In this document: positions 1 through 64,000 of the stretch, one piece after another
How the letters are laid out: the number at the start of each line of letters is the position of its first letter
How positions within the stretch are numbered: position 1 is the stretch's first letter
Origin: Promethearchaeota archaeon
Lineage (GTDB): Archaea; Asgardarchaeota; Lokiarchaeia; Sigyniarchaeales; SOKP01
Direction: 5' to 3'
Assembly (NCBI GenBank): GCA_016839555.1
Contig: JAEOUA010000007.1
Coordinates: 192,001-256,000 of the forward strand
DNA length: 64,000 nucleotides
Notes under the pieces: model-generated
What the model was told of the DNA's origin: nothing
What the model saw: only the letters and a program-made list of their open reading frames with translations
The model's database searches: none
Translations under genes and position numbers: made by a program

Positions 1-324
1 ACTGCAGAAAAAATATTACTCCGCTATCAAGGAGGGGGTACACAATTGCCAATTAAAGCAATTAAACAACAATGTGAAAAAGCTGAAAAAAAGACACTCG
101 TATTTATTATCACTGACTTTGGAATCTATAATTGGGGCGGTGCGAAAAAAATAATGATGGAATTGAGTGAAAAAGGGCACAAAATTGTAGGGTTCTTTAT
201 AGGATCCAATAAAATTCCTAAAAGGAAGTTTAGTGAATTATTATCTAAGGTTACTTTTTATCCAATTAAAAATTGGCAAGATTTAATAAATCTAGTTATA
301 AAAGAAATAAAAAAATATTATTAG
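1..324 (+). CDS. C-terminal part of a vWA-domain protein (5' end outside window)
   Basis: Frame 1 is open from base 1 (TAEKILLRYQGGGTQLPIKA...). GGGT and hydrophobic strand-TD (VFIITDFG) are typical vWA MIDAS elements. The ORF-track start at 46 is internal. Confidence 0.65.
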   Translation, partial: TAEKILLRYQGGGTQLPIKAIKQQCEKAEKKTLVFIITDFGIYNWGGAKKIMMELSEKGHKIVGFFIGSNKIPKRKFSELLSKVTFYPIKNWQDLINLVIKEIKKYY

Positions 325-896
325 ATACCTTTTTTGCTAATCTATATCAAGTTTATCAGTTGTTTTTTACCTTTCTTCAAAAATAGATTTAAGAAAAAAG
401 AGTAGAAAATAGGTGTCCTCACCTTACAACCATAACTTAAAGGGAGAAGTAAAGAAGATTTCTACTTTATATACATAAAGTAGATCACCAAAAGACAAAA
501 ATCCAGGGATTAAAGTGGGAAAAACCTATCTCCTTAAACAGTCCTATTATGAACTGTTAATAAATAGTAGTTTTTAAACTATTTAAAAGTTTTGATTTTA
601 TATACACAAATTTTAAATAGAAAGATCTAATTCCCTTTCTAATTAAAATGGCAAATATGATTATTAAGTGAATTAATTTAAGACTCAACTCTTCGTTTTA
701 AACTCTTAAAAAATTGTTTTCAAAAACGAATTAATTTTTTTGTACCAAGAAAGAATTATAAAACCGTATGTTTATTTAGAAGATTACAATAGTCTTGACA
801 TAAATGAAATCAAAAAGTGTAACAAAAAGATAATTTTTTAATAAGCCATAAGATTATTGCAATACAAATAAATTTTCTATTTTTCAGTGAATTTGA

Positions 897-1547
897 ATGA
901 ATGAAAAAGATGTGATAAATAAATTACAAGAGAGTATAATTGATGGTTCTATTGAAGATTCTATTAAGTATGTAGAACTTGCTATTGATATGAATATGGA
1001 TGCGACAATTATCTTAAAGGAAGCAATTATTAAAGGAGCAGATGAGGTTGGAAAAATGTATGAAAATGAGAAATACTTTCTTGCAGATTTAATCCTCGTC
1101 GGAGATGCAATAAATGAATGTATGAATCTTATAAAACCACTTCTTAAAGCAAAAAATGAAGAATCATTAGGCACGATAATGATTGGTACGCCTGAGGGTG
1201 ATATTCATAGCATTGGTAAAAGTTTAATAATATCATTATTACAAGGTCAGGGCTTTAATGTAATTGACTTAGGTGTAGACATTCCTCCTTCTAAGTTTGT
1301 AGAAGAAGCAAAAAATATTAACCCAGATATTATTGCTATGAGTAGTTTAATGACAGTAACAATCTCAAAAATGAGAGAAACAGTTATGCAAATTAAGAAT
1401 GCAGGTATTAATTCTAAAATAATATTAGGAGGAGGCATTGTATCCGAAGAAACTTGTAAAAGCATAGGGGCCGATGCCTGGGCAAAAGACGGATGGGAGG
1501 GAATAAGAATTATAAAAAATATGTTATATACAAATGGAGATGATTAA
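897..1547 (+). CDS. Corrinoid (B12-binding) methyltransferase protein, MtaC/MtbC-like
   Basis: N-terminal helical cap, DxHxxG (GDIHSIGK), DLGVD, SSLMT, ILGGG, IGADAW. Confidence 0.93.
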   Translation: MNEKDVINKLQESIIDGSIEDSIKYVELAIDMNMDATIILKEAIIKGADEVGKMYENEKYFLADLILVGDAINECMNLIKPLLKAKNEESLGTIMIGTPEGDIHSIGKSLIISLLQGQGFNVIDLGVDIPPSKFVEEAKNINPDIIAMSSLMTVTISKMRETVMQIKNAGINSKIILGGGIVSEETCKSIGADAWAKDGWEGIRIIKNMLYTNGDD

Positions 1548-1548
1548 A

Positions 1549-2637
1549 ATGCCACATAATTGGAATGCATCTGTTAGGAGAGTTATGAAGGCAATATCTG
1601 GATCTAAGCGAATTGATAAGGTTCCTTATCTTCCCTTAGCCGGTGAAGATACACTTGCTCGTATCTCAGGCAAAACAGTGAGAGAATTATTAGATTCACC
1701 TGAACTCTATGCGAAAGCAGCAATAGATTCCTATGAATTTCTTCAATCAGATTTTGTATCCATACCAACAGCATATACAGGACCTGCTGAGGCATTAGCT
1801 TTTGCCGAGTTTAATAGTAAAGCAGATGCAATAGAGTGGTATGATTATAAAATTTTTATGTTACAACAGGGTGAAGTTTGTAAAACTAAAAGTGATATTG
1901 AGAATTTAATAATACCCGATCATAGTAAGTCTAAACTCTGGGTTAACCTATTTGAAGCAGCAAAAATTATTCAACAAGAAATTAACTATCCTCAAAATTG
2001 CATATTAGGTTTATGGGGGGTCGTTCAAGAATTAAGAGGTATTCAGGCTTATAGAGATATGAGAAGAGATCCTGAGTTATTATTGAAATTATGTGAAAAA
2101 ATATATGAGTCTTTATTAGATTTATACTATTATTCGGTTGATATATTAGGAAAACCCAATTTTATAACAATCGTAGGATATGCATTTAATAAGCATATGA
2201 TGAGTTTCGAGGATGCAATGAAATATGAAGGAGATTTTATAAAACGACTGCAAAAGGAAATTAAGATTCCTTTAATATTACATAATTGTGGCACTACTCC
2301 TTATTTTGAAGAAATATGTAATGAAATTGATTTTATAGGTGTAAATGGTTCTCATCCATTGGACATTCAATATTGGATAGAATTTCAGAAAAAATTTCCA
2401 AAGGTTGCTATATTAGGTGCTAATATTGATGTAAGTCGCGAACTATTTTATGGTACACCTCAAGATGTAGAAGAAAAGGTAAAAGAAAATATCTTAAATT
2501 TAGCTCCTAATGGGAGATATATTTGTTCACCAGTATGTAGTATACCTTGGGGTGTCTCATTGCTAAATATGATGGCAATTCCTAGAGGAATAAATAAATA
2601 CGGAAAAGAGCCATTTAAACTTAAAAAAAATGAGTAA
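1549..2637 (+). CDS. Uroporphyrinogen-decarboxylase-family methylcobamide methyltransferase (MtaA/CmuA-like)
   Basis: HNCG and C-terminal SPVCS zinc ligands, GTPQDV motif. Adjacent to the corrinoid protein. ATG at 1549 follows GGAGATGA (ORF track starts at 1534). Confidence 0.85.
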   Translation: MPHNWNASVRRVMKAISGSKRIDKVPYLPLAGEDTLARISGKTVRELLDSPELYAKAAIDSYEFLQSDFVSIPTAYTGPAEALAFAEFNSKADAIEWYDYKIFMLQQGEVCKTKSDIENLIIPDHSKSKLWVNLFEAAKIIQQEINYPQNCILGLWGVVQELRGIQAYRDMRRDPELLLKLCEKIYESLLDLYYYSVDILGKPNFITIVGYAFNKHMMSFEDAMKYEGDFIKRLQKEIKIPLILHNCGTTPYFEEICNEIDFIGVNGSHPLDIQYWIEFQKKFPKVAILGANIDVSRELFYGTPQDVEEKVKENILNLAPNGRYICSPVCSIPWGVSLLNMMAIPRGINKYGKEPFKLKKNE

Positions 2638-2727
2638 TAATAATTATTTTTTGCGTAAAAATCCTAACTAAAAAAATTTAACTCAATCTTCAATTGAAAT
2701 GACATATATGGTTAATAATAAATTAGT

Positions 2728-3003
2728 TTAATACTCATATCTTTCATTTAAATTTTTAAGAAATTGTTTAATAAAATATCGTTGGCTCTCGCAATAATTC
2801 CACTTCTCTTTATCATTTAAATTATCGCAATTTTCTATAATATTTTGTATATCTTCAATTATTTTAAAAATTTCTTTGGCTTGAGTTTTGGATTTGGTAC
2901 TTTCAATGCAAGTTAAAGCGAATTCTTCATCTAAGAGCTTTTGAATATCTATAGAACTATTATCATTTGGAATTTGTGATTTAGATTTTGTTTGAGGATA
3001 CAT
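2728..3003 (-). CDS. Small hypothetical helical protein
   Basis: 91-aa ATG ORF in otherwise non-coding space; no motif recognised. Confidence 0.5.
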   Translation of the reverse strand: MYPQTKSKSQIPNDNSSIDIQKLLDEEFALTCIESTKSKTQAKEIFKIIEDIQNIIENCDNLNDKEKWNYCESQRYFIKQFLKNLNERYEY

Positions 3004-3249
3004 TTTGAAATTTTTTTCTACACTTGAATGTTATATATACTTTAAGAATATCCAGAATTATATGAGTATATTACAACTAATATTTTTGTAGATATGTAAT
3101 ATCTGGATATATTATTTCTTTATCAAGATCTCCCATAAAGCATTGACAAGATAAAAAAAAGTTTTATGTTGAGCTAAATAATTATATGTAATAATAATTT
3201 CTAAAATAACAACCATCATAAATATAAAATAGTATAATGAGTGATAATA

Positions 3250-4008
3250 ATGGGCGAACATAGTATTGTAGGAGTTTCCGCTTCAAAAGTTGTTGCTTTA
3301 ATTGGGGCATTATTTGCGTTTTCGGCAGGACTAAATTTAATGTTTACACCCGATATTGTTTCAATACTCTGTGGAATTGTGATTTTTGTATTAAGTATTA
3401 TTCTTATAATTGCTATAAATGTGTTTGGGGTAAATATTAGAAGAAATATTCCTTATGAATGGTGGTTATTGTTATTAATTGCTTTAGGATTGTTTATTTT
3501 TTATATTATCCTCTATTATCTTCCCTTTATTTCAGTTTTAGATTCAGAAGCAGAGGAGGGGATATTTGATAGGATTCTTAATATATTTTCTTTGTCAGAA
3601 GCGGGTTCAGAAGTACCCATTTTGTTTGATGCGAGAGTAATATTATTATTAAGTATCCTATTGATAATTCTCGGTTGTGTACTTAAAGTATTAGGTGAAA
3701 GAAATACAAAAATATATACATCTTCTAAAATTGTGGTAAGTTTTGGAGCTTGTTGGGCAATCATAGAAGCAATTTTATTAATACTATCCTCTGATATTGT
3801 TAGGATTATAATAGGGATTATCGCTGTAGTATTAGCTATATTGTTGATCTTGAGCATACCTGCAAGTATAAAACTTCCCTATTCTTGGTGGTTTATCTTA
3901 ATTATTGGATTCATTTATTTTGTTCTTTTAGCTCCTTACTTCTCTTATACAATAATTAGCGGTGCCCTAGTATTAGTAGGATTTGTCCTAATTTTAATGG
4001 CATATTAA
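3250..4008 (+). CDS. Polytopic membrane protein with an internal duplication
   Basis: About 8 hydrophobic segments. The two halves share SKxV...DIV...PYxWW. ATG at 3250 follows GAGTGA. Confidence 0.75.
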   Translation: MGEHSIVGVSASKVVALIGALFAFSAGLNLMFTPDIVSILCGIVIFVLSIILIIAINVFGVNIRRNIPYEWWLLLLIALGLFIFYIILYYLPFISVLDSEAEEGIFDRILNIFSLSEAGSEVPILFDARVILLLSILLIILGCVLKVLGERNTKIYTSSKIVVSFGACWAIIEAILLILSSDIVRIIIGIIAVVLAILLILSIPASIKLPYSWWFILIIGFIYFVLLAPYFSYTIISGALVLVGFVLILMAY

Positions 4009-4147
4009 TTTCTAAAAATTATTTTTTTTCTATTTTTCATTTTTTAAAAGATTCTATCTTACAGAATGAGATTAAATTAGCTTCAAATATAAAAAACTAG
4101 TTTTAAAACTGAAGCTTTTGAAGAAGAAGATCTTTCTAAAAGAAGTT

Positions 4148-5050
4148 TTATGCCTCTGGCAATAAAATTTTATTTATTTCAATCCAGTTTTCCTTTAAAT
4201 TTGGTTCTAAGTTATGTTTTTGCTTTATAGTCGAAGAAATTGATCTACAGATTCTTTTTAATTCAAGAGATTGCAAATAATTAATATTTGGAGCTATAAC
4301 TGAAATCATAAACTGGGTTTGTTTAGAGCGTGTTGATTCATCAATATAAGCGTCAAAATAAATATATGTGTTCATATTTATGTAATCTATTTTCAAAAGG
4401 ACATCTTCTGCATGAGTAATTTGGCTTTGTCCATATATAGGAATCATGGCCTGAAAGAGATGATTTCCTAACTTATCAATTTTAAAGGAATGGATGTCAA
4501 AGGAATTGATTTCACTCTTAGGGTAGCTTTTTATCAATTTAGGTCCATATAAATCATCCCATTTCATTATAAACACTATGATATCACTTGTTTTTGGTTT
4601 TTCTTTAGAAATTCTTTCTATTTCCCTATCTTCTTGAGAAATTTCTTTAATCTTTTGTTCTAATTTATTTTCGTTAGCTTTACGGAATAGCTTTCCTTTA
4701 ATAGTTGCGAGTACATCTTTTTCATTGATTGGTTTTGTAATATAATCATCTGCTCCCAAGATTTTACCTAATCTAATCTCTTTTTGGGAAGATAATCCTG
4801 AAAGAAATATAAAAGGAATATGTTGATAGAAAGGATTTGCCATAACTATTTTTAATAACTCGTATCCATTAATTTGAGGCATTTTTATATCAGAAATTAT
4901 TAAATCAAAGGGTATATTTTCATTAAGAAGCTCTAAGGCTTTTTTACCATTTATAGTTGTTTTAACTTTATAACCTTTAGACTCTAATAAAGCTTTAATA
5001 TATGATAAAAAATCTTTATCATCATCAACAATTAATATCTGAGATTTCAC
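4148..5050 (-). CDS. Response regulator receiver fused to a uDENN/longin-like domain
   Basis: REC motifs ILIVDDD, ISDIKMP, LSG, GADDYITKP. The C-terminal IMKWDDLYGPKLIKSYP resembles the uDENN first-strand GP motif. Confidence 0.85.
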   Translation of the reverse strand: MKSQILIVDDDKDFLSYIKALLESKGYKVKTTINGKKALELLNENIPFDLIISDIKMPQINGYELLKIVMANPFYQHIPFIFLSGLSSQKEIRLGKILGADDYITKPINEKDVLATIKGKLFRKANENKLEQKIKEISQEDREIERISKEKPKTSDIIVFIMKWDDLYGPKLIKSYPKSEINSFDIHSFKIDKLGNHLFQAMIPIYGQSQITHAEDVLLKIDYINMNTYIYFDAYIDESTRSKQTQFMISVIAPNINYLQSLELKRICRSISSTIKQKHNLEPNLKENWIEINKILLPEA

Positions 5051-5261
5051 GATTTAATTACAATGGCTTTGATTTTCATATATTTTGACAAATAATTATA
5101 TAGTCTTGTTCATATAAAAATATTATTAATTTCTAAAAAGATATTATTAACTTTAAGATTAGAAAATGGAAAAAAAGGTTCTTAATTCCTAAAAAAACAA
5201 AAAAATATAATTTATAAAGACTATTTGCCTTAAAATTCTCACTATTTTATTATATTTTAAA

Positions 5262-5414
5262 AATTAAATCGGAGTTTTTTCATAACTTTTATAAATTTTG
5301 CGATTTCATAGAATTTTTTATCATAATACAAGAGATAGGGGCTTTTTGCGATGGTGTAATGAAACAAGAGAGCTGTTTGAACCCAATTGGGCCAATTAAA
5401 TCGGAGTTTTTTCA
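5262..5414. repeat. 21-bp perfect direct repeat AATTAAATCGGAGTTTTTTCA (5262-5282 and 5394-5414)
   Basis: Read directly. One copy contains the GTPase 3' end (EKTPI*); the spacer is 111 bp. Confidence 0.85.
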
Positions 5415-5932
5415 AAATTGGTATATATGGTGGTTTTAAATAATTCATATTCATTTTTTTCTTGTAATATTTCTCTGATTCTATTTATCAATTCATCGAT
5501 AAGTTCATCTGTGATATCTGGACGCATTTTCTTGAGCTTTGGGTCAAATTTATGTAAAAAAATTGAATAATCAAAATCATGCTTATGATTTCCAACTTTG
5601 TTTGTCACCTTTTTTAAATAATCAAGTGCCTTCTCATACCTCTCAACATCTTGGACATCGATCACATAAATAAGTTTATTACAACCTTTAAAATATTCTG
5701 GAAAATTGACCAGATGCTTATCCCGATATGCCTTTTGGCCTCCAAAATCCCAAATATTAAATTGAGTGTTCTGAAACTCCATATTGACTATTTGATGATT
5801 CTTAGTGGGGCTTAATTTACAATATGACAAAATATTTTGGTCACCCCGTAAACTTAACACTATGGAAGTCTTCCCCGCATTATCTAATCCCATTAATATG
5901 ATTTTTCGTTTTAAATTCTCTTCCATATTCAC
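5396..5932 (-). CDS. Ras-superfamily small GTPase (Arf/Rag-like)
   Basis: G1 GLDNAGKTS, G2 SPT, G3 WDFGGQ, G4 HKFD, G5 TTIY. Confidence 0.93.
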   Translation of the reverse strand: MNMEENLKRKIILMGLDNAGKTSIVLSLRGDQNILSYCKLSPTKNHQIVNMEFQNTQFNIWDFGGQKAYRDKHLVNFPEYFKGCNKLIYVIDVQDVERYEKALDYLKKVTNKVGNHKHDFDYSIFLHKFDPKLKKMRPDITDELIDELINRIREILQEKNEYELFKTTIYTNFEKTPI

Positions 5933-6352
5933 AGATTTCCTTTGTATATGCTGTTACTGATAATAAATATAATAAAACTTTAGATTACAATATTTAAACT
6001 ATTTCAAGTTATTTAAACATGATCTCTAAAATTTATAAAATAAATTGAGTAGTAATTTCTAAATGATTCTTTTGATATACTAAATATTCATCCATGATTG
6101 AGAGCTTTAAAATAAAAAAAAATCCGGTCATTAAATTATTTTAATATGTTTAATATTAATATTGTTGTAAGATTTTAAATAATTAATATTAAATTTTTAT
6201 TGTTTAGAATATTCTAATTGATCTATGCTTAATAACTTTTATTATCTCTTACAGATTATTTTTGTTAATCTATCGACAGACCGTCATATTTAAATATGAT
6301 GATATCATAATATTAAAATAATCCTCGTAAAAAAAATTTGTGAAAATAAAAA

Positions 6353-6853
6353 ATGATAACTAGTAGTGATATAAGTATCGATAATATAGATAGGAAGATA
6401 ATAAGCCTACTTCAGAAAGATCCAAGCATCACTCATACCGAAATTGCCAAAGAAGTGAAACGGAGTCAACCTACTATTGGTTTAAGAATTAAAAAACTTG
6501 AAAAAGCAGGAATTATGAATTTTCAAGCGGGTTTAAATTTAAAAGTTGCTGATGTCCTTATTGCGAGAGTTGATTTGCAAACTAATAATCCCGAAAAAAT
6601 TTTAAATGAAATTAAAAATTGTCCCTATATTATAAACGGATTTCAATTAAGCGGGACCTATAATCTTAGCTTGCTCATAGCTAATTCAGCTTTAAAACAT
6701 TTAGATATCATAATTAATGAACATTTTAGAAACGATCCTGATGTTCTGAAAATACATATGGAAATTGTAACTAATATTATAAATGACTTCGTATTACCGA
6801 TGAATTTAAATACTAAAAAATGTAAATGTGACGAGAAATTCGAATCTCATTAA
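6353..6853 (+). CDS. Lrp/AsnC family transcriptional regulator
   Basis: IDNIDRKIISLLQKD...EIAKEV...RIKKLEKAGI HTH plus a RAM-like domain (LSGTYNL). Confidence 0.92.
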   Translation: MITSSDISIDNIDRKIISLLQKDPSITHTEIAKEVKRSQPTIGLRIKKLEKAGIMNFQAGLNLKVADVLIARVDLQTNNPEKILNEIKNCPYIINGFQLSGTYNLSLLIANSALKHLDIIINEHFRNDPDVLKIHMEIVTNIINDFVLPMNLNTKKCKCDEKFESH

Positions 6854-6902
6854 CTTTTTTTATTTAGTTCTAATTTTTACTATTATTTAATAAGAAAAAA
6901 GC

Positions 6903-7574
6903 TTAAAAATTATCTTTCACCCATTGCTCGAATTTAATTTTTCTAAGCTCCTCTGCCCAGAGAGCCTTAATATTAGCCTCTTGTGGTAATAATTTTTCTT
7001 TTTTAAGCATAGTATAGAGTTTATCAATTGTTTTATCCAATAAAATTTGGTATAATGATTTTTGATCTTTGTTGATCTCTGCAAATTCTCTTAACACCTC
7101 ATCTTTAGTTTCTTTAATTATATTAATCCAATTTTTAGCAAAGAGATTTATATATTCATCGAGCTTATTTAAGGTTTCAATATTAAGAACTGGAAAGGTG
7201 ATTTCATATTTTCCATCCTTCTTTTGGATTAAATTATACCATTCAAGATTTAAAAGGTGATTCTCAAGGACTTGTTCACTCCATTGAAATCTGACGCGTG
7301 GGCTGTATTCTTCTTTTTGAATTAAGAGAGGTTTAGGCGAGAACCTAATATAGTTTAATAATTCTTTAAAACTTTTTGGGCCTTCATTTGCAAGAGTAAT
7401 AAGAATTTCACGCCGAACCTTATTTTCCAAAGGCCAAGGAACCTCCCTTTCGTCCCATGGCTTTCCTCTATCGAAATCAAACCAAGGTTGAATTTCTTCG
7501 ATATTTATTTTTGCATTAAATCGGTAATTATTATATTTTCCCTTAATATCTTTTATCTCCTTCATATGCTTCAC
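6903..7574 (-). CDS. Winged-helix domain protein, downstream of sufCB
   Basis: RREILITLANEGPKSFKEL...HLLNLEWYNLIQKKDGKYEI wHTH pattern. Confidence 0.6.
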   Translation of the reverse strand: MKHMKEIKDIKGKYNNYRFNAKINIEEIQPWFDFDRGKPWDEREVPWPLENKVRREILITLANEGPKSFKELLNYIRFSPKPLLIQKEEYSPRVRFQWSEQVLENHLLNLEWYNLIQKKDGKYEITFPVLNIETLNKLDEYINLFAKNWINIIKETKDEVLREFAEINKDQKSLYQILLDKTIDKLYTMLKKEKLLPQEANIKALWAEELRKIKFEQWVKDNF

Positions 7575-7598
7575 TCTTTTTTTTTTAGTTATTTTTAG

Positions 7599-8561
7599 TT
7601 AATCTTCTCCTAGCATTGCTTCAATTAAAATATCTGTAGCTTCTTCTTCAGATAATCCTTTTGCTTGCAGTTCATCCAACCATTTCTGCGGGAAACGACC
7701 CAAGGATGCCTCGTGGGAAACAGTTGAAGTAGGATCAATAGCTCTAATAAAGGGGCGGGACCTACAAATGGAGCCCTTTCCTAAAACTATTTCTTGACAC
7801 TCTACATGACCATTACAATACGGGGCATTTCCTTCCGTAATGCCATACATTAATACTTCACCTCCATCCTTTGCGGCGGCTTTCATTTTTATAACACTTC
7901 GGGCATTTTCCCCTTCCAGGAATACAGAGTCTCTTATCCTTATTGAATCGCCAATACCTTTTCCAAAAGCTTTTACATTTGAGCGTATTACACTATTTTT
8001 CATAGCATAAATATCTAAAAGAATTTTTACTTTTCCGGGTGTTCCTTGAGTTAAATTAAAATTATTCTCATAAATACTATTTTCACCAATATACATATAA
8101 CTTACGGGAGCAACTAACGCACCACTTTTTTCCCCATGATAATGAGTTTCATTATAGGCAAACTTGCAATTATTTCCAATGTAGAAATGACCAAACATTT
8201 TATGAGTTAATCCATCGGCATTGGGAAAACTACAATGAGCTCTAATAGTGACTTCTGTATTATCTTCCGCAATAATCCTTGGAAAAATTTGTTGAATGCC
8301 GGATTGCTTATTTACTCCAAAACATAAATGAACTGGATCTTCAATTACAGAACCTTCTTTAATAATTATATCTGCTACAATGCCATTCTCAATTTCCCTT
8401 CCTTTTAATATTACCCCTTCAATTTCTTCTATACCACTAATTTTATTAAAATTTAAAAGTAGTTTTGCCCCTTTTCCATGTCCGGGTAAAAAATCATTTA
8501 TATCGATATTGTAATTTTCAAGACTTTCTAAGATTTCTTCGGGATAAGGTTTTTCGCTCAT
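7599..8561 (-). CDS. sufB: SufB/SufD-family Fe-S scaffold (SmsB-like)
   Basis: PVHLCFG, AHCSFPN, GHVECQE, VSHEASLG, KGLSEEEA; overlaps sufC by 4 bp. Confidence 0.9.
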   Translation of the reverse strand: MSEKPYPEEILESLENYNIDINDFLPGHGKGAKLLLNFNKISGIEEIEGVILKGREIENGIVADIIIKEGSVIEDPVHLCFGVNKQSGIQQIFPRIIAEDNTEVTIRAHCSFPNADGLTHKMFGHFYIGNNCKFAYNETHYHGEKSGALVAPVSYMYIGENSIYENNFNLTQGTPGKVKILLDIYAMKNSVIRSNVKAFGKGIGDSIRIRDSVFLEGENARSVIKMKAAAKDGGEVLMYGITEGNAPYCNGHVECQEIVLGKGSICRSRPFIRAIDPTSTVSHEASLGRFPQKWLDELQAKGLSEEEATDILIEAMLGED

Positions 8562-9355
8562 TGTTCTCCCTCTTCACGAAATATTTTATCAATATAATCC
8601 TCTCCGAAACAAGCATTATCATTTTGGAATAACGTTCTTTTACAGAAATCTTTTAAGCCAGCCTTGGCACAAAAATGTAGCATAACCTCCGGAAACTTAT
8701 CTGTGATTAGGGATTTTCCTTGCCATAAGAGTGTGCCATAATCCGCAACCATCCCAATATCTTCACGATGAGTTATTAAAAGAATTGTCATATTAAGCTT
8801 CCTAATCTTATTGAAAATGTGTAAAAAGTCTTCAATAACAATCATATCGAGTCCAGAATCAGGTTCATCGAGCATTATTAATTTAGGTCTCATCGCGATT
8901 GTTGCTGCCAACTCTATTCTTTTTCTCTCTCCACCGCTCAGAGTTTCATCTATCCTCCTATTGAGATATTTATTTGGATTTAAATTGACTATATTTAATG
9001 CTTCTACTGCTTGTTCCTTTATATTACTCTTATTTTTGATGCCTAATGATAAATATTTCAACACGGATAAACCATCTATTCTTGCAGGTTCTTGCCATGC
9101 AAGAGTAATCCCTAATTTTGCTCGTTCTGTTACTCCTAAATCTGTAATATCTTCTCCGTTGAACAAGATTTTTCCCTTACTTAACTCATAGTTCGGCAAA
9201 CCCATAATCGCATATGCTAGTGATGATTTACCAGAGCCATTAGGTCCTATAATCGCGTGAATGGAGCCTTCTATTACTCCAAAGGAAATATCTTCAATGA
9301 TTATATGTTTTTTATCAAATGTGGGAACAGTAACGTCTTTCAATTCTAAAAGCAT
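8558..9355 (-). CDS. sufC: SufC ABC ATPase (SmsC-like)
   Basis: GPNGSGKS, LAWQEP, LSGGERKRIE, LDEPDSGLD; Cys-containing C-terminal tail. Confidence 0.92.
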   Translation of the reverse strand: MLLELKDVTVPTFDKKHIIIEDISFGVIEGSIHAIIGPNGSGKSSLAYAIMGLPNYELSKGKILFNGEDITDLGVTERAKLGITLAWQEPARIDGLSVLKYLSLGIKNKSNIKEQAVEALNIVNLNPNKYLNRRIDETLSGGERKRIELAATIAMRPKLIMLDEPDSGLDMIVIEDFLHIFNKIRKLNMTILLITHREDIGMVADYGTLLWQGKSLITDKFPEVMLHFCAKAGLKDFCKRTLFQNDNACFGEDYIDKIFREEGEQ

Positions 9356-9651
9356 TTTAATTTATCTAACTTTCTTTGATTATTTTGAGTTATTAATTAT
9401 TAAAATATAAAGTACATCCTATTTATTTTTTCTTTTAATAAAAATTAGGATTAAATTATTCTTGATTATATTTTTTTAAAATAAAAACTATCAATGGCCA
9501 TAGATTTAAAACAATTTTTGCCATTCTCTTATCTTTTATTAAAATTTTAGATAAATAAAAGTTTAAATATAAGTTAAGATAATAGAATTTTATCTTAATT
9601 TATTAAAAAATTTAAATTTATAACTTAATAAAATAACAGAGTTATAAGAAT

Positions 9652-9891
9652 ATGGCTAAAGTAAAAGAAATTGCATTAGATATATTAAAAAGTATGTATG
9701 ATGAATATAGAAAAACACTTAAATATATTAGTCAACCAGATATAGAAAATATGATGGCAGGAAAATATGAACACAATGATTTTATAGTTGGAATTAATTA
9801 TTTAAAAGAAAAACTATGGATTAGCAATAATAGAGGTAATCCACCATTATATTGGCCAAACGCAGAAGGAATCGACCAAATTGAGATTTAA
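9652..9891 (+). CDS. Small winged-helix-like hypothetical protein
   Basis: 79 aa; INYLKEKLWI...WPNAEGID resembles wHTH wing signatures. Confidence 0.5.
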   Translation: MAKVKEIALDILKSMYDEYRKTLKYISQPDIENMMAGKYEHNDFIVGINYLKEKLWISNNRGNPPLYWPNAEGIDQIEI

Positions 9892-9943
9892 AGCAAATAA
9901 TATGAAAATATAAACTAATAAAATTTTAAATTATTATCTTTTT

Positions 9944-11050
9944 TTATTCTAATAATTTTTTCATTACGATTTCTGAGCTTCTATGGGTTTCCCAAAGAGA
10001 CAGAAATCTTTTTAAATTCTCATCATTTTGAAAGATCTTATCTCTAGCGATTCTTTTTGCTTTAAGAATCTTTAAAAAATTTCTATCTAATATTGCTTCA
10101 TAATATTGTCCTAGTTTTTCTAATTTGTCCCTTTTTTCGCCTTTCATAATTGCTTCTATTGCAAATTTACCCGACATCATTGCGTATGGAATCCCTTTAC
10201 CACTAATAGGATCCACAATCCCTCCGGCATCACCGACAGCAAATACTTTATCTTCATAGAGTTTCGGACGAAGTCCTACAGGTATTAAGTGTGGCTTAAA
10301 AATAGTTAGTTCTGAGTTTTTTAATGCTTTTTTAACGAAATCGAGATTAACAAATTGTTCAAACTCCGTTCGAGAATTTTTAATTAGATTAATCTGATTA
10401 CCCCATCCAACAGTAATATTATCTGCTTTGGGAAAAAGCCATGCATATCCAACAGATATCAAATCTTTTCCAAAAAACAAATGGACCGTGTCATTCCCTA
10501 AAACGTTATCTATCTGAGATCTTGAGGTGCCCATTTCTTTTGTAATAGTAAGTATTAAATCTTCCTTTTGAAAGTACGGCCACCCTAATTTCTTTAATGT
10601 TTGTGATGTGACCCCATCTGCGGCAATCACATAATTAGAAAGATATTTCTCTTTTTCAGTGCTAATTTTATAAAGATTATCCTCTCTCGTTATATTTATT
10701 AATGAATTTTTTTCCTCTAATCGAGCTCCACTACTGATTGCCATATCTGTTAAATATTTATCGAAAGTAGAACGCCACACAACTGCTCCTTTTCCTTTTT
10801 TAGAAAAATGATCTCCATCTAAATGATGTAATTCTAAAGATTCAATGACTCTACTAATTTTATCTTCTGGATAATCTATTTCTTCCACTAACTCCCAAGC
10901 TAATGCACCACCACAGGCTTTATATCTACCATTATCACTTATTTTTTCTTTTTCAAGTATACAAGTAGAATAACCATTTTCCGCAGCTTCTTTTCCAGCT
11001 ATAGAACCTCCGGGACCAGCTCCTACAATTATAATATCAAATTTATTCAT
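9944..11050 (-). CDS. Geranylgeranyl-reductase-family FAD oxidoreductase
   Basis: IVGAGPGG, KACGG, AADG, GYAWLFP, VGDAGG-DPISGKGI. Confidence 0.9.
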   Translation of the reverse strand: MNKFDIIIVGAGPGGSIAGKEAAENGYSTCILEKEKISDNGRYKACGGALAWELVEEIDYPEDKISRVIESLELHHLDGDHFSKKGKGAVVWRSTFDKYLTDMAISSGARLEEKNSLINITREDNLYKISTEKEKYLSNYVIAADGVTSQTLKKLGWPYFQKEDLILTITKEMGTSRSQIDNVLGNDTVHLFFGKDLISVGYAWLFPKADNITVGWGNQINLIKNSRTEFEQFVNLDFVKKALKNSELTIFKPHLIPVGLRPKLYEDKVFAVGDAGGIVDPISGKGIPYAMMSGKFAIEAIMKGEKRDKLEKLGQYYEAILDRNFLKILKAKRIARDKIFQNDENLKRFLSLWETHRSSEIVMKKLLE

Positions 11051-11108
11051 TTTAAGTCAAAACTTTGCTTAATTTATTATTTTTAATTACTAAAATTTAT
11101 TTATTCAA

Positions 11109-12698
11109 TTATACTTTAAATTCTATATTTTTAAATTTTGAAGAGATTGCTTCACTTATTTTATCTTTTTCACTTTTTGTTATAATTTTTTTGATGCTTT
11201 CTACATCTTTATTTTGTTTTAAATAGTTTTTTAAATATCTTCTAAATTTTTTACATTTTTCGTTATTTTCATCAAAAATATTATTCTTTTCATATGGATC
11301 ATTTAGTATATCAAAAAACTCCTCAAATCTATTTGCATAATTTATATACTTATATTTATTTGATCTTAAAAACCAAATATCATTTTCCATCTTAAAATCT
11401 AAATGATTCTTTATTAATTGACCAAGTTTGTGAGATTTAATTAACAAAATATCATTAATAAATTTATCACTTTTTAAATATTCTCCAAAAATATATTGAG
11501 GCGTTTGATTTTTTTCAACTTGATTTATCAAAGATTTTTCTGGAGCAAATAATTCGTATCTATTTTCGGGGATGCTTGCCATGTTAAGAATTGTATGGAA
11601 TAAATCTTTTAATTGGACTTGCTTTTCTATATCTTTTCTTTTAAAATTTTCATGATAAATAAGTAAAGGTACATGTGTTAAACTTTTATGAACACTTTTT
11701 AGGGGCATAGAATGACCCCAAAGAAAATGGTCTTGATTATTGCCCAGAAGTTCACCATGATCAGAAGTTATAATGATATATGAATTAGTTAATAAATTCT
11801 TCTTCTTCAATATATAAAAGATCCATTTTAAAATCAGATCTGAATAATACACTGAAGCATTATAAAACGCTTCAATCGTAGAGGGATAATTTTTATTAAA
11901 TTTTTTAGATATCTGATTCATATATACTTTAAATTCATGGGCATTAAATGCAAGGTCTTTATAAATTTCAAGTTTTTTATTGGTTAAGTTAAATAATTTT
12001 AATATTTGTTTTGGAGGATTATAAGGCTCATGAGTAGCCATTATATTAAAAAATATAAAGTAGGATTCATCCTTCGAAGGTTTCTGAATTAAATTACTAA
12101 ATTTGTTAATCTCTTGAATAGATAGGTTTTCAAAGTTATATATATTAAACTTCCAAAAAAATTTTAAGCTGAAATTAAAGATTAAAGCATTAATTTTTTT
12201 TCTAATTATTTTCCAAAAAACCTTAAGTTTTTTAGAATAAATATGATCTTTTATGATATTTTCAAAATAATTTAGCAGATTGAATAAATAGTTTAGTTTA
12301 ATATTTCTTTTAAGCCAAATAAATCCTTTTTTAAAATTATTTAAAATATGTTCAAAACCTTTAGTTAATTGAAATATTTTACTAACATAGGAATTTTCTG
12401 TATAGCAATATGTTTTATATCCATCATTTTTTAAAATTTGGGTTGCTGTTGGAATTTTGTATCCAAGACTATTAAAGTTACTAATTTCTCTTATTTGACT
12501 ATGATTTAATCCAGTAAACATCGAACAATGAGAAGGGAAAGTCCACACAGTATTTGCAATACAATTTCTAAAATTAAGTGAGTTTTTTAACAATTTTTTT
12601 AAAAATGGAGTTAATTCAATGCTAGAATATGTTGAAAATGTTTTATCTGCTCTTAAAGTATCTAGTACAATGAAAATTATGTGCGGTTTATTTCTCAT
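11109..12698 (-). CDS. Sulfatase-like hydrolase/transferase (alkaline phosphatase superfamily)
   Basis: IVLDTLRAD, WTFPSHCSMFTG (Thr at the nucleophile position), THEPY, TSDHGE, DPYEKNN. Confidence 0.88.
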   Translation of the reverse strand: MRNKPHIIFIVLDTLRADKTFSTYSSIELTPFLKKLLKNSLNFRNCIANTVWTFPSHCSMFTGLNHSQIREISNFNSLGYKIPTATQILKNDGYKTYCYTENSYVSKIFQLTKGFEHILNNFKKGFIWLKRNIKLNYLFNLLNYFENIIKDHIYSKKLKVFWKIIRKKINALIFNFSLKFFWKFNIYNFENLSIQEINKFSNLIQKPSKDESYFIFFNIMATHEPYNPPKQILKLFNLTNKKLEIYKDLAFNAHEFKVYMNQISKKFNKNYPSTIEAFYNASVYYSDLILKWIFYILKKKNLLTNSYIIITSDHGELLGNNQDHFLWGHSMPLKSVHKSLTHVPLLIYHENFKRKDIEKQVQLKDLFHTILNMASIPENRYELFAPEKSLINQVEKNQTPQYIFGEYLKSDKFINDILLIKSHKLGQLIKNHLDFKMENDIWFLRSNKYKYINYANRFEEFFDILNDPYEKNNIFDENNEKCKKFRRYLKNYLKQNKDVESIKKIITKSEKDKISEAISSKFKNIEFKV

Positions 12699-12972
12699 AG
12701 AACCATTTTATAATCTTTTTTAATTAAGAAAATAAAAGATATAGATTTACAAATACTTTCATCAATTAAAGTTTTTTTAAGTGTATTTTTGAGATATTTT
12801 AGAATCTTTTAATAGGATATTTTTAAAATATCTTTTCAAAACAATAAAAAATGAAATTATGAATACATATATCCCCATAATTATAATAATAATTAACAAA
12901 TTTTAACCTTTAAATTTAAAAAAGGGTTTAAATAAATATAATTAAAAATCAAAGAGATATCTAGAGATTTGT

Positions 12973-13770
12973 ATGAAAAAAATTAAAAAAGAATATGTGT
13001 GTCCCCCTGGAAAGAAATCTAAAGTCGTAATTGAAGATATTTCAATTAAAATTAAAGAAGGAGCTACTTTTATCTTGGGATTTGCCAGTTTAGGTTTATT
13101 GGGGTCTATAATTGGAAATACCTTTATTGACCAAGTTCCAGATATTAAAGAAATCGGGTTTATTACTTCAGAATTCCTTCCTCCTATATCCACGTTTTAT
13201 GATGGAGTGTTAAAATCCCCGTTTCGACTATACTATTCTGAAGAATATAATATAATTATTGGAATATCTGAAGTACCATTTAATATATCCTCCGCTTATA
13301 ATGATTTAGCAAAAACTATATGTAACTGGGCATTATCTGATGATGTAAAGGCAAAGGAAATAGTGGTGTTTCAAGGAATACCTCAAAAAGGAATGATTGA
13401 TGAATTTCCAGTATATTATGCATCCCAAGATAATAAAATTGATAATTTAGAAAAAGATGGGGTTAAAAAAGTCAAAAAAGGCATAATAACAGGACCAGAA
13501 GCTACAATAATTAATGAAGCATTAACCAATAAATTGAAACCTCTTGCTTTTTTTACTCCAGTTTATCAAATACCTACTCCAGAAGGAGCTGCTTCTATTA
13601 TAGAAGTATTAAATAAACATTATGATATGAACCTTAAAATAGATAAATTACTTGAACAAGGAAAAGAAATTAAAGAGAAGATGTTAGAACTCGCAGAAAA
13701 GGCAAGACAATATCAAAGAAAACAGATTCCAGAAGGGGAAGAAGATGAATACACTCAATATTACCAATAA
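12973..13770 (+). CDS. PAC2-family proteasome assembly chaperone (copy 1)
   Basis: GFASLGLLG, SEFLPP, GIITGP, PTPEGAA; C-terminal YYQ (HbYX). Confidence 0.88.
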   Translation: MKKIKKEYVCPPGKKSKVVIEDISIKIKEGATFILGFASLGLLGSIIGNTFIDQVPDIKEIGFITSEFLPPISTFYDGVLKSPFRLYYSEEYNIIIGISEVPFNISSAYNDLAKTICNWALSDDVKAKEIVVFQGIPQKGMIDEFPVYYASQDNKIDNLEKDGVKKVKKGIITGPEATIINEALTNKLKPLAFFTPVYQIPTPEGAASIIEVLNKHYDMNLKIDKLLEQGKEIKEKMLELAEKARQYQRKQIPEGEEDEYTQYYQ

Positions 13771-13919
13771 TAAATTTTTATTTGCTTTTTTATATATAAT
13801 CTTTAAGAAAAGAAGAAAGATTGAAAATTATCTTAATCCATAAAATTAATTTGATTTTTAAATCTTTTATATAATATCAATATATTTGAAAAAGAATGTT
13901 AAACAGGTAGAGAATCTAA

Positions 13920-14714
13920 ATGGTCATTAAAGAATATGTTTGTGATGCTGGAGAAAAAAGTAAGGTAGTAATAGAGGATTTCTCAGTAGAAATTAAGGAT
14001 GATTCCACAATCATTTTAGGGTTGGCGGGAATTGGACTTATTGGACCTATAATTGCAAATAGTTTGATTGAACAGATCCTTGATATTAAGGAAATAGGTT
14101 TTGTAACCAGCGAATACCTCCCTCCCATTTCTACATTTTATGATGGTATATTGAAACATCCATTTAGGATTTATTATTCCCCTCTCTATAATTTAATTGT
14201 GGGTATTTGCGAAGTACCTTTTGAAATATCCTCGGCTTATAATGATTTAGCGAAGACGATTAATAATTGGGCATTAAATGAGGATGTAAAAGCTAAACAA
14301 ATCGTAGTTTTTCAAGGAATCCCTCAAAGAGGCATGATAGATGAATTTCCTGTATATTATGCTGCAGAAGAAGAATTAATTGATTATCTTGAACAATTCA
14401 ACCTTAAAAAATTTGAGAAAGGCATTATTGTCGGACCGGAGTCAACCATTATTAATGAAACTTTAACAAATAAATTACAAGGATATGTTTTGTTTGCACC
14501 GGTTTATCAAATTCCCACTCCTGAGGCAGCAGCATCAATTATTAAGGTTCTAAATCAAATTTATAAAATGGATATAGACGTTAACCCATTACTCGAAGAA
14601 GGAAAAGAAATTAAAGAAAAGATGTTAGAACTTGCAGAAAAAGCACAAGAATATCGTAGAAAGCAATTATCTAGCAAAAGTGGAGGGGAAGAATATACAG
14701 AATATTATAGATGA
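13920..14714 (+). CDS. PAC2-family proteasome assembly chaperone (copy 2)
   Basis: Close paralogue of 12973..13770; C-terminal YYR (HbYX). Confidence 0.88.
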   Translation: MVIKEYVCDAGEKSKVVIEDFSVEIKDDSTIILGLAGIGLIGPIIANSLIEQILDIKEIGFVTSEYLPPISTFYDGILKHPFRIYYSPLYNLIVGICEVPFEISSAYNDLAKTINNWALNEDVKAKQIVVFQGIPQRGMIDEFPVYYAAEEELIDYLEQFNLKKFEKGIIVGPESTIINETLTNKLQGYVLFAPVYQIPTPEAAASIIKVLNQIYKMDIDVNPLLEEGKEIKEKMLELAEKAQEYRRKQLSSKSGGEEYTEYYR

Positions 14715-14855
14715 TCAATAACTAGGCTCATTTTAATTTTTTGAGAACTTATTCAATATTTAAACTAGTATTAAAAAAGAATTTCTAAAGAGATTAGAGA
14801 GATTTTGAATAAAGTAACATAATTAGAATTAAACATAGTAAACGGAGAATTATAA

Positions 14856-16034
14856 ATGTTTCAGAATCATTCATTCTTGAAAAATATTGTTTGTACTAAT
14901 TGCAATTCTCAGTATAATATTAATAAATTGAATAATTTATGTACATCTTGTGGAAAGGTATTATTTCCTAAATATGATTTAGAAGGAGCAAAAGAATTTC
15001 TTTCTAAAGTTCTAATACGGAAAAAAAAAGTATATAATATCTGGCGTTTTAATGAAATAATGCCTGTAATAAACCCAAAATTTCGAATATCGCTTGGAGA
15101 AGGATGGACTCCCTTAGTAAAACTTAATATTCTTGGTAGGCAATTCGGATTAAAAAATTTATTTTTAAAAGATGAGGGACAAAATCCAACTGGCACTTTT
15201 AAAAGTCGTGGTCTCTGTGCTGCGGTTTCAAAAGGATTAGAATTAGGCGTTAAAGATTTTGTTATGCCAAGTGCAGGAAATGCAGGAGCCGCCCTATCAG
15301 CATATACGGCTCATGCAGGTGCAAAGGCTCATATTTTTGCACCAAAAGATGCACCCGAGTTTATTTTAAAAGAAATTGATGTAATGGGAGGAGATCTTGT
15401 ATTAATTGATGGATTAATTGATTACGCTGGAGAGAGAGCAAATATCGCTGAAAAAGAAAATGGATGGTTTTCTGTATCTACTCTAAAAGAACCATATCGT
15501 GTAGAAGGGAAAAAAACGATGGGATTCGAATTAGCAGAACAATTCGAATGGACTTTACCAGATGTTATAGTATATCCCACTGGGGGTGGAACGGGAATTG
15601 TAGGTATGTGGAAAGCATTTTTAGAGCTAGAAGAACTTGGATTAATTAGCAATAAAAGACCTAGAATGGTGGCTGTCCAACCAGAAGGATGTCAACCTAT
15701 TGTGCGGGCATTTGAACAGGGCAAAAAATCTGCCACTAAATGGGAAAATGCTCATTCTTTTGCTGGAGGAATAAGAGTGCCTAGTGCTATTGGTGATTAT
15801 TTAATTCTTGATGCTATAAGAAGTTCTGGTGGGACTGCTGTTGCGGTTCCAGATTCAGAAATTAAAACGGCAATGTATAAATTAGCTAGAACCGAGGGAA
15901 TAATGTTATGCCCTGAAGCAGCGGCAACAGCAGCCGCCTTACAAACATTAATCGAAAATGGATTTCTAGATAAAGATGAAAAAATAGTATTATTTGGTAC
16001 CGGCTCTGGTTTAATCACTCCAAATGATTGGTAA
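14856..16034 (+). CDS. thrC: Threonine synthase
   Basis: N-terminal zinc ribbon, SLGEGWTPL, NPTGTFKSRG (PLP Lys), SAGNAG, EGKKTMG, PTGGG. Confidence 0.9.
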   Translation: MFQNHSFLKNIVCTNCNSQYNINKLNNLCTSCGKVLFPKYDLEGAKEFLSKVLIRKKKVYNIWRFNEIMPVINPKFRISLGEGWTPLVKLNILGRQFGLKNLFLKDEGQNPTGTFKSRGLCAAVSKGLELGVKDFVMPSAGNAGAALSAYTAHAGAKAHIFAPKDAPEFILKEIDVMGGDLVLIDGLIDYAGERANIAEKENGWFSVSTLKEPYRVEGKKTMGFELAEQFEWTLPDVIVYPTGGGTGIVGMWKAFLELEELGLISNKRPRMVAVQPEGCQPIVRAFEQGKKSATKWENAHSFAGGIRVPSAIGDYLILDAIRSSGGTAVAVPDSEIKTAMYKLARTEGIMLCPEAAATAAALQTLIENGFLDKDEKIVLFGTGSGLITPNDW

Positions 16035-16375
16035 ATATAGAATTTATATTGGAATATTTTTGTTTATCACATATAAACTCATTTCAATGATATTGAAAAA
16101 TTTTATATATATCTACCTTAGATAAATATAAAAAAGTTCCTATTATATAATACTCCATTGAGGAAATTAAAGAAAGATTAGAAATACTCTTTAGTACATA
16201 ATAATGTAGAGTTTAGCAATAATATTTTTAAATTTTTCAAATGTGTTGTCTCATAATTCTATTTTATTGTGAAAAAATTCACATATCCTTTTCTATATTT
16301 CATAAAAAGGAACTTTTTATTATTTGAAATATTTCAAAATTTAAGAAAATTACAAAAACACAAGGCTAAGTTAGA

Positions 16376-16558
16376 ATGCATGGAAAAGCTAAAGCAAAAG
16401 GGAATGCTGAAACTGAAAGAAAAATAATTAGAAAAAAAAGAGGAAATTTAACTTGTGCATATTGCAAGAATTATAATGATGGTTTTTGTATAAATTGGCA
16501 TATCAATATAAAATTAGATGAAATTCCGTGCCAAGATTTTAAACTAGCTGATTTTTAA
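16376..16558 (+). CDS. Small Cys-rich protein (putative metal-binding)
   Basis: CAYC...GFC...PC pattern in 60 aa. Confidence 0.5.
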   Translation: MHGKAKAKGNAETERKIIRKKRGNLTCAYCKNYNDGFCINWHINIKLDEIPCQDFKLADF

Positions 16559-16639
16559 AAGTATTTCATACAATATAATTATTACTTTTTTTAATGTATT
16601 AATTCTATAAAAAACTAATCAAGAGAAAAATAAAAAACT

Positions 16640-17191
16640 TTATTTTTTCGCTTGTTCCATTAACCAATTCTTTAATTCAGAAAAATTTGAAAATACAGTA
16701 ATTCCTTCCATATTTTTTAATTTATTAATATTCTCAATTTCAATATCTCTAATTTTTAATACAAGTGGGCTTCCATCGGGTTTGGATGTTATGATGGGCT
16801 CTTTATGCTGGTCAGAAGGTAATAAATAAACAGGAACACTTCCCTTTATGGTTTGCGCTACACAATTTGTAATTAGTGAGTCTGCAATACCATAAGAAAT
16901 TTTTGCTACGGAATTTGCAGAAACAGGACAAACAATAAGAAAATCATATTTACCAATTTGAAGAGGACCTGCGAGAAAAGGATTATTTGGTGTATTTTCA
17001 AGAAAGACCTTTTTTACAACTTCATTTAAATAATCCCATTGCTTATACCACTTAACAACTACTTCTCCTTCTTTAGATAACATTACAGTAATATTTATAT
17101 CATAATTTTCTTGCAAATCTTTCATTAACTCAATAGATTCTTTCAATATATAGCCCGTTCCGGTCATACCCCACATAATTTTGAGAGACAA
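16640..17191 (-). CDS. Archaeal flavoprotein (AfpA/DmrX-like, HFCD family)
   Basis: WGMTGTG, PVSANSVAKISYGIADSLITN, PSD; TTG start after GGTGA. Confidence 0.85.
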   Translation of the reverse strand: MSLKIMWGMTGTGYILKESIELMKDLQENYDINITVMLSKEGEVVVKWYKQWDYLNEVVKKVFLENTPNNPFLAGPLQIGKYDFLIVCPVSANSVAKISYGIADSLITNCVAQTIKGSVPVYLLPSDQHKEPIITSKPDGSPLVLKIRDIEIENINKLKNMEGITVFSNFSELKNWLMEQAKK

Positions 17192-17385
17192 TAAAATTCA
17201 CCAACTCTTATTGTTTTATGTACTATTAATTACTTCTTATTATATGTAATTTCTTATTATTTTTTATTTATTATATCAAATTTATTAACAATAAATTGAA
17301 TGATCAAATTTTATTGTAATAAATATTTTAACCACATAAAGAATACTATATATTTCTTGAAATAATAACTTTATTTGGATATTTT

Positions 17386-19815
17386 ATGGAAAAGAAATCA
17401 CTACATTTTGAAGATCATTTAATAAAAGTTATAGAGGCTAAAAAATTAGATTCCTCATTTAAAGTAAGATCCTACCATGAAAATTTGAAAATAATGGAAC
17501 AAAAAAATATACCTCAAAATTCTATTGAGGAAGTACTTAATGATTTCTTTTCTGAAAATTTAAAGGATATCTCAAAATCGACTAAAAAATCGATAACTCA
17601 AATAGTATATTATAAAGAGGATAGGCTAATAATATTAGAATCTAAACAAGCGAGGGAAGTGATCTGGAATCGAGAACAACTTGTAAAAAAATACGGTTGG
17701 TTCTTTTTTGTTACTAAAAAATTTGTACCCTCTGGAATTGCTGAAACAAAAAAAAGAAGTAAAAAGAAAGAGAAATCAAAAGAAAGAATTCTTTCAAAAG
17801 AAGAATATCAAGTGAATGGATTTCAATTTGATTTAGTTCAAAAAAAAAATATGCGACCCCTCTATCATACTAAGGAATACAATAGATATCTTCAAATTAT
17901 TAAGTTAAATAATATTATAACCCTCCCCATTAAAGAAACCTTAAACGACTTTTTCTTACAAAACAATTCAGTTCCAGAGAAAGAAAAAAATGCAATTAGA
18001 AAAATTATTTACTATGAAGAAGAAAAGGTTATTGTAGTTAAATCATTAATAGGAGATAAAATGTATGAGAATTTAGAAAATTTAGTAAGAAAATATGGAT
18101 GGTATTTTTATATAACAGGAGTGCCCGTTGGTAAAAGCAAAATTTCAATTGCTATTGATAAAATAGAAAAACGATATGATACTACTTATTTTGAAAATAC
18201 CTCTATATCGAAAAATTTAAAAAATAATGAAAAGATTCGCCTAATTCTTTATCCTATTGCATCAAGACCTAATCATAATTGCTTAATATTAGGGACTGGC
18301 CATCTAAATATATTACTAGATTGTGGTATTGAGGAAAAATCTTTAAAGGATATCGATGAATATCTTGAAAATGTAAATGATCTATTACAGAAAGATAAAC
18401 ATAAACAATTAATATTATCGAAAAGTGAAAATGAGCACTCTAATTTGGAAGATATAGACAAATTAAGAGAAATAAATTCACAAGATAAAGAAGAAATAAA
18501 AAAAGATGATGGAAATGAACTTCAATCCAATTGCTCACAGACTTTGACTAATGATAATATGGAGTTAGTTTTAAACAAGGAAAATTTTGAACCCAAAATC
18601 GATGCCGTCTTTCTTTCCCATTCCCACTATGATCATGTGTCAGGATTATTAGATTTTATTAAAGCTCATCCGGATATACCCGTTTTATGCTCCAGAATTA
18701 CATTGGATTTATATCTTTTAAGAGATTCTGATTTTTTAGATCAAAAACAAAAGGATGAAATTGAACAAGAAGAATATCGAAATGTGGTAAAGAATGTAAT
18801 TTATGTGGAGAATGGAGATAAAATAGAATTTAAGGAAAAGGATTGTTTTCTTTCTTTTTTTCATGCTGGTCATATGCCTGGCGCATTAATGATGCTCGTA
18901 AAGGTAAAGGATTATCGATTTCTTTATACCGGCGATTACACTTATTATGATATTACGCCTTTCGCTGGAACTAAAAGATTTTTGGATCAAATATCCCGTC
19001 CTTTAGATTTTCTTTTAATCGATGGATCAAGTGCTTATGAAGAGTTTGGAAATCCTTCTCAACATTTTCACAGTTTAATTCTATTTCTGGAACAGAAGGC
19101 AGAATATGGTAATAGTTCTTTAATCGGAGCAGACCCTTCAAGTTTAGCGATAAGTTTTATGCTAAAATTCTGGAGACATTTTAGAAAAAAGCAACTGCGA
19201 CATGATTATCAAAAAAGGCCAAACATTTATGTTGATATGATGGTAAGAAAAAATATTCAAGTTATTAATCATCGTTATAAATATATTTATGGGCCTATAT
19301 CAAGGCTTATCAGAGATAAAGCTAATCCATTTAATAGTATTAAGTTAAGATGGTTTGATCATGATGATTTAGATTTTTTGAAAAAGAAAAACTGTATCAT
19401 AATTTCTCATCCGGTAGATTTGAATTATGGAATTATTAAGAAAATTTTTAGTCGTATTGCGCCAAATCCTCATAATTTAGTATATCTGGCTGGTGGCATA
19501 AATGAGGAGCCGGGATATTCTTTGGTGAATCCTCCTGAAGATAAAAAGAATGAGCCCCCAATTGTAGAATTTTCAGAGTCTTGGAAAATTCCTTGTAGAG
19601 CCTTACTTGTTAATACTTTCGCTCCTCAAATCAAAATTAAGCTTCACGGGGATAAAACTCAACTTACTGAAATGATTAAAAATTTAGAGCCTAGAGAAAT
19701 ATGCTTTTTCCATGAAAGCCCCCGAAAATTGACAGAAGTTGCCGATTACGTCATTTCATTGGGTGTTCAGAAAGTTTCAATCCCTCAGGAAAAAAAATTA
19801 ATAATTTTAAATTAA
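17386..19815 (+). CDS. Beta-CASP MBL ribonuclease with two degenerate KH-like N-terminal repeats (aCPSF1-like paralogue)
   Basis: LLDCG, SHSHYDH, AGHMPG, YTGD, LHGD. Two ~100-aa N-terminal repeats end in LVxKYGW. Confidence 0.82.
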   Translation: MEKKSLHFEDHLIKVIEAKKLDSSFKVRSYHENLKIMEQKNIPQNSIEEVLNDFFSENLKDISKSTKKSITQIVYYKEDRLIILESKQAREVIWNREQLVKKYGWFFFVTKKFVPSGIAETKKRSKKKEKSKERILSKEEYQVNGFQFDLVQKKNMRPLYHTKEYNRYLQIIKLNNIITLPIKETLNDFFLQNNSVPEKEKNAIRKIIYYEEEKVIVVKSLIGDKMYENLENLVRKYGWYFYITGVPVGKSKISIAIDKIEKRYDTTYFENTSISKNLKNNEKIRLILYPIASRPNHNCLILGTGHLNILLDCGIEEKSLKDIDEYLENVNDLLQKDKHKQLILSKSENEHSNLEDIDKLREINSQDKEEIKKDDGNELQSNCSQTLTNDNMELVLNKENFEPKIDAVFLSHSHYDHVSGLLDFIKAHPDIPVLCSRITLDLYLLRDSDFLDQKQKDEIEQEEYRNVVKNVIYVENGDKIEFKEKDCFLSFFHAGHMPGALMMLVKVKDYRFLYTGDYTYYDITPFAGTKRFLDQISRPLDFLLIDGSSAYEEFGNPSQHFHSLILFLEQKAEYGNSSLIGADPSSLAISFMLKFWRHFRKKQLRHDYQKRPNIYVDMMVRKNIQVINHRYKYIYGPISRLIRDKANPFNSIKLRWFDHDDLDFLKKKNCIIISHPVDLNYGIIKKIFSRIAPNPHNLVYLAGGINEEPGYSLVNPPEDKKNEPPIVEFSESWKIPCRALLVNTFAPQIKIKLHGDKTQLTEMIKNLEPREICFFHESPRKLTEVADYVISLGVQKVSIPQEKKLIILN

Positions 19816-20026
19816 ACGATTATTTAGAAGAATGTTTAAAGCGAATTGTAGAAAGAAGATAAAATTTTTTAGTACTTGCTAAAAAAATTTATTTTTGTTA
19901 CAAAAATTTGTAAAATAATTAAGGGTTCTATAATTTTTATATTTATTAGGATACTAGTCATTTAGTTTCTTTTTAAAATTAAAGATTATAAAATTTAAAA
20001 TAAATTTTAGCTTTTGGAATTAGACT

Positions 20027-20470
20027 TTGAAAGATATTATTGCTAATAGTAATATTAACAGTAAAAAAGAGGCATTGCAGTCCTATACCGTTAAATTAAT
20101 AGATCATTATAAAAATCCAAGGAATTTGGGAGAAATGAAAAATCCTAATTCTCTCGGAGAAGTTAGAAATAAAAAATATGGTGATGTTGCTTATTTTTAC
20201 TTAAAGATTGAAAAAAATAATGGAAATGCGGTCATTAAAGATGCGACATTTCAAACTTTCGGGTGTGCTATATCTATTGCAACATCCAGCATCTTAACTG
20301 AAATAATAAAAGGTATGCCTCTTAATGAAGCTCAGAGAATTAGTAAGAAAGATATAGCTGACGAATTAAAAATCCCTCTAAATCTAATGAGACATAGTAT
20401 TGATTTAGCAATAAAGGGTTTAAAAAATGCGATTAGAAATTATTATGATAAAAAATATGAATTAATTTAA
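20027..20470 (+). CDS. IscU/NifU-N-like scaffold with degenerate cysteines
   Basis: DHYKNPRNLG, FQTFGCAISIA; Cys1 and Cys3 positions replaced. Confidence 0.85.
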   Translation: MKDIIANSNINSKKEALQSYTVKLIDHYKNPRNLGEMKNPNSLGEVRNKKYGDVAYFYLKIEKNNGNAVIKDATFQTFGCAISIATSSILTEIIKGMPLNEAQRISKKDIADELKIPLNLMRHSIDLAIKGLKNAIRNYYDKKYELI

Positions 20471-20513
20471 TTTGATATCTATTCTTTTTGATTTCTGATT
20501 GTTCTTTAAATTT

Positions 20514-22355
20514 CTATTTCTTTTTATATTTCCGCTTTCTCTTACTCGATTTTGTTTTTATCCTCTTTCTTAACCTCTTTACAAGCTGAACCAATTTCTT
20601 TTTATCATGATAAAACCTGGTTGCCTTTTGATAATCGTTCACTTTTTTTTCATAATATAGTAAAAAGTCTTGCCAAAAATTTCCAGGTGTACATTTTATC
20701 GATAATCTTTTCAAAATTCCTTTACTCTCTTTTGGTTTTTTCAAAGAACACTCAATAATTTTCTCAAAAAGAAAGTGTCTAGCTTTTTTATACGCAATTT
20801 TTTTTTTCTCGTATATATCACTAACAGATACAAAGTCAATCCAATAGATTCTCCTCTTCTTTTCAGCCGTTTTCATTTCAAGCTTGATATCGATTGTTTG
20901 ATTCGCTAATCTTCTAATAAGAGAATAAACTGTTGCCTTTGATAATTTAGTACTTTTAATTAAATCTCTTTCTAATAATTCAATCGGATAGGGTTCACCC
21001 CGTCTAATATATTCACTTTTTAAAATTTTATGAATAATGATCATCGATTCATCTTCTTCGCTGACGGTTTCTTTTTGTAATCTTATAAACATAGATGTCT
21101 GTTGAGGTTTCATATAATATAGTATTAATGTAATTCCTAGAAATAGTATCATAAAAATTGATATAAGATATTTATCAGCCATTAAAATATCTCCTAAAAA
21201 TGTGATTTCTTGATTCAATACTAAATTTGTAAGAGCAAATCTCGTGAGAGTTTGAGCAGTAACACATCCGAGAAAAAATAAAATCAATCCGTCTCTTTTG
21301 AAAAACAAGATTGTCCAAGAATACGATTTCCCGAGTTTTATTATAACCCGATATAAAAATATTATAGAAACTATATATTCAATGATAAAAATATAAGTAA
21401 ATGCTGAACCGGTAGTACCAAATGCTGATTTTATTGCTGCGACTGTTTCAGGTCTTAAAATTAAAAAAATAGTTACTTGTAAAAGTTGGTAAAAAAAAAT
21501 AAAAAATACAATTAAAGAGAAGGTAAAATTATCAAACATACCCGCCCTTCTTGAGTCCAATTTACTTCTTGAAATTACTAACTCAAAGATAATAAAAACA
21601 AAAGTCATAATTAAACTGAAATATATAAAGGGCATAATAATACCCATTTCCGTATTATATACATTGATGGATTCGAAAGGATTATAAATACTAAAAAAAT
21701 CTAAAGTTAATATCACTAAAACCCCTCTATAAAAAAAAGATATAGTGACCAAAACAATAAGTATTATAAAAGGGATTATGAATATAAGAATTGATCTTGC
21801 TACAGAATATTTTTTAATAATTTTATATTCTATTTTTGTGGCAAATTTCCTCGAATACATATAGTATCTGCTAGATAAAAGGATAATCCAAATTAACGAT
21901 AAAGCCAATAGATAGCTTATATAATTGATAATTGATGACGTGAAAAAGAATAAGAAATAAAATCCAGCAATTATAATAGGAAAGATGACCAGCTGCTTAA
22001 TAGCTGTATATTTTTCAAACAAAAAATACCTCACACGGTCATTATTTAATATTAATGAAAGAGTAATAAAAAACGCACAAATAGCGTTTCCGAAATAGAA
22101 GGGATCTCCAAAAGTTAATGCTCTAACAATGAAATGATTGGGATCATCAATTCCCCATAATAATATAAATGAATAGAATATAAAGAAAATATAAAGACCT
22201 ATAAATTTTTTACTGAAAGCAAATGATTTGGGAGGTTTTTCGCCTCCTTTTGTATAGATTTGATGATATATATATTTATCTTTAAAATTATTAAATTTTT
22301 CATTAGTTTTTTCCTTAAATTGTTGAAGAGTAGACTTTTCTTTAGAAGATACCAT
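20514..22355 (-). CDS. Polytopic membrane protein with a C-terminal HTH-like domain and basic tail
   Basis: About 10-11 TM segments, then TKLSKATVYSLIRRL (HTH recognition helix) and a Lys/Arg-rich end. Confidence 0.7.
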   Translation of the reverse strand: MVSSKEKSTLQQFKEKTNEKFNNFKDKYIYHQIYTKGGEKPPKSFAFSKKFIGLYIFFIFYSFILLWGIDDPNHFIVRALTFGDPFYFGNAICAFFITLSLILNNDRVRYFLFEKYTAIKQLVIFPIIIAGFYFLFFFTSSIINYISYLLALSLIWIILLSSRYYMYSRKFATKIEYKIIKKYSVARSILIFIIPFIILIVLVTISFFYRGVLVILTLDFFSIYNPFESINVYNTEMGIIMPFIYFSLIMTFVFIIFELVISRSKLDSRRAGMFDNFTFSLIVFFIFFYQLLQVTIFLILRPETVAAIKSAFGTTGSAFTYIFIIEYIVSIIFLYRVIIKLGKSYSWTILFFKRDGLILFFLGCVTAQTLTRFALTNLVLNQEITFLGDILMADKYLISIFMILFLGITLILYYMKPQQTSMFIRLQKETVSEEDESMIIIHKILKSEYIRRGEPYPIELLERDLIKSTKLSKATVYSLIRRLANQTIDIKLEMKTAEKKRRIYWIDFVSVSDIYEKKKIAYKKARHFLFEKIIECSLKKPKESKGILKRLSIKCTPGNFWQDFLLYYEKKVNDYQKATRFYHDKKKLVQLVKRLRKRIKTKSSKRKRKYKKK

Positions 22356-22558
22356 AAATATTCAATTAAATATGTTATTGATATTATATATTCTTAAAAT
22401 AAAAAATAATTTTTATTTTATTATTTTTTTCAAAATTTTTTTCTGATGCTATTCTTTATGAATAATTAATAACTTATTTTGAGTAAAATTATAGGAAGTA
22501 AATTTTAAAAATATAGAAAAATAAATTTATATATATCTTTATCTAAAGAAAAAAGTTC

Positions 22559-22846
22559 ATGAGAAGTATGTCACAAAATACGGATAATAAAGAAAATCTG
22601 ATTAATTTGGTTAAAGATGCTATCGCATTATTATGTGAAAAAAACATTTCTGAGGTTGTCATACTCTCCTCTTATAAAATTTCTTCTGTTTTAAACGATA
22701 ATTATGGAGTGGATATAAGAGTAGACAAGATAGGGCGGTTGTTGTCCCGTTTAGCTAAAAGTAACAAATTAAAAAGACTTAAAACAAACATTCCTAAATA
22801 TAAATTACATATTTCTCAATTACCTATGCTAAAATTTCAGTCGTGA
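22559..22846 (+). CDS. Small winged-helix-like protein
   Basis: LSSYKIS...KIGRLLSRLAK...PKY pattern. Confidence 0.55.
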   Translation: MRSMSQNTDNKENLINLVKDAIALLCEKNISEVVILSSYKISSVLNDNYGVDIRVDKIGRLLSRLAKSNKLKRLKTNIPKYKLHISQLPMLKFQS

Positions 22847-22883
22847 AAATATAATAAATTAACTAAGAAATTTTAGAGGAATA

Positions 22884-24206
22884 TTATAAATTTTCAATCT
22901 TTTTTATTTTTTCTTCAATTCTATTTTTAATCTCCGAAAACGTGTTTTCTATTAATTCAATTTCTGAGTATAAATTATTGAACAATTCCATTATCTCAAT
23001 ATTATTTTTCTCTGCCCTTTCCTGTAATTTGACTATTATTTCTTCGAAATTATTTTTTATTTGTTCGGGCATTGTTATAATTGATTCATTAAGTATTTGA
23101 GCTTTCTCTGCTAAATTTTTCATCTGATTTTTAGAAAATTCACTCATTTCACTAAATTTTTTCATAATCTCTTGAAAATCCCGATAATTATTAGTGACTT
23201 GATTTTTTATGGATTCTATTAGTGATTCCTTAATCATGGTATATTTTCTCTTAGTGTCTTCAATAATTTTGTTAAAATCTTGAATTCGAGTATCGATAGA
23301 GCTAGATAATGATTCTTCAAAAATATTAAAAATAATTTTGAATTCCTCTTCGAATACTTTTTTATAATTGATTAAACCCCTAGAAATATTTTCTTTTATT
23401 TGAATGATACTCTCAAGTAATTTTTGATTTCCACTTAGTGTAGCGCTATTGAATTCTTCAGTCCATCTTATGATTTGCTGATTCATAATTCTCTCAACAG
23501 TATCCCCAAATTCGACATTAGCTTCCTTAAAATTAGAAAAGTAAAAAAGTTCTTCTACCATTTTTTCTTTTGTTTTAGGTATTTCTTGTAAATCTTTTTG
23601 CTTATCTTCAGATAGTTCTATTATTTCTTTAATTAAAATAGGATCTTCTTTTTGATAATCTTCTACAAATTTTTGAACCCATTTAAAATAATCCAAACTA
23701 TTGGGTTTTTCAATTTCATAGGGTAATTCATGATATTGACTATTGATACCTTGATGAAAATCATCTAATGTATATATCTTTAAGCCAAAATTATCATTTT
23801 TATCAATTAAATTAGGATCAAAAGCCACGCAAAATCCCAGAGGATTATCTTCATTTTGAAACTGAAGAAGATTATTAATATCTCTTTCACTTAATGATAA
23901 TCCATTATCAACATGTGAAATATAATTTCCAATGCCTTTCAATCCAGAGGCATTATATTTTTCTTTAATTTGAGCAATCTTTTCAAGGAGATAATTATCA
24001 GTGTTAAGGTTAATACCTTTGCCATGAGTAATTGGAATAGCGTTATTTATAATTATATCATTATTCTCAGATATATTTCCAATACATATTCCTAATACAT
24101 CATACCTCCGTCTAAGAATTATATTGCCAAATCTAAGTAGATGAGTGATCATATTTCTAAACGCCTCCTTCTTAATTATAACACGATTTTGTTTATTATT
24201 ATTCAT
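22884..24206 (-). CDS. MPN-domain protein with degenerate JAMM site and long helical/coiled-coil C-terminus
   Basis: YDVLG in place of EVMG, and GNYISHV-x6-S-x2-D in place of GWYHSHP; paralogue of 24211..25761. Confidence 0.85.
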   Translation of the reverse strand: MNNNKQNRVIIKKEAFRNMITHLLRFGNIILRRRYDVLGICIGNISENNDIIINNAIPITHGKGINLNTDNYLLEKIAQIKEKYNASGLKGIGNYISHVDNGLSLSERDINNLLQFQNEDNPLGFCVAFDPNLIDKNDNFGLKIYTLDDFHQGINSQYHELPYEIEKPNSLDYFKWVQKFVEDYQKEDPILIKEIIELSEDKQKDLQEIPKTKEKMVEELFYFSNFKEANVEFGDTVERIMNQQIIRWTEEFNSATLSGNQKLLESIIQIKENISRGLINYKKVFEEEFKIIFNIFEESLSSSIDTRIQDFNKIIEDTKRKYTMIKESLIESIKNQVTNNYRDFQEIMKKFSEMSEFSKNQMKNLAEKAQILNESIITMPEQIKNNFEEIIVKLQERAEKNNIEIMELFNNLYSEIELIENTFSEIKNRIEEKIKKIENL

Positions 24207-24210
24207 TGTT

Positions 24211-25761
24211 TTAATCCTCCCTCGTTTTCAATTTTTTTATCTTCTCGGATAATTTATTTTTATCATTTTGAAGTGTTTCGATTTTTTTGTTTAAATCTTT
24301 TACTTCATTTTTGATTTTTATAATCTCTTCTTGAAGAATTTTATTCTCCTCTTTAGATCTTGATAAATTATTATTTAGTTCTTCTTTTTCTTTTTTTAAG
24401 TTTTTAATTTTCATCTCAAAAGAATCTAATGTATTCTCTGAAATTGGAAATGATTCTTTTAATAAGTTCTGTAATGTGTTAACTTTTTCTTTAAATAATT
24501 TCATTTTCTCTTTAAATTCAATATTTAGCTTATCTTGATAAGATAAACTTTCATTAAGAATATTATTTTGAAGTTTTCCTAATGTTCCTCTAAATTCTTC
24601 CAATTTATTATTTTGAGCTTGTATTAGTTCTAATATTTTTGAATTTAATTCATTTAATTGTTGAAAATTATTTCTTCCAATATCAAATAAAGAATCATAT
24701 TCTAAAGCGGATTCTTTATATAAATTGTTTAAGGTAATGATAACCTTTTCTTGCATTTCTTTTTTAAAATTATCCAGTAATTCTTTACTTTTTATAATTT
24801 TTTTGTCTAATAATTCAAGTTTATCATTAATATAAAAATCTAAATTATCCAAATCCAATCTTAAATCTTCTTTAATGGATTCTAGAAGGACAGTCATATT
24901 ATTATTGATTGAATTCCTAATCAAAATGATATTCTCTTTCATTAATAAATTAAGAGTTATAATTTCCTCAATTAATTCATTACTCCAATTATTATAAAAA
25001 TTAGTAATTGGTCGGATTGAAGTTTCTATTAATTGAAAAATGCTTTTTTGTAAATGGGTAATTAAATATTCCGTATTTATATTTGGTTTATTTGCGATTA
25101 AATCTTCATCACTAGGAACGGAAACATTCCCAAATATGTCTATCTTCTCATTTAATTCAAATATGGGAGGCTCTTTAGTTTGAACACTATTAATTAGATA
25201 AATAATTTTTCTATAAAATTCAAGACTATTAGGAGGGTCTATAATCGTTTTGACTTCATGATAATGTGATGCATCTCCTTTGTAAGGATCATCTAACCTA
25301 AAAGTTCGAAATCCAGGATCATTTGGATTTTCTAAGTAAGTATGATCAAAAACAATTCCAATAGCACTGGGATTTGCGGTCTGCCATCCAAGCTGATTTA
25401 TTATATCAGTACCTGAAAAGAAAATTTTAAGTCCTGGATGAGAATGGTACCAACCAACACTAAACCAGCCTTTTTTAGCAAATTGCTCATCTACCGTTGA
25501 AAATTTTATATAATCCTCTGGGGCAAACCGTACCTCAATTGATCCTCCATGAGAAACGGGTACAACATTCTCAATTATAACATCTTTAATTTCTCCTTCT
25601 CCTTCAAGATAACCAATTAAAATTCCCATAACTTCTTTAAATTGGTCATAATTACGATTTTTTGAACCAAATCGTAAGACATGAACTAACATTTTATAAT
25701 AGGCTTCTGGTTTAATTCTTACTATAGACTCATCAGAGATATTAGATTTATGTGTTTTCAA
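24211..25761 (-). CDS. MPN+/JAMM metalloprotease (CSN5/Rpn11-like) with long coiled-coil C-terminus
   Basis: KEVMG...GWYHSHPGLKIFFSGTD is an intact JAMM motif; heptad-rich C-terminus. Confidence 0.92.
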   Translation of the reverse strand: MKTHKSNISDESIVRIKPEAYYKMLVHVLRFGSKNRNYDQFKEVMGILIGYLEGEGEIKDVIIENVVPVSHGGSIEVRFAPEDYIKFSTVDEQFAKKGWFSVGWYHSHPGLKIFFSGTDIINQLGWQTANPSAIGIVFDHTYLENPNDPGFRTFRLDDPYKGDASHYHEVKTIIDPPNSLEFYRKIIYLINSVQTKEPPIFELNEKIDIFGNVSVPSDEDLIANKPNINTEYLITHLQKSIFQLIETSIRPITNFYNNWSNELIEEIITLNLLMKENIILIRNSINNNMTVLLESIKEDLRLDLDNLDFYINDKLELLDKKIIKSKELLDNFKKEMQEKVIITLNNLYKESALEYDSLFDIGRNNFQQLNELNSKILELIQAQNNKLEEFRGTLGKLQNNILNESLSYQDKLNIEFKEKMKLFKEKVNTLQNLLKESFPISENTLDSFEMKIKNLKKEKEELNNNLSRSKEENKILQEEIIKIKNEVKDLNKKIETLQNDKNKLSEKIKKLKTRED

Positions 25762-25948
25762 ATTTTATTCACATTGATATAGTTCTTCTATATTAATATT
25801 ATTTTATTTTATTCTCTTATATGTTTACTTTTAAATCAAAACATAATTCGTTTGAAATTTTTTTATGAAATTTATCTCATATTCGTTTAATTTTATACCA
25901 TTCATAAAATATAGAAAATATTTTTAAAAGAACTTACAATAACTCAAT

Positions 25949-27118
25949 CTATTTTTTTAGTTTTAAAATCCTTCTTTTATTGAATGAAATTGCTAAATGA
26001 AAACTCAATTCTGAAATCAAATATTTTAAACTAAAATATTTTCCTACATTTTGATATATAATTTTCAAACCTATAAAGAAAAAAATAATTATTATTAAAG
26101 AGATAAAAAATCCTTGACTAATAGTAAATTTTTGATAGAGTAAGGGAAATAGAAATTCATGAAGTATTAATATAGTAAGGGAATAATAAGAAAAATAGAA
26201 AAAGAATTTATATTCTCGCTTAAAATTAAAATTAATCCTTATTTCAATACTTAGCAAAATCAGAAAAAATATAAAATTAGTGCCTAATGAATATAATAAC
26301 CAACTAAATGAATTTCGTGAAAAATTATCGATGGGAATGAAAAGAAGAGAGATAATTATCAATAATGCGCTAATTAATAATAATGGATATATATTTGATC
26401 GAATGAATTCTTTATTAGTAATTTTTGTATTTTCATCGATAATTTTTTCATATATTATTTCTCCTAAAACATTTCCAAGCAAGAAAAACGGAAAAAAGCC
26501 AAGAATCGGGGTAAATAAAAATCCATTATAAAAAATAAAATAAACAAAATCTATTACACTTGTTATTACTATTTGATCACTCGGACTAATTAATATTTCT
26601 TTTGGGATAAAATAAAAAAAGATACCATAAAGAATTAAGAAAATGCTTGCTATCAAGACTCTAATATTTTTTTTATATTTCATCAGGGGCCACGCTAAAA
26701 TTATCGATACCGCAAGTGTTTGGAATATATTCCACGACCATAAATTTCCTATATATCCCCGATAAAGAAAAGCTCGAAAATTATAATAAAAAAACCCAAT
26801 TAAAAACAAAAACAATGCTTGTAAGAAATATTTTAAACGTATTTCTTTATAATAGTCCTTCTGATTAAAATTTGGTGCATTTTTTGCTTTTATACTTTTC
26901 ATTTGATAAGATAACATGATACTGATTCCGGAAACAAACACAAAACCCTCAGCTTCAGGGCTAACATAAAGAATAATTACGGATAATAAATGAAAAAAAC
27001 TGTTAGTTGATAAACTAGGAGCGCCTCCAGGTATTCCCCACATCCACGTGTGAAGTAAAATCATATAAATAATTACGTAACCACGAAAAATATCAATACA
27101 TTTTAACCTTGTTTTCAT
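25949..27118 (-). CDS. HGSNAT/DUF1624-like membrane acyltransferase (copy 1)
   Basis: RLKCIDIFRG...MILLH, FVFVSGIS, IFQTLA, YSLTILILH. Confidence 0.8.
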   Translation of the reverse strand: MKTRLKCIDIFRGYVIIYMILLHTWMWGIPGGAPSLSTNSFFHLLSVIILYVSPEAEGFVFVSGISIMLSYQMKSIKAKNAPNFNQKDYYKEIRLKYFLQALFLFLIGFFYYNFRAFLYRGYIGNLWSWNIFQTLAVSIILAWPLMKYKKNIRVLIASIFLILYGIFFYFIPKEILISPSDQIVITSVIDFVYFIFYNGFLFTPILGFFPFFLLGNVLGEIIYEKIIDENTKITNKEFIRSNIYPLLLISALLIIISLLFIPIDNFSRNSFSWLLYSLGTNFIFFLILLSIEIRINFNFKREYKFFFYFSYYSLTILILHEFLFPLLYQKFTISQGFFISLIIIIFFFIGLKIIYQNVGKYFSLKYLISELSFHLAISFNKRRILKLKK

Positions 27119-27250
27119 GTTTCTTCTAATTTTTTTATTTTTTTAAAATATGATCTTTAAAAATTAAGATTATTTTTTGGGAGAAAAAAGCCGTTTTATT
27201 GCTCTAATATATTTATATTTAAAAAGAAATTCATTTTAAATTCTTTAATA

Positions 27251-28381
27251 TTAATGTTCTGCTATAATTTTGTTGCTAAGATAAGTTGCTAATCGTGCGA
27301 TTTGTATTTTTAAGCTGAAATAGGGACCTACCTTTATATACATAATTTTTAGAAGAATAAAAAATCCCAATAAAATCATTATTGATACTATTAATCCTAT
27401 AAGAGGAGTAAATCTATCATACACGAGATAAAATAGAAAATGTTGCATTAAATATGCGGTCAATGAATAATATGAAAAATAATAAAAGAATTTATATTCT
27501 CTCTTAAATTTAAAGATTTCTAATTTTTCAATAGAAAACAAAAACAAAAAAAGAACAAGATCCGCTCCTAAAGAATATAATAACCATGAATATGTATTTA
27601 TTGTAAAAATATCGGCTGGAAGAAAAAATGCAATAACCATTAATGGAATACTAATTAAAAGGATTGGTTTTGCGAGTGATTTTATAAATTTTTTATCTGG
27701 AATTTTAGTTTCTTCGTTAATTGATTTTTCATATAAAATTTCACCTAATACATTCCCAAAAAGAAAAAATGGGAAGTATAATAATATTGGACAGAAAATA
27801 AACCCATTATAGAAAATAAAATAAAAGAAACTTAAAGGATCTGATATTATGAAGCGATCTCCGGGGCCACTTAACATTTCCGGGTCAATAAAGGCAAATA
27901 AAACATAAAATAAAATTAATAGACTAATTCCAATTATAATTTTTATTATTTTTTTAAGCTTTCTTAAGGGCCATATTAATAACATAGATACGGCAAGCGT
28001 TTGAAAGATAGTCCATAACCATAAATCTTCAAATCGCTTCCAAAAAAGTAATTGTTCTAAATTATAAGAAAATACTCCAATAAACAAAACTATTAATGCT
28101 CTCAGAAAATGTCTTAAGCGGAGTTGTTTATAATCATAATTATAAGAACTCTTATTTTTTATGGCCTGAATTCTTTTTTGATAAGATAGTGTAAAGCTTA
28201 CACCAGAAATCAATATAAATCCTTCTGCTTCTGGTGAAATATAATAGAGTGGTCTGGTTATTATTATTAGAATTATATTGGGAGTATATCCAGATGCCAT
28301 CCCCCATGACCATGTATGTGCAACTATTAAATATGCTATTATGAAACCCCTATAAATATCAATACTTTTTAATCTTTCCAT
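27251..28381 (-). CDS. HGSNAT/DUF1624-like membrane acyltransferase (copy 2)
   Basis: RLKSIDIYRG, SPEAEGF shared with copy 1; tandem paralogue. Confidence 0.8.
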   Translation of the reverse strand: MERLKSIDIYRGFIIAYLIVAHTWSWGMASGYTPNIILIIITRPLYYISPEAEGFILISGVSFTLSYQKRIQAIKNKSSYNYDYKQLRLRHFLRALIVLFIGVFSYNLEQLLFWKRFEDLWLWTIFQTLAVSMLLIWPLRKLKKIIKIIIGISLLILFYVLFAFIDPEMLSGPGDRFIISDPLSFFYFIFYNGFIFCPILLYFPFFLFGNVLGEILYEKSINEETKIPDKKFIKSLAKPILLISIPLMVIAFFLPADIFTINTYSWLLYSLGADLVLFLFLFSIEKLEIFKFKREYKFFYYFSYYSLTAYLMQHFLFYLVYDRFTPLIGLIVSIMILLGFFILLKIMYIKVGPYFSLKIQIARLATYLSNKIIAEH

Positions 28382-28637
28382 AATACAAATGTTATTTTTT
28401 CATTTAAATAGATAGTTTTTAAAGTTAAAATTTTATTGAATAATTCTATATAATTAAACCTTGAAAAGGTGCATATATTTCTTAGGATGTGTATTTTACC
28501 CTTCGAAATATTAAGTAATATAATAAATATGTATTTGAATAAAAATATTCCATATTAAGAGTGGTTTAAAATAATTTTAAAATTCCTTAAAATTATATTT
28601 CGAAATTTAAGTTTATATTAAAAACTAAGATAAAAAA

Positions 28638-29231
28638 TTAAGTGAGTTTTTTTCCGCAATATGGGCAATACTTAAATTCAAGATCGCGGCCACAATAAGG
28701 ACAATATTTTGATGGCCTTTTGGATTGAGCAACCTCAGTTTGCCCTTTTTGGGGCTCCTTTTGCATTGTTGGTACCGCTGAAGGTATTTCTGGTAAGATC
28801 CTTTTTGATCCCGCCATTTCTGTTTTTTCTTTTTTACGGGTTTTCATTCTTTCCTGGAAAATCTTGCGTTTTTCTTCTTCGCTCGTTGTATGTTTTGTTT
28901 CAAATTTTTCCTGTGTTTTAGAGCTAATCGCTTTTATCTCTTTTTTTTCTAATTTTTGTTTAGCCTGATTCATTAACGCTTGGGCAGATTTCATAACTTG
29001 ATGGGGGTTGATATTGGGAATAGCTGAGGCTTGTAATACCCATCCTACAATATAATTTATATTGGGGGTACTTTGCCCCTCATCCAATTCATAAACTTTA
29101 GATGCTAATACATTATTCCCTTTTACTAATCTACTGGCCCATTGATTATTAATAAGGCCCAATTGGATTTTATAGGAGGTTCCGGAAACCCCTAATTGGT
29201 TTGTTAATGGTTCAAACTCTCCTTCTACCAA
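28638..29231 (-). CDS. Protein with C-terminal double CPxCG zinc ribbon
   Basis: YCPYCGRDLEFKYCPYCGKKL after a charged low-complexity linker; TTG start. Confidence 0.8.
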   Translation of the reverse strand: MVEGEFEPLTNQLGVSGTSYKIQLGLINNQWASRLVKGNNVLASKVYELDEGQSTPNINYIVGWVLQASAIPNINPHQVMKSAQALMNQAKQKLEKKEIKAISSKTQEKFETKHTTSEEEKRKIFQERMKTRKKEKTEMAGSKRILPEIPSAVPTMQKEPQKGQTEVAQSKRPSKYCPYCGRDLEFKYCPYCGKKLT

Positions 29232-29502
29232 TTTAGATGCACTATTGTGATTTTATTAATTTTTATAATTTTATATGGTTATTATAAAGTAATAAATGAA
29301 TATATATTAATCCTATTTACAATAAAGAATAATTTTAGATTTTTCAAGTATTCTGTTTATATTTCACTTAATTGAATTTTCTTTGTTAACAATCTAATAT
29401 CACTTTTTTTACTATCTTTTTTCATATTTTTGGTAAACTATAAATAAATAGACTTGTATTTATCAATAAACACTGAATTAACCAAATATAAAAAAATAAA
29501 GT

Positions 29503-30456
29503 ATGACTATTATAATTCCTAAAAAAGCCTATAACACGATTGTAGCCTCCTCAGTAAGATATGCTAATTCTCGCTTCCCTCAAGATGATTGGTTAGAGGT
29601 CTATGGAGTATTCACGGGGAAAATAGAGAAAGATGATTTAGTTATCTCAGCAGCATATCCCATTACCCACCAAGAAAAAAAACCAGAAGATATAATAGAT
29701 AAAGTTTATTGGTCTGATGAAGATTATGAATCTTTTAGTATAATTGATGATGAAGCCTTTTCGAAAGGACTTTTTACCGTAGGATGGTGGCATTCTCACC
29801 CTGGTTTTAAAGTAATGATGTCTCAGCTTGACGTAAAAACAACATTATCTTATCAACAAAATAATCCGAAAGCAATTTCTTTAGTTTTCAACCCAAATCG
29901 TTTAATACGTCAAATTGAACTACCCTATAAGAAAGGAGACCCCGTAAAGCAGTTAAAAAATGATCCTGGTTTTAAAATTTTTCGATTAGATGATGTAAAC
30001 AAAGGAATTGAAGCATCATATCATGAAGAGATATATGAAATACAAGGTTATGAAAATATGGAACAATTAATAAAGGAAACCCAGAATTTTATTATTAATG
30101 TGACAAATTTTTTTCCAAAAAACAATATATTCGACCATTATCAGAGAATTGTTGATAAAAAAATAAATGAATTAAATTCTAAATTAATGGGTACAGAATC
30201 TTACTTAAAAACTCTAATTCAAAAAGGAGAAGCACACCGAACTAAAGAAGTATTAAATAATCAGATAAAAGATATTCGAAAATATGTTGCTCAGACTTAT
30301 ATCGCTATTGAAAATATCAGAGAATTTATGGATTATTTAGAATTTAAGGAAAGGGATAAGGTAATCACGAAAGTCCAACAAATTCTAGTTCAATGGGATG
30401 ATGCTGCTTCAAATTCTTCAAAAAAATTTGATGAAATGGCAAAGAATTACACATGA
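29503..30456 (+). CDS. MPN+/JAMM metalloprotease, third paralogue
   Basis: LEVYG...GWWHSHPGFKVMMSQLD; shares NDPGFxxFRLDD...YHE with 24211..25761. Confidence 0.92.
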   Translation: MTIIIPKKAYNTIVASSVRYANSRFPQDDWLEVYGVFTGKIEKDDLVISAAYPITHQEKKPEDIIDKVYWSDEDYESFSIIDDEAFSKGLFTVGWWHSHPGFKVMMSQLDVKTTLSYQQNNPKAISLVFNPNRLIRQIELPYKKGDPVKQLKNDPGFKIFRLDDVNKGIEASYHEEIYEIQGYENMEQLIKETQNFIINVTNFFPKNNIFDHYQRIVDKKINELNSKLMGTESYLKTLIQKGEAHRTKEVLNNQIKDIRKYVAQTYIAIENIREFMDYLEFKERDKVITKVQQILVQWDDAASNSSKKFDEMAKNYT

Positions 30457-30595
30457 ATTTTTATTTTAACAAAATTTGCTATAATCAAAATTATTTAGAA
30501 AGCTGTTTTTTTTAATATTAAGTAATTATTTTTCAGAATTTATTAAAAAGAAAAAAGGAAATTAAAAATTTAAAGCATTTAGGTGTTAAATTATA

Positions 30596-32803
30596 TTGAT
30601 TTTTCGAAAGAACTTCCCCTTTACGGCGATTCTTGGACAAGAAAAAATGAAAAGGGCTTTAATATTAAATGTTATTGATCCTCAAATTGGCGGCGTACTC
30701 TTGCAAGGTCATCAAGGAACAGGAAAATCTACAGCGGTACGCTCGCTTGTTGAAGTTATGCCTCAAATTGAGGTAGTTGTGGGATGCCCCTTTTCTTGTG
30801 ATCCCAACTCTGATATTGATGAATTATGTGTGGAATGCCAAGAAAAGAAGGAAAAAGGAGAACTTCAAACAAAAAAGCGAGGAATGAAGCTGGTTAACCT
30901 TCCTCTTGGAGTTACAGAAGATATGGTGTGTGGTTCTCTTTCAATTGATAAAGTTCTTGCTGAAGGAATATCTGAATTGCATCCAGGACTCTTGGCGAAA
31001 GCAAATCGTGGTATTCTCTATATTGATGAAATAAATCTTCTCCAAGATCATATAGTAGATACATTATTAGATGCATCTGCTTCTGGTATTAATATCATTG
31101 AAAGAGAAGGAATTTCAGTGACACATCCCGCAAGATTTATATTAGTAGGAAGCATGAATCCAGAGGAAGGAGAATTAAGGCCACAGATCGCAGACCGTCT
31201 CGGACTTGAAGTAAAGATAGAAGCTCCCCGTGATCCCGAACTACGGGCAGAGATTACCAAACGCGTTATTGATTTTAATGATACTCCAAGGGAATTTATA
31301 GAGCGCAATGAAGAAGAACAAAAAAATTTAAAGGAACGCATCAGAAAAGCAAGAAAAATCGTAAAAGATATAAAAATTCCCAGTAATGTTTATGAACTAG
31401 TTTCTAAAATAGTAAATGAATTAGAGATTTTTTCTCAGAGGGCAGATATCACATTTATTCGATGTGCACGTGCTAATGCGGCTTTTAATTTGAGAAACGT
31501 GATTAGTGCAGAAGATTTAGATTTTGCAATGGATTTAGTATTTGAACATAGAATAAAATCATTACATTATGAAATGACTCCCAAAGAAATTAAAGATAAA
31601 TTAAAAGAAGTTTATGGAAAAATTCAAGAAGCTTACGAAGATCCCAATATTTATCAGCCGAATGATGAAACTGAAGGGCCTTTAAAGCATTCTGATGAGC
31701 CTCAAAAAGAATTTAAACGACAATCTTTAGACCCAGATAAAGTAGATATTCCAGAATCAGAGGAGCAAAAATTCCCACCTCCTAAATATGAAGATAAAAG
31801 AAAAAGAGATGCCAGTCCAGCTGGCGGTTGGAAAGTAAAAGATATCCCCTCAGATGAGGACTTTAATTTAACATATGATGATTTCAATACCATGCCTTTT
31901 ATCTACAGAATGGAGAAAAAAATGAATTCAATATTAGATGGAATACGTAAGCAAAGAAAAATATCAGATTATGGTGGGAGAGGAATTGGAAGAAGAATCA
32001 AAATTGCCTCATCTCAAAAGGGAAGATATGTTTCATTTCGTCATCCCATTAATTCGCATCCCAAATCTTTAGCTTTAGATGCTACAATACGATCTTATTT
32101 AAAAAATACGTTGTATAATAAATCTGATATTAGTTTTCCAATTCGATTTGATAAATATGATCTACGAGATAAAATTTTTGAATATCGTGCTCCATTAGCT
32201 CTCTTTTTTGTTTTAGATTGTTCAGCATCAATGTATTATGTTATCAAGCAAATGAAAGATGTAATTTTATCACTTCAACGAGAAGGATATAGAAAGAAAG
32301 ATAAAATCAGTTTGATAGCATTTCGAGGAAAGCAAGCGGTGGTTCTGCAAAAACCAACAGTATCGTTTCGCAAGGCAATTCATAAATTAAACAATTTAGA
32401 AGGAAGGAGCTACACTCCCATGGCGAGTGGTTTAGAAAAGTGTAAAGAATTAATAAAAATTGAGAAATTAAAAAATAGGAACATTATTCCAGTCATCTTT
32501 ATATGCTCCGATTGTGGAGCCAATATCTCTCACAAGCATCCCGATTTAATTGCTCAGATTGAAAGCGATTATGCTTTAATTGTCGAAGAACTAAAGGAGT
32601 TAACAAAATCATTATCACGTCGGGATATTCATATTATTGTTTTAGAGCCGAAAAAGAGCTATGCTACACGAGCTTTAGGTGTTCACCCTTATAGCGCTAA
32701 TAAAATTAAAGAAAATTTCAAGAAATACGGAAACGCTGACATTTACAAATTTGACGAGTATCATCCCGAAAGTTTAATCCTAAAACTTAAGAAGATCTTA
32801 TAA
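30596..32803 (+). CDS. ChlI/ChlD-type AAA+ ATPase fused to a vWA domain (chelatase-like)
   Basis: FPFTAILGQ, GHQGTGKS, LPLGVTED, LYIDEIN, NPEEGELRPQ; MIDAS DCSAS. Confidence 0.92.
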   Translation: MIFRKNFPFTAILGQEKMKRALILNVIDPQIGGVLLQGHQGTGKSTAVRSLVEVMPQIEVVVGCPFSCDPNSDIDELCVECQEKKEKGELQTKKRGMKLVNLPLGVTEDMVCGSLSIDKVLAEGISELHPGLLAKANRGILYIDEINLLQDHIVDTLLDASASGINIIEREGISVTHPARFILVGSMNPEEGELRPQIADRLGLEVKIEAPRDPELRAEITKRVIDFNDTPREFIERNEEEQKNLKERIRKARKIVKDIKIPSNVYELVSKIVNELEIFSQRADITFIRCARANAAFNLRNVISAEDLDFAMDLVFEHRIKSLHYEMTPKEIKDKLKEVYGKIQEAYEDPNIYQPNDETEGPLKHSDEPQKEFKRQSLDPDKVDIPESEEQKFPPPKYEDKRKRDASPAGGWKVKDIPSDEDFNLTYDDFNTMPFIYRMEKKMNSILDGIRKQRKISDYGGRGIGRRIKIASSQKGRYVSFRHPINSHPKSLALDATIRSYLKNTLYNKSDISFPIRFDKYDLRDKIFEYRAPLALFFVLDCSASMYYVIKQMKDVILSLQREGYRKKDKISLIAFRGKQAVVLQKPTVSFRKAIHKLNNLEGRSYTPMASGLEKCKELIKIEKLKNRNIIPVIFICSDCGANISHKHPDLIAQIESDYALIVEELKELTKSLSRRDIHIIVLEPKKSYATRALGVHPYSANKIKENFKKYGNADIYKFDEYHPESLILKLKKIL

Positions 32804-32974
32804 TCTATTAATAAATATCGCTTCTAATTCAATTAAGATTATTCTTTTAATATCCCGAGTACAAACATTAATAATTTTTAATTATTTTATTTATAATTTT
32901 CTTAGACTTTAATTTTAGTCAAATTAATAATCAAGATATATCTATTTAAAAAAATTATAGGAAGATGATAATAA

Positions 32975-33328
32975 TTGGTGGATCGAAACCTTTTTGAGAA
33001 ATTTAAAGAAGCTAGCAAGCTAATACAAAAAGTGGAAATAGATAATGAAAAATTAACACTATTTTGGGCTAATAATAAAAAAGAAATTTTTTTTTTATCA
33101 GACCTAAGAAAAGTTGCATTAATTACTACGAATGAAGGACCATTTCAACCTGATATATTTTGGTTATTAATGTTTAGAATACCTATTATGGTGCCGAGTG
33201 ATGAATTAATTCCAGGCTCTCTAAAAATTACCGATTATATATTAAATTTACCAAATTTTAATTATGATAAATATATTGCAGCCATTTCATCTACTGATAA
33301 TCAGGGTTTTGAATTGTGGGAAAAATGA
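32975..33328 (+). CDS. Hypothetical protein (possible PH-like fold)
   Basis: 117 aa, beta-rich, TTNEGPFQPDIFWLL motif; the fold guess is weak. Confidence 0.55.
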   Translation: MVDRNLFEKFKEASKLIQKVEIDNEKLTLFWANNKKEIFFLSDLRKVALITTNEGPFQPDIFWLLMFRIPIMVPSDELIPGSLKITDYILNLPNFNYDKYIAAISSTDNQGFELWEK

Positions 33329-33405
33329 TAAAAAGTTTTAATTTAAACTAAGTGTTTATCAAAAATATTTTGAAATTTTTATAATATAGATATTTAATTG
33401 ATCAA

Positions 33406-34647
33406 ATGGATAAAAATAAAATATTAGTAATTGGTTTTAATTCAAGACCTTTAGTCTATTCTCTCTATCAAGCAGGATATAATGTATATACGGTGGATTT
33501 CTTCGGAGATTTGGATTTATACCCTTATGTTGAAGATTGTATAATACTTATTGATGAATTGAAGAAGAATTATAAGGATATTAAAGAGAACTATAAAACC
33601 TATTTAGCAAAGTTTGCTATAAAACTATTTGATAGATATTCCCACATTAAATATTTATTAATTGGAAGTGGGTTAGATGATGCATTTAATGAAAGAAAAA
33701 TGATTTTAAAAAAAATTGAACAAATCAAACCTATTATAAATCTTAATAACGACATACAAACAATCCGAAAAGCGAGAAATATTTTTAAAATTTATCAGTA
33801 CTTAAAGGATCAAGAATTTCCTACTCCATTAACTGTGAAATTAAATAAGATTAAATTAAAAAACCTACCATTAGAGTATCCTTTTATTTTAAAGAAATTA
33901 ACAAGTTCTGGAGGTACTAATGTGTATAAAATTAAAAATCAGAATGAGTTTAATTCTAGCTATAAGCATATCAAAGATGACCATGAACAAAAAAAATGGA
34001 TTATGCAAGAATTTATCGAAGGAATCCCCGCTAGTTGTACTATTATATCTAATGGATTTGACGCAGAAGTTATTTCCGTTAATCTTCAAATTATCGGAAT
34101 GGACAAGTTAAACCCCCCAGGAGAATTTATATATTGTGGTAATATTGTTCCATCAAATTTATCGAAAGCAGACAAGAGAAAAATAATGAAACTTTCTTTA
34201 TATTTAACAAAAACCTTAAAATTAAAAGGAATCAATGGTTTTGATTTTGTACTCAGAAATCATCAACCTTTTCTAATGGAAATTAACCCTCGAATTCCTG
34301 GCTCAATTAGAGCTTCTGAAGAATCATTAGGATTGAATTTATTAAAATTACATATAGACAGTTTTCATCTTGATAAGTGGGAATATATCAAGGAATTAAT
34401 TCAATCTGCAAAACAAACTAAAAATACCTGGTGTACAAAATTAATTTTTTTTGCTCCAAAAGATATAGGAACAGAAATTATTAAAGAAATAAACAAGATA
34501 TCCTGCATTCACGATAAATCAAAGCCAGAAAATGATATAAAGAAAGGAGAGCCGGTATGTACTATTCTTTATCAAAATGTAGAATGTGAGGCTTCTTTTT
34601 ATGGAGCTTTAAAAATTGTAGAGGAAATTTATGAATTAATCAAATAA
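33406..34647 (+). CDS. ATP-grasp protein (COG2232-like)
   Basis: VDFFGDLD, SSGG, QEFIEG, YCGN, GINGFDF, EINPRIPGS. Confidence 0.88.
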   Translation: MDKNKILVIGFNSRPLVYSLYQAGYNVYTVDFFGDLDLYPYVEDCIILIDELKKNYKDIKENYKTYLAKFAIKLFDRYSHIKYLLIGSGLDDAFNERKMILKKIEQIKPIINLNNDIQTIRKARNIFKIYQYLKDQEFPTPLTVKLNKIKLKNLPLEYPFILKKLTSSGGTNVYKIKNQNEFNSSYKHIKDDHEQKKWIMQEFIEGIPASCTIISNGFDAEVISVNLQIIGMDKLNPPGEFIYCGNIVPSNLSKADKRKIMKLSLYLTKTLKLKGINGFDFVLRNHQPFLMEINPRIPGSIRASEESLGLNLLKLHIDSFHLDKWEYIKELIQSAKQTKNTWCTKLIFFAPKDIGTEIIKEINKISCIHDKSKPENDIKKGEPVCTILYQNVECEASFYGALKIVEEIYELIK

Positions 34648-34685
34648 ATACTATATATAACTTATTAAAAAAGCTATTTGATATT

Positions 34686-35444
34686 CTAAATTAGAGATTT
34701 GATTTTTGCTACATAACTTTTTATCTTAGTATCTTTTCCCTCAGGCACGGCAATACATAAGATACGAGACTCATCTAACTCATGTACAATTATAGATCCT
34801 AATGCACCTGAAATTATGCTATATTCATGAATTTCATTAAATAATAATACATTAAATAAAGAATTTATAGCAGAAAGCATAGCTGAAAGCATAGGCTCCG
34901 CCATTGTGGATTGGACTCTAATTGGTATCCCATCTTTAGTAATAATTGCGATTATTAATGCATTTGGTATTGCTAGTTTTAATTTTACAAAAATTTCCTC
35001 TTTTAAGATATCTGAAGTTTCAACCATTGCAGAAATTTTGAGCGAAAATGCTCTTAAATTTGAACTGTACTTATTTATTCCTTCTAATTCTGCCAATTCA
35101 CGATTTAGATAAGCAATTAATGTAATATATTCTGTTAAAATAGATATAATAATCTTGTTTTTTCCTACAACTAAATCATAGGAAATATCTTGGTTTAGTG
35201 AATTCTTGAGCAATTTTGATGATAAGAAGAGCATACTACTATTTGCAGCCGTAATTTCACCCCATTTCAAATCAACATCTTGTTTAACTTGACTTGCGAT
35301 TAATACTCCTTCATGAGTTCCACAAAAAATTCCAATTATCGCGTTATCATCTTCTAATTGTTTTTTAATTAACTCCTCTATTTCAATTTTCAATTTTTGC
35401 ATTTTGCTATTTCCTTGACTCATGATAAATAAAAAAAAAATCAT
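34686..35444 (-). CDS. Tandem Roadblock/LC7-domain protein
   Basis: Two units: GTHEGVLIAS...ITAANSSM and IITKDGIPI...LSAMLSA. Confidence 0.78.
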   Translation of the reverse strand: MIFFLFIMSQGNSKMQKLKIEIEELIKKQLEDDNAIIGIFCGTHEGVLIASQVKQDVDLKWGEITAANSSMLFLSSKLLKNSLNQDISYDLVVGKNKIIISILTEYITLIAYLNRELAELEGINKYSSNLRAFSLKISAMVETSDILKEEIFVKLKLAIPNALIIAIITKDGIPIRVQSTMAEPMLSAMLSAINSLFNVLLFNEIHEYSIISGALGSIIVHELDESRILCIAVPEGKDTKIKSYVAKIKSLI

Positions 35445-35594
35445 CTTTTTATGCTTTTTGATAATAAATTTATTTTTTTATTAATAGGTCTCCTAGATAC
35501 CTATATAAATTTTTATAAACAAATTATAAATATTACCTCGGTATATAATATTAAATAACGATTTCAATTTTTTAATTAATTAATTTATTAGAAG

Positions 35595-36392
35595 ATGGAA
35601 GAAGAAATAAGAAGAGAATTCTCAGAGATAAAGAAAGAGATATTAAGTTTAAAAGACTCGCTGAGATTAAAAGAGGAACAAATCCAAACACTGAAAGAAT
35701 CTTTAAAATACAAAGACAAAAAGATAGAAGATCTTGAAGAATCTTTAAAAGATAAAGATTTTGAAAGAAAAGAATTAATACAACAAATGAAACAGAAGCA
35801 ACTAAAAATAGAGAAATTAAAGCAAACGCTTAATAATCAAGTCTCTTTGGCAGAAAAAGATAAAAAAATTAGTGAACTTCAAAATATTATTAATCAATTA
35901 AATGAAAAATTGGAAAAAACTGAAGAAATCCTCGAGAACAAGGAATCAGAGGGGATTTTTTCTAAAGGAGAGATTATTGATTTTACTAATCTTGAGACGA
36001 ATTATCAAAAGATTTTAAATAAAATGAATGAAATCTTAATTAATACTTTACATAGCGTAAATATTATTGTTCCATGTATCACTGATCTAGAAAAGTTATC
36101 CCTTTATGATATAAAATCAAATATTATGGTAAAAATTTCATGTTTAATTGATCCTAATATAAAAGAACATGCAGAATTATTTGATGAGTATCAATTTAGT
36201 GAGAATATATCTATTAGGAATTATGAGAGAGAAGATAAATTTATTATTTTAAGAGATAATGAAGAATTATTATTTTCTATTATTGGAAATGAGGAAAATA
36301 ATCCATTAACATTTTATACTCGTGATACTGAGCATATAAAAGCCCTTACGCCAATGGTTATGGATATATGGCTCCGTTCTAAAAAAATTTAA
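35595..36392 (+). CDS. Coiled-coil protein with C-terminal TrmB/PLD-like domain
   Basis: About 120-aa heptad repeats, then SVNIIVP...IRNY...IILRDNEELLF; no HKD motif. Confidence 0.7.
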   Translation: MEEEIRREFSEIKKEILSLKDSLRLKEEQIQTLKESLKYKDKKIEDLEESLKDKDFERKELIQQMKQKQLKIEKLKQTLNNQVSLAEKDKKISELQNIINQLNEKLEKTEEILENKESEGIFSKGEIIDFTNLETNYQKILNKMNEILINTLHSVNIIVPCITDLEKLSLYDIKSNIMVKISCLIDPNIKEHAELFDEYQFSENISIRNYEREDKFIILRDNEELLFSIIGNEENNPLTFYTRDTEHIKALTPMVMDIWLRSKKI

Positions 36393-36408
36393 AAAATATT
36401 TTCTAATT

Positions 36409-37257
36409 TTATTCTATATCCACGTAGCTCCTCTTTCTATTTTTAAAATGAGCAAGCTTTGTAAATCCTATATCCTTTAATATTTTTATCATAAAACCAA
36501 ATTTATACGCTATTTCATTTGGACTATGAGCATCTGAACTAAGAAGCACTGGGATATCCAATTCATAAATCTTTTTTATAATTTCGATACTAGGATATTG
36601 TTCTTTTACATCTTTTCTAAATCCACTAGTATTGATTTCGATTACTAAATTCCTTTGCTTAATATAATTTAAAACTTCTAAAACCTTATCCATAATCTTA
36701 TTAGGATTTTCAGGAAATTTATTAAACTTCTTCGGGAGATCTAAATGTGAGATTATATCAAAATCAAATTCTTTTGTATTTACCATCTCAATGATTGAAT
36801 TATAATAATGAATATACACTTCATCAACATTTGCATATTGATTAAATTTATCTAAAAATCTACTATCGTCGAAACACCATGGACCTTTTTCTGTAAAAAG
36901 GATATGAATAGAGCCTAAAATATAATCTAATTGAGTTTTCACATTATCAAGAATTGTATTTAATTTGTTTACCTGTTTTGGGATGTAATCGATTTCAAAT
37001 GCACTTCTTATATTAATTTTTTTTTTATATTTTTTTTTTAACTTTTGAATAATCGATAAATATCCACTCATTTCCTCTATTTTCATACCATATTCTTCAT
37101 AGGGAATTCCTTCTAAACCATCATAGAATTCATATGGAAAATGATCGCTAATTCCGATTGTATCGATTCTTTTTTTAATTGCATAATTAATATAATCTTC
37201 TATATTTCCTTTAGCGTGTTTACAGAGTTGATTGTGGGTATGAAAGTCCTCGATCAC
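36409..37257 (-). CDS. hisJ: Histidinol-phosphatase, PHP family
   Basis: DFHTH...CKHAKG, ISDH, GSIH, SHLD, EINTSG, SSDAH. Confidence 0.88.
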   Translation of the reverse strand: MIEDFHTHNQLCKHAKGNIEDYINYAIKKRIDTIGISDHFPYEFYDGLEGIPYEEYGMKIEEMSGYLSIIQKLKKKYKKKINIRSAFEIDYIPKQVNKLNTILDNVKTQLDYILGSIHILFTEKGPWCFDDSRFLDKFNQYANVDEVYIHYYNSIIEMVNTKEFDFDIISHLDLPKKFNKFPENPNKIMDKVLEVLNYIKQRNLVIEINTSGFRKDVKEQYPSIEIIKKIYELDIPVLLSSDAHSPNEIAYKFGFMIKILKDIGFTKLAHFKNRKRSYVDIE

Positions 37258-37593
37258 GTTTAAATTAATTAATAAAATAAGTTAAAATTTTTCCCATTAT
37301 TTTACAAGTAAGGAATATAAACTATTTTTTTGAAGATTTATAATCTAATATTAAAAGTTTCAATCTATATATAGCTCCTAATAAATAAAACAATTAATTT
37401 AAGAACTTAAATAAATTGAGAGATAATTAAAATTTTATAAGTTATAATTTCCAATAATTTTAAAGAGAAGAATATATTTATCCTTACTATTATTGTATAT
37501 AATAAGAATATTTAAGATTAAGAAGTTCGAAATTTTTTTATAGTTAATTAACTTACATTTTTTAAAAAAATTCAATATTTAAGGTATGTCAAT

Positions 37594-38142
37594 ATGAAAA
37601 AAAAAAACCTAAGTCTGCTTCTCCTATTTGTCGTAATTGTCTATGCTATTTCCATAATAATAAGTCTATTAATATACTTATACTTTCAAGATTTTATTGA
37701 AGTCTATCTTTCATTAATTCCATTTATAGTTGCCATACCCGCAGCGTTATTATCTAGAGGATTTCAAAAACGTGCTAGTTATATTAAATCGCTTCAAGAA
37801 ATTTGGCCCTCCTTAGTAAAAACAGGCAGAAAAGCTATAGAATATCCCTACATCAAAAATCCTACTGCTGATCATTTTCGTGATGTTATGCTATTATTAG
37901 CTGTCTCTATAGATCATCTTCGAATGTTGTTTAAAAATGTCGCGGGGTTTTATCCCGTAGAAAGTTTAAAAACAATTTATGAGGAATTCGATAAAATTAG
38001 AGATACTTATCAATTTAAAAATCCTGATAAAGCTCGTAATAGAATTTCAGCATTATGGCATCAAGCACGAGATGCAATACTCGTAGAGTTTGATAGGGTT
38101 ATTCCAACTAGATACATTGCCCCAGAATTAGAAATAGATTAA
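37594..38142 (+). CDS. Membrane-anchored hypothetical protein
   Basis: Two N-terminal TM helices plus a soluble helical domain. Confidence 0.65.
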   Translation: MKKKNLSLLLLFVVIVYAISIIISLLIYLYFQDFIEVYLSLIPFIVAIPAALLSRGFQKRASYIKSLQEIWPSLVKTGRKAIEYPYIKNPTADHFRDVMLLLAVSIDHLRMLFKNVAGFYPVESLKTIYEEFDKIRDTYQFKNPDKARNRISALWHQARDAILVEFDRVIPTRYIAPELEID

Positions 38143-38269
38143 AATATTTATTCAAATTAAATTTATTTTTTTATTTTTTTAGTTGTTCAAGTTATTGAAA
38201 AATCTTATTGATTTTTAGCAAATACTTTAATTTAAAAAATAATTTAGGTTAAATTATAAAAAAAAAAAA

Positions 38270-39109
38270 ATGAACAGAAACGAATTTAAAAAGATATATG
38301 ATGGTCCATATGAAGTTTCTGCTATAGAAATCGATAATGAAGATCAAATTTTTAAAGGACTGGTTTATTTTCCCCCAGAAGAATATATTAAGCCTTGTCC
38401 TGTAATATTGTATTTTCACGAATTTCCTCAATTATTTGCTTTACAAGAAATTGTAAAAAGATATAAATATTTATTAGATTTAGGTTATGCTTTTATTTGT
38501 GTTAATTTTAGAGGATTCAGATATAGTGAGGGAACAATTTCGATTGCTTCACAAGTTTCAGACGGAATGAAACTACTTGAATTCGCTAAAAGGATGGCTG
38601 AAAAAAATAAATTTATCTTAGAAAATATTAATATTTTAGCTTATGATTTAGGAGCTTATATTGCGTTATTAGTTTGCTCTAAATCACCCTTTATAAATAA
38701 ATTATTATTATTATCTCCCATTTTAGATTTAAGAAAGCATGTAGAGAATAAGGAATTTGAAAATATTTTAAAATATATAAATAAATTTTTACCGGGTAAT
38801 ATTCGAGGAATTGAAAATCCTATAGAATTCATACAAATGACTAGAGAAGAGCTTTCGATGAAGCAATATCAAATTAAAAACGCAATTAAAGATTTAAAGA
38901 TTAATAAATTGAAAATTATAATTGGACAAAATGATAAAATCACGCCTATTTTCGAATTAGAACTTTTAAATATAAATATTCAATCAAATATAATTATGAA
39001 AACAAGTATTATTAACTCTATGGATCATGATCCAGTTGAGGATAAAGAAATGGAACAAATTAAGAAAGAAATAATTAAATTTTTTAAAGAATCAAGAAAT
39101 AATAGATAA
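38270..39109 (+). CDS. Alpha/beta hydrolase with atypical nucleophile elbow
   Basis: NFRGFRYSEG, AYDLG (versus GxSxG), GQNDKIT, MDHD. Confidence 0.8.
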   Translation: MNRNEFKKIYDGPYEVSAIEIDNEDQIFKGLVYFPPEEYIKPCPVILYFHEFPQLFALQEIVKRYKYLLDLGYAFICVNFRGFRYSEGTISIASQVSDGMKLLEFAKRMAEKNKFILENINILAYDLGAYIALLVCSKSPFINKLLLLSPILDLRKHVENKEFENILKYINKFLPGNIRGIENPIEFIQMTREELSMKQYQIKNAIKDLKINKLKIIIGQNDKITPIFELELLNINIQSNIIMKTSIINSMDHDPVEDKEMEQIKKEIIKFFKESRNNR

Positions 39110-39186
39110 TTTATATTAAATAATTAATCAAAAAGTATAACTTTCATATTTAAAAATAATATATAAAGAGATTGTTTGTTTTCCCA

Positions 39187-40683
39187 TCACAATTGATTTA
39201 GGAGAGTAATTAAAAAATTCCAAAACTTTTCTACACTTGGCACATTCAATTTTTCATCTGGCGAATGGCATGCTAATATAGTTGGCCCTATGGTAATCAT
39301 TTGTAAATCTGGAGCCTTAACTTTAAAAGCACCACATTCCAGACCTGCATGCATAGCTTTTATTTGTGGTTCTTCATTATTTATCTCTTTATATACTTTT
39401 TTTGCTATAGAAAGCAATTTTTCATTAAAATTTGGTTCCCAGACCCCATAACCTCCAACATTTTTAATTTTGACATTTAACTCCGGCAAATCCAAAAGAG
39501 CAGAAACTTTTTCAGCTGTTTGAGAATTACATTGTAAATTAAAACTTCGATGGAGCATCTCTATTTTTAGTTTACTCTTTTTTGTATTGATTGATGCTAA
39601 ATTGGTAGAGGTATATATTAAATCTTCTAAATTAGGATGTCTTGAAATAGGTCCGTGAGGGAGAAGATATAATACATTTAATATTTTAATTTGAAGATCG
39701 TTAGTTATAACCATGTTAGATATCTCACTTTTATTTAACTTTTCCGATTTTATTTTAATTTGGCTCTCTACGCCATTATATTCAGTATTTAAATCATCTT
39801 GTACTATTTTTAATAAACTAACAATTTCAGAAAATTCTTCCTTTTGTATATACAGAATTGCAAAAGCTTCTCTCGGGATTGCATTAAAACTTTTTCCTCC
39901 TGAAATAGATTCTAAATAAACATCAAAATTTTTATTGATAGCTCTTAAAATTCTTGCTAATAATTTAATAGCATTTGCCCTCCCTTTATCGATATCTAAA
40001 CCTGAATGCCCCCCTAATAACCCTTTAATGGAGATTTTTATAGGAAGTAAATTGGTAGTTAATTCATCAATAGGTATTCTTTTAACTCGTATTTGAATAG
40101 TTGAGTACATACCTCCTACACTGCCAATTACTATGGTTTCAGCGTCCATACAATCAAGATTTATTAAATAATTCACATCGAGTATATCTGGAGATACTTG
40201 GAATGCCCCGATTAACCCTTCTTCTTCATTTACTGTGAATAAAAGTGTTATAGCTAAATTTTGGAGATTCAGCTTATTCTGATAAATTAATTTCATTAAG
40301 GCTAAAGAATATGCCAATCCTACCCCATTATCAGCTCCTAAAGTGGTGCCCTCTGCTGTAATCCATTCTTGTCCATTTACTTCAATCTCTTTTAATTTCA
40401 AAGGATCTTTAGTAAAATCATGTACTATATTTGAACTTTTTTCACAGACCATGTCAAAATGACTCTGTAATATGATTTGAGTAGCGTTTTTAGTGTTTGA
40501 AGGTATTTTGACCAATAAATTACCCGCTTTATCAATTATTGTTTTAAAGCCAAATTTTTCCGCTTCCTTTTTGATATAAGCTCTTATTGGATCTTCGTTT
40601 CCAGAACATCGTGGAATTTCTGAAATCTTCTTAAAATACTCCCAAAATTCCTTTGGTTTGCTTAACTGATTAAAATCATTCAT
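39187..40683 (-). CDS. pepD: Aminoacyl-histidine dipeptidase (M20)
   Basis: IPRCSGNE, LQSHFDMV, GTTLGADNG, EEEGL, GGHSG, HAGLECG, HSPDE. Confidence 0.93.
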   Translation of the reverse strand: MNDFNQLSKPKEFWEYFKKISEIPRCSGNEDPIRAYIKKEAEKFGFKTIIDKAGNLLVKIPSNTKNATQIILQSHFDMVCEKSSNIVHDFTKDPLKLKEIEVNGQEWITAEGTTLGADNGVGLAYSLALMKLIYQNKLNLQNLAITLLFTVNEEEGLIGAFQVSPDILDVNYLINLDCMDAETIVIGSVGGMYSTIQIRVKRIPIDELTTNLLPIKISIKGLLGGHSGLDIDKGRANAIKLLARILRAINKNFDVYLESISGGKSFNAIPREAFAILYIQKEEFSEIVSLLKIVQDDLNTEYNGVESQIKIKSEKLNKSEISNMVITNDLQIKILNVLYLLPHGPISRHPNLEDLIYTSTNLASINTKKSKLKIEMLHRSFNLQCNSQTAEKVSALLDLPELNVKIKNVGGYGVWEPNFNEKLLSIAKKVYKEINNEEPQIKAMHAGLECGAFKVKAPDLQMITIGPTILACHSPDEKLNVPSVEKFWNFLITLLNQL

Positions 40684-40949
40684 ATATTACTTTTTGCCTC
40701 ATGTATTTGTATTTGATATTCCATATCTTTTCTTATTAATCAATATTGTAAATTATTCTTATAATTATCTTTACAACTTTTTTAATAAACTTATTTTATT
40801 CTAAGAATTATTATTTTTGAAATAGTATAAATACGTGTAAGATTGCTTTTGTGTTAAATTTGATAATTAAAAATTTCTGAGAAAAAGATTTTAAATAATA
40901 AGGTTACTAATAATAATATATTAATAATTTTTTTAAAGAGTGGGAAATA

Positions 40950-41270
40950 ATTAGCGAAGATAAAGAAATATGCGATTTATGTGGATTACCGAAAGAGCTA
41001 TGCATATGTTCTGATCTAAGCGCTGACGAACAAGAAGTTGTAATTTCGAACGAGACAAGAAAATGGGGAAAAGTGGTTACACTGATTTCATTCAAGGGAA
41101 AGATTGATGCAAATTTAGATGCACTCCTCACTAAAGCCAAGAAAAAACTTGGAGCAGGTGGAACAATACGCGGTTCAAATAAAATTGAGTTAAGAGGGGA
41201 TCACCGCTTTAGAATTAAAAAATTTCTAACAGAACAGGGCTACGACAAAAATAGGATCAGAATAGAATAA
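40950..41270 (+). CDS. sui1: Translation initiation factor SUI1/aIF1, probable non-canonical ATT start
   Basis: In-frame upstream extension SEDKEICDLCGLPKELCIC...RKWGKVVT, then KKKLGAGGT...IELRGDHR. No ATG/GTG/TTG between TAA (40914-40916) and GTG 41073. Confidence 0.9.
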   Translation: MSEDKEICDLCGLPKELCICSDLSADEQEVVISNETRKWGKVVTLISFKGKIDANLDALLTKAKKKLGAGGTIRGSNKIELRGDHRFRIKKFLTEQGYDKNRIRIE

Positions 41271-41390
41271 GAATCGAAATAATTAAATAATAAACTAATT
41301 ATTAATTTCTTTTTTTCTTTTTTTTATATTTATTTTAAATTATAGAGAAGCTATTTTTTCTTGAAAATACTATTTTGATTAAAATAATGA

Positions 41391-42323
41391 TTAATATATA
41401 ATATATTTATGAGGATCATCAGGTAACGCTAAAATATCTTCTAAAATTGATTTAAATTCTTTTTGAATCTCGGGTGGTTTATCAATTAATAATTTTGCTA
41501 CTTTATTATATTTTTCCGCTAATTCAATATTACCTAATAGTTTAATTTTATTTGAAAAGGAATATAAATTAATATAAGCTTCTCGATAAGGTAAATCAAA
41601 TAAGGATTTTGAAACCGGTATCTTTTTAAAATTTTCAGAAATAGCTTTTTTAGTTTCAGAGAGATATATTGTAATTTTTCTTATAAGTAATTCCATTTCC
41701 GAATTCACTTCTTTACGCATTTCTTTTATTCTTTCTAATTTTTTTCCATCATTGAAAGTTTCCGCAATTCTTTGCATTTGATTTAATATAGTTATTTTGC
41801 GTGGAAGGCTCTTAACAATTTCGAAACGATTTTGGAGGAAATTATATTCTTTTAAATATTTGGTTTTTTGAGCTTGTTCGATTCTCTCTTCCTCTTCTAT
41901 CTCAATTTTTTCTAATAAATTACTTTCATTTCTTAATAACTCTAGAATTTCATAATCTAACACTTTAAGTCTTTTAAGTGTCCCATCCCAAGTTCTAATA
42001 AGTTCAGAATGGTTTCTTAATATGTCAATAATTTTGGGAATAATTTTAAGTAATTCTAATTCATCTTCTTGATCGGCTATAATAACAATATCTATTCCAA
42101 GCTGTCTAATATGAGTACTATTTACGATATAATTACCCATTTCAATGTTTTTAAGGGTTTTGTCTGAACTTTCTGCCACTAATTCTTTTACAAATGATTT
42201 TATTGCAGAAAAGAAGGAGGAAAATAATTCTAATTTTTGATCACTTATTTGTTTTTCGAAGATTTTTTTCCATATGAGAATTCCGCTTCCACTCTGATAA
42301 ATAAACATATTATAGACAACCAT
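41391..42323 (-). CDS. Longin-domain protein with helical C-terminus
   Basis: FIYQSGSGILIW...LFSSFFSAIKSFVKEL...LKNIEMGNY...WDG longin pattern. Confidence 0.78.
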   Translation of the reverse strand: MVVYNMFIYQSGSGILIWKKIFEKQISDQKLELFSSFFSAIKSFVKELVAESSDKTLKNIEMGNYIVNSTHIRQLGIDIVIIADQEDELELLKIIPKIIDILRNHSELIRTWDGTLKRLKVLDYEILELLRNESNLLEKIEIEEEERIEQAQKTKYLKEYNFLQNRFEIVKSLPRKITILNQMQRIAETFNDGKKLERIKEMRKEVNSEMELLIRKITIYLSETKKAISENFKKIPVSKSLFDLPYREAYINLYSFSNKIKLLGNIELAEKYNKVAKLLIDKPPEIQKEFKSILEDILALPDDPHKYIIY

Positions 42324-42611
42324 AGTAAAAACTCTAACTTAACTTAATCTGATAAATATTAATTATGATATGTTTTCTTATATAGACTTATTAAAAATAT
42401 TATTCTCTATATTTATATATTTAATTTTATATATTTAATGCTTTTATAAAGATAATCTTATTTATTAATAATGTAGTAAATTTGTTTTATAAAGTTTGAT
42501 TATTCTATGTTTACATTTACTGATAATCTTTAAATGGGAAAAACTTTAAGCGTATTTTAATAAAAAATATGAAATTATTAAGCAAGAATTATTTAGCTAA
42601 GATTATTGTAT

Positions 42612-43274
42612 CTAAGGACGATTTATTCTCATATAATTTTGAATATATTTTTTAACTTCTTCTGCGGGTTTGATAATTCCAAAATGCCCTTCACATAAAA
42701 TATCTGGTTCTAAATCAAGAAGTTTTTGCATAGATGTTTGGTAATTATTTAAATTTGAACCAAAACTTTCGTAAAATGGTCCATGAATGTCTTGGCCAAA
42801 TAAAACCCTCTTATTATGTATTTCTAATAATATGCTTATCGAGCCGGGAGTATGGCCTGGACTGTGGTAACATTTGAATTCATAATTTCCTAACCTTAAA
42901 ATTTCTACCTCTTTTGAGAATTTTTTTTCCAATTTTATAGGTTTATATTTGGTTCCATACCATTCTGCGGCAGTTTTTTGATCATATCCTTTGTTTTCTA
43001 TTGCTTCCGCATCTAATTCATGAGCATAGAATCTTATTTTAGGGTTAAATTCTTTTAAATTGGAACAAGCTGCTATATGATCAATGTGGCAATGAGTAAT
43101 AATGCAATGAAAGATTTTCTTGGGATCCAATCCTTTTTTTGAAATATCTTTAATCATTGAAAAATTCATTCCGCAATCGATTAATACCAGCCCGTCTTCA
43201 CTATTAGTATCCACTAAATAAACTTCACAACCAGAACTTCCAACAAGATAAACATCCTTTATTATTTCTTTCAT
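42612..43274 (-). CDS. MBL-fold metallo-hydrolase
   Basis: LIDCG, THCHIDH, PGHTPGS, LCEGH. Confidence 0.92.
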   Translation of the reverse strand: MKEIIKDVYLVGSSGCEVYLVDTNSEDGLVLIDCGMNFSMIKDISKKGLDPKKIFHCIITHCHIDHIAACSNLKEFNPKIRFYAHELDAEAIENKGYDQKTAAEWYGTKYKPIKLEKKFSKEVEILRLGNYEFKCYHSPGHTPGSISILLEIHNKRVLFGQDIHGPFYESFGSNLNNYQTSMQKLLDLEPDILCEGHFGIIKPAEEVKKYIQNYMRINRP

Positions 43275-43339
43275 AATTTTAAATAAAGATGATTATTTCA
43301 TTTATCTCTAGTAATTTTTTAAAATTAACAAAATTAAAA

Positions 43340-44062
43340 TTAATTAAGATATTTCTTTTTTAACTCGTATAATTTATCTGGATAATCTGTATAAATTGCA
43401 TCAACTTTTTGTCCATTAATATTCATTAATAAGATTTTTTTCATCCGAGTACGAGAATTCACTCCCCAAAAAAAGGATTTAAATCCTTTATTAACAACCA
43501 CAGAGAAATTCTCTTTTATGTATTTATTCGCTTTAATGTTAAGGATTTTTATATTTAAATCTTCTAAAGTTTGAAAATCAAGATTATTTTCTTTAATTTT
43601 TGGTATATTATGAGGAACAGTGTGAACAAGCTGTACTGAATTATTTATTCTTCGTAATGCTTTTAAAATTATAAGTCGCGTATCAGTTATAAAAATATTA
43701 TTAAGGAGTGCATATTCTTTTGCTAACTTAATTATTTTTTTTCCTGCGTTTTGACTTCCAATATCAAAACTAAATTTATATTGGTCTGAGGGGTCTAAGC
43801 ATTCAAATACTTCCTTTAATGTGGGTATTTTTCGCTTATCTTCAAATTGAATATCCCTTAATTCTTTAAGTGTTAAATTTTTAATCGCATAATGTTTTTT
43901 CCCTATCTTAAAATAAGGATCATGAAAACAAACTAAAATTTCGTCTTTTGTAAGTCGAATATCCGTTTCAATCCCTGCATTCATCTCAAACGCCATTTTA
44001 AATGATTTGATCGTATTTTCTATACAGTAAGCACTAGCACCTCGATGAGCAAAAATTAACAT
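43340..44062 (-). CDS. Glycerophosphodiester phosphodiesterase
   Basis: AHRGAS...ENT, IETD, FHD, IPTL, IYTDYP. Confidence 0.92.
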   Translation of the reverse strand: MLIFAHRGASAYCIENTIKSFKMAFEMNAGIETDIRLTKDEILVCFHDPYFKIGKKHYAIKNLTLKELRDIQFEDKRKIPTLKEVFECLDPSDQYKFSFDIGSQNAGKKIIKLAKEYALLNNIFITDTRLIILKALRRINNSVQLVHTVPHNIPKIKENNLDFQTLEDLNIKILNIKANKYIKENFSVVVNKGFKSFFWGVNSRTRMKKILLMNINGQKVDAIYTDYPDKLYELKKKYLN

Positions 44063-44148
44063 ATTTCTGGATAGATTTTTAAGAAAGGTTTTTAAAATTT
44101 ATAATTTTTTCATAATGAAAAAGCTAACTAATTTTTTTATATTCAGAA

Positions 44149-45021
44149 TTGAGAAAAATGGAAAAGAATCACACGAAAACTAAGGATCAAAAAAAGCCAT
44201 TTTCCGAGAGAATTAAAAATTATTTTAAAAATTTGGTGGATTTTAGCTCTTATGACGCTAAAACTATATTTTTCATAATTTTAGTAATTCTCTTAATTGG
44301 AATGTCATTATATTTAGTTTATCTTCTCCTATTTGTGGATAATACAATTTTATATCGATTAGTTGTGGAATGGTTTGTAAATCCCATCTATAGTTTAGGG
44401 TTCTGGGGTGTATTTCTTTTTATTGGGGTAATGGCAATCCAGGGACTACTTATTCCAATCCCTTCAGAAATCGTTTTATTATCTACGGGAATGATTTGGG
44501 GATGGTTATTAGGTGGAATTTACGGAATTATTGGTTCCGTGGCAGCAGGAGTCTTATGTTATTATATAAGTAGAAAAGGAGGAAGACCTCTTGCAGAAAA
44601 ACTTGTTGGAGAATCCGCTATAACAATGGCGGATAATTTTATACATAAATATGGATTTGCAGCGATTCTTATAATGCGCTGCCTTCCTTTTATTGCATTT
44701 GATCCGATCAGCTATGCTTCGGGCATAGTAGATTTAGATGTAAAAAAGTATACGATTGCCACATTTTTAGGCTCTATACCCAGGGCTTTCTTCTATGCAT
44801 TTTTAGGAGCATCTTTAGGAATTACTCCTCCAATTAATTTTGAACAATTACCACTCTCTCAAATACAAGCTCAATCCAATTCTTTTAATATAATACTCTT
44901 GATTATTGCGGTGGTCCTATTAATAATATTTGTAGCATATTATATAACCAGTAAATACTATAAAAAAAAGACTTTAAATAAGGAAAATAATAAAACTTCG
45001 GAAAAAACCAATAACCAATAA
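44149..45021 (+). CDS. DedA/TVP38/TMEM64 (VTT-domain) membrane protein
   Basis: PIPSE...GMIWG, RKGGR, RCLPFIAFDPISYASG. Confidence 0.9.
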   Translation: MRKMEKNHTKTKDQKKPFSERIKNYFKNLVDFSSYDAKTIFFIILVILLIGMSLYLVYLLLFVDNTILYRLVVEWFVNPIYSLGFWGVFLFIGVMAIQGLLIPIPSEIVLLSTGMIWGWLLGGIYGIIGSVAAGVLCYYISRKGGRPLAEKLVGESAITMADNFIHKYGFAAILIMRCLPFIAFDPISYASGIVDLDVKKYTIATFLGSIPRAFFYAFLGASLGITPPINFEQLPLSQIQAQSNSFNIILLIIAVVLLIIFVAYYITSKYYKKKTLNKENNKTSEKTNNQ

Positions 45022-45158
45022 AATTATATCTATTTTATAAAATATTTTGATAAATAATTTTAGATTTATCTGAAAAATTAAAACTTGAAGCAGAGAAGCT
45101 ATAATATTTTCTATTTTTAAATTTTTTATTATTAGGTAATTTACTTTCTTAAACAAAA

Positions 45159-46151
45159 TTATCTTCCACTTATTAAATTTGACTTTTTTTTTACAAGCTT
45201 GGATTTTTCCCATTCAGAGATTACCACAGCAGAAAAGATAAGGCAAAATCCGATAATGAAATAAATGGTTAAAGATTCTTGAAGGAAGAGCCATGCAAGT
45301 AGCATTGCGATAATGGGTTTACTATAAAAAAGTAAAACTCCTCGGGATGGTTCCACTTTATTTATACCTAACGTGTAAAGAATATACGCTACTCCTGTGC
45401 TCATAATACCAAGGTAAAGAAGTAATATTACATCCACTCCAGATATGATTGATATAGGATTAATTATGATTAAATCTAAAAGAAAAAAAGGAATTAAAAA
45501 AATAACTCCAAAAAGAAAACCCCAAAAATTGAATTCCAGTGCTAAATCAAAGTTTTTTATAGAAGAAAATGAATGATCTTCCGAAGATATCGCTTTTTTA
45601 GTAATATAAATACTTAATAGCGTATAAAGCGAATAACCAAACACAGCAAAGAATACAAGTAAATTTCCAATAATTTCTTCAATCTCAAAACTACCAAATT
45701 GAAACTCTGTTATTATGATTAATGCTCCTAAAAAACCAATAATTACTGCAACAAATTTAATTTTCGTCTTACTTTCACCTAATAATAACATTGATCCAAT
45801 ACTTACAATAATAGGATTGGATGCAAGTAATAATGCAGCGGTAGAAGCCTTAGTGAAATTAAGAGCAAAGAAATAAACGGGGGATGCGATAGTTATCCAT
45901 ATAATAGCTGCTCCAATAATTAATTTCCAATGATCACGCAAATATTTTAATGGGTGGATATTTTCTCGGCGAAAATATATCATTATACTAATGATTAATA
46001 CTCCTAAAATAATTCGAAAAAAATGTTGTTGAAGTTTTGAAAAAGAGGTAATAATTTTTGCGGTAATTTCAATAGTTGCAAAGAAAAATATCCCTAAAAA
46101 CATATATAAATATCCAATATTTAGTTTTTCTGTGGATTGCGTGGAAGCCAT
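45159..46151 (-). CDS. DMT/EamA family transporter
   Basis: 10 TM, two EamA repeats, ASTAALL...NPI, LLGE, STGVAY. Confidence 0.9.
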   Translation of the reverse strand: MASTQSTEKLNIGYLYMFLGIFFFATIEITAKIITSFSKLQQHFFRIILGVLIISIMIYFRRENIHPLKYLRDHWKLIIGAAIIWITIASPVYFFALNFTKASTAALLLASNPIIVSIGSMLLLGESKTKIKFVAVIIGFLGALIIITEFQFGSFEIEEIIGNLLVFFAVFGYSLYTLLSIYITKKAISSEDHSFSSIKNFDLALEFNFWGFLFGVIFLIPFFLLDLIIINPISIISGVDVILLLYLGIMSTGVAYILYTLGINKVEPSRGVLLFYSKPIIAMLLAWLFLQESLTIYFIIGFCLIFSAVVISEWEKSKLVKKKSNLISGR

Positions 46152-46401
46152 CTTTTAAATAGACAAAATTAAATTCTTACATCAATAATATACGAAGTAT
46201 TATAAATAATTTCTTTATTACCCATCAAAAAAAACATCTTTTTGAGATTTAATATAACTAAATTATTAAAAAATTATTTAGGAGAATTTCAAGGAAATTC
46301 ATAAAATTCTATTAATTTAGTAAAGAATGTTTCTAGAAATCTTTTAATAGAATTTTTTTTTTATGTTTAATGATGAAATTAAAAGTGTTTAGAATTGGAT
46401 T

Positions 46402-48156
46402 TTGTTAATAATGAATAAAAAAAAAGATAATAAGAATCAAGGGCAAAATAGACCTCAAGACTCAGAAGAATCATTTAAAAAAATAGAAAATAATGAAAAT
46501 ATATTTATTTCAAGCGCTTACAATATTAAACAATTCTTTTTAAAGAGTTCTAAAAAAACATATTCTAATTTTTTTAAAGATTTAGAAATATCTAAAAATC
46601 ATTTCATTACGTTAGAACTCATATATTTAGTCTTTATTGTGATAATTCAAACAATTCTTTTTTACATTTTTAATGTGAATATATTATTAACACTAAATTA
46701 TTTCATAATTTTTCTCGTGCTGAGTATTTTATTCGGATTACTTTTTGGTGGGATATTTATTGATAAGATAAGGGGAAAAAAGACTCCTATTCTTTTAACA
46801 ATTATGTTAATCTCATTAATTATTATTATAGTACAAGTTTTCTTTTTTCAAGTTGAAATAAATTTATTTTCAACTATATTATTAAGTATTAATTATTTTA
46901 TTTCGGGAGTTATTTTTATTTTTTTTTTGGTAGCTTTTATTGAATTTACGACAATCTTGGAAAGAGGAAGGGTATTATCTTATCTTTCATCTGTAATGGG
47001 AATCTTTATCTTTATAAATATTCTATTTATCTCTATTATTTTGATTTTTATCAATTCAATACTTACCTTTGGAATTGCTATTTATTTTCTAAATAAAAAG
47101 CGAAAAATAGAGACACCATTAATATATATACCCGTAGCAAAAAAGGAAAATATAAAAAAAGAAGTCCATTTTTCAATCTTGAAATATATTGCACTATTAG
47201 GATTTTTTGGATTCATCGTAGGTTTAAATATCCCTCTTCGAAACGTTTTTTTCATAAGAAGTGATTGGGATATTTTTTTTTTATTGATATTAGGAATTCT
47301 TTTGGCTAGTATAACATCAATATTTATTGGTTCAATTTTTGATTTATTTGGTAGGAGAACTGTAGTTTCTTCATCTGTATTAATAATAATATTCATAGAT
47401 TTTATTCGAATTTTTACTTCACCAAAACCACTCATAGATCTTGCTTTCTCTGTAATTTGTGCAATCATCTTATTTATTTCTATCCCTCTTTTGATAAGCG
47501 ATATATGTTATAAAGGCTCTTTAGGGAAATTTTTAGCAATAACCTATATCATTAGTCTTTTATTTATTATTTTTGGGGTTTATCTTCGGGGAAATATATT
47601 AAATTTTGGTGTGGATGATCTCACTGAAGAATTAATGTTACATGCCCTTATAAGTATAGCAGCAATTTTTATACTCTTCTTTTTGATAAATAGTAGAGAG
47701 ACTTTAAGCGCTAAAGAACAAAATTGGCCGGAAAATTTAATTCATTTATATATTATTCATACTTCTGGGCTTCTATTGTATGATTATTCATTTAATGATG
47801 AAATTTTAGCGGATTCAGATTTAGCGGCAGGTGGATTGATTGGACTTATTACTATTTTGCAGGAAATAACACGAGAAACTCAAAGAATAAGAGTTATTGA
47901 CCATGGCGGAAAACTAATACTATTTGGGTTTAATTCTTATAAAACTCTTGTGTTTGCTCTGGTGATTTCTGAAGAATTAGTTATCTTAAGGCACAAATTG
48001 AATAATTTTATAAAAGATATAGATAAAAATTATCCCATTGAATCACAAACGCTTTCTGGAATCGATAGAAAATTATGGGAAAAAAGAATTGAACCTATTC
48101 TTTATGATCATTTTGAACGCAAATATTTTGAATTAATAGATTATAAAAATATATAA
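46402..48156 (+). CDS. MFS-like membrane protein fused to a C-terminal longin domain
   Basis: Motif-A copies GGIFIDKIRGKK and GSIFDLFGRR, ERGR; C-terminal LYIIHTSGLLLY...IRVIDHGGKLI longin pattern. Confidence 0.8.
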   Translation: MLIMNKKKDNKNQGQNRPQDSEESFKKIENNENIFISSAYNIKQFFLKSSKKTYSNFFKDLEISKNHFITLELIYLVFIVIIQTILFYIFNVNILLTLNYFIIFLVLSILFGLLFGGIFIDKIRGKKTPILLTIMLISLIIIIVQVFFFQVEINLFSTILLSINYFISGVIFIFFLVAFIEFTTILERGRVLSYLSSVMGIFIFINILFISIILIFINSILTFGIAIYFLNKKRKIETPLIYIPVAKKENIKKEVHFSILKYIALLGFFGFIVGLNIPLRNVFFIRSDWDIFFLLILGILLASITSIFIGSIFDLFGRRTVVSSSVLIIIFIDFIRIFTSPKPLIDLAFSVICAIILFISIPLLISDICYKGSLGKFLAITYIISLLFIIFGVYLRGNILNFGVDDLTEELMLHALISIAAIFILFFLINSRETLSAKEQNWPENLIHLYIIHTSGLLLYDYSFNDEILADSDLAAGGLIGLITILQEITRETQRIRVIDHGGKLILFGFNSYKTLVFALVISEELVILRHKLNNFIKDIDKNYPIESQTLSGIDRKLWEKRIEPILYDHFERKYFELIDYKNI

Positions 48157-48174
48157 GATAAAATACTTAAAAGC

Positions 48175-49281
48175 TTGAAAAGAATAATAATTATCCATTG
48201 GAATAAGAGCACTGGACCAGAAACAATTCTTCAGTATCCTCCTGAAAAAGAAATTTTTCCAAAAGATCTTTTTTTAAAGATATGGACGATGCATGAGTTA
48301 AAGAAAGGGGAAAAAATGGTTGAATATACCTCTGAAGAATTAGGCAATAGATTTATATCAGTAATCCAAAAATTTGAAGGAGAAATTTATTTTTTAGTGT
48401 TAGTGTATGATAAATCGATTGATAATATCGATGATATCATTAATGTGGATCCGGATCTTCTCGCAAATATTTCAAGGGACTTAATCCAATTAATTAATAC
48501 GAATAAAATTTCAAATGCTATATTTGAAGCTTATAAATCAATTAAAAATTATACAAAGATAGAAAAGGAAGAAAACCTACTAAATTTTTTCAGAGATAAG
48601 ATGAAATATACTATCCTGAAAATTCTTAGAAATGAAGGCGTGATATCAAAAAGAAATCTTAAGAAAATATTAAAAAATCAATATGGATTTTCAACACTAA
48701 ATCTTGATTTAATTTTAATTTCGTTTATTCGTGAAAACCTAATTGTAAAAAAATCGATTTTTGGTAATCAAGATTATTATTTTCTAATTAATGATTTATC
48801 TTGCATACGTATTCCCCCAGAAAATATTATAAAATTTTTTGAGAGCATTGAGAATGAAGATAAGAATGAAATTGTTAATAATTACAAAACAGCTTTAATT
48901 CAATTTTTTAAAAATTATGATGTAAATCAACAAGATAATATTGATCTACTATTAATATATTTAGCTAATAAATATGTATCTAGGTTTTTGAAATCATTAA
49001 GATTTACACCAATGCTCATTTCTGATGCTTTAAATATCTTAAATAACAATGAAGCAATTTTAAATGAATTAATTAAAAAAAGTGTTTTATTTGAGGCAAA
49101 GGGGTATGTATTTCTTCTCACAGATATAAGATTTCTAAAATTTTTGCCAATATATCTCTTCAAGCGCTTAAATTTAAGATATAAAGAGGGAAAGATATCT
49201 TTAGATGAATTTTTAGGTCATAATAAATTGATTTTGGAAAAATTCTTACAGTCTAATTATTATAATTATCAAGTTATCTAA
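48175..49281 (+). CDS. uDENN/longin-like domain plus winged-helix-like domains
   Basis: IIHWNKSTGPETILQYP start; later KYTILKILRNEGVISKRNL wHTH-like segment. Confidence 0.7.
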   Translation: MKRIIIIHWNKSTGPETILQYPPEKEIFPKDLFLKIWTMHELKKGEKMVEYTSEELGNRFISVIQKFEGEIYFLVLVYDKSIDNIDDIINVDPDLLANISRDLIQLINTNKISNAIFEAYKSIKNYTKIEKEENLLNFFRDKMKYTILKILRNEGVISKRNLKKILKNQYGFSTLNLDLILISFIRENLIVKKSIFGNQDYYFLINDLSCIRIPPENIIKFFESIENEDKNEIVNNYKTALIQFFKNYDVNQQDNIDLLLIYLANKYVSRFLKSLRFTPMLISDALNILNNNEAILNELIKKSVLFEAKGYVFLLTDIRFLKFLPIYLFKRLNLRYKEGKISLDEFLGHNKLILEKFLQSNYYNYQVI

Positions 49282-49410
49282 TTATTAGAAAGTTATTATA
49301 TAAAATCTTAATTATTATAAGCTTAGGATTTATCTCAAAAATTTTAAATAGGAAAATAATTCATAATTTAAGTAAGTATTATTTTAATCAATAAACAAGG
49401 TGAATAAAAA

Positions 49411-50202
49411 ATAACTCTAATATTTGGACCTTTAAATATTCTAGATTATACTCAAGGATCCTTTAGCTTATTATTTTCATTAATTTCTGTTGTACTTGGA
49501 GTCAGTATTCTCTCAAAATATTTTAAATTTAAACAAAGAATTTATATTTTTATGGGATTAACTTGGATTGGGATGGCTACTCCATGGTTTCCTGATTCCA
49601 TCAGTTTTCTTATAATATTGATAGCGAGAATAACTATGCCAATTGAAATATATATACTTATAGGAACAACTCTACTACCCATCCTTTTGTTAATTTGGAT
49701 GGCCGCATTCAGTGAATTACTTTATAAAGATAAACAGAAGAAAATTCTTATGATTTTTGCGATTATTGCTATTATTTATGAATTGATATTTTTTGTGTTG
49801 TTTTTTTTGGATGCAAAAGCATATATTGGAGAATATCAGAGATATTTTCAAGTAGAATTTAAAGAATTTATTACATTATTTGATCTAGCTTTACTTGTTA
49901 TCGTTTTAATTACGGGTATAATATTCGCTAAAAAATCTTTATCCTCATTAGACGAAAAAATCCATTTAAAAGGAAGATTCCTTCTGGCAGCATTTATATC
50001 TTTTTGTATAGGAGCCGCATTAGATGCTTCAACAGGCTTAATCTTTACAGATCTATTCGGGATTTCTAATACAAATCCGTTTATTTCAATTTTCGTTGTT
50101 ATAATTCGAATAATTCTTATTTCATCGGCTTTTGAATTTTATATAGGCTTTATGCTTCCTAAATGGGTTGAAAATCTAATGATAAAATCTAGAGAAGAGT
50201 AA
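49411..50202 (+). CDS. ~7-TM membrane protein, probable ATA start
   Basis: The frame stays open 47 codons upstream of ATG 49552 and encodes an extra TM helix. AGGTGA at 49398-49403 precedes ATA 49411. Confidence 0.7.
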   Translation: MTLIFGPLNILDYTQGSFSLLFSLISVVLGVSILSKYFKFKQRIYIFMGLTWIGMATPWFPDSISFLIILIARITMPIEIYILIGTTLLPILLLIWMAAFSELLYKDKQKKILMIFAIIAIIYELIFFVLFFLDAKAYIGEYQRYFQVEFKEFITLFDLALLVIVLITGIIFAKKSLSSLDEKIHLKGRFLLAAFISFCIGAALDASTGLIFTDLFGISNTNPFISIFVVIIRIILISSAFEFYIGFMLPKWVENLMIKSREE

Positions 50203-50287
50203 ATATCTTTAATTCCATTTTTTTTTATTTCTTTCCTTTTAAGATCTCACGATTTTGCTATTTAAATTAATATAAAGAAAATTATAA

Positions 50288-51343
50288 TTATTTTACGATT
50301 ACCATTTCATGTAGAGTATTTCCTTTTTCTATAAATTGTTTTTCTTCATATAGATAATCTATTTGAAATTCTGAATTAAATCTAAAATATCCTGGACGGA
50401 GCTTTAATAAATTCTTGACAAAAAAACGGATGATGGGGTTTAGTTCAAAAAGTAAATTATCCGCATCTACTAATTTTTGGACATTTAGAGAAAATTTATT
50501 TTGTTCTGATATATTAAAGACTAACTTAGATGGATATTTATTATTAACTTTTTTATGATATTTAAAATTATTTTCCTTTAATTCGAATTCTCCTGTGCTT
50601 AAAATAACTTTCTCTCCTTTAGCAACCATTAATACCCGTATAGGATAATTATCTAATTTTTTATTACATTTAATATATGCATAAATTATCGTAAAATCTT
50701 CTGAAAAAATTCTTCCCCAATGCCAATATTCCACAACTCTCACCATATTAAAATTTAACCAATTGTGATCATGATAACCAGTACCCTTTACATGAATTTC
50801 TTTCCCATCGATTTTAATAGTACCTTCTACTTGAGCTCGTGGAATTGCTACACACCATCCAAAATGTCCTATCATTCCAAATTCCGTATATCCTTTACCT
50901 GGCATCCATCCTTCTACGTTTGCTTTATAAACAAGGTGGATTCCATATTGTCCTTCCTCTAAATAAATCTCATATGTAGGTAAACTCTCATTAGTATAAT
51001 TCGCTTTAATATAATTATTACCGATTTTAACATCTGCTTTTTCCTTTGAAACTATTAAATCAGAATGTTTATAATTATATATTTTTTGAATTTTTTTTCC
51101 TTGTGGGTCATAAAATGTAATTTCTACACCTGTTTTACCAGTACGCTCATGTTTTGCTCGAAAAAATCCTACTGCCATATAACCATTATTAAAACGAGTA
51201 TCAAAATACCACCACTCAGAGTTCCCTCTTTTTTTCATATCTATATGTAAAGTGTCATATTCAGGTTTAAATTTATATATCTTTCCATCCTTTTTTCCTG
51301 GTCCTGACCAAGCTTCTATTATTTTAGTCGTCATATAATTCAC
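50288..51343 (-). CDS. AttH/CrtC/Svf1-like double lipocalin-fold protein
   Basis: SEWWYFD, VEGTI, GTGYHDHNW, WHWGR. Confidence 0.78.
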   Translation of the reverse strand: MNYMTTKIIEAWSGPGKKDGKIYKFKPEYDTLHIDMKKRGNSEWWYFDTRFNNGYMAVGFFRAKHERTGKTGVEITFYDPQGKKIQKIYNYKHSDLIVSKEKADVKIGNNYIKANYTNESLPTYEIYLEEGQYGIHLVYKANVEGWMPGKGYTEFGMIGHFGWCVAIPRAQVEGTIKIDGKEIHVKGTGYHDHNWLNFNMVRVVEYWHWGRIFSEDFTIIYAYIKCNKKLDNYPIRVLMVAKGEKVILSTGEFELKENNFKYHKKVNNKYPSKLVFNISEQNKFSLNVQKLVDADNLLFELNPIIRFFVKNLLKLRPGYFRFNSEFQIDYLYEEKQFIEKGNTLHEMVIVK

Positions 51344-51413
51344 TTTTAATTAAGATTCATATTATAAATATGATTAAAAAATATTTAATTTTATTATCTT
51401 TCATTTATCATTA

Positions 51414-51824
51414 TTAATATTCAGTTAGAATATGAAATATTTTCAATAATGGTAAAACTTTAAATAATCCTTTCAACTTTACGTCTCCAGATATCCATTT
51501 TAAAGCTAATTTTATTAAGGATAAACGCTTCATTGCAAAAGCTAGAAAAGTTTGAGAATCCATAGAAATAAATCCATCCCACTTAATATTTTTCTTGTTT
51601 AAATTGGATTTGGGTTTATTCGGTACACTTTGAATAATTAAATTTCCTCTATCAATCGTGATTAAAGCAGCATAATTTAAATTTGAAGCATTGAGAAGAA
51701 ATTTACATTGAGTTTTTCTAAAAGTTTCTTGAAACTTAGCATTATCATTTAAAGACCCCATTACATTATTTATAAGTCCAGCAAAGCCTATTGGTTTATC
51801 TATAATAATATCAGATATCTTCAT
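51414..51824 (-). CDS. SCP2 (sterol carrier protein 2)-like lipid-binding protein
   Basis: WDGFISMD...FLAFA...WISGDVKLKG. Confidence 0.7.
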   Translation of the reverse strand: MKISDIIIDKPIGFAGLINNVMGSLNDNAKFQETFRKTQCKFLLNASNLNYAALITIDRGNLIIQSVPNKPKSNLNKKNIKWDGFISMDSQTFLAFAMKRLSLIKLALKWISGDVKLKGLFKVLPLLKIFHILTEY

Positions 51825-53398
51825 TTATTATCCCTCTCTTTTTTTCCTGAAATGTAAAATCCAGAATCAGCAATTCCATTTGGGTCAAACGCAGCTTTAA
51901 TTTTTCTTAACCATATATGATAATTCATCATAAGTGGACCCCATTGATCATGGAGATGATCTCCTTCAATAAAGAATGGAGCACCTAAATGCTTAATTAA
52001 ATCCATTTGATTACTTTCTTCCATGTAATCGGCTATGCCTTTAACACTATGTTCATTTGTTTGGTCAAACATAGTAGGTGATTCCATATGGAAATAATGA
52101 CCCCCTTCATAACTAGTCATCCAGGCACCTTCCCCAAAATCATTTGCAATTACCTCATTTTTGATATATTTCTGCTTTAAAGGGATGTTAGCCTTTTCTG
52201 CGCTAAAACATAAGGATGCAGTATCACATTGACCTTTGGAAGATTGAAACCCCCCTGTTGCAATAAAGCCATGATATCCTAAATTTGCTCGTAAACATTC
52301 AGCATAAAAGATAGATGGTGGTGTATACTTAGTTCCTATAAGATTCTTTAGCTTAAACTTTTTTAAAATATTTTCCATTACTTTTTGCTTATAATCAAAT
52401 TCTCTTTTAGTATGAGCACCTATAACAACAACTAAAGGTAATTTTAAGGTCCCAATTGTCATTTTATTAATTAAACTTTCTATACTAAATGAAAAAATTG
52501 CCATAACGGCCATACTTGACATATGACTTACTATAAAGGCTATTTCTTCTTGTTCTATTTGAATTAATGCATTTTCTAATTTTTTCCAGCTTTTGCAATC
52601 AAACACATAAGCTCTAATATAGTTTGGAATCTCAAAATCATATAATGGAGAGTGCCCTTTTAAATTAAATTTAGTTTCAGTAGGATATGGAAAGAGCTTA
52701 ATACCAACTTTCGTAAAAACTCCAATTCCAGACTTGGCCCCCACCCATCCTCTCATAATACCTCTTAAGCTAGGTCCTGGTCCATCACCATTATACCAAT
52801 CGGGATTATTTTTTAATCCGATTGATCCTAACCTTAAAATTTCTCCTGTTGGTAATACCCATTCTACTCCCAAAACATTTCTTGCACTATGTCCTGTTTG
52901 AGGTGAGGTGAAACCTGGACCCGCCATAGATGTATGGCTCGCTAGAGGTGATGCCATGGGTCCTGCTCCGGGCATATGAACGTTTAGACCATATTTCATG
53001 ACCTCAGCTTGTAGTTGGGCACCACTAACATAAGACTCCACCACTGCATAAAGATTTTTGACATCAATTTTTACAATCTTATTCATTCTACGGAGATCTA
53101 GTATTACAGAATTATCTGTGGATGGTTGATTCCAAGGACCCAGACCTGTACTCTGTGCTTTGAAAGTAATCTTATATTTATTACAAATCTGAATAATTTT
53201 CTGTACCTCTTCTGTAGACGCGGGCAATATAACTGCTTTTGGAACAGCAGAAAAGGGGATAGGGTCCTTTCCATTCATATAATTTACAAATTCAGTGCAC
53301 CAATTGTATGCATATACATTTGTTATTACTTCTCCATCATTAATATTCTCATTACCGACAATTTCTTGAAATTCTTCTAAAATTTTATTTTCCAACAT
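51821..53398 (-). CDS. FAD-binding oxidoreductase (VAO/GlcD family)
   Basis: VILPASTEEV, LDLRRMNKI, VLGVEWVLPTGE, GIGVFTK, KIKAAFDPNG. Confidence 0.9.
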   Translation of the reverse strand: MLENKILEEFQEIVGNENINDGEVITNVYAYNWCTEFVNYMNGKDPIPFSAVPKAVILPASTEEVQKIIQICNKYKITFKAQSTGLGPWNQPSTDNSVILDLRRMNKIVKIDVKNLYAVVESYVSGAQLQAEVMKYGLNVHMPGAGPMASPLASHTSMAGPGFTSPQTGHSARNVLGVEWVLPTGEILRLGSIGLKNNPDWYNGDGPGPSLRGIMRGWVGAKSGIGVFTKVGIKLFPYPTETKFNLKGHSPLYDFEIPNYIRAYVFDCKSWKKLENALIQIEQEEIAFIVSHMSSMAVMAIFSFSIESLINKMTIGTLKLPLVVVIGAHTKREFDYKQKVMENILKKFKLKNLIGTKYTPPSIFYAECLRANLGYHGFIATGGFQSSKGQCDTASLCFSAEKANIPLKQKYIKNEVIANDFGEGAWMTSYEGGHYFHMESPTMFDQTNEHSVKGIADYMEESNQMDLIKHLGAPFFIEGDHLHDQWGPLMMNYHIWLRKIKAAFDPNGIADSGFYISGKKERDNK

Positions 53399-53400
53399 TT

Positions 53401-54720
53401 TTAAGAAATCTCACCCTTTGCTTGTTTTAATTTTTCAGAATCTAAACCTAAAGCCATTAAAATAAGTTCACTTATATCATAAAACTTTAATTTAGAACCA
53501 CTATCTTTTATTCCATCTTTAAGATTTGTAGAACAAAATGGACATGCTGAAACTAAAATATTTGCTCCCGAGTCTTCAGCTTCTTCCACTCTGATAGTCG
53601 CGGTTTTAATAGCCATCTCAGGAAATGCCGACTTCACGCCCGCTCCCGCTCCGCAGCAATATGCATATTCCTTAATTCTCTCCATTTCCAATAACGTTAA
53701 TCCAGGTATTTTATTTAAAATATTTCTAGGAGCATCATATACACCCTTAGATCCTGTTCTCTTAGGTTTAGGAGGGATATTAATGTTAACTAAAGGCATT
53801 ATTGGAACTTCATCTCCTTCCCATTCTTCATACCTTTCAGCATTTCTTCCTAAATGACATGGATCATGATAAGTTACTGTAAGAGGGACTTGATTTGTAA
53901 GTTTTAATTTTCCCGTATTTATAAGATCCTCAAAAAACTCTACTGTATGTAATACTTTAAAATCATATTTTCTATAAAGAGGATAATCCACCTTAAAAGT
54001 ATCATAGCATCCTGCACAACTAAAAACCACTAATTCAATCCCTTTTTTTTCAATAATATCTAAATTTTTATTTAATTGCTCTTTAAATGTTTTTATATCT
54101 CCAGTTCGATATGTTGGACTTCCACAGCAATATTCTTCATCATACAAAATATCAAATGAAATTCCTGCCTCCTTCATTATACGAGCTGTGGCTATTGCTA
54201 TTTCTTTTCTTCTATAAGAAGAAGTGCATCCTACGTAATATAGAATTTTTGCTTGAGGATCGGGTTTTATATCATCAGGAATCCAAGCTGTCCTCTGCTC
54301 GTGCGGTTCATTATAAGGATTATTAACTATTTTCATGGCTTCAGTGTATTTTTTTTGTTTAGGCATTGGACCATAGCCTGAATCAACTAATTTCTCTCTT
54401 AATCTCATAATAATTTCTAATGGTTTAAGATTGTTCATATATTTACAAGCAACCGCACAATTTCCACAGGCAGTACATTTATAGACTATATCTAGGAGCT
54501 CTTTCGTTGGTTTTATCCTACCCATCTCATATGCTAAAGCAAGAATAATTCTTCCCCCTCCACTATATGGATGAAAATTATAAATATCTATTGCTGGACA
54601 GGAAGTTGCATATTTTAGGCTTTTTATTTGGACTTGAGGAATCCATTTACATACAGAGCAGCGAAGACAACGTTTTATCATTTTATGATATTCTTCTTCT
54701 GGAAAATGATCAATCGTCAA
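53401..54720 (-). CDS. Fe-S oxidoreductase, ferredoxin plus 2x CCG (GlcF/HdrD-like)
   Basis: CLRCSVC, CTACGNC, YVGC, CCGS, CAGC, YHDPCHLGR, CCGAG, ACPFC. Confidence 0.92.
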   Translation of the reverse strand: MTIDHFPEEEYHKMIKRCLRCSVCKWIPQVQIKSLKYATSCPAIDIYNFHPYSGGGRIILALAYEMGRIKPTKELLDIVYKCTACGNCAVACKYMNNLKPLEIIMRLREKLVDSGYGPMPKQKKYTEAMKIVNNPYNEPHEQRTAWIPDDIKPDPQAKILYYVGCTSSYRRKEIAIATARIMKEAGISFDILYDEEYCCGSPTYRTGDIKTFKEQLNKNLDIIEKKGIELVVFSCAGCYDTFKVDYPLYRKYDFKVLHTVEFFEDLINTGKLKLTNQVPLTVTYHDPCHLGRNAERYEEWEGDEVPIMPLVNINIPPKPKRTGSKGVYDAPRNILNKIPGLTLLEMERIKEYAYCCGAGAGVKSAFPEMAIKTATIRVEEAEDSGANILVSACPFCSTNLKDGIKDSGSKLKFYDISELILMALGLDSEKLKQAKGEIS

Positions 54721-56173
54721 AACAAAGCATCCCTGGATTTAAAATATTATTTGGATCAAATATTTTTTTTACTTTTTTAAGTGCAATAATATTTTCTTTA
54801 CTATAGTTTGCAAAGGTTTCCTTTGCCCATAAAATATAAGGCCGATTAAAAAAAGCTCCTGAATTTATTAATTTAGAACTAATATCTATGAAATTTTTTT
54901 TAATATCTGAAATTAAATTTCCATTTTTTATATCGTAAAAAAGATCAAATTCACAATGATATGAAGTTCCTTGATTTATAGCTTGAATATATATTCCTAA
55001 ATCTAATTTAGTCATTTTCTCTACTATTGAAATGAATTTAGGAATGTTTTCAAAATCAGTTATGAAAAAGATGTCTTGAAAAGCGCCTTTTAATCTACTT
55101 CTCCAGGGATTGCGAGTTGGTTGGTTTAAAGCAGTTAGAATCTCTTTTTCACTAATAGGACTAATTTTTTTTAAATGATCTTTCTTTATATTTTTTAAAA
55201 TATCCTTGATATCTGCTTCTTGATATGATATTTTATCATGTGCAAACTTACCACGACCAGATAAAACATAAATTAAATTCCATTTTTCTAATGAAGATGA
55301 TAAATCCAAAATAGCTTGTGTATTTTTTTTTACTAAAGATGCTAAATTTAAATTATTTAATATGAATATTTCATCTCCTAATCGATATTTTAGTAGCTCA
55401 TATTGAACGTCTAATAAATCTTGAATATTATTTGATTGAAGATGGAATACTTTCTGAAGGTTCGGTAATAATTCTAATTTAAGAGTTGCCCATGTAACAA
55501 CTCCTATACTACCTTGAGCACCTTGTACTATTCTATAAGGACTGAAATGAGTGGGACCCATTGGATTTACTTGAGCTGCTCCCGCTTTTCGCTGCTGTTT
55601 TATAGTCCCTGGACCTGCAGCAGTTCCTGTCCTGAATCGATCTCCTGTTCCAAAAACCAATTCAGTACATAATAAAGGATCTGAACTATCCCAATGATAA
55701 CGTGGAATTGTTATTGGGACTCTTTCTAGAGCCGTTGTTAACACGGACTTACCATCTCTTGGAGTTAAAGGTATTAAAATCCTCAATCCTTTTTTTTTAA
55801 GGATTGGAATTAATTTCCCAAAGGTTACTCCGGGTTCTATCATAACCACTCTATTTTTTTTATCAATATTAAGAATCTTATTCATTTTTGAGAGATCCAA
55901 TATTATAGAATTATCTTTCTGAGGAATAGTGTCACCATGATATTTTATAGGAGATTTTGAACTAATTGGTATGACAGAAAGATCATTTAAATTAGCTAAT
56001 TTTAAAAATGCTTCAATTTGACTTACTTTACCACCCCATACAACATATATAGGTTTATTTCCCTGGGCAAAGCTTAAATCTTGAGAGTATTTCTCTAAAA
56101 TTTCAGTATCTTTTGAAACATATTTACTCCCAAATATTTTAATCAATTTTTGATAAATATTATCTTCGGTCAT
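54710..56173 (-). CDS. FAD-binding oxidoreductase (VAO/GlcD family)
   Basis: LDLSKMNKI, IEPGVT, GAQGSIGVVT, KKIFDPNNILNPG. Confidence 0.9.
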   Translation of the reverse strand: MTEDNIYQKLIKIFGSKYVSKDTEILEKYSQDLSFAQGNKPIYVVWGGKVSQIEAFLKLANLNDLSVIPISSKSPIKYHGDTIPQKDNSIILDLSKMNKILNIDKKNRVVMIEPGVTFGKLIPILKKKGLRILIPLTPRDGKSVLTTALERVPITIPRYHWDSSDPLLCTELVFGTGDRFRTGTAAGPGTIKQQRKAGAAQVNPMGPTHFSPYRIVQGAQGSIGVVTWATLKLELLPNLQKVFHLQSNNIQDLLDVQYELLKYRLGDEIFILNNLNLASLVKKNTQAILDLSSSLEKWNLIYVLSGRGKFAHDKISYQEADIKDILKNIKKDHLKKISPISEKEILTALNQPTRNPWRSRLKGAFQDIFFITDFENIPKFISIVEKMTKLDLGIYIQAINQGTSYHCEFDLFYDIKNGNLISDIKKNFIDISSKLINSGAFFNRPYILWAKETFANYSKENIIALKKVKKIFDPNNILNPGMLCFDD

Positions 56174-56520
56174 AATGTGAATAATGCCTCTCTATTGATT
56201 TTTATAAATTTAAAATTCATATTTTTCATTAGATCTTATTATCTATTTTAATAAAAAATTTTGATGAATTTATATTAATTATTTTTTAATTTAATTTCAA
56301 AGTAATTTTGAAATAATTTTGTAGGTTTTTATTTTACTTATTTTTATAATAATTTTTTATCATGTTCAAGATCCATGTTAATATATCAGATATTGGAGGG
56401 ACCTCTTATTAATTAGGAATATTTAATTGATATTAAGGAAACACAATTAAAGTATAAAAAATTATTTATTTCATTATTGATGGATTTCAATTTAAATCAA
56501 ATTAAGGAGGGAATTATAAT

Positions 56521-57939
56521 ATGAATTCCTATGATATAGTTGTTGTAGGAGGTGGACCTGGGGGTTCCATGGCAGCCAAAGTAGCTGCTGAAAAAGGTTT
56601 AAAAGTAATTTTTTTTGAACGAGGAAGAAAACCAGGTGAGAAAAATTCTTCTGGATGCGGTCTTGGACCCAGAATGTGGCGAAAATGGCCTAATATGATG
56701 AAAGAATTAACTCCTGATAAATGCCCATCATTAAGAGAAGGTCGATATGCAAGAAATTATTTAGTTGATAAAGATGGTGAAGTATCTGCCATGATATTAG
56801 CTAGACCGACTAAATCTGTCACTTATGAACCAGCAAAAAGATTTATTACGATGAATTGTTATCGCAGTGAATTTGATCCTTGGATGGCAGAATTTGCTAC
56901 TAACGCTGGTGCTGAATTAAAAACTTCAACTTTAATAAAAGGATTAATCAAAGAAAAAGGAAAAATAATAGGTGTAATTGACGAAAAAGGAGAAAAATAT
57001 ATAGCTCCTATTGTAATAGGTGCTGATGGAGCTATTTCTACAGTGGCTAAAGATGCGGGATTGCGAAATAAATGGTATCATGATCATATAACACTCGTTC
57101 CGCAATATGATTTTTATGCTCCTAAAGAAAAAATTGATTTAATTATGCATGAGGAAGCACTCGCTGTGTGGTGGATGGCAGGGGGCATACCAAGTGCTTA
57201 CCAAGTTTTTTTTGCTGATGGGTTTCATATAGGTTTAGGAAATTGGATGCATTCATGGGAAAAAAATCCATTATATTATCTAAATTATACAGTTAATTTA
57301 ACACATTTTCAACGATTAATTAAGATGTTAGATGCCAAACCTAGAGAATTACAAGCACATCTCTTACCTTGGATGCCGTATCCAACAAAAACTTATACAG
57401 ACAATGTTATGCTTATTGGTGATGCAGGAGGATTCCCATGTCCTTTAGAGGCAGAAGGGATTTTTCCAGCTATGGAAACTGCTGAAATTGCAGTTGAAGT
57501 AGCCGCTGAGGCTATTGCAGAAGGAGATTGCTCAAGAAATAAATTAAAAGAATATGAAACAAGATGGCAACAATCTTCTGTAGGTGTTGAATTCGAAGCG
57601 GGGCCAGAGTTGTGGAATATTTGGAAAGCTCTCCCTTTTAATAAAAATAATATGAATTGGTTTATCCCGATGATAAGTGAGGTTTTAACAGGTATTTTTG
57701 ATTGGTCAGAACCTCATAAAATTCGACTAAGACAAATTTTAGTAGAAACAAAAAAGTATTTGCCACAAGCAATGCCTTTACTGATTAAGGAGTTTATTCC
57801 TCTATTTTTAAAAGTACTTGAGGATGATATGGATCAAATATTCGATCCAAAAATGTTATCTAAACTAATGAATGCCTTCCCTGCACTATTAAAATTGATA
57901 CCGAAAAATAAAAAAAAACGGAGGCCTAATAAAAAATGA
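56521..57939 (+). CDS. FixC/geranylgeranyl-reductase-like flavoprotein
   Basis: VVGGGPGG, ERGRKPGEKN, RSEFDPW, GADG, IGDAGG; preceded by AAGGAGG. Confidence 0.88.
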   Translation: MNSYDIVVVGGGPGGSMAAKVAAEKGLKVIFFERGRKPGEKNSSGCGLGPRMWRKWPNMMKELTPDKCPSLREGRYARNYLVDKDGEVSAMILARPTKSVTYEPAKRFITMNCYRSEFDPWMAEFATNAGAELKTSTLIKGLIKEKGKIIGVIDEKGEKYIAPIVIGADGAISTVAKDAGLRNKWYHDHITLVPQYDFYAPKEKIDLIMHEEALAVWWMAGGIPSAYQVFFADGFHIGLGNWMHSWEKNPLYYLNYTVNLTHFQRLIKMLDAKPRELQAHLLPWMPYPTKTYTDNVMLIGDAGGFPCPLEAEGIFPAMETAEIAVEVAAEAIAEGDCSRNKLKEYETRWQQSSVGVEFEAGPELWNIWKALPFNKNNMNWFIPMISEVLTGIFDWSEPHKIRLRQILVETKKYLPQAMPLLIKEFIPLFLKVLEDDMDQIFDPKMLSKLMNAFPALLKLIPKNKKKRRPNKK

Positions 57940-58205
57940 AAATAGAGCTTGAAGGATTATCAAAACATATTCCTGGAACTGGAGACTTTATTATATTTGA
58001 TAGTGAAAAGTGCAATAATTGTGATATGTGTCTAAAAATCTGTGTAATGAATTTATGGAAAAAGAAGGATGGAAAAATTTACATAGTAGATGATTATAAA
58101 AAGAAATGTTTAGAGTGTGGAGCTTGTTATATGGTATGTGACCCCGGTGCTATAGATTTCAGTTATCCTAGTGGAGGTACTGGTGTAGTTTTTGAACAGG
58201 GATGA
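57936..58205 (+). CDS. FixX-like 2[4Fe-4S] ferredoxin
   Basis: CNNCDMCLKIC, CLECGACYMVC, YPSGGTGV; overlaps the upstream gene by 4 bp. Confidence 0.9.
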   Translation: MKIELEGLSKHIPGTGDFIIFDSEKCNNCDMCLKICVMNLWKKKDGKIYIVDDYKKKCLECGACYMVCDPGAIDFSYPSGGTGVVFEQG

Positions 58206-58793
58206 TTCTTTCGACAGCATCCTTCGGTGAAAGGAATTTATAACCTCAACGCTCTGCTTGAGTGTTTAAATTAGATATGAATGTTGTTATTTTTTTTAAA
58301 TAATATATTACTTCAACTTTTTATAAATATTTAAAAGGATATGTTTCGGCAATAAAATTTTCTTCAAAATTTCAAAGACACTTATTATTCCGGAAGGTAA
58401 AAAATGTACAATCAAATTCTTTGAAGATGGTTTTTCGATTTATGGAATTGATTTTCAATACAAGAATTAATTTTTAACAAGAAAACTGAAGATAGGTTTC
58501 AATTCAAAAAGTAGATTATCCACATCTAACAGTTTTTAGACATCTAGAGAAACTCTCTGCTGATAGGATTTAATCTTTCTTTTCTCTTTTTATTCTATTT
58601 AAAACAAAATATTGCAAGAATATTATAAATTCTCATCCCTTTAGCTTTTAAATTTTATATGATTTGTAATCTTCCTAAATCAAGCAAAACTTTATTATTA
58701 AATCTAACAAAAAATAAATTAAGATTAATTTTTTACTAAAAAAGATTGTTTCTCAAAAAATAATAATTAGAAAAAAAAAATAGATGTAATGTT

Positions 58794-59642
58794 ATGGTAG
58801 AAGAAAATAATTTAAATCCTTTTAAAGGGAAAGTAGCTATTATTCCTGGTGGGTCAAAAGGGATGGGTAAAGCAACTGCTAGACATTTTGTTGAATTAGG
58901 AGGTAGTGTATGTATAATAGCGAGAAATCTCGAAATTTTAAAACAAGCTGCTCAAGAAATAGAAAGTAAAAAAACCGATGAATCTCAGTTTATTGAAATA
59001 ATATCATGCGATGCAACAGATATGGATAAGTTAAAACCGTTGCTTACTGATTTTATTAATAAACACGGAACTCCAGATTATTTATTTAATTTTGTTGGTT
59101 TTGCAATTGTCCAATATCTTGAGAAATTAACCCTTGAAGATTTTAAAAGGAATATGGATGTGAATTATTATGGCCAATTAGTTCCTACTCTCATTATTTT
59201 ACCATATTTTATGGAAGCTAAAAAGGGATATATATCTTTTACATCTTCAGTTTTGGGATTTATGGCAATTATGGGTTATAGTACTTATGTTCCAAGCAAA
59301 TTCGCTATTGTTGGCTTAGCAGAAATTTTAAGACACGAACTATTACCTTACAATATTAAAGTCTCAATACTTTTTCCTACAGATACAGATACTCCTGGTT
59401 TTGCGGAAGAAAATAAGCTCAAACCACAAGAATGTAAAATTATTTCAGAATCGGGAACAATTATGACCGCAGATGAAGTAGCTGAAGTGTTTATAGATGG
59501 CGTATTAAATGAGATTTTTGAAATTTTACCCGGTGAAGCGGCTCTCCAAATAAAAGATATGAGAGAAAATCCTGCTGATATACGAGGTGTATTAGACAGC
59601 CTTTATAAACGCGCTAGGCGTAAAACTAAAAGAAAAATTTAA
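58794..59642 (+). CDS. KDSR-like short-chain dehydrogenase/reductase
   Basis: GGSKGMG, YVPSK, FPTDTDTPGFAEENKLKP. Confidence 0.88.
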   Translation: MVEENNLNPFKGKVAIIPGGSKGMGKATARHFVELGGSVCIIARNLEILKQAAQEIESKKTDESQFIEIISCDATDMDKLKPLLTDFINKHGTPDYLFNFVGFAIVQYLEKLTLEDFKRNMDVNYYGQLVPTLIILPYFMEAKKGYISFTSSVLGFMAIMGYSTYVPSKFAIVGLAEILRHELLPYNIKVSILFPTDTDTPGFAEENKLKPQECKIISESGTIMTADEVAEVFIDGVLNEIFEILPGEAALQIKDMRENPADIRGVLDSLYKRARRKTKRKI

Positions 59643-59876
59643 TTTATTTCATTATTTATTTTTTTTTTTTGAATTTGAAAGAAAGATTGTTATTTCTTTT
59701 GCATGGATTTTATAAATTTCTTAATTTCAAACCATCTTAAGATAAGATATAAAACAATTTTGAAAGATTAAAATTTATTTTATAAGCAACTTAACTTAAC
59801 TTTTAATCAAATTTGAAAATAAAAAATAAAAATAAAAAATAAATATAAAATTATTTAGAACAATTTGTAGGACTTT

Positions 59877-60350
59877 TTATTTTTTCCTTCTTCTTTTAAC
59901 TGTTTGCTGAAATTCTAGTAAGGCCCCAAAGGTATTTTCAGTATCAAAATAGGCAAACCATTGTTTTCCAATTTTACCAGATTGTAATACTTCTATCCCT
60001 TTTTTTTTAAATTCATCTATAGTTGCTTGTAAATCTTCAACATACATACCTACACTATGAAGCCCCTCCTTTCCTTGATCGAGAAATTCTTTAAAAAGAC
60101 AATCTCCGCACGCTTCCGCTGGTTCTTGTAGCTCTATTTGGATGCCAAATAGACGGCTAAAGGCGTAATTTACAACTATTGACACTTCTTTACCATGGAA
60201 TGTTGCTTCTTCATGAATTATGTTTTCCATAACAGCGAATTTTATACCGTATGTATCTTCCATTATTTTCGCCTGTTTTTTGATATCCTTGTATACGAAG
60301 CTCAATTGTTCTACTTTTAAATTCACTAAATTTAAGTCAAAATTTTCCAT
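59877..60350 (-). CDS. VOC/glyoxalase family (methylmalonyl-CoA epimerase-like)
   Basis: QIELQEP, GKEGLHSVG, AYFDT, LLEF. Confidence 0.85.
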   Translation of the reverse strand: MENFDLNLVNLKVEQLSFVYKDIKKQAKIMEDTYGIKFAVMENIIHEEATFHGKEVSIVVNYAFSRLFGIQIELQEPAEACGDCLFKEFLDQGKEGLHSVGMYVEDLQATIDEFKKKGIEVLQSGKIGKQWFAYFDTENTFGALLEFQQTVKRRRKK

Positions 60351-60873
60351 TTTTAATCATTAAACCAATTTAATCTTTTGAATATTATATTTAAAATAAT
60401 TTTTTAAAATTATCCCCATAAAATTAATTTATTATTACAGATTTAACAGATATTTCAGTAAAATCTATAATATTGCGATGATTGTATCAATTATATTTAT
60501 TCACTCTTTCTAAATGCATATTTATAGTTTTTTTAAAAGATTTATTTAGACAATATGTTATAGGTTATATGATTTTAAAAGAATTATTATTAACTCAAAA
60601 ATTTTAAATAAGAGAGATTGTTCTCATTTTATTTTTTAAATAATTCGTAGAAATAAAAAACCATATTTTTAATTAAATTTTTCATCGAAATATTCAAGGA
60701 AATTTAACTTAATTTTTATTTATACATTGAATTGATTTATAGAAATGAAATTCTTTATTTGATAAATTCTGACTTATCCTTCTATTTATTTGTTTACTCT
60801 TTTGAATATTAATATTAGAATTTACTTGATTTAGATAGTTTTTTAAATTTTAACAGCATAAAAATATTTAATT

Positions 60874-63627
60874 ATGTCTTTAAAAAAAAAAAATAAAAAC
60901 CAAATAACTAATCAAAACCAAGACGAAGAAACCGAATATGAAGATTGGAAACGACGCTCTAAATCATATAATATGATTTTCATAGCAATTTCTCTATTAG
61001 TATTTGGAATCCTCGGAATGGTCGTAGTAACTCAAATGGATCTTCAACCGGGCTCCCAATTTTCGGATTTTGAAGAAAGATATCCCTTCGAACTAAAACC
61101 TATGCCAGGGCCTGCATTAAGTTTTTCTGGAGGTTCCTTCCCATTAGACTTAGTTCTTTGTCACACAGATACGTATTCTTGGCATGCATGGGAAAAAGAA
61201 TATCCATTACCTAATCTGGGCCTATTGATGTTATTTGATTCTAAAACGGGAGAACAATTAGGGCTTTCCAGGCTGTTTGATGGACCAATTAAGTCTGTAT
61301 TTCCTATCATGGATATGAATGGCGACGGAGTTACTGATTATCTTATTAAAAAAGCGACCGTAGCCCCCACATGGCATTTAAGAGAAATCACCTATGATAT
61401 CGAACGAGCAGAATTAGAACCTCAATTGGAAGAAATAGTAGATGAAGATGCTTATGTAAATAAGATTATAAATGGTTTAACTTTAGCGGATATCAATGGA
61501 ATAAACTATTCTAATTTTTCAATAGTTGATGTAGTTTCCCTAAATAATTTCACTGATTCGAAAGGAGATTTAATATTTTTAGAAGTTAGACCTCATCCTG
61601 TACATGAAAATGAGTATAGTTTATATTTAACAACTTATTTTATTAATGGGACAAATGTAATAAATAAATCAATAGGTTCATATTCTTCATGGGGTGACCC
61701 TGACACAGCTACCTTACCAAAAATAGAATTTTTTAAGTGTAATGGGTCCAATCAATTACTATTTGTCAATCAATCAAATTTTATATTATATAATTTAAGT
61801 TCTTCCAACTTTAATGATATCCTTTTTAATCAGAGTATTAGTGATTGGAATGAAAATAATAGATTTATAAATTATCAGGTTATCAAAGATCTAGATTCTG
61901 ATGGAAATAAAGAAATAGTCTTAATCAAATATAATGGTAATTGTAGTAATCAAGTTCTCCTAATTAATGGGTCTACTGGTCAGAAATTATTTGATTTTGA
62001 AATATACGCGCTTTTTCCTGCAAGTTTGCGTCCTAGAATAGATAATCTATTTGTTAAGGAAATTGGTAATTACCACGATGGAAGAACATATATTTTAATC
62101 GAATATTTTGGCAGGACACAATTATCTGGAATTGACTATTTTGAACTTAAATTTCGATTTACCACAGGTTACATGATTGGGAAAAGCCATTCAACATTTA
62201 TATATGTAGATTATCTTATCAGCCAAGATTGGGTTAATGAAGAACAACAGACGACTGTGCTTGATCAAGATTTAAATTTTGATGGTGTAAATGAAATTAT
62301 AACAATAAATGAAATCCCACCCACCTCCATGCTAAGTCCGATGCAGACGTATCGAATTAACATTAAAGATATTTTTTTTGGAAAAACGTTTTCAACTCTA
62401 AATATAAATTTTGAAGTTAGATCACTCCAAGTTATAAAAGATTTTGATGGAGATGGAATAGTTGATTTATTAGCACGCGGAAGTCAGAGCTTTTCGATTA
62501 TTTCTTCACAAGAGCCTGTTGGAATGTTTTTATCTCCGGCATTTCCCTATAACCTTGGTATCCCGCTTTTTATTCTATTAGTGAGTATTATCATTATAGG
62601 GATTATTTTATTGATTTATTATGGAGGTAAATTCAGGTATACCGTTGAACCTATCAAAGAGAATTTAAGAGCTCTTGCTAAAAAAAAGAAAATGACAATA
62701 TTTACCATTATTTTATCATTAATCACCATATCATTTACATTTTTCCTATTTATGACGATGTTAAATGTATTCAATAGTACACTTGTTGCGGGAAGCTGGA
62801 TAACGGATATTATCATATATGTCCTTTTAATAATGGTTTTTTGGTTTGGGCTCTTGACGTTTACAGCAGCTATTTATAATCTCTTTGCCCCATATTTTGC
62901 TTATTTATTTATTAAATTAAGGGCTTTATTTTTCAAAGTTTCACGAGCGTATACCAATGAATTTTATGTCTTGGATTTAAAGGAAAGAAAGAACCTTGGT
63001 ACATTTTCTAAGCTAAAGAGAGTTATAGTACCTTTATTACTTTCACTTGCGATTGGATTTTATGCATATAACTATTTAGCTCCATTTTTAGGATATAATA
63101 CTACTTTTACTTCTATATCTGTCAATGAGTTCGGATCATTTATAGTAGGTTATATGCTTCTATGCATCCTTCCATTAATCCTTTCATTCCTCGCATTTTC
63201 ATTCTTTAATTCTGGAAATTATTTACTTGATGATGCTGGAATAGTCTATTATCGTGAACCAAAGCGCTATAGGAAGCCCGCAGATGTTGAACCAGTAAGC
63301 ATTTGGGCACAATCCTTAGTGAAGGGTGCTGCTGGGATTTCTGCCTTGATTACCTTCATTGAATTTGCTCTTACTTTAGATGTCCAAACGATGGTTTCAC
63401 AATCAGGAGAAGGAATGATCTTGCTAATGGTGCTTTTATTAATAATATTCTGGGGATTACCCTTTATTACAGGATTTGCTTATGTACTGCTTGCAGAAGA
63501 ATTAATGGACTTTTCTACCGAATATAATAATAGGCGACTCTATAAGCTTATGGAAAAAGGAGGCATTGATCCGACTCTACGAAAAATAACTATCGAGGCT
63601 TCTAAGGAAGTAAAAAAGAAGAGCTAA
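60874..63627 (+). CDS. FG-GAP/VCBS-repeat extracellular domain between an N-terminal TM and a ~7-TM C-terminal domain
   Basis: DMNGDGVTDYL, DLDSDGNKEIV, DLNFDGVNEII, DFDGDGIVDLL; many NxS/T sequons. Confidence 0.82.
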   Translation: MSLKKKNKNQITNQNQDEETEYEDWKRRSKSYNMIFIAISLLVFGILGMVVVTQMDLQPGSQFSDFEERYPFELKPMPGPALSFSGGSFPLDLVLCHTDTYSWHAWEKEYPLPNLGLLMLFDSKTGEQLGLSRLFDGPIKSVFPIMDMNGDGVTDYLIKKATVAPTWHLREITYDIERAELEPQLEEIVDEDAYVNKIINGLTLADINGINYSNFSIVDVVSLNNFTDSKGDLIFLEVRPHPVHENEYSLYLTTYFINGTNVINKSIGSYSSWGDPDTATLPKIEFFKCNGSNQLLFVNQSNFILYNLSSSNFNDILFNQSISDWNENNRFINYQVIKDLDSDGNKEIVLIKYNGNCSNQVLLINGSTGQKLFDFEIYALFPASLRPRIDNLFVKEIGNYHDGRTYILIEYFGRTQLSGIDYFELKFRFTTGYMIGKSHSTFIYVDYLISQDWVNEEQQTTVLDQDLNFDGVNEIITINEIPPTSMLSPMQTYRINIKDIFFGKTFSTLNINFEVRSLQVIKDFDGDGIVDLLARGSQSFSIISSQEPVGMFLSPAFPYNLGIPLFILLVSIIIIGIILLIYYGGKFRYTVEPIKENLRALAKKKKMTIFTIILSLITISFTFFLFMTMLNVFNSTLVAGSWITDIIIYVLLIMVFWFGLLTFTAAIYNLFAPYFAYLFIKLRALFFKVSRAYTNEFYVLDLKERKNLGTFSKLKRVIVPLLLSLAIGFYAYNYLAPFLGYNTTFTSISVNEFGSFIVGYMLLCILPLILSFLAFSFFNSGNYLLDDAGIVYYREPKRYRKPADVEPVSIWAQSLVKGAAGISALITFIEFALTLDVQTMVSQSGEGMILLMVLLLIIFWGLPFITGFAYVLLAEELMDFSTEYNNRRLYKLMEKGGIDPTLRKITIEASKEVKKKS

Positions 63628-63815
63628 CTAATAGAAAATATATTATTATCTAAATATTCATTTTTTTTTATTTTTATTAGCACCAAATAATCAATTATTA
63701 AAATTGAAAAAAAATTGAATTATTTCTAAATTTTTTTAATTTCAATTTTTATAGAAATTTCTTATTCGAATTATCCACAAATTATAAAAAATAAAATTAA
63801 AAGAGTAGTAATTTT

Positions 63816-64000
63816 TTAAATATCTGATTTAAAATAATACGCAGGAACTCCCACTTCAGCTATACCCCCATCACATGGAATATTGTGTCCCGTCATGAAA
63901 TTGGAAAGAGGAGATGCTAAAAATAATGAAGTATTAACCACATCTTCGACCGTTCCCATACGATTTAATGGCGTTTTTACATGCCCTTCATCCATTGTCA
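63816..64000 (-). CDS. C-terminal end of a classical SDR (FabG-like), 5' end outside window
   Basis: Manual translation: TPLNRMGTVEDVVNTSLFLASPLSNFMTGHNIPCDGG...KSDI*. Confidence 0.88.
   Translation of the reverse strand, partial: TMDEGHVKTPLNRMGTVEDVVNTSLFLASPLSNFMTGHNIPCDGGIAEVGVPAYYFKSDI

Follow-up and report, generated by a model that had tools for sequence, protein, structure and literature searches.

A predicted stalked heteromer of JAMM/MPN paralogues in one branch of the Lokiarchaeia, with apparent repeated loss of the second active site

Each of the eukaryotic JAMM deubiquitinases found in the proteasome lid, the COP9 signalosome and BRISC/BRCA1-A functions together with a dead paralogue. 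Rpn11-Rpn8 in the lid and CSN5-CSN6 in the signalosome follow the same logic of an active and an inactive MPN subunit as BRCC36-Abraxas and BRCC36-KIAA0157 (ABRO1), the cores of BRCA1-A and BRISC. Helices H1 and H4 are interface elements in Rpn11-Rpn8 (PMC4140821), a pair described as antiparallel (PMC6043591); the MPN heads of the BRCC36 pairs touch through the N-terminal helix, and L23R+L27R mutants lose function (PMC4579573). Within the literature that we searched, no such arrangement is known in archaea (PMC6043591). The nearest characterised archaeal relative of the genes described below, Rpn11 of Caldiarchaeum subterraneum (CsRpn11; PDB 6FJU/6FJV), is a short single protein whose gene lies within a Ub/E1/E2/E3 operon; it is monomeric in solution and active alone, and its crystal homodimer is parallel and formed via H1 and H4 (PMC6043591).

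Here we describe a gene pair, A and B, which resembles these eukaryotic pairs in joining a putative MPN+ enzyme with an MPN- paralogue, and for which our literature search found no published description. It lies in a window of 64,000 nt, the whole stretch of DNA that was analysed, from a Promethearchaeota archaeon of the Lokiarchaeia. The original prediction for this locus had placed two co-oriented genes 4 nt apart, and both reading frames are as it gave them: the TAA stop of A (24211-24213) is followed by AACA and then by the ATG of B. The pair comprises the following features.

24211-25761, minus strand: gene A, a 516-aa MPN+ protein with a long helical tail (ORF and translation; TTG start)
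25177-25740, minus strand: MPN domain and closing helix H4 of A, residues 8-195 (AlphaFold2 secondary structure and pLDDT; Rpn11, CSN5 and BRCC36 profile matches)
25633-25635, minus strand: catalytic Glu of A, E43 (translation)
25405-25446, minus strand: JAMM core of A, HSHPGLKIFFSGTD (H106-D119), zinc-binding and catalytic (translation)
25075-25176, minus strand: low-confidence linker of A, residues 196-229, with the conserved motif EPPIxELNE (pLDDT below 50 at 195-225)
24214-25074, minus strand: helical tail of A, residues 230-516 (AlphaFold2, periodicity)
24207-24220, minus strand: A-B junction, with GGAGG at 24216-24220 within the 3' end of A, the TAA stop and the 4-nt spacer (sequence)
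22884-24206, minus strand: gene B, an MPN paralogue of 440 aa whose JAMM is degenerate, also with a long helical tail (ORF, translation, 119 orthologues)
23649-24188, minus strand: MPN domain and closing helix H4 of B, residues 7-186 (AlphaFold2, pLDDT mostly 84-95)
24099-24101, minus strand: D36 of B, in the position of the catalytic Glu (translation)
23880-23921, minus strand: ISHVDNGLSLSERD of B (I96-D109), with Ile for the first zinc-binding His (translation)
23529-23648, minus strand: low-confidence linker of B, residues 187-226, with conserved PILIKE and LQEIP (pLDDT below 50 at 187-230)
22887-23528, minus strand: helical tail of B, residues 227-440 (AlphaFold2, periodicity)

Gene A carries the complete E...HxH-x7-S-x2-D motif in its translation (E43, H106-S-H108, S116 and D119), just as the original prediction had read it. 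AlphaFold2 predicts an MPN fold, and A scores 52.2 bits against Pfam JAB PF01398 (cut-off 22.5) and 31.2 bits against Prok-JAB PF14464 (cut-off 25). All five JAMM residues are invariant in the 116 orthologues, as are E202, N204 and E205 of the linker. Judged by fold and complete motif, gene A is JAMM/MPN+ metalloisopeptidase-like. The substitutions proposed for the second gene, Asp for the catalytic Glu and ISH for HSH, are likewise confirmed (D36 and I96); H98, S106 and D109 are retained, and the match to PF01398, at 25.2 bits, is barely above the same cut-off. On its predicted fold and its lost zinc-binding and catalytic residues, B in the present genome is assigned as an MPN- pseudoenzyme subunit. 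Among its 119 orthologues, the closest at 69% identity, length is mostly kept to 438-471 aa, a few fragments excepted, and in the alignment 16 columns are invariant and 42 nearly so; the invariant ones lie mostly in the predicted interface helices, and I209 and P210 of the linker are invariant too. Column entropy amounts to 2.16 bits for the first His and 1.63 for the Asp, and the THG motif of the Ins-1 region, the second His and S97 are retained even where the site is broken.

The two genes travel together. In each of the 18 pairs examined B comes directly after A, at an intergenic distance of -26 to +17 nt, and A and B have adjacent NCBI locus tags in at least 6 further MAGs. All 68 genomes sampled from the GTDB family have a B-profile match, which among those listed is full-length and beside A. 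The pair is inherited vertically, is universal across the whole GTDB family and is found in a branch of the Lokiarchaeia of family-to-order level. B evolves faster than A, with a mean identity of 39% vs 61% and the lower value in 153 of 153 genome pairs; nevertheless, its presence in every sampled genome and its 16 invariant columns argue that B is under selection despite its dead site. Fused A-B proteins were not found at E<=1e-10 among proteins of 771-2200 aa, which is in itself weak evidence.

The homology of A and B through and past the MPN domain, another element of the original prediction, is borne out by 31% identity over 200 aa (BLASTP, E=3e-21), a match that spans the MPN domain and the following helix and includes the sequence blocks that had been quoted. 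In the tree, the A clade is sister to the B clade, the two topologies are mirrored, and the A/B duplication is older than the split of two GTDB families. The whole JAMM site (E, H, H, S/T, D) is intact in 56 of the 119 B orthologues. The tree gives 6 state changes at the B site, of which well-supported branches force at least 4; the basal B branches are intact, and every degenerate clade has its own substitution pattern. Across 116 A and 119 B orthologues, catalytic residues were lost repeatedly in B alone and never in A. These comparisons of orthologues indicate that the B site, intact in the ancestor, was lost on at least 4-6 separate occasions and that the dead state is not fixed across the orthologous family. 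Since about half of the B orthologues are intact, the family as a whole cannot be described as 'enzyme plus pseudoenzyme', which qualifies the enzyme/pseudoenzyme complex of the original prediction.

As for where B came from, its MPN profile scores about 45 bits on CSN5 and about 43 on Rpn11 vs 25 on Rpn8, and at E<=1 it does not find CSN6, Abraxas or eIF3f/h. Among eukaryotic profile matches, A is best matched by Rpn11 and then CSN5, and B by CSN5 and Rpn11 (E 5e-11 to ~1e-9); the top Foldseek matches of B are Rpn11 chains from Rpn8-Rpn11 crystals. The nearest solved relatives of the pair are Rpn11 (yeast, Caldiarchaeum), CSN5 and BRCC36: CsRpn11 is the top PDB hit for the A profile (E=1.4e-13), and a BRCC36 chain is among the profile matches (E about 1e-9). 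Abraxas and KIAA0157 gave no match at E<=1, which argues that B is unrelated to either. These matches and the tree indicate that B derives from an Rpn11/CSN5-like MPN+ stock within the Lokiarchaeia. As B is sister to A there and closer to CSN5 and Rpn11 than to Rpn8, its inactivation would have arisen separately from that of Rpn8. The pair would then be convergent with the eukaryotic pairs, so that of the two origins first offered, ancestral or convergent, the latter is the one to keep.

AlphaFold2 predicts nearly unbroken helix at residues 230-515 of A and 227-439 of B. Helical tails had been proposed for both, at a length of 250-300 aa that does not hold for B (about 214 aa), and as heptad tails. 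A heptad coiled coil is rejected: the hydrophobic period is 3.63 residues in both tails, with almost no power at 3.5, and the same period is found in 93% of A and 98% of B orthologues. The tails are hendecad-like, with an apolipoprotein-like periodicity. By profile, ApoA-I and ApoA-IV are matched at E 3e-7 to 5e-10, and many orthologues carry a PF01442 annotation. Together with the 3.63-residue period, these weak matches suit amphipathic helices bound to a surface no less than a rod of two strands.

The full-length A+B model reached an ipSAE of 0.72, against 0.00 for the best of 3 controls. Of 80 solved complexes 58 attain this mark, as do 2 of 110 mismatched pairs; these counts hold only roughly here because own alignments were used for A+B. 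Near relatives of a true partner pass as well, and A+B was the only combination modelled. Passing the mark may also reflect likeness to solved MPN dimers. The A+B runs have at least 71% of their contacts in common, with a partner pLDDT of at least 68. In the model the contacts are made by H1 and H4 of both MPN domains and by about 185 residues of parallel tail (A about 256-441, B 248-430), the tail contacts recur every 11 residues, and the last 65-75 residues at the C-terminus of A reach past B. In B the predicted interface is the more strongly conserved part, with a column entropy of 0.91 vs 1.51 bits in the remaining MPN domain (Mann-Whitney p=0.0007). Coupled gene order, co-occurrence, interface conservation and the complex model together give indirect support to an A-B heteromer, which is the best reading, and in this the original prediction is supported.

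The form of the predicted complex can be set beside the known ones. H1 and H4 are interface elements in Rpn11-Rpn8 and in the A-B model alike, but the model does not show the Rpn11-Rpn8-like interface that the original prediction had put forward for checking, since the H4 helices of A and B run parallel in it and Rpn8-Rpn11 is described as antiparallel (PMC6043591). The same helices in the same orientation are instead found in the CsRpn11 crystal dimer, although A and B, unlike CsRpn11, are coupled paralogues whose tails measure 214-287 residues and whose genes are not part of the Ub operon. As in the A-B model, the post-MPN helices of both subunits pack together in the BRCC36 pairs; these form a short helical bundle (a4, a5), whereas about 185 residues of A and B are predicted to pair as an 11-residue-repeat rod. 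Moreover, the partner of BRCC36 is dead, whereas B still appears catalytically intact in about half of the lineages, and homologues of BRCC45, MERIT40, RAP80 or SHMT2 were not seen here. No PCI-domain protein scores above the PF01399 cut-off in the genome (best 20.7 bits vs 22) and no PCI gene is found in the conserved block, so that a helical bundle or horseshoe of the lid type is not expected.

The conserved block is wider than the pair given in the original prediction and includes two genes that were overlooked, gene C and a Zn-ribbon gene. Four neighbours recur in relatives.

28638-29231, minus strand: Zn-ribbon protein, 197 aa, with a double CPYCG (homologue in 16/20 loci)
29503-30456, plus strand: gene C, a third paralogue of 317 aa with an intact JAMM and a shorter helical tail (divergent beside the pair in most relatives)
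20514-22355, minus strand: polytopic membrane protein, 613 aa, with a basic cytoplasmic C-terminal region (in 11/20 loci)
22559-22846, plus strand: small ORF, 95 aa, convergent with B (in 13/20 loci)

In relatives the Zn-ribbon gene lies directly upstream of A; here two acyltransferase genes stand in between. In the Protein Atlas the Zn-ribbon protein falls in its own cluster only (score 0.82), with Promethearchaeota alone; the 613-aa membrane protein matches no Pfam family, and A, B, C and the small neighbours match nothing informative in NCBIfam. An AAA-VWA neighbour has a chelatase-type look and scores below the NCBIfam cut-off. Ubiquitin-like genes, E1 and E2 are encoded in the genome, and elsewhere on the contig a separate Rpn11-like JAMM gene lies in a Ub/E1/E2 operon, so that ubiquitin processing would have no need of A-B.

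Taken together, we consider it probable, though far from assured, that A and B together make up one stalked heteromeric JAMM isopeptidase of a single family-to-order-level branch of the Lokiarchaeia. In this complex the MPN heads are predicted to dock by a four-helix contact, with H1 and the closing H4 from each subunit, and the tails to lie side by side and parallel over about 185 residues as a nearly untwisted 11-residue-repeat rod, which by our own estimate, at about 0.15 nm per helical residue, would be some 28 nm long. The sole obligatory active site would be that of A. B can be envisioned as at first a second active subunit, which may have become a non-catalytic scaffold or regulator here and, independently, in several other lineages. 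The substrate is most likely a ubiquitin or ubiquitin-like conjugate, since ubiquitin-like genes are encoded in the genome, as are E1 and E2 enzymes, and Rpn11, CSN5 and BRCC36 are the nearest relatives of the heads. The rod, the extension of A past B and the conserved linker motifs probably distance the heads from an anchoring partner or surface. The labels 'obligate' and 'deubiquitinase' for the pair are ones that we infer.

A different arrangement could be argued, in which A and B are each homo-oligomeric via H1/H4 and tail, A being a stand-alone stalked isopeptidase and B a separate non-catalytic binder (of a ubiquitin-like tail, for example) co-expressed for a common pathway. The model is blind to hetero- vs homodimer, as the interface helices are common to both paralogues and close cousins also pass; CsRpn11 forms its parallel H1/H4 dimer in crystals from one kind of subunit and acts alone as a monomer (PMC6043591), and the residues that B retains around a broken site would suit such a binder. 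Against this, the two genes are tightly coupled throughout, their paired tail segments agree in length and periodicity, and the site was lost repeatedly in B only, as expected if one site per complex suffices. We regard separate homo-oligomers as rather unlikely.

We give a similarly low probability to a heteromer with a role other than on ubiquitin, whether on a different Ubl (of the SAMP, Urm1 or MoaD type) or on some other peptide bond, or with apolipoprotein-like tails lying flat on a membrane or lipid and no free rod. The hydrophobic period of the tails, their ApoA-I/ApoA-IV and PF01442 matches, the polytopic membrane protein among the conserved neighbours and the dedicated Rpn11-like gene in the Ub operon would all fit it. 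The apolipoprotein matches may, however, be compositional, and in the model the hydrophobic stripes of the two tails face each other; the heads lie closest to the group of Rpn11, CSN5 and BRCC36, which are specific for ubiquitin or NEDD8, and the desampylase family NF041370 gives 21.8 bits vs a cut-off of 130.

That A, B and C belong to an anti-virus defence system with a JAB isopeptidase (CBASS Cap3 or Bil type) is very improbable. PADLOC JAB matches exist for A (20.8 bits) and C (28.1 bits), but they are weak and B has none; E1/E2, CD-NTase and effector genes are absent from the conserved block, and vertical inheritance with family-wide presence is unlike the patchy distribution of defence islands. 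With such weak matches and no such neighbours, this identity was dropped. Least credible of all, and in our view extremely unlikely, is that B is a recently inactivated copy heading for loss: its faster evolution and highly variable catalytic columns would suit such decay, but a gene matched in all 68 genomes, full-length among those listed, of tightly kept length, with its invariant and nearly invariant columns and from a duplication older than the two-family split, is conserved throughout the GTDB family and is not the lineage-specific decaying copy against which the original prediction had warned.

Returning to the stalked heteromer, a more far-reaching and distinctly tentative proposal can be put forth, which we hold to be possible rather than probable: that the family is a living series for the origin of MPN+/MPN- pairs. 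An ancestral active/active JAMM heterodimer in close archaeal relatives of eukaryotes would have discarded its second site repeatedly while keeping the interface, and an 11-residue-repeat, apolipoprotein-like double stalk could keep the heads some 30 nm away from an anchor, membrane-bound or otherwise, such as the Zn-ribbon or polytopic membrane neighbour.

As A and B are predicted to pair, they look like an archaeal counterpart of the eukaryotic 'enzyme plus dead twin' design that evolved on its own. The same logic would have had a separate origin in the archaea that are closest to eukaryotes. The 'before' (active/active) and 'after' (active/dead) states both survive in related genomes, so that natural protein pairs make the contribution of the second subunit, the dispensability of its site and the identity of the residues kept in its place directly testable. 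Predicted stalked isopeptidases would be added to the Asgard ubiquitin toolkit, and, if the living-series reading is true, they would represent an archaeal way to position deubiquitination at a surface.

The window is positions 192001-256000 of contig C6 in a genome of 3.7 Mb and ~27% G+C, and in database comparison its nearest proteins carry Lokiarchaeota or Promethearchaeota labels. The interval 22884-25761 is occupied by two minus-strand open reading frames, here called genes A and B:

24211-25761, minus strand: gene A, 516 aa, complete JAMM motif, Pfam JAB 52.2 bits
22884-24206, minus strand: gene B, 440 aa, Pfam JAB 25.2 bits (cut-off 22.5)

The original prediction of a co-oriented MPN pair, with a full JAMM set in the first gene and Asp for Glu and a lost His in the second, was borne out by the reading frames, their translations and the alignment of B with A (31% identity across 200 residues, E=3e-21). 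The motif of A comprises E43, H106-S-H108, S116 and D119, whereas in B the catalytic Glu is D36 and the first zinc-binding His is I96, with H98, S106 and D109 retained. Among the six MPN genes of the genome, B alone has a broken JAMM site. Its ATG lies 4 nt after the stop codon of A and is preceded, 10 nt upstream, by a GGAGG.

B comes after A on the same strand, at a distance of -26 to +17 nt, in all 18 A/B pairs (the window and 17 of the 20 loci taken from relatives), and the NCBI locus tags of the two genes are adjacent in at least six more MAGs. Within the GTDB family of the window, all 68 genomes sampled gave a match to a B profile, full-length and beside A among the matches listed; outside the family, in the same phylum, the profile gave matches at the level of the MPN domain only. 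Two genomes of the sister family have a tandem pair with both copies intact, and their second genes fall within the B clade of the tree with moderate support (84); therefore, the A/B duplication predates the split between the families. In the tree, A and B are sisters and their subtrees mirror one another. That B might be a lineage-specific decaying copy, the scenario set against the original prediction, is rejected, given the retention of the pair across the family and the age of the duplication.

The genes around the pair are as follows:

20514-22355, minus strand: polytopic membrane protein, 613 aa, many predicted membrane helices, Lys/Arg-rich cytoplasmic C-terminal region
25949-28381, minus strand: two membrane acyltransferase genes of Acyl_transf_3 type, separating the Zn-ribbon gene from A
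28638-29231, minus strand: Zn-ribbon protein, 197 aa, double CPYCG
29503-30456, plus strand: gene C, third paralogue, 317 aa, intact JAMM site, short helical tail
30596-32803, plus strand: ChlI/ChlD-type AAA+/VWA fusion, directly after C

In most loci examined C adjoins the pair in divergent orientation, and in 16 of the 20 related loci the Zn-ribbon gene is the one immediately upstream of A. The acyltransferase genes intervene only in the window and one congener, and since the Zn-ribbon gene abuts A in other relatives, they look like an insertion. Further recurring neighbours are a 95-aa ORF, an ATP-grasp gene, the 613-aa membrane protein (near the pair in 11/20 loci, and without a family in Pfam, NCBIfam or PADLOC) and the chelatase-like AAA-VWA protein (11/20). 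The latter scores 579 bits against TIGR02442 (putative cobaltochelatase), under the cut-off of 779; its function may be tied to that of C, or it may be a bystander. Elsewhere in the window, 34686-35444 (minus strand) encodes a 252-aa protein, present in 6/20 related loci, that weakly matches Roadblock/LC7 (21.3 bits, under the cut-off), and 12973-14714 (plus strand) holds tandem paralogues of the PAC2 (proteasome assembly chaperone 2) family, of 265 and 264 aa.

The two active sites have evolved asymmetrically. The five JAMM residues of A are invariant in 116 sequences, whereas the full set is present in 56 of 119 B sequences. When the B tree is rooted with A, its basal branches have intact sites and the intact/degenerate label changes six times, at least four of these changes being forced by well-supported branches. 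The degenerate clades have separate substitution patterns (e.g. ESHSA, ENHSA, EIH.D, ESHSE and EIRTT), the B of the window belonging to an 18-member clade in which Ile or some other residue replaces the first His, a column whose entropy in B is 2.16 bits. Of the two proteins, B changes more quickly: across the first 230 residues mean identity is 39% for B vs 61% for A, and B is lower in 153/153 genome pairs. The conserved residues of B are concentrated in helices H1 and H4 (R17, R25, P168, L171, W176, F180, E182, D183 and K186).

AlphaFold2 models made from family alignments give both proteins one common plan, in which the MPN domain, closed by H4 (to ~residue 195 in A and ~186 in B), is followed by a low-confidence linker of 30-40 residues and a near-continuous helical tail (A 230-305 and 311-515; B 227-439). 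The linkers contain short conserved motifs, EPPIxELNE in A and PILIKE and LQEIP in B. The tails had been described as heptad coiled coils, which they are not: the periodicity of their hydrophobic residues has its maximum at 3.63-3.65 residues and power near zero at 3.5. This period is shown by 93% of the A tails (n=116) and 98% of the B tails (n=119), and only 3/500 (A) and 0/500 (B) shuffles reach it. It accounts both for the PF01442 labels carried by orthologues and for weak profile similarity to apolipoproteins A-I and A-IV.

Full-length A and B were predicted together using both alignments. The ipSAE, taken as the median of three runs, was 0.72 vs 0.00 for the best of three controls. The mark is met by 58/80 solved complexes and 2/110 mismatched pairs, counts that apply only roughly here, as custom alignments were supplied for A and B. 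Proteins closely related to a true partner pass as well. At least 71% of contacts were common to the runs, and partner pLDDT was at least 68. The confident contacts join the predicted heads through H1 and H4 of both (A 18-36 and 174-199 with B 16-31 and 165-191) and the tails through an 11-residue repeat (A 256-441 with B 248-430). Because solved MPN dimers exist, the pass may partly reflect likeness to them. The conservation of the interface, a statistic that does not depend on the model's own confidence, points the same way, interface positions in B having an entropy of 0.91 vs 1.51 bits in the rest of the MPN domain (p=0.0007). The strongly charged C-terminus of A extends ~65-75 residues beyond the end of B and is free in the model; this overhang (residues ~452-516; 24214-24410, minus strand) might serve to bind either another copy of A or a different partner.

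In the lowest-error pairs (A186-B176, A190-B180 and A193-B183) the H4 helices run parallel. The crystals of Caldiarchaeum Rpn11 likewise contain a parallel H1/H4 dimer, whereas Rpn8-Rpn11 is antiparallel (PMC6043591), and the Rpn11-Rpn8-like interface originally proposed is therefore not established. Profile matches of A rank Caldiarchaeum Rpn11 first (E=1.4e-13), followed by yeast Rpn11 (5e-11), BRCC36 (1e-9) and CSN5 (1.5e-9). The MPN domain of B alone matches CSN5 at 45 bits and Rpn11 at 43 bits but Rpn8 at only 25 bits, with no match to CSN6, Abraxas/KIAA0157 or eIF3f/h at E<=1, and Rpn11 chains are the top Foldseek matches of its model. Together with the sisterhood of A and B, this means that, within Lokiarchaeia, an active enzyme of Rpn11/CSN5-like type gave rise to the dead partner; of the two origins first entertained, ancestral and convergent, only the latter stands, the resemblance of B to the eukaryotic MPN- subunits being convergent. 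The MPN+/MPN- organisation has been stated not to be known in archaea (PMC6043591), and no account of a pair of this kind in Asgard archaea turned up in full-text literature searches.

The genome also encodes ubiquitin-like genes, E1 and E2, and an operon of these genes lies beyond the window, at ~55 kb from the pair:

C6:156767-159750 (contig positions): Caldiarchaeum-type operon of a ubiquitin-like gene, E1 (ThiF family, 412-aa frame), E2 (UQ_con, 86 bits) and an Rpn11-like JAMM protein (268 aa, intact site, charged N-terminal extension)

On contig C2 (22245-23870), a 541-aa protein combines an intact MPN+ domain with a C-terminal half that is TPR-like by eye. PCI subunits carry TPR-like arms, which would make this candidate MPN-TPR fusion of interest. 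No PCI domain of the genome itself exceeded the Pfam cut-off. As for the pair itself, A and B would form a stalked heteromer, the heads joined by the predicted four-helix H1/H4 contact and the tails by the predicted long 11-residue-repeat pairing. A would act as the isopeptidase, probably on a ubiquitin-type conjugate, and B, a former second enzyme, may now serve as scaffold or regulator.

Follow-up and report, generated by a model that had tools for sequence, protein, structure and literature searches.

The gene for the start-codon fidelity factor aIF1 (SUI1) in the window, which is the whole 64,000-nucleotide stretch of DNA from a Loki-type Asgard archaeon analyzed here, lacks a normal start codon. 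It almost certainly starts with a weak AUU that, judging from the orthologous loci, is kept throughout its family and is nowhere exchanged for AUG. We suggest that the AUU-started factor limits its own synthesis by feedback; the explanation as a whole, the AUU start together with this feedback, has a probability of about 0.5. That translation of aIF1 begins at AUU 40950, with the ordinary initiator tRNA and a weak Shine–Dalgarno (SD)-like element as guide, is very probable in its own right; here, we infer both the decoding of AUU by tRNAi and the SD-led recruitment of the ribosome. The features of the region are collected in Table 1.

After the TAA at 40914, the frame reads TAT ATT AAT AAT TTT TTT AAA GAG TGG GAA ATA ATT AGC GAA GAT AAA GAA ATA TGC. 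No ATG, GTG, TTG, or CTG occurs in frame in the window sequence between this stop and the first Cys codon (40971). GTG 41073 is the earliest canonical start in this frame, and a protein starting there loses 41 conserved residues, including the Zn-knuckle. The predicted N-terminal peptide of the ATT-started protein is (M)SEDKEICDLCGLPK. A sequence-only reading of this DNA had placed the SUI1 N-terminus in frame upstream of the called GTG, had found no ATG, GTG, TTG, or CTG between the TAA and the N-terminal motif, had noted GAGTGGGA in front of ATA 40947 and ATT 40950, and had proposed that the ATT gives a protein of 106 residues beginning M-SEDKEIC.... The frame and the positions are as it described, the upstream N-terminus is confirmed by the Zn-knuckle, the Pfam match, and the alignment with 4MO0, and comparison with more than 80 orthologues lends strong support to the 106-residue product.

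Table 1. Features of the aIF1 start region and its neighbors, and other genes with probable AUH starts or without an in-frame start. Positions are those of the window, except where a contig (C) of its genome is named.
Feature	Position	Strand	Remarks
Divergent upstream gene, M20/M28 peptidase family	39187..40683	-	Same neighbor with Pfam hits in L091/L092
Upstream in-frame stop TAA	40914..40916	+	Closes the frame 5' of the aIF1 gene
Weak SD-like element GAGTGGGA	40938..40945	+	Only 3-4 pairable bases
Out-of-frame mini-ORF GTG GGA AAT AAT TAG	40940..40954	+	4 codons; TAG 40952-40954 overlaps ATT by one base
ATA, alternative, less likely start	40947..40949	+	AAA/AGT in relatives, so unconserved; SD distance d = 11, off optimum
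ATT, proposed aIF1 start codon	40950..40952	+	Homologous codon ATT in ~70/81 family loci; M annotated here by NCBI in related MAGs
aIF1/SUI1 CDS	40950..41270	+	106 codons (40950 to 41267) plus TAA 41268-41270; matches Pfam PF01253, NCBIfam NF002096, 4MO0
N-terminal Zn-knuckle CDLCGLPKELCIC	40971..41009	+	Conserved across the phylum sample; aligns to 4MO0 residues 5-17
Existing gene call, GTG	41073..41075	+	65-aa truncated product (P0018); cuts the SUI1 domain
Convergent downstream gene, function unknown	41391..42323	-	
Membrane-protein gene	49398-50202	+	No canonical start for ~48 codons
Examples of probable AUH-start genes, window's genome	C9:65179-65982, C5:287961-288509, C5:103115-103480, C12:179918-180487, C6:164809-165585	-	
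CspA-like gene, outside the window	C6:1641-1898	-	Conserved N-terminus without in-frame start

The ATT-started protein matches Pfam SUI1 (PF01253) with E = 6.6e-14 over profile positions 2-76 of 77; for the form starting at GTG 41073, the match reaches back only to profile position 18. It passes NCBIfam NF002096 with 98.4 bits (cutoff 98) and aligns end to end with Methanocaldococcus jannaschii aIF1 (4MO0; E = 5.8e-19, query 6-105 to 3-101), showing the full-length SUI1 domain, the CxxC...CxC Zn-knuckle, and the length of about 100 aa of an archaeal aIF1. It is the same protein as the aIF1 of M. jannaschii, P. abyssi, and S. solfataricus (PDB 4MO0, 5JB3, 5JBH), sharing their length and their CxxCGLPKELCxC knuckle. 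We assume by orthology that it would bind the 30S subunit near the P site and reject non-AUG codons, as do the Sulfolobus and Pyrococcus factors. A SUI1/aIF1 gene is present in 185 of the 201 Asgard genomes sampled, and the window's genome has a single copy. Since the upstream gene is divergent, aIF1 heads its own transcript, and with a convergent neighbor on the 3' side the gene is monocistronic, which excludes coupling to an upstream cistron.

The aIF1 gene was found in 115 of the 135 species-level genomes of the same family, and the DNA of 81 family loci, each with a defined upstream stop, was read. There is no canonical in-frame start before the Cys motif in 74 of the 81, and a nearby in-frame GTG is present in seven. 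The homologous codon is ATT in about 70 loci, ATC in three, and ATA in one, and ATG, which the sequence-only reading had named as the finding in close relatives that would count against it, occurs at the aIF1 start in none of the 81; these counts ignore kinship, and because the orthologues are related, they overstate the number of independent events. In most family loci, an in-frame stop lies only one to three codons 5' of the ATT. ATA ATT AGC GAA GAT is retained in two independent metagenome contigs whose encoded protein is 92% identical, and a 75%-identical relative (L093) has TTG exactly at the position of the window's ATT. Upstream of ATA-ATT, the 92%-identical contigs show indels and unrelated residues relative to the window; this stretch is therefore not coding, and ATT 40920, which lies in this unconserved region, was rejected as a start. 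The NCBI pipeline already puts the initiator Met at the proposed ATT in several related MAGs (MSEDRDIC..., MNDDEIC..., MKDDDIC...), and other gene callers truncate or extend the family protein.

These data bear directly on two alternatives, that the existing call is right and the gene product is a 65-aa fragment starting at GTG 41073, or that the missing start is a sequencing error. The GTG is the sole canonical in-frame start, and the assembly has likely homopolymer frameshifts elsewhere, for example in the Csp gene described below. However, the 41 residues upstream of the GTG show phylum-wide conservation; they include the first strand of the SUI1 fold as well as the Zn-knuckle. The same ATT is seen in independent contigs and in more than 70 genomes. 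The missing start is not a read or assembly error, because the independent 92%-identical contigs and about 70 of the 81 orthologues keep the ATT. We give both alternatives almost no chance, and they are refuted as far as sequence comparison can refute them.

How would the ribosome be positioned at this AUU? The 16S rRNA gene was not detected in the assembly of the window's genome, so the anti-SD was taken from family members. Their 16S 3' end is GGATCACCTCC(T), and the full SD is therefore GGAGGTGATCC. In the window's genome, SD words peak 6-7 nt before ATG, with the genome-wide ATG peak at d = 14. The GTG at 40940-40942 within the SD-like element gives the SD register that places the ATT at this genome-optimal d = 14. 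The closest relatives have GAGGG instead of the window's element, and most family orthologues have a strikingly conserved AAAGGTTGTGA, with its GTG 13 nt before the ATT. The family AAAGGTTGTGA is an SD with two central mismatches and lies in a register that is used but is not optimal.

The GTG 13 nt upstream of the ATT is found in 65 family loci, and in 58 of these 65 the stop of the mini-ORF that it opens overlaps the ATT (ATTAA or ATTAG); the window has the same arrangement, which the sequence-only reading had not noted, with a GTG-to-ATT distance of 10 nt. A ribosome could then start at GUG 40940, translate a mini-ORF of 4-5 codons, terminate at the UAG or UAA that overlaps the AUU, and restart there. 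We consider such termination–reinitiation improbable. Since the SD holds both GTG and TGA, it brings with it a TGA in frame shortly before the start and a GTG mini-ORF out of frame, and at the usual distance and with a Lys, Ser, or Asn second codon, the whole arrangement is automatic; the mini-ORF may be a simple by-product of the SD. Furthermore, it is broken or absent in about 12 family loci in which aIF1 is intact: an early stop breaks it in L004, L021, L031, and L047, the overlapping stop is missing in L008, L009, and L036, which have ATC, and L015 and L019 are without the GTG. The mini-ORF GTG is also without an SD of its own at the proper distance.

Most family loci have a +2-frame GTG and, in frame, a TTG-TGA, which could be read as signs of a +1 frameshift from the GUG mini-ORF into the aIF1 frame or of read-through of the in-frame UGA after an in-frame UUG. 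Both were rejected, and we regard them as having hardly any likelihood. The loci share no slippery site, and L015 and L019 are without the GTG; many loci have tandem TGA TAA, and in the window GAG TGG stands in place of both the TTG and the TGA.

The SD in the window is very weak, and the leader might also be absent or nearly so, with transcription starting at or next to the AUU and AAAGGTTGTGA being a promoter-proximal element, not an SD. An A/T-rich, TATA-like element ends about 21-22 nt 5' of the ATT in family loci, a spacing that matches the usual archaeal TATA-to-start distance, and GGTTGTGA pairs imperfectly with the anti-SD. However, TATA-like words are everywhere in DNA of 30% GC, and the AUH starts of the window's genome are demonstrably tied to SD distance, as described below. 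In addition, leaderless initiation prefers AUG (review PMC7531240). We consider a leaderless or near-leaderless mRNA improbable.

RNAalifold gave no consensus structure around the start for 34 non-redundant family leaders, and single-sequence folding z-scores of the family leaders are near 0. A palindrome-like element, TTTAGATCTAAA (TTTAGTACTG in other genera), is conserved about 35-45 nt 5' of the family SD-like sequence, for example in L039, L045, and L054. It lies just 5' of the TATA-like stretch in front of the family aIF1 genes and may act as a promoter or operator element; no copy is evident in the window.

We then ask how the AUU of aIF1 compares with the other starts of the genome. The ORFs scanned in the window's genome had at least 100 codons, a frame closed at most 10 codons upstream, and no canonical start within 15 codons. 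In this set, ATT accounts for 16 of the 47 triplets at d = 14 and 8 of the 24 at d = 15, versus 0-5 at other distances. The enrichment coincides with the SD-to-start distance of the ATG peak, which shows that AUU initiation is real in this organism; the peak for ATA is smaller. With 5-mer SD cores, AUH makes up 34 of 55 triplets at d = 13-15 versus 27 of 214 at control distances (p 6e-13). The AUH share of SD-led starts is estimated at 14% with 5-mer cores and 8% with 4-mer cores (p 1e-10), and AUH starts outnumber GTG among SD-led starts. In several dozen genes of this genome, the start is most likely an ATT or ATA that follows a GGTGA-type SD by about 6 nt. Genes with AUH starts have textbook N-termini, such as ATT-KIAVSGKGGVGKT and ATA-VRVFVVDDEP, and include those for a ParA-like ATPase, a Ras-like GTPase, a response regulator, a guanylate-kinase-like protein, and a GPN-loop GTPase. 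The signal recurs in 400 kb from another genus of the family (AUH at 6 of 11 versus 2 of 41, p 5e-4), and in 800 kb from two sister-family genomes it is ambiguous, with p at 0.03 for 5-mer and 0.3 for 4-mer SD cores.

The SD-distance test was used in place of the 'pre-start' length, which was rejected as a measure of non-canonical starts. Spurious ORFs had inflated its value of 17% for ORFs with 80 codons or more, and for ORFs of at least 150 codons it shows no difference between the window's genome (4.9%) and two others, G108 (6.7%) and G032 (4.3%).

The window holds another gene of this kind, for a membrane protein. It has AAGGTGA at 49398-49404 and ATA 49411 6 nt later, and the SD's own TGA/TAA closes the frame; this ATA is probably another AUA start. 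The CspA-like gene of the window's genome has an out-of-frame ATG just before an A-run, and seems to carry an assembly homopolymer indel, or else a genuine frameshift, rather than a non-canonical start. Some 'start-less' ORFs of this genome are probably homopolymer frameshifts as well; the aIF1 gene is shielded from this explanation by the comparative data. The genome is a 92%-complete MAG in 12 contigs, in which ARAGORN with intron search finds only 28 tRNAs. No tRNA with a CAU anticodon was found in it by ARAGORN, with or without intron search, and aIF2-beta (PF01873) was not found in it either.

With AUH at about 8-14% of SD-led starts, the AUU codon alone is no special mark of regulation, and AUU may be read quite efficiently here. 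The aIF1 start is a suboptimal site, an ATT with no canonical alternative, and a site of this type is not unusual in the genome. Is aIF1 then special among the genes with AUH starts? Five other genes were followed through the same 41 relatives for comparison. The ParA/CooC-like gene (21 loci) has ATT only in the window's genome, CTG in one, and ATG in 19. The GPN-loop GTPase starts with ATT in 13 loci, ATA in 1, ATG in 10, and TTG in 1, the ArsR-like regulator with ATT in 10, ATA in 1, TTG in 2, and ATG in 6, and the starts of the guanylate-kinase-like gene are mixed. For aIF1A, the starts are ATG in 21 loci and TTG in 3, and none is AUH. The ATG share is thus 10/25, 19/21, and 6/19 for the GPN-loop, ParA-like, and ArsR-like genes, versus 0/81 for aIF1, in counts that ignore kinship. 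In the same genomes, AUH and ATG interchange repeatedly in the four other AUH-start genes.

These comparisons bear on the alternative in which there is no special regulation at all. Start selection would be relaxed in this AT-rich family, AT pressure would convert ATG to ATT or ATA in many genes, and the weak start of aIF1 would set a low constitutive level or be neutral. The abundance of AUH starts in the window's genome, their detection in another genus of the family, and their occurrence in the ParA-like, GPN, ArsR-like, and guanylate-kinase-like genes are all as this explanation would have it. However, ATG is the start in 30-90% of the family orthologues of the other AUH-start genes but in none of aIF1, and all the changes of aIF1 in the family are to other weak codons, ATC, ATA, GTG, and TTG. 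The aIF1 pattern is that expected if a strong start were selected against. Thus, aIF1 appears to be distinguished by fixation of a weak start, rather than by the non-canonical codon as such. We consider the absence of special regulation unlikely, though it is the most serious competitor of the feedback explanation.

The wider sample comprised 60 aIF1 loci from 19 other Asgard families. About half of these families start aIF1 with ATG, showing that a weak aIF1 start is not required. GTG is the start in five others, and TTG also occurs. CTG is the sole possible start in f6 (L168, L169) and in part of f9 (L180, L181, L186, L187, L220), and in two of the f9 loci, L187 and L220, an in-frame stop lies two codons upstream of the CTG. 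ATA is the sole plausible start in f11 (L191) and f17 (L204, L205). In the loci of these four families that are without ATG, GTG, or TTG, the starts sit behind SDs of the AGGAG or AGGAGG type. The local GC content of the f9 loci with CTG or GTG starts is 41-56%, and the recurrence of non-ATG aIF1 in such less AT-rich families is a further point against AT pressure as the cause. Weak aIF1 starts thus recur well beyond the family, GC-richer genomes included. As to the check proposed with the sequence-only reading, a search of sui1 5' regions across Asgard genomes for a conserved ATT or ATA, the ATT holds in about 70 of the 81 loci of the family, and about half of the other families have ATG.

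The proposed mechanism would operate as follows. AUU 40950, positioned by the weak SD-like element, would be read by the initiator tRNA with a mismatch at the third position. Since aIF1 would destabilize initiation complexes on non-AUG codons, its own AUU would be used less when aIF1 is abundant and more when it is scarce. The same feedback would also steady the expression of the whole set of genes with AUU or AUA starts, about one-tenth of the SD-led genes. Homeostatic feedback of this kind is, in our view, the most likely reason for the fixed weak codon and the avoidance of AUG, although we hold this tentatively, at slightly short of even odds. It is favored because the Sulfolobus factor reportedly rejects AUU in vitro (review PMC4705826), the family avoids ATG, and other Asgard families use weak codons. 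It is weakened because AUU and AUA are common genome-wide and about half of the Asgard families use ATG.

The likeness to bacterial infC is close. There too, a factor that rejects non-canonical starts, IF3, is encoded behind its own AUU with an SD upstream, the codon is conserved in the lineage, and the predicted logic is identical, more factor giving less initiation at its own AUU. However, IF3 and aIF1 are unrelated proteins, and in E. coli AUU starts are very rare and a specific mark, whereas here AUU and AUA serve about one in ten SD-led genes. Repression is demonstrated for infC; for aIF1 here, we infer that the factor represses its own AUU. Eukaryotic eIF1 (SUI1) is the orthologue of aIF1 (Pfam SUI1), and both genes have a weak initiation site. 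In eIF1, scanning leads to an AUG whose Kozak context is weak, whereas in aIF1 here the start codon is weak in itself, whether it follows an SD or stands on a short leader, and eIF5 has no counterpart.

Autoregulation through the AUU of infC and through the poor start context of eIF1 is established. A conserved Asgard AUU would extend weak-start feedback on a fidelity factor from bacteria (IF3) and eukaryotes (eIF1) to the third domain, and would do so in the lineage closest to eukaryotes, the Asgard archaea being their closest known relatives; comparison of AUU and AUG leaders with titration of aIF1 makes the system directly testable. In the literature searched, we found no description of an AUU start or of autoregulation for an archaeal aIF1, and the claim of the sequence-only reading that the feedback loop is undescribed in Asgard archaea holds to that extent. 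Autoregulation of eIF1 is discussed only as a eukaryotic parallel (PMC6237735, PMC7531240), and archaeal initiation reviews list AUG, GUG, and UUG as the sole start codons (PMC7531240).

A more speculative extension, which we rate as doubtful, is that the AUU of aIF1 and the genome-wide use of AUU and AUA are two sides of one lineage-wide change. If aIF1 had become self-limited via AUU in the family ancestor, start-codon stringency might have settled at a lower level, and AT mutation pressure could then have converted many ATG starts to ATT or ATA. If this were true, AUU would rank third among the regular starts, above GUG, in an organism closely related to eukaryotes, and the level of aIF1 would be a global dial for about 10% of the SD-led genes.

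Standard gene callers do not allow ATT or ATA, and aIF1 and dozens of other proteins are truncated in these genomes as a result. The naming of aIF1 is also affected. Among records P0005-P0019, these archaeal aIF1 proteins carry the NCBI name 'stress response translation initiation inhibitor YciH', and two Aenigmarchaeota homologues are labeled 'tRNA lysidine(34) synthetase TilS'. Bacterial YciH has the SUI1 fold in common with the window's protein, but E. coli YciH (1D1R) is only a weak match (E 1.4e-4) and is without the archaeal Zn-knuckle. Judged by sequence and context, the protein is aIF1, and the YciH and TilS labels are naming carry-overs that hide the identity of the gene.
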